This document shows, one piece after another, positions 1 to 64,000 of a stretch of DNA of 64,000 nt. This DNA comes from the human T2T-CHM13v2.0 reference genome, Homo sapiens. Each line of letters begins with the position of its first letter. Within the stretch, counting starts at the first letter, position 1. Where the stretch lies: assembly GCF_009914755.1 (NCBI RefSeq), contig NC_060943.1. One strand, given 5' to 3'. A model generated the notes under the pieces. The model was not told the origin of the DNA and ran no database searches. It saw nothing but the letters and a program-made list of their open reading frames with translations. The translations under genes were made by a program, and so were the position numbers.

Positions 1-181
1 TAAAAACGTCCAGCCAGGCGCAGTGGCTCACGCCTGTAATCCCAGCACTTTGGGAGGCCGAGGTGGGTGGATCACGAGGTCAGGAGATCAAGACCACCCT
101 GGCCAATATGGTGAAACCCCGTCTCTACTAAAAATACAAAAATTAGCCGGGCATGGTGACACGTGCCTGTAATCTCAGCTA

Positions 182-451
<270 letters not shown>

Positions 452-653
452 TCATCCTGCCATTTGAGGCCTCTGCCTCTGTGTCCTGCCCTGGCTAAGG
501 CCCCTGCCTCTGTCTCCACCATGCCTTGTGACCCTGGAGAGGTCCCTCAATTCCTTAAGCCACAGGTTCCTCATCTATATAATGGGGATGATAATAATAG
601 AAGCTGCATCCCTGGGCTGCTGTGAGAATTACAGAGTTCAACCCCCAAGGCTA

Positions 654-917
<264 letters not shown>

Positions 918-1730
918 TCACTTCACTGCCCTCCAGCCTGGGTGACAAAGCGAGACTCCTTCTCAAAAACAAACAAACAAAAAACCAAACTGTTCCCCTG
1001 AACTTGTTTTTTTGTGGCAGCGGGTGGCAGCTGGGCCTGTCAGATAGAGGCTGATTTGGAATCAAGACATCGGTCTTTTGGGGCAACCGTTCAGATTCTG
1101 TGAGTTTGAAACCACAAATGCCAAAGTTTAAATTGGGAGACTGGACCCTGCAGGCACTATTTAAATCCCTTTTTGTGTTACAAATAGTGAACCCCCCCTG
1201 CTGCCATCTGCAGGCCACTAAAGTGTCCATTCCACATCTGAGTCCTGGGCGATTCTGAAGTGGGATCCCGAGGACAGAGATACTAATAAGTTGGCTCACG
1301 CCTGTAATCGCAGCACTTTGGGAGGCCGAGGCACGCAGATCACGAGGTCAGGAGTTCGAGACCAGCCTGGCCAACATGGTGAAACCTCGTCTCTACTAAA
1401 AATACAAAAAATTAGCTGGGTGAGGTGGCGGGAGCCTGTAATCCCAGCTACTCAGGAGGCTGAGGTAGGAGAATCACTTGAAACCAGAAGGCGGAGGTTG
1501 CAGTGAGCTGAGATTGTGCCACTGCACTCCAGCCTGGGCGACAGAGCGAGACTCCGTCAAGAAAGGAAGGGAGGAAGGGAGGAAGGAAGGAAGGAAGGGA
1601 AAGGAAGGAAATGAAGGAATAAGAAAAAAGAAAATAAAAGCAAAGGAAAAGAAAAGAGAAAAGAAAAGAAGAAAGAAAAAGTTGTGTCCATTCCCGAGTC
1701 AAACTTAGACTCCGGACCTCTTTTCCCAGC

Positions 1731-1747
1731 TGCCGCCAGGGGGCGCA
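1731..1747 (+). promoter_or_regulatory. CTCF motif
   Basis: TGCCGCCAGGGGGCGCA closely matches the CTCF core consensus. Confidence 0.65.
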
Positions 1748-1985
1748 ACGTGGCTCATTGTCTCCAAAAAACAGCCGCTGTCAATTCTTCCCTTCCCCGT
1801 ATGCCCCTGGTACCTCCCCCCGTCAAGAGGTGAAGTCTATTTCCCTTCCGCTTGAATCCAGACTAGCCTTATGACTTGGTTTGACCAAGAAGTTGAGTCC
1901 CATCGAATGACTCCTCTTCTCTTCAAATCCTCTTATGGCTTCCTATGTCACTAAAGGTCAAAGCCAGAGTCCTTATAACAGGGTC

Positions 1986-2190
1986 TGGACCTGTTCAGTG
2001 CAGCAGCCACTACTGACATGGGGATATTTTAATTTCAATGTAACTAAATACAATTAAACATCCACATCCTGAAGTCACAGTAGCTACATCGCAAGTGCTC
2101 AAGAGCCACACGTGGCCAGTGGCTACCACATCACGCAGTGCTGGTGCAGGACACTGCCACCATCGCACGCAGTTCTCTTGCACAGCTCAG
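1986..2190. mobile_element. MER3/MER33-like hAT element
   Basis: gcagccact...caagtgctcaagagccacacgtggccagtggctacc signature. Confidence 0.6.
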
Positions 2191-2568
2191 GTCTACACAC
2201 TCCGCCTCCATCTCACCCCCTGCCTTGTTTCCCACCTCCCTCTCTGTGTCTCCCCCCGTGGCTTCAGCCACCCAGGTCTCCGGGTCACACCAGGCATATT
2301 CCTGCCTCAGGGCCTTTGCACTGCTGTTCTCTTTCTTCAAATAGTCACATTCCCAGGGAGGGCTTCCCTGACCACCTATAAAAATGTAACCCAGGCTGGG
2401 CGCAGTGGCTCACCCCTGTAATCCCAGCACTTTGGGAGGCTGAAGCGGGCGGATCACCTGAGGTTGGAAGTTCAAGACCAGCCTGACCAACATGGAGAAA
2501 CCCCGTCTCTACTAAAAATATAAAATTAGCCGGGCGTGGTGGTGCATGCCTGTAATCCCAGCTACTCA

Positions 2569-2673
<105 letters not shown>

Positions 2674-3249
2674 TCAAAAACAAACAAACAAACAAACCCT
2701 AGCCTGGCTCGGTGGCTCACGCCTGTAATCCCAGCACTTTGGGAGGCCGAGGCGGGTGGATCACTTAAGGTCAGGAGTTCGAGACCAGCCTGGCCAACAT
2801 GGAGAAACTCCGTCTCTATTAAAATACACAAAAATTAGCCACGCGTGGTGGCGCGCGCCTGTAATCCCAGCTACTCGGGAGGCTGAGGCACGAGAATCGC
2901 TTGAACCCGGGAGGCAGAGGGGCAGTGAGCTGAGATCGTGCCACTGCACTCCAGCCTGGGTGACAGAGCAAGACCCCGTCTCAAAAAGAAAAAAAAAAAG
3001 TGACCTTTTCTGCACTTGCTCGCTTTATTTTTCAGAGCTCTGATTGCCCCTGGTTCACTCATTTGTTTCTCAATCGCACGCCGACTTGTCAGGAAGGTTA
3101 ATAGAGGAAATTGGTGACACAGACATTGCAATCAGGAAGGGCTGCGAGTAGCAAGTCAGGTGGGCTCACCATTAGCAATGCAGGGAGCTGCTGTCTCGTG
3201 AGGATTGGAGGAGCCACGTGGAAAATGCTGCTGCCCGGAGCCCAGGTGG

Positions 3250-4800
3250 CTGCGCTGGCCAGGCAGAAGCCCCTGGTTGGCGGCGGTGGCCGTCACTGCT
3301 GCTGCTGCTTCTGCAGCCACCACGGCCCAAGCATCCCCCAGATGGCGTCCCCTTCCTCTGGCTTCCTCTCCCGTAGCAACAGCAGTCCCTGCAGAGGACT
3401 CTGGAGTGGTGGTTGCGGGGTCCTACCCCGCAGGGGGCAGGTGGGCGTGGCGGGGAGAGGCAGTAGAGTCGCTCAGGGTCAGCTCTGACCTGTCCCCGCG
3501 GTGTTCCCGGCCCCAGCAGCTGCTCAGTTATTTGTCGAGTGCTGACGGTCGGTCGGAAGAAACCACCCGGACTGAGGAAGGCTGACCCCAGATGCGCCTA
3601 GTTGGGAATGTGCTGGAAAGATACGCCTCCTGGAGGGAGTGCGCCCAGGAAGTGGGGAGGAGCGTTTGAGATCGAAGGAGTGGCCGCGTAAAGGCCCTGA
3701 GGTCTCGCAAGGAAGGGTCCCGGGGCGTCCCAGGCCCTGTTCTAGGTGCAAGAAACAGGAACCTCCTGGAGCGAGCATGCGGTGGGGAGGCAGGGGGTAC
3801 GCCTCCTACATGAGGAGGAGATCCACGCATTAGGAAGTGAGGCCTGCTGGGGACAAAAGTCTGGCAGGCAGGGCCCCAGGAGGGCCGGGGCAGGAGAGGG
3901 TTTGCAGTCATCGTAAACGGGGCGGCATGGAAAGCCCTCACTGAGAAGGTGCCAAAGACCCCAAGGAGGTGAGGGGTTGCGGCCGGCAGATGCCTGGGGA
4001 AAGCGCATGACCGGAAGCGCAGGAAGAGCCAGGTTAAAAGCCCCAAGCCAGAGTGTGATAATATGGGGCTGTTAATGTGTGACTACTGCCCCTCCCGTGC
4101 CAGGCTCGGTGCTGGCGTAGGGGAGGCAGTGGGGCCAAAGAAGGCCACCTGCCTCCATGGTGGTCGCTGTCGGGTTGGATTTCCACGTGCCTGGAGTTTA
4201 AAAGTGAGGCAGCCTGGAAATGAGCTTGCAGAGTTCGCTGGGGGCGTGGGGGAGGTTTGGCCGTGCAGACTTTCAGATAGCGGGCCCAGGCAGGGACCTC
4301 GATCCTGAACCCGCCCCCACCCCGATCCCGGAGCCAGCTCAGACACAGGGGCGCCCGAAAACTCCTAGGGACATGACCAGGTGCTGGAGGGAGGGAGAAG
4401 TCTGGGTTCCGGGGACAGAAAAAGACAGTCCCTACCGCCAACGGGTTCCCCAGACCCGGTTTCCACTGAGGCCCCACCTTCCCCAGCGCAGTCTTCGCCC
4501 CTTGCATAGGAGGCCACATCTCCTACACGTAGATATGCAGAGAGCGTGTCAACGCGCAAGAGCTGCAGCGCCCCATTTAACCACCAAGAGGCTCCAGGGC
4601 CGCTGGTTAAAATCGTGCGGGAAGAGATAGCTTGACGCCAGGAGTTCAAGACCGGCCCGAGCAAAATAGTGACCCACCCCCAACCCCCGCTCCCCGCCTC
4701 TCGTCTATACAAAAATAAATATACATAAATAAAATAAAATAAGCAAATAAATATTACATCGTGCCGGCGATGGTGTTTCCCGAGCACTCGAAGCGCCTAA
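3250..4800. other. Unique CpG-retaining island with no recognised gene; possible PNMA/CCDC8-like relic unit
   Basis: Largely non-repetitive and CpG-rich. Contains the minus ORF 3528-4046, a half X-box CCGTAGCAAC at 3371-3380 and a CTCF-like site at 3427-3440. Confidence 0.4.
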
Positions 4801-4844
4801 GTTTTCCCTGGCCTTTGAACGCTAGACTGCAGAAAGCGGCAGGA

Positions 4845-5022
4845 CAGCGGTTCTCAAAGTCAGGTTCTGGACCAGCTGCGCCAACGTCTCCTGGGAACTA
4901 GATACACATATTCGGGCCCACCCGAGACCTACAGAACCCCTTTGGGCAGGCAGCCCGGCAAGCTGAATTTTCGAAGGACCCCCCAGGCACCTGCGATACG
5001 GGACCAGTTGGAGAAACGGTCC
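4845..5022 (+). mobile_element. MER5A-like hAT element
   Basis: cagcggttctcaaagt...ggaccagc...ctgaattttc...agttggagaaac. Confidence 0.6.
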
Positions 5023-5617
5023 GGCATCACAGTTTGAGACCCCAGCTGTGGGGTCTGATGGTCTCTAGGACCCCTAGGGTCACAGTTGTCAGCCCCGGCT
5101 GCCCATTGCTGGGAATCACCTGGGAAGCTTTAGGGACTGTTGCTGCCCCAGCGGAGGCCTGGCACCATCCCGAGATTCCCAGAGTGGGTCCTGTGTGCAT
5201 GCTGGACATGGGCTCCGGGTCATTTCAGGGACAGCCGGGGCGGGGACTGCTGCCCTGGGGTCTCTGTCAAGGCCGATGTGTGCAGTGAAAAACTGGCCGC
5301 TGCTGATACCTAGCAGGAATAAGACGAGATGACGTCTCCTAGGGTTGATTGGAGCACGAACACATCACACCCTTTTCAGTACCCTGAGCAATGCTGGAAG
5401 GAAAGCTCTGCTATGATCCCCCTTTCCCATGAGGACATGGAGTCACAGAGAGGTCAAGTTACCAGCCCAAGGTCACACAGCTTGCAAGGAGCGGTGCTGG
5501 GGGAGCCAGGCAGCTGAGCTCCAAATTGCTCTCCTGTCACACCCTGTGGGCCTGGGAGGGGGACCCACAAATCAGAAATCCTTCCACCCCCATGTCTTTT
5601 TTTTTTTTTTTTTTTGA

Positions 5618-6025
<408 letters not shown>

Positions 6026-6115
6026 TAATCCCAGTACTTTGGGAGGCCGAGGCGGGCGGATCACGAGGTCAGGAGATCAAGACCATCCTAACACAGTGAA
6101 ACCCCATCTCTACTA

Positions 6116-6274
<159 letters not shown>

Positions 6275-7002
6275 TCACAAAAACAAACAAACAAACAATG
6301 AGGAGCAGCTGGACTGGTCCAGATGAAGGCTGATTCAGAGACCAATCTCTGGTTTCCTGGGCTTCCTCTTGGAAACCTTCGTGCATTTGAAACCACACCC
6401 CAGAGGCATCAAGGGACTGACTGGCCCTGCAGGTGCTGTTTGAAGGCCCCTGCGCTGAAATATAATAGCGAACACTCTGTTCTGTCTCAGTTACTAGAGG
6501 GCTCCCCTACCTGTGGGGCCTCCCTGAATGCTCACGGTGGGGATGCTGGGAACAGTTCAGAAAAGGTTGTGTTCACTCGGGGGGCAACAAATTTTGACTC
6601 AGTGGGGGATAGACTTGCCCAAAGCCTCAGGGCCACCCAGAAAGGCTATGCAAATAAGACCCAGGGATGGCCGGGTATACAAGTAAGACTGGGGGGGCTG
6701 AGGCACGAGAATTGCTTGAACCCGGGAGGCAGAGGTTGCAGTGAGTTGAGATCCCACCACTGCACTCCAGCCTGGTTGACAGAGACTCTGCCTAAAAACA
6801 AAAACAAAAACAAACAAAAAAACCCAGGGAGACGGTGTGAAACTGTTTTTCTTTTTTGAGACAGGGTTTTGCTTGTTGCCCAGGTTGGAGTACAATAGCG
6901 CAATCTCAGCTCGCCGCAACCTCCTGGGTTCAACTGATCCTCCTCCTACCTCAGCCTCCCGAGTAGCTGGGATTACAGGCATGCACCATCATGCCCAGCT
7001 AA

Positions 7003-7137
<135 letters not shown>

Positions 7138-7149
7138 TGAAACTTTCTG

Positions 7150-7610
7150 CAAGCATCTGTGTGTCTGTGACTGCCTGGCTTTTGAGTTTCTGTGTGATAA
7201 CATGTGAGTGTGTCCATCTGGCTGAGGGAATCAAAGTGTCCAACGGCATCTAGCAGTGTGTGACGGGTCCTGAGTGGGTGAACACGTTGACATTTCCAAG
7301 TATGTCAGTGTTTGTATGAATGGGTCTGTGAATGTGTGGGGGTTGGCTTCCCGGAGCACAGTGGGTCTGTGCGCCTCTGTGAGTACACGTGTGTGTACTA
7401 CATGTGTGTGTCCGTGTCTGTGTCTATGTATGGGCAGATTAATAATAATTTCTGTTGGTGAATGTGGGTCTGCCAGTGGTGCCTGAGTGTACATGTGTCT
7501 GTGGTATGTGCTGTGCCTGCGTGCCTGGATCCGAGTGTGCATGTGTCTATGTGTGTGTCCACACGTGTATGGCAGTGAGAGAGACTGACCCAGTGTTGCC
7601 TGATGTCTGT
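7150..7610 (+). repeat. Degenerate (TG)-rich low-complexity region
   Basis: gtgtgt-rich composition. Confidence 0.75.
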
Positions 7611-7779
7611 GAAATCCACGCAGCTCCTCGTTTAACTCCATCTTGCCACTTGTTTGGGGTCCACACCACTTTCCTTCTCATGGGCCCCTGATGTTCCCCC
7701 GAGACCCCCCCCCCATAGCTCTGGGCGCTGCAGGGAGGAGGAGCAGAGAGACTCGCTCTGAGCCTTCATTTCCTGCATT

Positions 7780-8112
7780 CATGCCGTCGGCTCCTCCAGT
7801 CTCCGAATCCCTCCAAACATCTGTCTCTGCTGTTCCTTTTTACCTTCCAGCTCCTCAGGCAGGCCAGGTCCCCATGGTCACGAGACCTCTGCCCTCCGAA
7901 GTGGGCAGCGACAAAGGACAGCCTCCCTCCCCACCAACCAGAACCTTCCCACCCAGCCTGTCTTCCTCCGCGCACCTGCAAAGCCTCCCCTCCAGGTGAG
8001 GTCCACAGCTTGTATTTCTTCCAAACCTCCCAGGGCCTCGTTCTTGCTGTGAGCCGTGGACTACACGGCCAAGTATCCACCAGCATGCACAAAGGGGCTC
8101 TAGCAAGGCCAT
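7780..8112 (-). pseudogene. Candidate decayed PNMA N-terminal-domain pseudogene
   Basis: Frameshifted fragments MALLEPLC / MLVD / VGRFWLVGR / DLA / LPEELEGKKEQQRQMF, in PNMA order and at roughly PNMA spacing. Alignment by eye only. Confidence 0.45.
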
Positions 8113-8299
8113 GCGGCGCGCCAGGCAGCAAGCAGCACCAGCAGTAACCACTCCACTCAGAAAAGAGCAGGGGTGGGGCGCGGTGGCTCACTCCCATAGT
8201 CCCAGAGCTGAGGCCAGAGGATCGCTTGATCCCAAGAGTGCAAGTGAGCCGTGATTGCAACACCACACTCCAGCCTGGGTGACAGAGCCAGACCCTGTC

Positions 8300-8620
8300 T
8301 TGAAAGAAAGAAAAGAGTAAAGAAAAGAGAGAAAGAGAAAGGAAAGAAAGCAAGAGAGAGAGAGAAAGAGAGAGGGAGGGAGGGAGGAAGAAAGAAAGAG
8401 GGAAGGAAGGAAGGAAGGAAAGGAGGGAGGGTGGGAGGGGGAAGGGGAGGGAGAGGGAGAGGGGAGGGAGAGAGGGAGAGGGGAGGGGAGTGGAGGGAGA
8501 GAGGGAGAGGGGAGGGGAGTGGAGGGAGAGAGGGAGAGGGGAGGGGAGGGAGGGAAGGGGAGGGGAGGGAGGGAAGGAGGGAGGAGGGTGGAAGAGAGAA
8601 AAACAAAAGGAGGGTGGTGG
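8300..8620 (+). repeat. Polypurine (GA/GGA/GGAA) tract
   Basis: About 320 nt of almost pure A/G grown from an Alu tail. Confidence 0.9.
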
Positions 8621-8823
8621 GATAGAATTCTTTACTTTCCTGAGGAAAAAAATAAGAAACTTAGGCCAGGCCTGCAACCAGTTAGGAAGACAGACTGGCC
8701 TTTGGACCTCCACGAACTCTCTTTTCTCCTGCCCTCAGCAAGGCTAGAGTGTGGTCATTTGCTGTTTTTCACTGCTAGGGGTTGTGGGGACACAAGGCAA
8801 TACAGGCCCCCAGCTTCCTCCTA

Positions 8824-9476
<653 letters not shown>

Positions 9477-9706
9477 TAAGTGCTGGGATTACAGGCGTGA
9501 GCCACCATGCCCGGCCAACCACAGCCCCTCTTTTGGGCCTTTTCCTATTGCAATGATTTTTCAATGTGTCCAGTGGCCGAGTTGCCCAGATGTCCGTGGA
9601 GCTTGATGCAAACAGAATTCAGAGCCACACAGGCACCGCTAGCAAATCCACACCTCTGGTGCCGAGGGCCCCAGAATCTGTGTTTTGAATGCATTTTTCA
9701 GACGCT

Positions 9707-9712
9707 TTTACT
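9707..9712 (-). terminator. Candidate CCDC8 poly(A) signal (AGTAAA variant)
   Basis: tttact on the plus strand about 800 nt past the stop; variant hexamer only. Confidence 0.35.
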
Positions 9713-10166
9713 GTACCTTATAACCAAGATCGGGTGAGGTGTGCAAACCAAGGGCCCTGTCCCCTCCAAACCAGCAGAGCCCGGGGCATGAGGATGGCAA
9801 GCGAAGTGACAACATAAACACAGGTGTCTCCATCATCAAGGATGGGAGTGGAACGGACAGCAAGGGCCAGGTCACCCCCAGAGCATTCGTCAGTTGTCAA
9901 GTCCAAAGCTAAGAAATCAGTTCATAAATGTTTTTTGATTTGCATGTTGGCTCAAGCCCTCTTTTTAAGTCCAAGGAGGCAGTCCACATTAAGTGTGCAG
10001 GCAAAAAAGAGATGGAAAAAGGAGTCAGTTTCTCCCCTGCCCTCCCTCTCTCCCTTTATCAAGCTGAGCACCTTGAGTTGCATTTGAGGAAATGAAAACT
10101 ATAGGTGACGCAACCCCATTGTGTCGAATTCTTTCTTTACATTTTTTGGGTTGCTACAAGGAATCA

Positions 10167-12124
<1,958 letters not shown>

Positions 12125-12334
12125 CCCCACCGTGGAGTCCTCCTCCTTGCGGAACACCTTGCCGATCTTCTTAAATGTCCCCACGGGCTTTAGGGCTTCC
12201 ACGAGGACGTCCAAATCCACATCTTTGCAGACATCGGGGACGCTCCAAAGAATGAGGCAGTCGGGGGACGGCAGGAAGCCCCAGGGGAACCAGCCCCCCA
12301 CGTGGCTTTTCTCGAGAGTCTTTAAGATCTCCAG
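12125..12334 (-). CDS. CCDC8: Probable CUG-initiated 70-aa N-terminal extension of CCDC8 (608-aa proteoform)
   Basis: In-frame CTG at 12334-12332 in context atcACC-CTG-Gag (A at -3, G at +4). No stop before the AUG; the nearest upstream in-frame stop is TAG at 12376-12374. The extension aligns with the N-terminal domain of PNMA8C in this window. Confidence 0.75.
12190..12234 (-). other. Out-of-frame 14-aa uORF (MSAKMWIWTSSWKP*) between the CUG and the annotated AUG of CCDC8
   Basis: ATGs at 12234 and 12222 (the second has A at -3) in the same +1 frame, TAA at 12192-12190. Confidence 0.6.
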
Positions 12335-12559
12335 GGTGATATCTGGGGTGAGGGGGCAATGAGCCCCAACAAACTACTGTAGCCCTTAGTCTTGAGGGAG
12401 GGACTGGATGGGGGGAGTTCCAGCAACGCTGACCGGAGAGTCTCACCTCCCTAGCCAGGGACGAGCCAAACGCCTCCAATCTCTTCGCCTGCAACAAGTA
12501 CAGTCTTGACCAAGTCCGGCTCCCCCACCAAGGACTTGGGGGAATCAATTTCCAGGATG

Positions 12560-13100
12560 CCTACGTGAGCCGGGGGCGAGGTCAGTCCCAAGGCTCAAGG
12601 CCCACTCCAAGCTGGAAACGTGGTGTCCCAGCTCCAAGCTGGGGCGCGCGGGCTGCCAGCGACTCTTCCTGCCCCAGGCCCCAGGGACGCGGCTGGAACT
12701 TGGGACAGGACTTCGCAGACAAAGACGGTCCAGTCGAAGCTATTCAATATGGCCGAGGCGCTGGGAGGCCCCAGCCCGGGCCTCCAGTAGGGTCCCCCGC
12801 CCCCAGGCAGGCCGCCACCCAGCTCCAGGCTGACCTTGACGCGCCGCAGCCTGCCAGCCCGCGCGCTTAGAGCTCTGCACCGTGGAGCGCGCGGGCAGGA
12901 AGTTCCTCCTCGCCCTCCGCCAGAATGAGGCCCACCTTCCCCCGTCTCATCTTACACTCCCAGACTCTGGAAGACTGACAGGGGGGCTGTCCACTCCCTT
13001 CGGGGCGGCCTCCTTCCCCTCCCCCACAGGGGTGTGGCCGCGCCCCGGGCCTAGCTGGGCCCATTGCTTCCCAGCGAAGCGGCAGTGGCCCACGTCAGCA
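12560..13100 (-). promoter_or_regulatory. CpG/GC-rich CCDC8 promoter and 5' leader
   Basis: High CpG density with gcgcgc runs. No minus-strand ATG from 12947 down to 12235. Confidence 0.6.
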
Positions 13101-13371
13101 CCTTTCCTGAAAGGCAGCGGTTCCCAAACCTGCCATCCGAAATGTGCAAGTTTCCAGCCAAGTCCGGGAGGTGGGTGTGCTAGTGGATTCTACTTTTTGA
13201 GAGCCACTGGCACCACAGATTAGCATTTTAAATTCACGCGACTATCGGTACCCGTACACCTATATGCGTGGGTAGAGAAATGGGTACCTGACTGCAACAG
13301 TCCCACTGTGGCGCTTGGCAGGTCAGGGCTCAATACATATTTTTGAGGGGATGAATAAACCCAAATGTTCA

Positions 13372-13488
<117 letters not shown>

Positions 13489-14095
13489 CTACCCCGGGTG
13501 TGGTGGTGCGCGTGCGTAGTCCCAAGCTACGCGAGAGGCTGAGGCAGGAGAATGGCGTGAACCTGGGAGGTGGAGGTTGCAGAGATCGCGCCACTGCACT
13601 CCGGCCTGCGCAACAGAGGGAGACTGTCTCAAAAAAACAAAAGTGCAAAAAAACCCCTACAAATAAACAACAACAAAAAACCCTAAAAGTTCACGAGTAG
13701 AGACTGCCTCTATTTTATGGTAGTATCTTACAGTGAAATATTTTGCAACTTCGAAAAAAGAATGAGATGGCTAAGGATAGGCACGGTTTATGAGGCGCTT
13801 CCTATGTAGTAGGCACCATTCCCAGTGCTTTCTATGAATGAACTCAGGAAATCCTTGCTATAACAGGAGACTGGTAGCATGAGTACAATTCCCATTAGAC
13901 AGCTGAGGAAACTGAGGCCCAAGGACATAAAACCACACTCTCAAGGTCACAGCCATGGGGAGTGGTTGAGTTTGGATTTGAATCCAGAATAGTCTGCCTT
14001 TTGTGTCGACCAAAGAGTCAAGATGGCCAGGCGCGGTGGCTCACGCCTGTAATCCCAGCCCTTTGGGAGGCTGAGGCGGGCAGATCACGAGGTCA

Positions 14096-14605
<510 letters not shown>

Positions 14606-14981
14606 TCAGAGGTACATGGTAAGGCCAGTGCCATCAATCATCTTTTTACAGACGGTGAAACTGAGGCTGGTCTGAAGTTGCACAGCTCTGAGTGGTGGAT
14701 CTAATATAATATTAGAACCAGATCTTGGGCACTAGCATTTAAAACACTAGCTGACGCTAAAGACACAGCTAATCCCCTTCTCCTAAATGTGTTGCACCAT
14801 TTAACCACTTAGCAGCCACAATACTTGCAGCCACTCTTGCCTGGATGTGTACAAAGCCCCCTCACTGGGCTTCCCGCCTCCCCATCACTGCTTGCAATCC
14901 AGGCCCCATCCAGAAGCTGGGGGCATCTTTTAAAAACTTAGGTCCGATCTGTCTCTACTCTTTTGAAAATTCTCCATCTCA

Positions 14982-15655
<674 letters not shown>

Positions 15656-15839
15656 TTAAAGAGGGAACGGAGGAAAAAGAGACGGGCCAGAGGGAAAGAA
15701 AAGATGTGGGGGCTTAGGGGACGTTAAGGTCTCAGCGAGCGGCCTGTTCACAATTACCGGCTTATTCAGGTTGTTTTTCTCTTGCAGAGCCAGGTCGTTG
15801 GGCTTCGCTGGATTTTTCTCCTCTTTCTCCCTGGCTCAG

Positions 15840-16050
15840 TCCCAGCCGCCGCGCTCAGCCCCCGGGCCTCCCGCGGCCCCGCCCCTCGCCTCCCCCTTCG
15901 CACAGTTTGTGGCCTCCGCAGTCCGGCGGTCTCCATGGCAACCACGGGACGCGCTCCTCCGCGCGGATCAAAACTAAGCGGGTGGGGCGGAGGCGGAGGC
16001 GAGGCTGCAGGGAGATGGTGGGGGTGGGGGCGCCACGGAGGACGAGGGCA
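15840..16050. promoter_or_regulatory. Orphan CpG-island promoter/enhancer with X-box (15929-15942) and GC box (15877-15885)
   Basis: GTCTCCATGGCAAC, CCCCGCCCC and dense CpG. Confidence 0.65.
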
Positions 16051-16205
16051 GGAGCTCCTCTTTTCTGCCCCTGGTGCCTCCCTTAGGCCTCATCCCCAAA
16101 GCCAGCTTCCCTGAAAAGCTGTTTGTAGAAACCAAAAAATGAAAAATCCTAAGGACACCTAGGTTTCAGGAATGCTGATTAAAGAATCGCAAGTCTGAGG
16201 GCTCA

Positions 16206-16544
<339 letters not shown>

Positions 16545-16977
16545 TTAGCCGAATATTATGGTGTGCGCCTGTGGTCTGAGCTACTCGGGAGACTGAGGTG
16601 GGCCCATCGCTTGAGCCCGGGAGGTCAGGGCTGCAGGAAGCAGAGATCGCCCATCTGCACGCCAGCCTGGGCAACAGAGCCAGACTCCATCTCAAAAAAA
16701 AAAAAAAAAAAAAAAAATTGCCAGCCCCTGAACGGTTCAGCTGTGGGTGTTTTTAATTGCACAGATCTCTGGCAGGTGAGACCCTTCTCCAGCCATCACA
16801 GAATAAAATAATAAAAACGAGATGTAGCCTCACTTTTGCATTTGTTTAAAATAAATGGAAAGTTGGAAAAGAATGGGGAAGAGAAACAAAACACGGCTGA
16901 AATCCCTCTACCCAGCTACATTTTGTTGCCATTTAAAAAAAAAAAAATGAGACACACGGGCCAGGGGCAGTGGCTCA

Positions 16978-17274
<297 letters not shown>

Positions 17275-18675
17275 TTACAGAAAGGTAAATTTTTTTCAAA
17301 AAAGGATTCTTCTCCCCAAACCCCACCTTCCAGCCTCTCCCCAAAAAGTAACCAGTTAAATATCTCTGTATTTTTCCAGAGAAAAAATGCTTGCATTAGT
17401 GTATGTGTTAATTTTATTTTATTTTATTAATTTATTTTTTTTTTGAGACGGAGTTTTGCTCTTATTGCCCAGGCTAGAGTGCAATGGCGCGATCTCCGAC
17501 TCACCACAACCTCCACCTCCCGCGTTCAAGCAATTCTCCCGCCTCAGCCTCCAGAGCAGCTGGGATTACAGGCCAACCCACCCAGCTAATTTTGTATTTT
17601 TAGTAGAGACGGGATGTCTCCATGTTGATCAGGGTGGTCTCGATCTCGAACCTCAGGTGATCCACCCACCTTGGCCTCCCAAAGTGCTGGGATTACAGGC
17701 GTGAGCCACTTCACCTGGCTTTTTTTTTTTATGTTAATTTTAGAATTTATCTCACAGAGATTTTTTTCCCCCATCATCCTAAATTATTTTCATCACAGCA
17801 CTTACCACTTTCTATTTTTGTTTTTTTTTTTCTTTGAGACAGGGTCTCACTCTGTCACCCAGGCTGAAGTGCAGTGGCATGATCATGGCTCACTGTAACC
17901 TCGAAATCCTGGGCTCAAGCAATCCTCCCACCTCAGCCTTCTGAGTGTCTGGGGCTACAGGTGTGTGCCACCATGCCTGGCTATTTTAAAAAATTTTTTG
18001 TAGAGAGGTATTCTCATTATGTTGCCCAGACCGGTCTTGAACTCCTGGCCTCAACTGATGCTCCTGCCTCTGGGTCTCAAAGTGCTGGGATTACAGGCGA
18101 GAGGCACCACGCTGGGCCTATTTGTATGTACTTATTTATTGTTTCACCCTATTAGAATACTATCCCCATGAGGTCTGGGATATGAGTCTCGTTTGTTCAC
18201 TGCTGAAGTCTCAGCATCTAGAACACTTCAGGTAGGAGCTACAAATATTTATTAACTGAATGAATGCTGAGAATTGCACTAGATTTATTACTATAAAATG
18301 TGTTTTCACTTAATGTCCTTCTGTATCAGTGCTTGCCAGTCTGTTTTTGTTTGTCACGACAGCTTCCATCTTTATTCCTTCAAGCCAGGAACGTGATACT
18401 GATAATAATTCATTTTTACTGAGCACCTACTTTATCCTTGGCCCTGTGCATTTTCTCATTCAGTCCTTAGAACCCTTCCTTAAGCAAGTGTTATTCCCAT
18501 TTTTCAGATTAAAAAAAAAAACTGAGTCCAAGGAAAGTCACACAGCTAGGTAGTGGCAGAGCCAAGCTTTGAATCACTCAGGTTTATTAGATTCCAATCT
18601 CCACACACTTTTTGTTTGTTTGTTTGTTGTTTGTTTGTTTGTTTTGAGACAGGGTCTTGCTCTGTCGCCCAGTGA

Positions 18676-18789
<114 letters not shown>

Positions 18790-18954
18790 TAAAGTTGGAG
18801 TTTCGCCATATTTTCCAGGCTAATCTCGAACTCCTGGGCTCAAGTGATCCTCCTACCTCAGCCTTCCAAAGTGCTGGCATTACAGATGGAAGCCACCATG
18901 CCTGGCCCCAATCTCCACACTCAGTGGGGTGGATCGCTTGAGCCCAGGAGTTCA

Positions 18955-19245
<291 letters not shown>

Positions 19246-19279
19246 TCACAAGGTCAGGAGATCGAGACCATCCTGGCTA

Positions 19280-19957
<678 letters not shown>

Positions 19958-20466
19958 TTACATATGGGTGACGGGCACCTTGGAAGTGGTGGGGTTTTTG
20001 GTTTTTTTTTTTTTTTTAGACTGAGTCTCGCTGTGTTGCCCAGGCTAGAGTGCAGTGGCCCCATCTTGGCTCACTACAACTTCCACCTCCCGGGTTCAAG
20101 CAATTCTGCCTCAGCCTCTGGAGTACGTGGGATTATAGGCATGCGCTACCATGCCCAGTTAATTTTTGTATTTTTAGTAGAGACGGGCTTTCACCATGTT
20201 GGCCAGGCTGGTCTCAAACTCCTGACCTCAAGTGATCCACCCACTGTGGCCTCCCAAAGTGCTGGGAATACAGGCGTGAGCCACTGTGCCCAACCACTGC
20301 TCTGATTTCTGTCCCTATAGTGTTTTTTTAGTTTTATGTAAAAGGAAGTATATAGTGTGTGTCCTTTTTGGTCTGACTTCTTTGACTCCGCATAACGCTT
20401 CTGAGGTTCACCGATGTTGCTGTACGCATCTGAGGTTCATTCCTTTTTTTTTTTTTTTTTTTTTGA

Positions 20467-20781
<315 letters not shown>

Positions 20782-20929
20782 TGAATACATTGCAGTTTGT
20801 TTATTCATTCACCTGTCGTCGGCCATCGAGTTGTTTCTAGTTTTTGGTTCTTAGAAATAAAGCTGCTGCCGGGCGCCGTGGCTCACGCCTGTAATCCCAG
20901 CACTTTGGGAGGCCGAGACAGGCGGATCA

Positions 20930-21875
<946 letters not shown>

Positions 21876-22145
21876 TGATCTTGGGTCAGTTCCTTCACCT
21901 CTCTGAGCCTTGGCTTCCTTCTCTGCAAAATGGCAGTTGTAATGAGACTTAACCTCATGGAGAGGTTGTGAGCAGTTCACGAGACCATGATAGGTATTGG
22001 CACAGAACCCAGGGATGGTAAATGCTCACAGTTATTAGAAAAGGCAGAGTGGGCCAGGCATGGTGGCTCATGCCTGTAATCCCAGCACTTTGGGAGGCCA
22101 AGGCGGGCAGATCACAAGGTCAGGAGATCGAGACCATCCTGGCTA

Positions 22146-22406
<261 letters not shown>

Positions 22407-23680
22407 TTACAAATCGTGTGGCTCTGTGCCTCAGTTTCCAAATCTGGAGAATGAGATTGTATCAGTCTCATGGTGTTGAGTCTTATGAGGATTAAATTAA
22501 TTGTTTGTGTAAAATGCTTAGAATAGTGCCTGGTAGATATGATTATTCAATATGCACGAAGATTATTCTCTGCTCTAAGCCCCCACTTAGAACCAGAGCG
22601 TGTACTGCAGTTTCAAACAGGCCCTCAGAGTGCCACCCACCTCTGGCTTGTTTCTCAAGGAATCCTGAAGAATTTCTTCTGCCCAGCCGTTTACCAGAGA
22701 AATCATGCTCTATGACTCCGATGTCAGCTGGGGCCTCCCAGACTGAGAGAGACCTGAATCAGTGTGAGGAGCACAGAATGTGGTCAGAGGCCTGTTTTCA
22801 ATTCCTGTTGTGCTTTGCTCTGTAGCCTTAGACAAGTTACTTAGCCTTTCTGAGCTTTACTTTCTTCATCCGTAGAATGAGATGATGATCTTAATAATAG
22901 TACAGTTTGATAATCTAATCTCTTATCTGGTCTTTTTTTTTTTTTTTTTTTGAGATGTAGGGGGGTATCACTCTGTCATCCAGGCTGGAGTGCAGTGGTC
23001 CAATCACAGTTCACTGCAGCCTTGATCTGCTGGCCTCAAGCGATCTTTCCACCTCAGCCTCCAGAGTAGCTGGGACTACAGGTGCATGCCACCGTGCCTA
23101 ATTTTTTTTTTTTTTTTTTTTTTTTTTTAGTTTTTGTAGAGATAGGGGTCTTGCTGTGTTGACCAGGCTGGTTTTGAACTCCTGGCCTCAAGCAATTCTC
23201 CCACCTTGGCCTCCCAAAGTACTGGGATTACAGGCGTGACCCACTGCACCTAGCCCACTACAGAAGTATTGATGGGATTATAAGGGCTTCCCGCATCCCC
23301 CTGGGAAGTAAATTCTACAATATAAGGTATAGTCACTGTATCATTTTTCTAAAATCCAAAACTCTGAACCACATATACCCCTGAAACCACACCTGGCTGA
23401 GGGTTTTTATAAGGGATTGTGGACCTATAGGGCCACAACTCACAGGGTTGGCAGGATATGATGGGTTAATGATATGAAGGAATGTGGCATAGTGCCTGGA
23501 ACACAAGATAGCTGTTACTGTTTTTATTTCAGTTAAATTGTTTCACCTTTCACACCAGCCACTGGAAAATGACCTGACATCCTGAGAAGTCCGTAGGATA
23601 AAAGAAAGCTGTGTTTCCGCTGGGCGCGGTGGCTCACACCTGTAATCCCAGCACTTTGGGAGGCAGAGGCGGGCAGATCA

Positions 23681-24007
<327 letters not shown>

Positions 24008-24063
24008 TTACATGGATTTCCCCCCATATGTCAAGGGGCAGACTATGATTTCATTAGCAAACA

Positions 24064-24069
24064 TTTATT
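24064..24069 (-). terminator. Candidate PNMA8C poly(A) signal AATAAA (about 3-kb 3' UTR)
   Basis: tttatt on the plus strand at the end of a unique AT-rich block (24050-24650). Confidence 0.5.
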
Positions 24070-24793
24070 TTATGAGTTCATATTTGTACAAAAGAGCATC
24101 TCAATCACAAAGAACAATGAAGAGTTTTAGCTGAACCCCCTTTTGAAATCAGGGGTTTACAGAAGCCAGATGCAGCCCTCCAACAGCTGGCACATTCAAT
24201 TTACTTGTGAATTTTTGCTTGGGATTTGCCCTACCAGTGATGTTTTCACTCAGCTAAGTAGCTTCAAATGGTGACAGTTTTGCATGACAACTTGCATTGG
24301 AGTCCCAGGATACACTTTGGTCCAGAAAATCTTGAAAGAGAAGTGGTAGGATTTTGATTTCATGGGCAACATTGAACAACCACGCATGTTGTGTATCACA
24401 AATATAAATGTTATACCCCTGAAATCCACAATAAGCACAAAATACAGTCTTCATGCTGCAATATGATAAGAAATGTCACACTATCCCTTATTATACAACG
24501 ATTATGCCTTGATGGGAGAGCAGCATGCAACAAACACGCTGGAGGCTTTCGTAGCATTTATTCAAGCTCAGACTCTGGGATGCAATAACGAACACAGTAG
24601 TACAATATTCTGCGAGTGGGTATGCCCAGGCTGGGCATTTACAAGGAATAGAAAAATCAGGCCGGGCGCGGTGGCTCACGCCTGTAATCCCAACACTTTG
24701 GGAGGCCGAGGTGGGCGGATCACAAGGTCAGGAGATTGAGACCATCCTGGCTAATACGGTGAAACCCTGTCTCTACTAAAAATACAAAAATTA

Positions 24794-24937
<144 letters not shown>

Positions 24938-26129
24938 TCAAAAAAAAAAAAAAAAAAAAAAAAGAATCAACAGAGAAGCTGGGCGCAGTGGCTTACACCT
25001 GCAATCCCAGCACTTTGGGAGACCGAGGCGGGAGATTGAGACCATCCTGGCCAACATGGTGAAACCCTTTCTCTAGTAAAAATACAAAATTTAGCTGGAC
25101 GTGGTGGTTCATGCCTGTAATCCTAGCTACTAGGGAGGCTGAGGCAGGAGAATCGCTTGGACCAGGGAGTCAGAGGTTGCAGTGAGCTGAGATTGCACCT
25201 CTGCACTCCAGCCTGGTGACAGAGCGAGACTCTGTCTCAAAAAAAAAAGACGTTAGGAGTCTCTGACATTACAATTTGGTAGGCTGAGTCTTTGTGTTGT
25301 GTGTAAGTTACATTTTTGAAAAGAGATTCAGTCAAACCTTTGCAGATCCTTGAACTAACAAGTTTGCAAATTGACAGGTCCGTTGTCTCTGAGCAAAAGA
25401 TCTGCCTACTCACATGTATTTGGATTTTACCTGATTTTTAAAATTCTTCTTCACCTCAGTGTTAACGTCGTTCATTGGTAACTCTTGAAAATGGCCTCTT
25501 AATGATTTACCTCCTTTTGGACCATTGCCCAGAAGCCTTGCCTCTTCTTTAGAGAGTGGAGTTCACTCCTCCTCACCAAGCCAGAGCTTCTGGAATTTAA
25601 CTTGGGGAGACTCACACCTTCACCCCAGGCGCCAATCGGGGCAGAAGGGTCCCGCTTCTGACCACTTCTGTAAGAGAGACTCAGAGTGTAGAGAAAGACG
25701 ACAGCTTTTCAAAAGCCGCTTACAGATCAGTGAGTTCCTCAGAGGTGGGGAGCAGGCAACTCACTCTCAGCCATGGTTTCTGCTTGACATGCGCAAAACA
25801 GGGTGGCCCACTCCGAACAAGTTTGTGCCAGAGGTACATTCAAGGTACATGCTTTTGAAACACAGAAAACGGCTCTAGACTTTGCAATAACAGGATTTCC
25901 AGGAGGGCGCAAAGCTAGAGGGGTCCGTGCCGCCCGCCTCCCCCCAGCAAGAGAGGCTGTCCCCAGAATCAGGCCGTGGGTGACAGCCGAAGGAGGATGG
26001 CGGCCCTTCTCCCGAGTAGGGATCTCCCTGACACGTTCCTCCTGGGTCTGCGTGAGTTTTCTTCAACTCCAGTAAGAGATCTGCAAAACCTTGGAATCCA
26101 GGACCGTTTCCACCTCCTACATTTTCTGC

Positions 26130-26260
26130 AAAGGGCGCAGGCGCCTGGGGTCAGCCTGTGGTCTCCATAGCAACGGTCGGACGCGCTGCTAGGTTCTGGC
26201 TCTGACTGCGCCTGCGCGGCTGGTCCCGCGGGGTCTCCCGGGTAGCGGAAGATATTTGTG
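26130..26260. promoter_or_regulatory. CpG-rich promoter-like element with X-box (26161-26174) and NRF1-like motifs
   Basis: GTCTCCATAGCAAC; GCGCAGGCGC at 26135-26144; TGCGCCTGCGC at 26207-26217. Confidence 0.6.
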
Positions 26261-26294
26261 GGTCTTTGAGACCCTTCCTCGCTTAGAAATTACT

Positions 26295-26995
26295 CTCATC
26301 TACTCAAATGATACCCATACACATATTCAGGTGTTACCCGCACACTCTCAAATATTACCCACAACTACTTTCAATTATACGCGGATGCCACCCACACACT
26401 CTAATGCTACCCACACTCACTAACGTGTATTCAAGTAACCCAAATGTTACCCGCACCTACTCAAATAGCTACTATGAGAGTCACGGGCAAGGTTTTGGTC
26501 TGTTTATTCCCCTTCTGTATCCCCAGTGCCTGGCACACTGTAGGTCCTCAGGAAATTTTGTTGGTTGCATGGATACATGGATGAATGAGCAATCCACACT
26601 CAACCAGATTTTATGATCATTCAGCTGTTACCCACATGTACTCAAATGCTACCTACGCTCACTCTGATGTCTCCAAGTAATTCAAATATTACCCACTTAC
26701 TCTGAGTGCCATGAAGGCAGGGATTTTTATTGAGTTTACTCCCTTCCATATCCCCAGCTCCTGGAACATAGTAGGTATGCAATAAATATCTGTAGGATGA
26801 ATAAATGAGCCACGGGCACCCAGACGTTAACCACACCCACTCAGATGTAACCCACAAGTTAGTTAACTCAGATAAAGATATCCACCTCTTTCGCACTAGT
26901 CAGATGTTACCTGTGCTATCCAAATGATACCCATTCTTACCCCAAAGTTACCCACTCACTAGAGTCATTCCCACCCTCCCTTGCATTACCCACAC
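26295..26995. repeat. Degenerate ~21-23-bp minisatellite (consensus near ACTCAAATGTTACCCACAC) with two embedded L2 3'-end copies
   Basis: Roughly 15 recognisable units. L2 tails at about 26470-26590 and 26705-26810. Confidence 0.75.
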
Positions 26996-27095
26996 TCACT
27001 CGCACTCCTTAAACGTAGTGAGGTGGTACCTACCCTCCCACAGTCATCACCCACACCCCCTCAGACACTCCCCACGCCCACCCGATGCCACCACC

Positions 27096-27812
<717 letters not shown>

Positions 27813-28276
27813 CTACGAGAGAGTGAGGCCTCAGGGGCCGGAGGCCGCTCCCAGGACCCCTTCGTCCAGCTCAGTGAAGGATGCCCCCAGCCCCTGCCTG
27901 CAGGGCTGTGCAACGTCGGGGCTTCTGTGGCTCCCTCTGAGTGGGCTCGAAGATTCCCAGGGACTTACGCGTGCTGGAGAAGCAGAAGGCGGTGTTTGCC
28001 ACCTGACTCGTGGCTCCCGGGTCCTGGGCAAGGCTGCACCAAGGAGGGTCTAAAGATGATGCTTCCCCTTTCTTGGCGTGGCCTCCGAAGGTCTCACAGG
28101 CCCCAACGGTCTCTCCGGATCTGGGACTGCTGATCTCCCTGGGACAACTGCCAACGGAGTGTCGTAGGCGCGGCCCTGGCAGGCAGGGAGGCGCGTCCCT
28201 CACCGCTGGCCCAGAGGTTGCACTCAGTGCCCTGTCGCCGGACTAGGACGAGGATGTGGCCGCTGCACTTGCTCCC

Positions 28277-28360
28277 GCGGTGACGTCACCGCCTCCTTCC
28301 GCTCTGCGGCCTGGCGGTCTCCATGGCAACCGCTGAAGCATCCATCTCCTCTGCCATTGG
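28277..28360. promoter_or_regulatory. PNMA8C promoter: CRE palindrome, RFX X-box and CCAAT box in a CpG island
   Basis: Perfect 16-bp palindrome GCGGTGACGTCACCGC at 28277-28292 (CRE TGACGTCA 28281-28288); GTCTCCATGGCAAC at 28317-28330; ATTGG at 28356-28360. No minus-strand ATG from 28321 to 27711. Confidence 0.75.
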
Positions 28361-28927
28361 CCGACTGGCCGCATTGAAATCAAGAGTCTGAGGGGGTCAT
28401 TCGGAGGTGAGGGGTCGGCCACCAGCCATCAGAAGCGCCCGCGATTCTCCTTTGAATAATAGCCGATTCCAGGGGTGAGGGGACAGCGAATGTACAAGAG
28501 GCACCCGGGGCATCTTTTGGGGTCAGAAAGTAAGGAAGTGATTAAAAAAAAAAATGAGAACACCTGGAAAGACAGAGGAACCAGCCTGAAATGCTCCCAC
28601 TGGCCAACCCTGGGACAATTTGAGCATCAACGTTAAAAATGAAAGTAACAGATTATAACCCCTTGAATAAAATTAGAATCTATGAGTTGATGTAGATATA
28701 AGCACGTGAATGCAAAGTTTGGTGAAGAATGTGAACTATCAAAGTACCTGCCCATATAATACTCATCAAAGGGAACAAATGTATCTTTACAGTGGAATGT
28801 TCTTGCATGTAGGACACACACACACACACACACACACTATAATATTCAGAGCGATATGACAATTTAGACTCAAAATGCTTCAGAGGATAAAACATTCTTT
28901 TTTTTTTTTTTTTTTTTTTTGAGATGA

Positions 28928-29092
<165 letters not shown>

Positions 29093-30456
29093 TAGTTTCA
29101 CCATGTCGGCCAGGCTGGTCTTGAACTCCCAACCTCAGGTGATCCATCCACTTCGGCCTCCCAAAATGCTAGGATTACAGGCCACAGCCATTGCACCTGG
29201 CCGCGAAAACATTCTTTATACTATATTTGCAACTCTTCTGTAGGTTTATGGTTGTTTCAAATAAATGTTTAAAAATAAATAAGAAATGTCTCCCCCATGT
29301 GATGACATCCACAATGTCTATTCCTCTCCTCCCCAGTCCCCATTAATAAAGCCAAAACATTTGGGTTAGGTCGACACCCTTTATACCCCCAGTTCCAGGG
29401 ATAAGCCCTGATTGGCTTGAACCAATTAGCATAATCTCACCCTCCTTCCCACAGTGATTGGTTCAGAAATGGTCACCCAGGTAACCTGGACAAAAAGCAA
29501 TTAGTGCTTAATATGCCCCTCTTCTCTGAGATTGGTTAAAGGTTAGACACGTGAACTCAGTAAGTCCAGTCAGAATGAAGGTAAGGATTTCTGCAACTGG
29601 TAAGCGGAGGAAGACTCTCTCTTTCCTCCTAGACGTGAAAGACTAAGTATAGGAGCTACAGGAGGCTGTCTTGGAAGCATGACAAACTCTCTTCCTTCCT
29701 TCCTTCCTTCCTTCCTTCCTTCTTTTTTCTTTCTTTCCTTCTTTCTTTCAGACAGAGTCTTGCTCTGTCGCCCAGGCTGGAGTGCAGTGGCGCGATCTCG
29801 ACTCACTGCAACCTCAACCTCTCAGGTTCAAGCAATTCTCCTGCCCCAGCCTGTAAAACAGCTGAGATTACAGGCGCCCGCCACCACGCCCGGCTAACTT
29901 TTTGTGTTTTTAGTAGAGACAGGGTTTCACCATGTTGTCCAGGCTGGTCTCAAACTCCTGACCTCAAGTGATCCACCTGCCCCGGCCTCCCAAAGTGCTG
30001 GGCTTACAGGCATGAACCACCGCGTCCAGCCAATAAACACTTTGAGGATGAACTTTGCATCTAGAGGAAGGCAGAGTTGAGGGAACAACCAGAAACCAGG
30101 CCATAGTCAGGAAGACATCATATGCCTCAGGATCAAACAACACCTGAAACCGACATCCCCTGAAACTTTGTTTTTACACGTAGTCAGAAGTGCACGAATT
30201 ATAAATGAAAATCCATTAACTGAACACATGGTGTAACCAGCACCCAAATCAGTAAATGAACATCATAGCATTCCCAGAGGATATCCTGTGCTTTCTCCAA
30301 ATCACTATATCCTCTTAAGGGAAGCCACTATCTTGACTTTCAACAGCATAGGTTAGTTTTGCCTGTTTTTGTATTTTACATAAATGGAATCACATATTAC
30401 GTGGTCTATGTTTCTTGGTGAACATATATGTACATATCCATTAGTTTTAAGCCTGA

Positions 30457-30807
<351 letters not shown>

Positions 30808-31226
30808 TGATCTGCACGTCTTGGCCTCTCAAAGTGCTGGGATTACAGGCGTGAGCCACCGCGCCCGGCCTGATGCCTCCGGTTTTATAGTCAGGAAAAC
30901 CGAAGATCAGAGAGGTTAATTCACTTACCTAAGGTCACACAGCTAGTGAATGGCAAAGCTAGACTTCCCGCCTCAGCACCCTGACTCCTGGGCGCACAGA
31001 TTTAACATTATACAATACCATGGAGTTCCCTGAGAAAGGGGTCCCATATTGTGTCACGCGGCTTAGTTCCTGTTCTGTCGTGAAGTTTCTGGATGACAGT
31101 TCCCTCTCTGGGCTGTATGTTGATTTTGTTCAGTGCCAGTTTAGCTAAGCTGGGCTTGTGTGTCCTAGAATAGCTTTCTGCAGGTGGCTGTTGGTTAGAG
31201 TCGTCTAAAAGAGAAATGTGCATTAG

Positions 31227-31837
<611 letters not shown>

Positions 31838-32017
31838 TAGGTTCCAATTTGTCCTCTCTGTCCCGGTTCAGTTTCTAAATTGCCCAGCAGACTGGCCTAC
31901 AGAGACTTAAAACCCAATACTAGTCACAGAAAAAAAACTTTGATACACCCCTCCTCCAGCAACCCTAGCGCTCCCTGGTTAGTAATTTTTTTTTTTTTTT
32001 TTTTTTTTTGGAGATAA

Positions 32018-32131
<114 letters not shown>

Positions 32132-32194
32132 TAACTTTTAAACAAGATCTCGCCATCCCTATATTATTATTATTATTTTGCCATCACGAATATA

Positions 32195-33660
<1,466 letters not shown>

Positions 33661-33928
33661 ATGGATATCTTTATCTTATTTTAGTTTTGACCACCATCCC
33701 TTTCTGGGTCCTCACCTCCCCAGATTCACCCCCAATTGTCTAAGATCCAATCACATAATGTTTCTTATCCCACGTGGCTCATAGCAGACCTCCTTCTGCT
33801 TAACACGGACCAATCCTGAACAACCATGACTCTTCCTTTATAAACATCAGTTGCACTAACATACTACTTTTCAGGTTTTCCAGTAGAGAGAAAACAAGGG
33901 AAGTGTGCCCTCTCATTTAGGGGTTTTA

Positions 33929-34327
<399 letters not shown>

Positions 34328-35184
34328 TTAATACAAAGATGAGTTTTCCTTCCAAAGATGAAGTAAAATTGTTGATCCAAAATATTTGCCACGAGTTTAT
34401 GAATCCTTGACACGCCATTGCATATCCCTGGGCTTATGCATGTTCCCAATTGAGAAGCAAGGGAAGAGAATGGTTCATTTATTTGATCCACCAGGATTTA
34501 CTGAGAAGTGTCCTTGTTCTAGGCTTGGGTAACGTGCTGGGCATACTTGAGTGAGGGAGATAGGCTCTGCTTTGAGGAGCTCAGTCCAGTGGTTACGACA
34601 GGCTGGCTCAGTCTGTTTACAGGCAGGGAGAGAAGCCCTATAATTACTACGATGTGTTCCGATCCTGGTGTGGGGTGTAGAATACAGAATATATCAAGTG
34701 GGCTTAGTTTTCCTGGAACATGTTTTGCTAGAGTTTAAAGAGAGAACCGCATAAAGTCCTTTGGCGGCCCTGAGATACCTGACTGACATAATTACTGTAT
34801 CAGTAACCTTTTTATTAATTCACTCTTCAACGTCTCTGATTAATTCTCCATAAAGGAATTCATCTGTCTGGTCTCATCTGGGAAGGCTTCCCGCAGGAGG
34901 TGACATTTGAGAGAAATCTTGATGGATGCATATAATAACCACAAATAATACTATTTTAAAAAGTAATAACTGCTAACTTTTGCATAGGGCATACTAAAAT
35001 ATTCTAAGCCTTCTATGTGTACTAAGTCATCTAATTTTTACAACAGTCCATGAGTTAGATGTTTTATTGATTCAATCATTTATTCATTCAACAAGTATTT
35101 ATTGAATAGTTCCTGTATCTTATAGTCAGGAAAACTGAGGACCAGAGAGGTTAAATCACTTACCTGGGGCCACACAGCTAGTGA

Positions 35185-35730
<546 letters not shown>

Positions 35731-35733
35731 TAA

Positions 35734-36018
<285 letters not shown>

Positions 36019-36265
36019 TGATCTCGAACTCCTGAGCTTAGGTGATCTGCCCACCTCGACCTCCCAAAGTGCTGGGATTACAGGCATGAGCTACCACGCC
36101 TGGCCGAGATTTTTACAATTTGATTTAGCTTAATTTTTTTCCATGAATTTTCTGTTTGTATCTTTTACCCATTTTTATTAAAAAATGGGGTTTCCTTTTT
36201 TGCTGAAGAGTAAAAAAGCTTTACAAATAAAGGAAATTAGCATATTATCACACCACATGTAATAG

Positions 36266-36490
<225 letters not shown>

Positions 36491-37430
36491 TAGCCAAGGT
36501 GGTCTCGATCTCCTGACCTCTTGATCTGCCTGCCTCAGCCTCCCAAAGTGCTGGGATCACAGGCGTGAGCCACCGTGCCTGGACGATGGAGTTTTGTTTT
36601 TTTTTTTTAATAATCTATATATATATATATTTATTATTATTATTTTATTTTTGAGATGGAGTCTCACTTTATTGCCCAGGCTGGAGGGCAGTGGTGTGAT
36701 CTTGGCTCAATGCAACCTCCGCTTCCCAGGTTCAAGCGATTCTCCTGCCTCAGTCTCCTGAGTAGATGGTATTACAGGCGTGAGCCACCACGCCTGGCTA
36801 TTTTCTTCGTATTTTTAGTAGAGTCAAGGTTTCACTATGTTGGCCAGGCTGGTCTTGAACTCCTGACCTCAAGTGATCCACTTGCCTCAGCCTCCCAAAG
36901 TGCTGGGATTGCAGGCGTGACCCACCGTGCCCGGCCTTGGCTAAGTTACTTGTTGGTTAGAGTCTAGGTTCTGGGGATAGAGCAATGAATGAGATGGACA
37001 AAATCCCCTGATTTCCAAAAGCTGACACTGTATTGGGCCGACAGAGCAGGGACAAATAAATAAGATATATAATATGTCATGTGGTGATCAGGATTGGTTA
37101 CCGGGAAAAATAAAGCAGGAAAGACAGAGAAGGGCCAGGACTCACGCCTGTAATCCCGCCACTTTAGGAGGCCAAGGCAGGAGGACTACTTGAGCCCAGG
37201 AGTTTGAGACCAGCCTGGGCAACAAAGTGAGACCCCAGGCTGCAGTGAGCTATGATGATACCACTGCACTCCAGCCTGGGAGACAGAGTGAGATCCCATC
37301 TCAAAAGAAAAAATTAAATTAAAAAGACAGACAGAGGGCCGGGCATGGTGGCTCACGCCTGTAATCCCAGCACTTTGAGAGGCCGAGGTGGGCGGATCAC
37401 GAGATCAAGAGATGGAGACCATCCTGGCTA

Positions 37431-38282
<852 letters not shown>

Positions 38283-38564
38283 TCAAAGCTCCTGGTGGGG
38301 ACTTGGGACTTTTCTCTGGGTGAGATGGAACACCCAAGGTGGGGAGGTTTGATGAGGTAACTGAGGGCGTTATAGGAGTTTGCCAGTCAGGAATGATGTT
38401 GGAGTAGGAGGATGTAGGTTTCTGAGAGTTGAAAAGGAACAATTAATCCTTCACACAGCAAATGTATATATTTATACATTTAACTCTGGCTCTGTTCCAA
38501 ACCTTGTGTTAACAGTGAGCCCAATAGCTATTAATACAAATAGAATGTAATGCCAGGAATTTAG

Positions 38565-38826
<262 letters not shown>

Positions 38827-38912
38827 TGATACACTTGCCTCGGCCTCTCAAAGTGCTGGGATTACAGGCGTGAGCCACCACGCCCTGCCTGAGGTGTCGT
38901 TTTTGACATTTA

Positions 38913-39080
<168 letters not shown>

Positions 39081-39350
39081 TTAAAAAATAAATAAATAAA
39101 TAAATAATAAATCTCCAATCTACCTCTAACTTTATACCTTTCCAGATGGCTATTGAGTGTCTTAGTTTTATGGAGAAAAGTCCATCTCGTTTTCAATGAT
39201 ATGAAATTCCACTGTTAAGATGTAAATTCCCAGCTGGGTATGGTGGCTCATGCCTGTAATCCCAGCACTTTGGGAGGCCAAGGTGGGCGGATCACGAGGT
39301 CAGGAGATCGAGACCACCCTGGCTAACACAGTGAAACCCCATCTCTACTA

Positions 39351-39578
<228 letters not shown>

Positions 39579-40124
39579 TTAACCAGTTGTCTGTCCTTTT
39601 ATGGGCCAGTCCCAAACTGTTTGAAAACTATACTTTTATGATCAGTTTTCAAATGCAGAAGGGCTGATTTCCTCTTACATTTTCAGAAATGTTCTGCATC
39701 TTTTCACATTTTTTTCTTTTGAACCTCAGAATCAACCTGCCTAACTTTAAAAGAGCCTTTTAGTGTTTTAAATAAGGCTAGATTAAATTCATAGACTCGG
39801 GGGGAAACCAGGTTCAACTTTTTAATACTGGATCTTCCCAAATATTCAAATCTTGTATGCTCAGCCCTAGCAGCAGTTTCAAGTTTTTTGAACTAGATCC
39901 TGTGCCATTTTTGATAAGCTCATTCCAAGATATTTTTATTATCTTTTAATTCTTGCTTGAGTAAATGCAATGTTCTTTTCTTCTGCTTGTTTTCTAAGCC
40001 AGTTTTCTGTATACTGGCACTTGTTTAGGTTGAAGATATTAATTTTGCAACCCTAGAGCCCCCTTGCTCAATTCTCATTTCTTCCAATAGTTTATGGGTT
40101 CTCTTTCAAGATATACAGTCACAT

Positions 40125-41056
<932 letters not shown>

Positions 41057-41428
41057 ACATCATCTCTGAAGAATAGACATGCTTCCTTCTTTCTAAGGTT
41101 CATACTCTTCTTCCTTTTCCCTATATAATTACATGAGTCATGTTCCTTGAATCTGAGCCCAGCACTCAAGGTTTTTGCTTCCTGGCACAGGGCCTGGGGC
41201 CTCTGTCCATCCTTGAAATTCTTTGCCTATCATTTTCTGCTCCAAAACGGTTATACCCAAAGGTGCTTTACCATGACTTCTCAGGCACGGAGGCATCACT
41301 CCATTGGGAGCCATTTCGGCAGGAAGCTTCTCTGACTGTCCCAGTCCTCATTCCAATAAACATAAAAACAACAATCATATTATAGGCATTGACATGCATT
41401 CTGAAGAACCTTATATTTTGCTCAATAG

Positions 41429-41659
<231 letters not shown>

Positions 41660-41662
41660 TAG

Positions 41663-41987
<325 letters not shown>

Positions 41988-42716
41988 TAATCTGCCCACT
42001 TCGGCCTCCCAAAATACTGGGATTACAGGCGTGAGCCACTGTGCCTGGTCAGTAGCATGTTAGAATTAAATGAGCCTTTTGGGAAAATTCAGGTGAGGGT
42101 AGGTTACCCAAAGACTATGCAGCCACGTTCAAACCTTTGGTGGTTTATGTATTTATTTAGAGACAGGGTCTCACTCCTGTCACCCAGGCTGGAGTGCTGT
42201 GGCATGATCATGGCTCACTGCAGCCTCGACCTCCTAGGCTTGGGTGATTCTCATGGCCACCTCAGCCTTGTGAGTGGCTGGGACTACAGAGACACACCAC
42301 CTCGCCCAGCTAATTTTTTTTTTTTGTATATTTGTATTTTTAGTAGAGACAGGGTTTTGCCATGTCGCCCAGGCTGATCTCAAACTCCTTGGCTCAAGCG
42401 ATCTTCCTGCCTCAGCCTTCCAAAGTGTTGGGATTACAGGCATGAACCACCACACTCAGCCCTTTGGTGTTTTTTTTTGTTTGTTTGTTTGTTTGTTTGA
42501 GATGGAGTCTCGCTCTGTCGCCCAGGCTGGAGTGCAGTGGCGCCATCTCCGGCTCACTGCAAGCTCCACCTCCCGGGTTCACACCATTCTCCTGCCTCAG
42601 CCTCCCGAGTAGCTGGGACTACAGGTGCCCGCCACCACGCCCGGCTAATTTTTTTTTTGTAGTTTTAGTAGAGACGGAGTTTCACCGTGTTAGCGGGGAT
42701 GGTCTCAATCTCCTGA

Positions 42717-42908
<192 letters not shown>

Positions 42909-43249
42909 TGACGTGAACCACCTTGCCCAGCTGTGTACACTCTAAATGGTTCATTTTATATTATTTCTAAATGGTTCATTTTATATTATGTGAATTTCAC
43001 CTCAATACAAAACTTTTTTTTTTTTTCAGACGGAGTTTCCCTCTTGTTGCCCAGGCTGGGGTGCAATGGCACGATCTCGGCTCACTGCAACCTACGCCAC
43101 CCCAGGTTCAAGCGATTCTCCTGCCTCAGCCTCCCGAGTAGCTGGGATTACAGGCACGCACCACCATGCCCGGCTAATTTTGTGTTTTTAGTAGAGATGG
43201 GGTTTCACCATGTTGGTCATGCTGGTCTCAAACTCCCGACCCCAGGTGA

Positions 43250-43342
<93 letters not shown>

Positions 43343-43595
43343 TGACTCAGCTTTGGGCTTGAACTGTTAGAATGATGGTGCGTCCATTCAGTGAGATGAG
43401 GAAGCTCTAGGGAAAATGAACTTGGGAGTGGGGAATCCCATTTTGAATGTCTTAAATTTGATATGCCTTGTAGGCTTCCAAGCCGAGTTAGATATATGAG
43501 CCTGGAGTTCAGAGATGGGGTGGAGATAAAAATTTAGAAGCCATTGGCACACGGGAAATATCTTAAGCCATGGAGCTAGATGAGCTCATTTAGGC

Positions 43596-44147
<552 letters not shown>

Positions 44148-44513
44148 ATCTAGGGAAAGGGTGTGGGGAAAGACGAAGAGATGGCCCAAGCCCATGCCTC
44201 CGGCAGTCCCAGCGTGTCAGTGTCAGACAGCAGACAAAGAATCCAGGAGACAGCAGAAGAGGGCTGGGGGGAAGCCCAAGAGTGAGTGTTTGGAAAACTA
44301 AAGAGAGTAACAGCAATTGGTTGGAATTGGAGTGTATCCATTTATAGAGGACTATGCTTAGTGGTACACAAACATAAATTGTGGCACATCCGTGTAGTAG
44401 AATACTATGCATGGTTACACGAAATAAGGAGGAAGTTCTCTATGTGCTGAGATGGGAAGATTTCCTTTGTATGAAATGATTTGCTGACATCCTCACAACA
44501 CACTGTTTAATAA

Positions 44514-44795
<282 letters not shown>

Positions 44796-46132
44796 TGATC
44801 CACCCGCCTCGGCCTCCCAAAGTGCTGGGATTACAGGCGTCAGCCACCGTGCCTGGCCACAGGACTGGCTTTCAATATGAAGCACAGAAACGTCCTCCAA
44901 GGGGCAGGAGAGAAGGACAAGGGCACACACGTCCAGCAAATGCAGATTTCCTGGTAAGAAGCTGAAGAAACAAATTTTATTATTTAACAAAAATGTAGAT
45001 GATGCTTACTATATGCCTGACCCTGTTCCAAGCACTTTGCAAATACTTTATTTGCATGAAAAGCCTTTGAGGTAGCTACTGTTATATTCTCTCATCCTCA
45101 TCTTACAAATGAGGAAGCAGGCACAGAGGGCAATCACCTTCCCCAAAGTCACACAGCTGGTAAGAAGCAGGGCTGCTTAAAGGTGGGCAATCGGGCAGCA
45201 GAATTCACACTCTTAAACAGTACTCCATAATACTTCTCTGTGCTTGACCTCCTGGGCTCAAGCAATCCTCCTGCCCCAGCCTCCCAAGCAGCTGGGATCA
45301 CAGGCTTGCACTACCATGCCTGGCTAATTTTTTTGTATTTTTAGTAGAGATGGGCTTTCACCATGTTGTCCAGGCTGGTCTCAAACTCCTGGCCTCCAGA
45401 GATCCTCCAGCCTCAGCCTCCCGAAGTGCTGGGATTACAGGCGTAAGCCACAGTACCCAGTCCTCTGTGCTCTGTTCTTGATAAATGACATTTTATTGTA
45501 CAGATGTGTTTTATTTTTAGATGGAAGATCAGTGGGTGAGGATTCAGGCTGGTTCGGGGCACTGGGAGTCTTGAGGAGAGAGGAGACTCAGAAGCTGCCG
45601 TCTTGGAGAAAAAAACTTACTAGAAAAACAGGAGGGCTCCATGTTTGAGGTTTGTGGTGCTGGGTTTTCAGTGAAATCCCGGAGGCTGGCTGAGATTTTT
45701 CCTGCTTCGTGGGAGGAAATGGCTTTCGCATGGGAGGGGGAAAGATAAGTATGGCCCAGTTCACAGTCTGTCTGCAAATCCCCAGGCACTCTGGTTCCCC
45801 GGTTCTCTCGGGGTCCTGGAATCTGGTGCTGGGTGGCCTGTCTGCCCTTCCAACTGGCCACCTGGTCCCTGTGAGCTGAACTCTGGGAACCCAGCATGGC
45901 CAGGCCAGGCTGCAGGGGAGGGAAGGGCCTGGAAGCCTGTTCCCAGGCCATGGCCAAAGGAAACGAGTTACCTTCCAGGAACTGGAGCCCAGAGGCAGGG
46001 GTGAGGAGCTGGGGAGCTGGGGGCCTGGAGGGAAAGCAGTGCCCAGAACTTGCAGGGCCTCTGAAGCTGGGCTGGAGTTTGGCTCTGGGCACGAGAGCCA
46101 ACAGGGCCTGTCATGGGCACAGTCTCCACCCC

Positions 46133-47226
<1,094 letters not shown>

Positions 47227-47362
47227 TGAAACTGTCAATCAGTGATAACTGAATCCCTGCAGCGTTGTACTGAGGCTATTGGACACAGATACATCAAGTG
47301 TTTAGGATGGTTGCTGGCACTCAGCAAGTGCTTGACAATATTAGCTATCATTATCTTCAAAG

Positions 47363-47780
47363 TGTTAACAAAACTCCAGGGGTTTGGTCTAGGTCATGCT
47401 GCTCACAGCACAGAAAGCCAATAACGGAAGAAGGCTTTAATTGGGCGCTGCTGCTGAGGAGATGGTTCAATCTCAAATCCATCTCCTTGACCAGCTAAAA
47501 TCAGGGGTTTAAATAACAGGGAAGAAATGTAACAATGTGTAAGAAAACAGGAACTAGGGAGGGGCAAAGAAGCAATCATGATGAATGAGAGGTCCATTAT
47601 CTCATTGTCTGGATGTGATGATCTGGTAAGTTTCAGTTATTTGATACTTTTTGTTTTTGAGACGCCTGAAAGTGAAAGGAACTCAGATAAAACAAATTAA
47701 GTCTCAAGCTTAAAGACCAGAAGGGTCAGTTTCCTATGTTTATCCAAAAAACTATCTATGGGACTATTGGGTCAGTTTCA
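47363..47780 (-). mobile_element. ERV1 solo LTR (LTR26-like, family from memory)
   Basis: TG...CA termini with 4-bp TSD AAAG (47359-47362 and 47781-47784). Confidence 0.75.
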
Positions 47781-48405
47781 AAAGTGTAGGCAAAGTATTC
47801 ATTTGTCCAACAAATATTTATCGAGCATCTATTATGTTCCAGGCACTATTACTGCTGGAGATTCAGCATGAACCAGACAGATAAACACTTCCTGCCTCGG
47901 CCCTGAGCCCTCAGGAAACTTTCAATCTAGGGAGGGAGAAAGACAATAAACAAAAGAAATGGGAGAATGGCGTGAACCCGGCAGACGGAATTTGCAGTGA
48001 GCCGAGATCGCACCACTGCACTCCAGCCTGGGCAACAGAGCGAGACTCTCTGAAAAAAAATAAAGAAAAGAAAAAGAAATGTGTCCTTTTAGTTTTTTGT
48101 GGTTATTTTTTGCCACACAAAAGGTATTAATTCTTATGAAGTCATATGTAGCTATATTTTCTTTTCTGTTCTAGTTTTGGTACTCGTCTTACAAGACCTT
48201 CTTCTCTCCAAGAAAAGCAAATGTGAAGCACATCAAGGTCTTTTTTTTTTTTTTTTTGAGACTGAGTCTCACTCTGTCGCCCAGGCTGATGTACAGTGGC
48301 ACAATCTCGGCTCACTGCAACCTCTGCCTCCCAGTTCAAGCGATTCTCCTGCCTCAGTCTCCCAAGTAGCTGAGATTACAGGCACCTGCCACCACACCCA
48401 ACTAA

Positions 48406-48570
<165 letters not shown>

Positions 48571-48577
48571 TAAACTT

Positions 48578-48900
48578 ATATATATGTGTATACATACACT
48601 CATACATATATACACACATATACACAAACATATATACATTCATATATCACACATGCACAAATACATACAACATACTCATATACATATGTATATATCCACC
48701 CATATATACACATAAATGCACTTATATATGCACATATACATATGTACATAAATATACATAGACACAGAAAAGCAAACATATACATAAATTTACACACATA
48801 TATACACAAACATACACTTAGACACAGAATTATAGACATACACACAAATTCATGCCCACACCCATAGACACACATATACATATATACACGCATGTATATG
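48578..48900 (+). repeat. Degenerate (CATA/CA/TA)n microsatellite
   Basis: Direct inspection. Confidence 0.85.
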
Positions 48901-49913
48901 TCCGTATAGAGAGCTCTATGCTGGAATATACAAAAACATTTTTTCTCTTTTGAAGGAAAACGAGAACCTGCTATGGCTTTTGTGGGAGGTTGGGGAGAAG
49001 CAGACGGGGCACTCTCCGTTTCTAATTTTGTATAGCTGGAATGTCTAACACTCTGCATATCTTATTTTAAAATGTCTATGTGGGCTGTTTTAGCAGCAGG
49101 ATGATAGGTCAGTTCTTGTTTTCATCTTTATATGGCTCTTTATTCAATAAAAACAAAACCACTGCCACCTAAAAATAAAATGCTTTAGGAGCCAAGACCA
49201 CGTTATAGGTTACAGCCACAGTCATTCTTTTTTTTCTTTATTTTTCTTTTTCTCTGGGTCTGGTATAAAGCTTTCATTTAACCTGATTTACTCTTGCCAA
49301 TCTGTCGCTGAATAAGCCATTCATAGCCCTATCTGCCGATCCAGGCCTGGGCATGTCCTGGTATGTCAGATTGTCCAAGCCAGCAGCTGCCACGGTTCCC
49401 ATTCCTCAGGCTTCAAGAAATGACAGGAGCATCTGCCAAGGGTTCATCCGGCCATGGTGACCTGAGAGCTTTATAACAACAAGTGATTGTCTAATGAATT
49501 TGAACACAAGGGTTTGCTGTTCTAGGTGGCTTCACAGTGCTACGTTCAGGGTATTTCCCATGTGATTTTCTTAATTGTGATAAGAAATAAGAGTTGTGCA
49601 ATTCCGCTCAGAAATATAAAAAAATTCCTCCACCAGGACACTTTGAATCCTTCTGGATCTATGTAACCAGGATTAGAACAGGCAGCTGTCTAACTGCCAT
49701 TACTAGGTCCCTCAAGCTATGACACTGCTGGAAAAAAAGGGAGACTAACTCATTGAACAACCTACCAAATCCAAAAAAGAAATACAATAATTGAGACTGG
49801 ACAAAGTAGCTCACGCCTGTAATCCTAACACTTTAGAAGGCTGAGATGAGTGGATTGCCTGAGCTCAGGAGTTTGAGACCAGGCTGGGCAAAATGGTGAG
49901 AACCCTGTCTCTA

Positions 49914-50114
<201 letters not shown>

Positions 50115-50746
50115 TCAAATGCATGAAACTCGTCCTTCATAGCTTCTGAGATATGTCTTTCTGCTTAGAAAAGTACTCTCCCTGCTTCGAAAAGTACTCT
50201 CCCTGCTTCTAAGAGTATAGATTACTTCACCATTTGCAGGGAGGCACTTGATGTCTTCATGCTTTGCATTTACATCTTTCATCCAGCTGGAATTTTTCTC
50301 AGTGAAAGTAACATTGGAATAGTCCATCACGCTCCAAAGAAATGTTTGGCCACTTGATCCTTGTCTCATCTGCTGGCCTGTAATGCTGCCTTCATCAAAA
50401 GTGAAAATCTCACATTTAGGGACGCCAAACTGTCAGAAATATTATAGATTCATAATGCATTTTAGTGCCTGATAGGGCATACTCCTGCCCCACTGTGCAT
50501 TTCAGAGTTTCTGGGTTGCTTTCATATGGTAACAATTTTTCAGCAGCTCATCTTGCATTTATATGTTAAACTCCAGAAGCTGGACAAAGACGAGGCGGGA
50601 TGCTTTACTTTTACAGTTAAATGACTGGGCTAGGTGCGGCGGCTCACACCTGTAATCCCAGCACTTTGGGAGGCCGAGGAGGGCAGATCACCTGAGGTCA
50701 GGAGTTCGAGACCAACCTGGACAACACAGAAACCCCGTCTCCACTA

Positions 50747-50905
<159 letters not shown>

Positions 50906-51940
50906 TCAAAAAATAATAAAATAAAATAAAATAACTAACACTATCAATAATTGTTCACATTCACCCAGCACTCATCTGCTATAGCACAAGACCACAGCCT
51001 TACTTCTTACACATTCGCTTATTTTTTGTTGTGTTTTTTTGTTTGTTTGTTTTGTTTTTTTGAGACTGGGTCTCATTCTGTCACCCAGGCTGGAATGCAG
51101 TGGTGTGTCTCTGCTCACTGCAACCTCCGCTCCTGGGTTCAAGTGATTCTCCTGCCTCAGCCTCCCGAGTAGCTGGGATTACAGGCACACGCCACCACAC
51201 CCAGCTAATTTTTGTATTTTTTGTAGAGATGGGGTTTCACCATGTTGGCCAGGCTGGTCTCCAACTCCTGACCAGGAGCGGGTGGTCCACCCGCTTCAGC
51301 CTCCAAAAGTGCTGGGATTATAGGTGTGAGCCACTGTGCCCGGCCACATTCACTTGTTTTTCTAGAACTATTATGCAGGGATTGGAGCTTTTCCAAAGCA
51401 GCCATGCCTGAGGTTTACTTGTCATTGGACTTGAGCATGACAAGGCATGCACTTTGCAGACATCGAAGGTAGAGTTTTTCAGTGGCAGGCATGCCCATGC
51501 CAGAAAAAATTTCAAACGAACCAGGACAGGCAGCGACCCACCTTCCAAAACAAGGATGCTTTGTATAACGTGCAAATATTTGTCCAGAAATGGCAAGAAA
51601 CGCTTCTAAGAACTGCAGAAAAATCCAGTTAATTTAGCAATATAGGTGAATGTAGTTTGGGGTAATGTAACTTTTTAAATTTTTTGTTTAAGTATAATGT
51701 TGTTTTAATGTAAGGAAGTATAAAGAAAATAAATGACCCACTATCTGTCCTGTCCACATCAGCATTCTAAAATATAATGTGTTACCAAGCGTGAGAGTTA
51801 CAGATGGGGACATAATGAAGTCCTTCCCTCCATTCCCCTCAGTTCCCCACCTCAGAAGCAACCCGTTTTCCATTTGTTGTTTTTCCTTCCAGAAAAAAGG
51901 AAAAAGATTGATACATATACTACCATATATAATAATATAA

Positions 51941-52460
<520 letters not shown>

Positions 52461-52507
52461 TGATCCACCCGCCTCGGCCTCCCAAAGTGCTGGGATTACA
52501 GGCGTGA

Positions 52508-52834
<327 letters not shown>

Positions 52835-53526
52835 TGATCCACCCGCCTCGGCCTCCCAAAGTGCTGGGATTACAGGCATGAGCCACCGTGCCCGGCCTCT
52901 TCCCTCTCTCTTTCTCTCTCTGTCCTCCCTTCCCTTCCTCCCCGCCTCCCTCCTTCCTTCCTTGTTTCTTTCCTTTTTTTTTTTTTTTTTTTTTTGACAG
53001 AGTCTCATTCTGTTCCCAAGGCAGTGGTGTGAACATGGCTCACTACAGCCTCAACCTCCCTGGGCTCAAGCAATCCTCCCACCTCAGCCTCCCGAGTAGC
53101 TGGGACTACAGGTGTGCACCACCACACCCAGCTAATTTTTATTTTTTGTAGAGACAGGATCTCAGTATGTTGCTCAGGCTGGTCTTGAGCGCCTGGGCTC
53201 AAGTGATCCACCTGCCTCAGCGTCCCAAAGAGCTGGAATTACAGGTGTGGGTGACAGAGTGAGACCCTGTCTCTCAAACAAAACGAAAACCAACCAAACA
53301 CCCCACCAAGCATGAAATAAGGATGTACATATAGATGAATGCAATAGAGTTGACAGTCTAGAAAACCATCATGTGATACTATTTTCCGCATGGCTGGCAA
53401 AAGTTCTAAGCTTTGTCTAAAATCCCGTTCCAGGCCAGGCGCGGTGGCTCATGCCTGTAATCCCAGCACCTTGGGAGGCTGAGGCGGGAGGATCACGAGG
53501 TCAGCATATTGAGACCATCCTGGCTA

Positions 53527-53806
<280 letters not shown>

Positions 53807-54320
53807 TCAGTTTTTTATCTTTTTTTTTTTCCTGTGGATTCCCTATTGAGATTCATTGCCAGGTTATTCTGTATTTCTTTTTTTGATATGTGCAAGCTCT
53901 TTGTGATTCAAGGAAATTATCTTGAGTCCATCCTTGTGGTAAATGTGTCCCCGGGTTTGTTGTTTGTCTTTTGACTTGTGGATTTTTTTCTTCTGTCTGA
54001 GGATTTAAATGTTTATATAGTCAGGTTGATTAATCTTTTCCTTTATGACTTCTGGGCTTGGCTGGGTGCAGTGGCTCACGCCTGTAATCCAAGCGCTTTA
54101 GGAGGCTGAGGTGGGCGGATTGCCTGAGCCCAGCAGTTCGAGATCAGCCTGGGCAACACGGCAAGCCCTCGTCTCTATAAAAGACACAAAACAGCCATGC
54201 GTGGTGGCACATGCCTGTAGTCCCAGCTACTTGGAAAGCTGACGTGGGAGAATTGCTTGAGCCCAGGAGTTCGAGACCAGCCTGGACAACATAGGGAGAC
54301 CCCATCTCTACACAAGATCA

Positions 54321-54882
<562 letters not shown>

Positions 54883-56038
54883 TCATCTGGAAGGTATCTG
54901 AGGACTCAAAGAAGGAGCTAGGGAAACCAACTTTATTCTTTTTGTTTTGTCCAAATAGCTAGCCAGTTTTCAGAGCATTAGCTAAGTTTAGAAAATCTCT
55001 TTTCTCTCCTGCCGATTTAGAATAAATAGCACCATGGCTGGTCATAGTCTAAGTTCTCAGATGTATGAAGCTCTATTTCTGGGTTCATGATTCTGTCCCA
55101 CCATTTTGTTGGCCTAGTTCCTCAACACAAGTAAACTACAGTGACATCGTATCCTCACAATCCATTCCTTGATATATCAGTGGGACTAATCCGACGACAT
55201 GAATTTTCATTTTCCGGGATATTCTGGCCATTAACAGAGGGTAGTCGGTTTTTAGTTTTTATTTTGTTTGTTTGTTTGTTTGTTTGAGACAGGGTCTCAT
55301 TCTGTCGCCTAGAGTGTCGTGGCAGGATCATAGCTGACTGTAACCTTGAACTCCTGGCCTCAAGGGAGCCTCCCAACTTAGACTCCCTAGTAGCTGGGAT
55401 TACAGGTGCATGCCACCATGATTTTAAATGCAGTAATTTGCTTTATAATGTCAGGACGTGGTTTGGTGAAACCAACCCAGATGCTTGTAAGTCAAGGATG
55501 AAAAACTTGGGTCACCCGGCATCACTAACATTCCCTAAGAGCTGAACGCTTTCCCCTCATAAATGTCAGGGTCACGGGAAGCAACAGGAAAACCTTCTCC
55601 AATGACTCCTCTGGGGTGGCTTGTTGCGCCCTCCCTCCGGACCACGCAGCCCCTAAAAGTCAGTCCCAGACCTTGAGCTCAGTGTAATATCTAGATTCAT
55701 GCTAGAGACATGAATCAAAGGTTCAATTTTATGAGAACGAATGTGTAGGGCCTGAATTTTAAACACGGAGCCATGTTAGGCTGCAAACAGTCTTAAACCA
55801 CAGCATGCTGATCAGAAGTGTGAATGAGACACACAGGGAGGGCAGGGGCAAGTTTATTACAAGATCTATAATCACACACAAGATGCGTTAAACTGGGCCC
55901 ATCAGTGGCTGGCTTTGGTGTGCAGCATTGCTATAGCTTTGGCTGTTTATTCAGTGCACAGGATTGTAAAGATGAAAATAAAATAGCCACTCCATTGCTT
56001 TTTATTTATTATTAATTTTAACTAATTAATTATTTTGA

Positions 56039-56143
<105 letters not shown>

Positions 56144-56787
56144 TGAGTAGCTAGCATTACAGGTGTGTGCCACCACGCCTGGCTAATTTTCTATTTTTAG
56201 TAGAGACAGGGTTTCACCATGTTGGCCAGGCTGGTCTTGAACTCCTGACCTCAGGTGATCTGCCTGCCTTGGTCTCCCAAAGTGCTGGGACTACAGGCGT
56301 GAGCCACCATGTCCGGCCATTTTATTATTTTTTTTTAAATAGAGATGGGGGTCTCGCCGTGTTGACCAGGCTGGTCCTGAACTCCTGGGCTCAAGCGATC
56401 CTCCCACCTAGACCTCCATAAGTGCTGGGATTACAGGCATGAACCACTACACCTGGCCCAGTTACTTTTTAAAAATAGTTTCCATTCAAGTATAATTTGC
56501 ATGTGGTGAAATGCACACATTTAAAGTATATGTACAATTTGATGATTTTTGACAGAAATTCATTTTAACACCTGTGCAACCACCAACCCAGACACAGAAC
56601 CTTCCACCACTCCAAAAAGTTCCTTCTCAAAGTCCTTCTCCTTACTGAGACACCCACTGTTGTAATTTTTGCCATCATAGATTAGTTTTTCCTATTCTAG
56701 AACTTCTTAAAAATGAAATCATATAGTACGTGGGCATCTTTTACTTCTGGCTTCCCCTTAGCATAAAGCCTTTGAGATCCATCGATA

Positions 56788-57474
<687 letters not shown>

Positions 57475-57498
57475 TAAGGTTCCACTGAAGGGTTGTAC

Positions 57499-57983
57499 TG
57501 ATGCAGGATAGGCAAGCCCCCAAATTGAGGCTTAGTCTAGGAGGGTTCTTGGCTTCACCCTTGAAATAATTCAAGGGCAAGCTGGTGGTGATAGCAACTT
57601 TTCTTGAGGCCGCAGTGCACAGCCGCAGCAGAGAGACTGCTCCTTGCAAAGCGGGGCTACCCCATAGGCAGTGTGCCTAGAGGAGCAGCTCAGAAGCAGT
57701 GCTGCTGTCATATTTATACCCACTTTTAATTATATGCAAATTAAGGGGTGGTTTATGCAGAAATTTCCAGGAAAAAGGTGGCAACTTCAGGGTTGTCAAG
57801 GGCATTGCCATGGAAAGGGGCAGTAACTTCCAGGTGTTACCATGGCAACGGTAAACTGGCATGGTACAGTGGTGGCCATGTCTTCTAGAAAGCTGCTTCC
57901 ACCCCAGACCTGTTTTAGCTAGGTCTCAATTTGGTCCAGTGTCTAAGCCCTACCTCTAGAGTTGAGCTCCACCTCCTACCGCA
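57499..57983 (-). mobile_element. ERV1 solo LTR (MER66-like, family from memory)
   Basis: TG...CA termini with TSD GTAC (57495-57498 and 57984-57987). Carries an octamer ATGCAAAT at 57734-57741 and an X-box GTTACCATGGCAAC at 57836-57849. Confidence 0.75.
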
Positions 57984-58284
57984 GTACCACTCCTAGCTAT
58001 ATACAAGAGAAATCTATGCCCACACAAAAACTGGTACACCAATGTTCATGGTGGTATTATTCAAAATAGTCAAAAAGTGGAGGCAACCCAAACGTCCATC
58101 AACCAATGAATGGATAAATAAAATGTGGTACAACATTTGGGCTGTTTCCAGATTTAGGCTATTATGAATAAGTATGCTATTATGCACATTTGTGTACACA
58201 TCTTTGGTGGATATATATTTTCATTTATCTTAGGTAAATACTTAGGAGTGGAATGTCTGGGTCATATCATAAGGGTATGTCTAA

Positions 58285-58569
<285 letters not shown>

Positions 58570-58751
58570 TGAGCCCAGCCAGGGTATGTCTAACTTTTTA
58601 ATAAATTTCCAAACAGTTCTCCAAAGTGGTTGTACTATCTCTGGTTACTTTAAAATAAATGAATATAAGTATTTATTGTTTGTGGTTGAAATATTCAAAG
58701 ACACAAGATGAAAAGTGGGACTCTGCTGGGTGTGGTGGTGCATGCCTGTTA

Positions 58752-58970
<219 letters not shown>

Positions 58971-59006
58971 TCAAGCCTGGGCAACAGAGTGAAATCCTGT
59001 CTTTTA

Positions 59007-59309
<303 letters not shown>

Positions 59310-60011
59310 CTATTATGTGGCCATTCAGGCCTGAACAAGAGCCAGGACCCAAGGGGTTTGCAAGAGTCATGCCTGAGTTTAATTAAGTGGGACAGATGTG
59401 CTATTTAGAACCAGGACACCTGGGAGCAAGTTTAAAGGCTTGGATGTGCCCTGCCTGTGATGAACTTTAGCACAGACCAGCACAGTTCCCTAATCCTCTT
59501 AATTGTTCATACCATTACAAAAAGTGCAAATCTAAAACAGAGATGAACAGAAAAAAATTATTGCATTATCGTTAATCTGACCACAGTGGCTAATGTTGCT
59601 TGAATAATGCATTTGGGTGCTTTTAAAAGTCTGCAGTCAGCCTGGGCAACATGGCAAAACCCTGTTTCTACCAAAAAATACAAAAATAGCTGGGCATGGT
59701 GGTTTGCACCTGTAGTCCCAGCTACTTGCAGAGGGGCTGATATAAGAGGATGGCTTGAGCCTGGAAAGTCAAGGCTGCCATGAGCCAAGATCACGCCACT
59801 GCACTTGAGCCTGGGTGAAGAGCAAGACCCTGTCTCAAAAAAAAATTAAATAAATAAAATTTAAAAAGTCTGTGATGTTTTATTTTTTAATGTGGGGAAA
59901 ATATTAAAAAGTAAATTGGCCGGGTGCGGTGGCTCATGCCTGTAATCTTAGCACTTTGGGAGGCTGAGGCGGGCAGATCACGAGGTCAGGAGATCAAGAC
60001 CATCCTGGCTA

Positions 60012-60269
<258 letters not shown>

Positions 60270-60580
60270 TCATGCCTGTAATCCCAGCACTTCAAAAGAC
60301 TGAGGCAGGAGGATTGTTTGAGGCCAGGCATTCAAGACCAGCCTGGGCAACATAGTGAGACCTCATCTCTACCAAAAAAAAAAAAGTTAGCTGGGCATGG
60401 TGGTGCGCATCTGCAGTCCTAGCTACTCAGGAAGATCATTTAAGCCCAGGAGTTTGAGGCTGCAGTGAGCTGTGACCACACAATTGCACTCCAGCCTACA
60501 TGATGGAGCAAGAGCCTGACTCTTAAAAAAATTTTGTTTTTAAATAATTGAAAATACTACTCAAACACACATGAATCTCA

Positions 60581-61470
<890 letters not shown>

Positions 61471-61751
61471 TTAAGATCTGTCCATTTCACTGTATATAAA
61501 TGTTTTATTTTACCTAAAAAATGAAAATGTAAAAAAAAGGAATAAATGAATAAGTAAATCAACACAACCCACTTCTTTCTCCTTGGCAGCTCTGCTAACC
61601 AGATCCCCAAATGGGCAGCTTTTTCTTGGGCCTCCTGGGTCCAGCTACTGTCACCTCCCCACTAGGCTCCCAGCTGCCACCTCACCCTCTGCAGTCTGTT
61701 CCCCACCAGGCTTCCAGGGGGAGCCTGGAAACAACCTATGTAGGATCCTGA

Positions 61752-62209
<458 letters not shown>

Positions 62210-63163
62210 TAGAGCCTCCCTCCACGATGACTGTTCCCTCTGCCCAGGAGGCCGTCCTTGGCCAACTGCTTGTCTCACCCCTCACCCCCTTCAGGTCTGT
62301 TCAGACATCCAGTTCCCAGAGAGGCTCCCCCAACCATTGTAAGCGACAGCCAGCCGTTTCTGCACACTCACCTTGCCTGCCTATCTTCCTGTTATATTTT
62401 TCACGGCAGAGCTCCCCACCCCTCCACCTGTGTCTATATAAGGTCTGTCCTCACTCAAACGTCAGGCTCCAGGAAGCCAGGACTCTGTCTTGCTCCTGGC
62501 TGTCGTACAGCAGATTCTCAACGAACCTTGCTTGAATGGCAGCATGGGCAACCAGGACACTTTGCCCTCGAGCCCTGCTGGTGGCATCCACAGCTCTCCA
62601 TCTTCCTGCAAACACTCCGGGCCAGCGCCTCCCCAGACGCACCCCTGAACAGAACACCTCCACCCGGGGCGATGAGGTTTCTTTGAAGAGAGCTTTCATG
62701 TGCCCCAACCTTGGATTCCCCCCATTTTTAGGGCACGTAGGCCTTTCATACTTTACTGACAGCCTGGGTGTAACCAGTAGGAGTGACTATTATTGTGGGA
62801 GGTACTTAAACATCTTGGTCAAATAGGGCTTTTCCCATTGTGGGGGTGTGGGGGCACCCAATAAATAGAGCTTCATCCAGATGCTTCTATGAGTACACGG
62901 CAGTTCCTAACGAGCTCCGCGTCCTCAAATCCCAGCTTCCCTTTTGGTCTCTTTCGCATCTTTCCTCATAATCTCCATTCACTTTCACAAAACCTCAACC
63001 TGGACCCCTAAGGACACTTCCGTTTCCCCAAGTCTGAATTATTCCACCTGAAGCTCTCCAACCTGTATTATTAATAGAATTCTTGGCTGGGCGTGGTGGC
63101 TCACGCCTGTCATCCCAGCACTTTGGGAGGCTGAGGTGGGCGGATCACGAGGTCAAGAGATCA

Positions 63164-63396
<233 letters not shown>

Positions 63397-64000
63397 TCAG
63401 GAGAAACTGTTTAAGACGCAGATAACTATGTACAACCCCGAAGAGATCCTGAATCAGCAGGTAGAGCCACGAAATGGTACCTTGAACAGATTCCAAGTGA
63501 CTGATGTAGTGGCCACCCTGGTTCAGGAGTTCCTGGGGAGGGGCAGGGGAGGGCCAGAAGAAAACTATATTTTTAGCTAAAAGACCTCAGCTTCTGGCTT
63601 GGCATGGTGGCTTACACCTGTAATCCCAACGCTTTGGGAGGCCGAGGTGGGCAGATCACTTGAGCCCAGGAGGTAGAGGCTGCAGTGGGCTGAGACTGTG
63701 CCACTGCACTCCCACCTGGGTGACAGAGCGAAACTCCATCTCAAAAAAAAAAAAAAAAAAGACCTTGGCTTCTGTGTGAGGGAATAGGAAGGGAGGGAAA
63801 GGTTTTCATTTTCCAGCTGTTTATAAAAAAATAAACTGGTACTTTGAGGTAATTTGCGTCACCAGATACCTATTCTAGAAACCCCAAGATCTGTGGGACA
63901 TCCTTCCACATCAGTGGAAAGCCATTCGCAAAGAGGACAAACGGCTTCTTCTCTCATGGATCATTAACAATTCTCAAAGCTTGAACCCGTATCTGATAAC

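What the first reader, a model, noticed from the sequence alone, without database searches (positions are those of the whole stretch)
12125..12334. CCDC8 is probably CUG-initiated: the annotated AUG cuts the PNMA domain in half
Seen: the 70 codons upstream of the AUG encode LEILKTLEKSHVGGWFPWGFLPSPDCLILWSVPDVCKDVDLDVLVEALKPVGTFKKIGKVFRKEEDSTVG. The part CLILWSVPDVC..ALKPVGTFKKIGKVF aligns almost gap-free with PNMA8[27 protein letters not shown] and runs on into [17 protein letters not shown] vs [17 protein letters not shown]. The CTG has A-3/G+4. The leader has no AUG for about 610 nt up to the CTG; two out-of-frame AUGs then appear before the annotated start and would trap scanning ribosomes. 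Inference: the main product is 608 aa with an intact RRM-like domain, so '5'UTR' variants here could be coding variants relevant to 3-M syndrome. I recall non-AUG CCDC8 extensions appearing in ribosome-profiling surveys, so novelty needs checking.
Basis: partly seen in the sequence, partly recalled or inferred. Interest (0 to 1): 0.8.

Follow-up and report, generated by a model that had tools for sequence, protein, structure and literature searches.

The report
CCDC8 starts at upstream CUG codon
The human growth gene CCDC8 is very probably translated from a CUG codon 70 codons upstream of its listed AUG, which completes a folded N-terminal domain; this is correct but already published and already modelled in GENCODE.

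Summary
Upstream of the RefSeq AUG (12124, minus strand) the frame stays open for 83 codons. A CTG at 12334 sits in the context ACC|CTG|G. The 70 "5'UTR" codons alone match Pfam PNMA_N (PF20846) at E 3e-5. The 608-aa form scores 50 bits against a cut-off of 27, while the annotated 538-aa form scores 14 bits and keeps only profile positions 67-92. In 13 mammalian orthologues annotated with this segment, identity to human is 51/66 to 70/70 and collapses just upstream of the CTG. Four geomyoid rodents have Met exactly at the CTG codon, and 10 of 13 lack Met at the human AUG position.

It is not new. Fedorova et al. 2022 (PMC9789052) gave CCDC8 the top PhyloCSF score, reported Ribo-seq support and a CUG start, and GENCODE added a model. 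Rodriguez et al. 2024 (PMC11317171) described the same 70 residues, the conserved CTG, a peptide and the completed PNMA RRM-like domain. RefSeq (NM_032040.5) still starts at the AUG.

Corrections: the CTG lies 544 nt, not about 610, from the transcript start. The two out-of-frame AUGs form a 14-codon uORF that ends 65 nt before the AUG, so it is a hurdle and not a trap.

The parts
12332..12334 (-). CUG (CTG) start codon of the extended proteoform, context ATCACC|CTG|G
   Evidence: One search gives the context. In one search the aligned residue is Leu in 7 of 13 orthologue rows, Met in 4 of 13 (the protein starts exactly there), Val in 1 of 13 and a gap in 1 of 13. A CUG start is stated in PMC9789052 and PMC11317171.
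12125..12334 (-). 70-codon N-terminal extension, annotated as 5'UTR in RefSeq
   Evidence: Searches give the translation. Pfam PF20846 positions 9-63, E 3.2e-5, on this piece alone. Identity to human is 58-70 of 70 in 12 orthologues. GC at third codon positions is 0.81, against 0.58 and 0.36 in the other two frames.
12044..12283 (-). PNMA_N (PF20846) RRM-like domain match, straddling the annotated AUG
   Evidence: Six-frame genome search: 54.1 bits, profile positions 12-92 of 92 (chr19:49240044-49240283). hmmscan on the 608-aa form: residues 21-97, 50 bits, E 4.2e-13.
12122..12124 (-). RefSeq-annotated AUG (context GGG|ATG|C), which is residue 71 of the CUG form
   Evidence: It lies inside predicted strand 67-74 of the model. 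The aligned residue is Leu or Val, not Met, in 10 of 13 orthologue rows.
12190..12234 (-). Out-of-frame uORF inside the extension (AUGs at 12234 and 12222; 14 or 10 codons plus stop)
   Evidence: It ends 65 nt upstream of the annotated AUG.
12335..12878 (-). 544-nt AUG-free leader upstream of the CUG. The whole leader to the annotated AUG, 12125-12878, is 63% G+C
   Evidence: There is no ATG in the first 644 nt, against 4.7 +/- 1.6 in shuffles; 0.1% of 2000 shuffles had none.
12374..12376 (-). In-frame TAG that closes the open frame 13 codons upstream of the CUG
10508..12334 (-). Full 608-codon ORF plus stop of the CUG-initiated CCDC8 proteoform

Best explanation
CCDC8 is a single-exon, Gag-derived gene of the PNMA family. 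Its functional protein starts at the CUG at 12334, not at the RefSeq AUG at 12124.

Proposed mechanism (the sequence features are shown here; the translation steps are inferred):
- Scanning ribosomes cross a 544-nt leader that contains no AUG.
- They initiate, presumably with initiator Met-tRNA, at a CUG in the optimal context ACC-CUG-G.
- Ribosomes that leak past the CUG meet a short out-of-frame uORF (12234-12190). Some may then initiate at the AUG and make a 538-aa form. That form lacks the first two strands, the first helix and half of the third strand of the domain, so it is unlikely to fold there.

The domain match, its disruption by the AUG, amino-acid conservation that begins at the CUG codon, and loss of the AUG in other mammals are all shown here. 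Actual initiation at the CUG rests on published Ribo-seq, PhyloCSF and one peptide. That the long form dominates is inferred.
For: - Pfam PF20846: the 608-aa form scores 50 bits (E 4.2e-13, profile 15-92 of 92, cut-off 27). The 538-aa form scores 14.2 bits (profile 67-92), below the cut-off.
- The 'UTR' piece alone scores 24.7 bits, E 3.2e-5, profile 9-63.
- All 10 aligned human PNMA paralogues carry the domain from their own Met. CCDC8's CUG lies one codon upstream of the position of PNMA8C's Met.
- Orthologues: 13 of the 120 listed proteins cover at least 90% of residues 1-110.
- In those 13, extension identity to human is 58-70 of 70 in 12 rows and 51/66 in a LOW QUALITY row. This compares with 52-76% identity for residues 161-621 of the human open frame (the 83 upstream codons plus the 538-aa protein) and 0-6 of at most 13 residues upstream of the CUG.
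- Thomomys, two Dipodomys species and Perognathus begin with Met exactly at the CUG codon. 10 of 13 rows have Leu or Val at the human AUG position.
- The leader is depleted of AUG.
- In the AF2 model the AUG falls inside strand 67-74.
- Papers, read as passages: CCDC8 has the highest PhyloCSF score (2693.9) of PhyloSET and is in both PhyloSET and RiboSET; a CUG model was added to GENCODE for human, and one for mouse was announced for the next release (PMC9789052). The 70 residues are conserved across 241 mammals, the CTG is conserved with a strong Kozak motif, a peptide was detected, and the PNMA RRM-like domain is completed (PMC11317171).
Against: - I saw no measurement of the ratio of CUG to AUG initiation.
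- The 13 orthologue rows are a biased sample. Annotation pipelines are forced upstream precisely when the AUG is missing.
- The other 107 of the 120 listed proteins cover only 36-38% of residues 1-110, consistent with annotation from the AUG. So most mammals appear to keep that AUG.
- The uORF ends 65 nt before the AUG, so reinitiation could give appreciable 538-aa protein.
- The RNA downstream of the CUG shows no unusual structure of the kind that can enhance initiation at weak start codons (a mechanism recalled, not from a call): z = +0.82, and 160 of 200 shuffles fold at least as well.
- The structure model has low confidence (mean pLDDT 58, pTM 0.47). No PDB match reached E <= 0.001.
- The first 8-14 profile positions of PNMA_N are not matched.
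- Only one peptide is mentioned in the legend, and I could not see which one (figure and supplements not held).
Confidence: 0.88

Rival explanations
1. The RefSeq model is essentially right. The AUG at 12124 gives the main, functional 538-aa protein, and the CUG form is a minor by-product of leaky non-AUG initiation.
For: - 107 of the 120 listed orthologue proteins cover only 36-38% of residues 1-110, consistent with starting at that Met.
- CUG codons generally initiate less efficiently than AUG (established knowledge).
- The uORF stops 65 nt before the AUG, allowing reinitiation.
- GENCODE kept the AUG model and added the CUG one alongside it.
- RefSeq's 'select' transcript NM_032040.5 uses the AUG.
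Against: - The AUG form retains only profile positions 67-92 of a 92-position domain and falls below Pfam's cut-off.
- The extension is conserved as well as or better than the annotated N-terminus: 58-70 of 70 against 54-73 of 77 for residues 84-160 of the same open frame.
- The AUG position is Leu or Val in 10 of 13 rows from 8 genera, so those species cannot make the short form from that codon.
- The published PhyloCSF score of the extension is the highest of the set.
Confidence: 0.08
2. The extension is translated, but from another near-cognate codon in the open frame, for example ATC 12340, ATC 12328 or GTG 12301, rather than the CTG at 12334.
For: Several in-frame near-cognate codons exist. 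PMC9789052 notes that exact non-AUG starts are hard to place. Scotinomys has Val at the CTG position.
Against: - Among in-frame near-cognate codons upstream of 12221, only CTG 12334 has both A/G at -3 and G at +4.
- Conservation collapses immediately upstream of it.
- Four rodent proteins start with Met at exactly this codon.
- Both papers name the CUG/CTG.
- A start at GTG 12301 would remove 11 conserved residues.
Confidence: 0.03
3. The segment is an untranslated relic of the ancestral PNMA domain, conserved only as a regulatory leader.
For: RefSeq annotates it as 5'UTR. No AUG opens it.
Against: An untranslated relic would accumulate stops and frameshifts. Instead the frame is intact in 12 of 13 orthologue rows, with one 1-residue deletion and indels only in a LOW QUALITY row. 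Third-position G+C is 0.81 in this frame only. A peptide and ribosome footprints are reported.
Confidence: 0.01

Closest known systems
PNMA8C and PNMA8A (neighbouring genes; PNMA8C lies in this window at 27096-27710, minus strand)
   Same: They share the same N-terminal PNMA_N domain: 102 bits for PNMA8C, and 35% identity over 119 columns, E 1e-28. They lie in the same chr19 cluster. They have no capsid domains (PMC10945824). Their start positions fall within one or two codons of the CCDC8 CUG in the alignment.
   Different: They start at AUG. CCDC8 has a CTG near that place and a different, repeat-rich C-terminal tail. CCDC8 is described as widely expressed, unlike PNMA genes, which are said to be generally restricted to brain and testis (PMC11317171).
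Conserved non-AUG N-terminal extensions now modelled by GENCODE (for example VANGL2 AUA, FXR2 GUG, SFPQ, H1-10 CUG, CYTH2 CUG)
   Same: Each has an in-frame extension from a near-cognate codon in a good Kozak context, purifying selection on the extension, and Ribo-seq and/or peptide support. CCDC8 is listed among them.
   Different: CCDC8 has the highest PhyloCSF score of the set. Its extension completes a recognisable domain that the annotated start cuts; PMC11317171 makes a similar argument for HELZ2.
Genes known to rely on non-AUG starts, such as EIF4G2 and TEAD1 (named in PMC11317171)
   Same: The start codon is a conserved non-AUG codon. In 10 of 13 orthologue rows examined, CCDC8 has no Met at the position of the human annotated AUG.
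   Different: Human CCDC8 keeps an in-frame AUG 70 codons downstream, so a second, shorter product is possible.

Membership tests
PNMA_N (Pfam PF20846), the N-terminal RRM-like domain of the PNMA family | Match to the family HMM above the curated gathering score (27 bits) | tested here: met
   The CUG-initiated 608-aa form scores 50 bits, E 4.2e-13, and 54.1 bits in the six-frame genome search. The annotated 538-aa form does not meet it: 14.2 bits.
PNMA_N (Pfam PF20846), the N-terminal RRM-like domain of the PNMA family | Coverage of the whole 92-position profile | tested here: inconclusive
   Profile positions matched are 15-92, 12-92 and 9-63 for the extension alone. The first 8-14 positions are not matched, although residues 1-20 align without gaps to the paralogues, including the conserved Trp.
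PNMA_N (Pfam PF20846), the N-terminal RRM-like domain of the PNMA family | RRM-like beta-alpha-beta fold | tested here: inconclusive
   The AF2 model from 21 sequences has mean pLDDT 58 and pTM 0.47. Its elements are strand 26-31, helices 34-38 and 41-47, and strands 54-62, 67-74, 86-89 and 92-99. Foldseek against the PDB found 0 matches at E <= 0.001. The top list is mostly RRM domains at E 0.009-0.18. PMC11317171 reports the completed domain on an AlphaFold model of a lynx orthologue.
PNMA gene family (domesticated Ty3/mdg4 Gag) | Genomic clustering and paralogy with PNMA genes | tested here: met
   16 PNMA_N loci were found in the reference genome. CCDC8 lies in the chr19 cluster with PNMA8A, PNMA8B and PNMA8C. 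The same is stated in PMC10945824.
Capsid-forming PNMA proteins (PNMA2-like) | Gag capsid N- and C-terminal domains | tested here: not met
   The 608-aa form has no Pfam match other than PNMA_N and a sub-threshold Clr5 hit. PMC10945824 states that CCDC8 and PNMA8a/b/c lack the capsid domains.
Conserved non-AUG-initiated N-terminally extended proteoforms | In-frame open extension with no AUG, headed by a near-cognate codon in a strong Kozak context | tested here: met
   83 open codons; CTG with A at -3 and G at +4; no in-frame AUG upstream of 12124.
Conserved non-AUG-initiated N-terminally extended proteoforms | Protein-level purifying selection on the extension that starts at the proposed codon | tested here: met
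   Identity is 58-70 of 70 in 12 orthologues and 0-6 of at most 13 residues upstream. Codon-level PhyloCSF was not computed here because no other mammalian DNA was available; the published value is 2693.9.
Conserved non-AUG-initiated N-terminally extended proteoforms | Ribosome footprints and peptides from the extension | not testable with these tools
   Reported in PMC9789052 (RiboSET, Fig. 3a legend) and PMC11317171 (a detected peptide, Fig. 4A legend). Figures and supplements were not visible to me.
Conserved non-AUG-initiated N-terminally extended proteoforms | Start codon mapped experimentally (initiation profiling, N-terminal peptide or mutagenesis) | not tested
   No such experiment for CCDC8 appeared in the passages read or in the searches made.

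The most novel reading that the evidence does not exclude
The 538-aa protein used for clinical numbering, and (recalled, not checked) probably in most functional work on the 3M complex, may be a minor product with half a domain. If so, the RRM-like domain completed by the extension would carry an unstudied function of CCDC8. Start-loss (CTG) or missense variants in 12125-12334, now filed as 5'UTR by RefSeq-based pipelines, would be an unrecognised class of 3-M syndrome alleles.
Probability: 0.2. Interest if true: 0.55.

Novelty: already known. Interest (0 to 1): 0.2.

Why it matters
CCDC8 is one of the three 3-M syndrome genes. RefSeq, and therefore much variant annotation, still treats 210 coding bases as 5'UTR (NM_032040.5). 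Variants there, including loss of the CTG, would be misclassified. Expression constructs built from the AUG lack half of the only folded domain.

The practical value is as a reminder to use the GENCODE CUG model. As a discovery it adds nothing to PMC9789052 and PMC11317171, apart from the simple cross-check that four rodent species carry an AUG at the CUG codon and that 10 of 13 orthologue rows (8 genera) lack the annotated AUG.

Tried and rejected
- RNA structure downstream of the CUG. I tested 12345-12235 as a possible enhancer of non-AUG initiation. The minimum free energy was -32.7 kcal/mol against -35.8 +/- 3.8 for shuffles (z = +0.82), so there is no support.
- Fold comparison with solved structures. 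The model is low-confidence (pLDDT 58) and no PDB match reached E <= 0.001. RRM domains head the list only weakly.
- Other reading frames and the plus strand over the segment. 3 of 3 ORFs had no Pfam match. The ORF listing starts only at ATG, GTG or TTG, so it reports the frame from GTG 12301 (597 aa) and cannot show the CTG.
- 3-M variants in the leader. A search for CCDC8 + 3-M syndrome + untranslated gave 5 papers, none in its listing about leader variants. The knockout-mouse letter (PMC10423707, passages only) cites c.612insG and a deletion flanking the ORF. Neither separates the two starts.
- The original CCDC8 paper (PMC3135816) is not held.
- Codon-level conservation could not be computed, because no non-human mammalian DNA is reachable here. 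I used annotated orthologue proteins instead.
- Rows dropped. From the 13 extended orthologues, alignment A2 used 10. I left out P0005 and P0009 as congeners and P0013 as low quality.
- Loci dropped. From the 16 PNMA_N loci, 10 paralogues were aligned. I left out L004 (a second PNMA6A-type copy whose printed open-frame N-terminus is the same as L003's), L008, L014 and L016 (pseudogene or fragment), L009 (no Met at the family position) and L015 (CCDC8 itself).
- Supplements were closed. The peptide's identity, CCDC8's Ribo-seq rank and the RiboSET ClinVar list (Supplementary Data 9 of PMC9789052) were not seen.
- Papers. PMC9789052, PMC11317171, PMC11299033, PMC10945824 and PMC10423707 were read as passages found by term, not as whole texts.

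Full report
**What is in the sequence.** CCDC8 is a single-exon gene on the minus strand, 12878-9640. RefSeq has one transcript, NM_032040.5, with its CDS at 12124-10508. Reading upstream of the annotated AUG, the frame stays open for 83 codons back to a TAG at 12376. Seventy codons upstream of the AUG lies a CTG (12334-12332) in the context ATCACC|CTG|G, with A at -3 and G at +4.

Measured from the RefSeq transcript start, 544 nt precede the CTG, not about 610. The first AUG of any frame appears after 644 nt. Zero AUGs in 644 nt compares with 4.7 +/- 1.6 in 2000 dinucleotide-preserving shuffles, and only 0.1% of shuffles had none.

The two out-of-frame AUGs are real (12234 and 12222). They share one frame and open a 14- or 10-codon uORF that ends at 12190, 65 nt before the annotated AUG. 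This makes it a hurdle with room for reinitiation, not a trap that overlaps the start.

**Is the similarity more than chance?** Yes.
- The same piece matches PNMA8C by BLASTP at E 1e-5.
- The 608-aa form scores 50 bits (E 4.2e-13, profile 15-92), above the 27-bit cut-off. The annotated 538-aa form keeps only profile positions 67-92 and scores 14.2 bits, below the cut-off.
- A six-frame search of the reference genome places the domain at window 12044-12283, straddling the AUG.
- Three ORFs in other frames or on the plus strand over the same DNA match no Pfam family.
- G+C at third codon positions is 0.81 in this frame, against 0.58 and 0.36 in the other two.

**Paralogues.** The genome search found 16 PNMA_N loci: PNMA1, 2, 3, 5, 6A and a second copy, 6E, 6F, MOAP1, 8A, 8B, 8C, CCDC8, and three pseudogene or fragment copies.

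In 9 of the 10 aligned protein-coding paralogues, the domain match begins at the gene's own Met or within four codons of it. In PNMA8C it begins seven codons after the Met. PNMA6F is another exception and was not aligned (see "Noticed in passing").

I aligned CCDC8's open frame with those ten paralogues. The extension aligns without internal gaps to their N-termini, including the family's conserved Trp. Residues 23-140 of the CUG form align to residues 22-140 of PNMA8C with one single-residue gap, 35% identity, E 1e-28. The CUG therefore sits one codon upstream of the position of PNMA8C's Met.

**Orthologues.** A protein search restricted to residues 1-110 of the CUG form listed 120 of the 156 hits (168 candidates were scored). 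A further 120 candidates known from samples alone, or of untold source, were left out before scoring. Thirteen of the listed proteins cover at least 90% of the query. The other 107 cover 36-38%, consistent with annotation from the AUG.

In the 13 extended rows:
- Identity to human over the 70 codons is 58-70 of 70 in 12 rows, and 51/66 in a row labelled LOW QUALITY.
- Counting from the first of the 83 upstream codons of the human open frame, residues 84-160 show 54-73 of 70-77 aligned residues identical, and residues 161-621 show 52-76%.
- In the 13 codons upstream of the CTG, only 0-6 residues match.
- The sequences further upstream in these annotations are unrelated to each other.
- At the CTG codon the rows read Leu in 7, Met in 4, Val in 1 and a gap in 1. 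The four Met rows are Thomomys, two Dipodomys species and Perognathus, whose proteins begin exactly there.
- At the human AUG position 10 of 13 rows, from 8 genera, read Leu or Val.

The sample is biased, since pipelines look upstream when the AUG is absent. It still shows that several lineages cannot make the short form from that codon yet keep the extension intact.

**Structure.** An AlphaFold2 model of residues 1-140, built from 21 sequences, has low confidence (mean pLDDT 58, pTM 0.47). It gives strand 26-31, helices 34-38 and 41-47, strands 54-62, 67-74, 86-89 and 92-99, and then helices 104-117 and 122-131. Residue 71, the annotated Met, lies inside the third strand. Foldseek against the PDB found nothing at E <= 0.001, and RRM domains dominate the weak list at E 0.009-0.18. 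This is compatible with "RRM-like" but is not proof.

**Mechanism.** The best-supported reading is cap-dependent scanning through an AUG-free leader and initiation at an optimally placed CUG. That gives a 608-aa protein with an intact PNMA_N domain. Leaky scanning, uORF translation and reinitiation may add some 538-aa protein. I found no special RNA structure downstream of the CUG. The relative yield of the two forms was not measured in anything I saw.

**Comparison with the literature.** The finding is already in print.
- PMC9789052 (Nat Commun 2022, passages read) reports that CCDC8 has the highest PhyloCSF score of its 60-gene PhyloSET (2693.9). The score turns positive at the border of the extension. 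CCDC8 is one of eight genes also in the Ribo-seq set. GENCODE introduced a CUG-initiated model for human, and the passage says one for mouse would follow in the next release, while keeping the AUG model.
[quoted passage not shown] - PMC10945824 places CCDC8 with PNMA8a/b/c as PNMA members that lack capsid domains.
- Searches for CCDC8 with "non-AUG", "N-terminal extension", "CUG" and "RRM-like" returned no paper with a functional test of the long form.
- On the clinical point, PMC9789052 states that among PhyloSET primary extensions only GDF5OS carried ClinVar pathogenic or likely pathogenic variants, in a ClinVar file of October 2022. The RiboSET list is in a supplement that I could not open.

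**Verdict.** The novelty is nil. What remains useful is that RefSeq still lacks the CUG model, and that nobody in the searched literature appears to have compared the two forms functionally.

**Noticed in passing.**
- An unannotated PNMA8B-like PNMA_N copy lies outside the window.
- PNMA6F reads Ile where its relatives have the initiator Met.
- CCDC8 has a 24-nt tandem-repeat block in its coding region, and orthologue lengths vary from 442 to 862 aa.

Noticed in passing
L014 (G000 chr19:49359295-49359543, plus strand; outside the window): A PNMA_N domain copy (78.9 bits, profile 10-92) sits in a 206-codon open frame closest in sequence to PNMA8B. It lies on the strand opposite the transcribed pseudogene PPP5D1P, with no gene annotated on its own strand. 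It is probably part of a duplicated PNMA8B-PPP5C segment.
   Followed up: no
L009 (PNMA6F, G000 chrX:151587940-151588215, minus strand): Where PNMA6E and the other paralogues have the initiator Met at profile position 1, PNMA6F reads Ile. The first Met comes four codons later. This may be another shifted or non-AUG start in the family.
   Followed up: no
window 10787-11244, minus-strand coding region of CCDC8: A tandem array with a 24-nt period (14.7 copies, 70% matches) and a 72-nt higher-order period (5.1 copies, 85% matches) lies in the CDS. Orthologue proteins range from 442 to 862 aa, with visibly different numbers of the corresponding 8-residue repeats.
   Followed up: partly
window 12190-12234, minus strand: A 14-codon out-of-frame uORF is nested in the extension. 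Judging from orthologue residues, its first AUG cannot exist in Ochotona, Suncus or Perognathus, nor its second in Tamandua. It is therefore not universally conserved.
   Followed up: partly
L016 (G000 chr1:73624289-73624450, plus strand): A short PNMA_N-like fragment (28.9 bits, profile 10-62) has two stops inside and no gene annotated. It is a decayed copy.
   Followed up: no
PMC11317171, section 23 (a paper, not the window): One passage lists the CCDC8 extension as conserved to 'fish', while another speaks of eutherian mammals. PMC10945824 places the PNMA expansion in eutherians. All 120 hits listed were mammals. The 'fish' statement was not checked.
   Followed up: no
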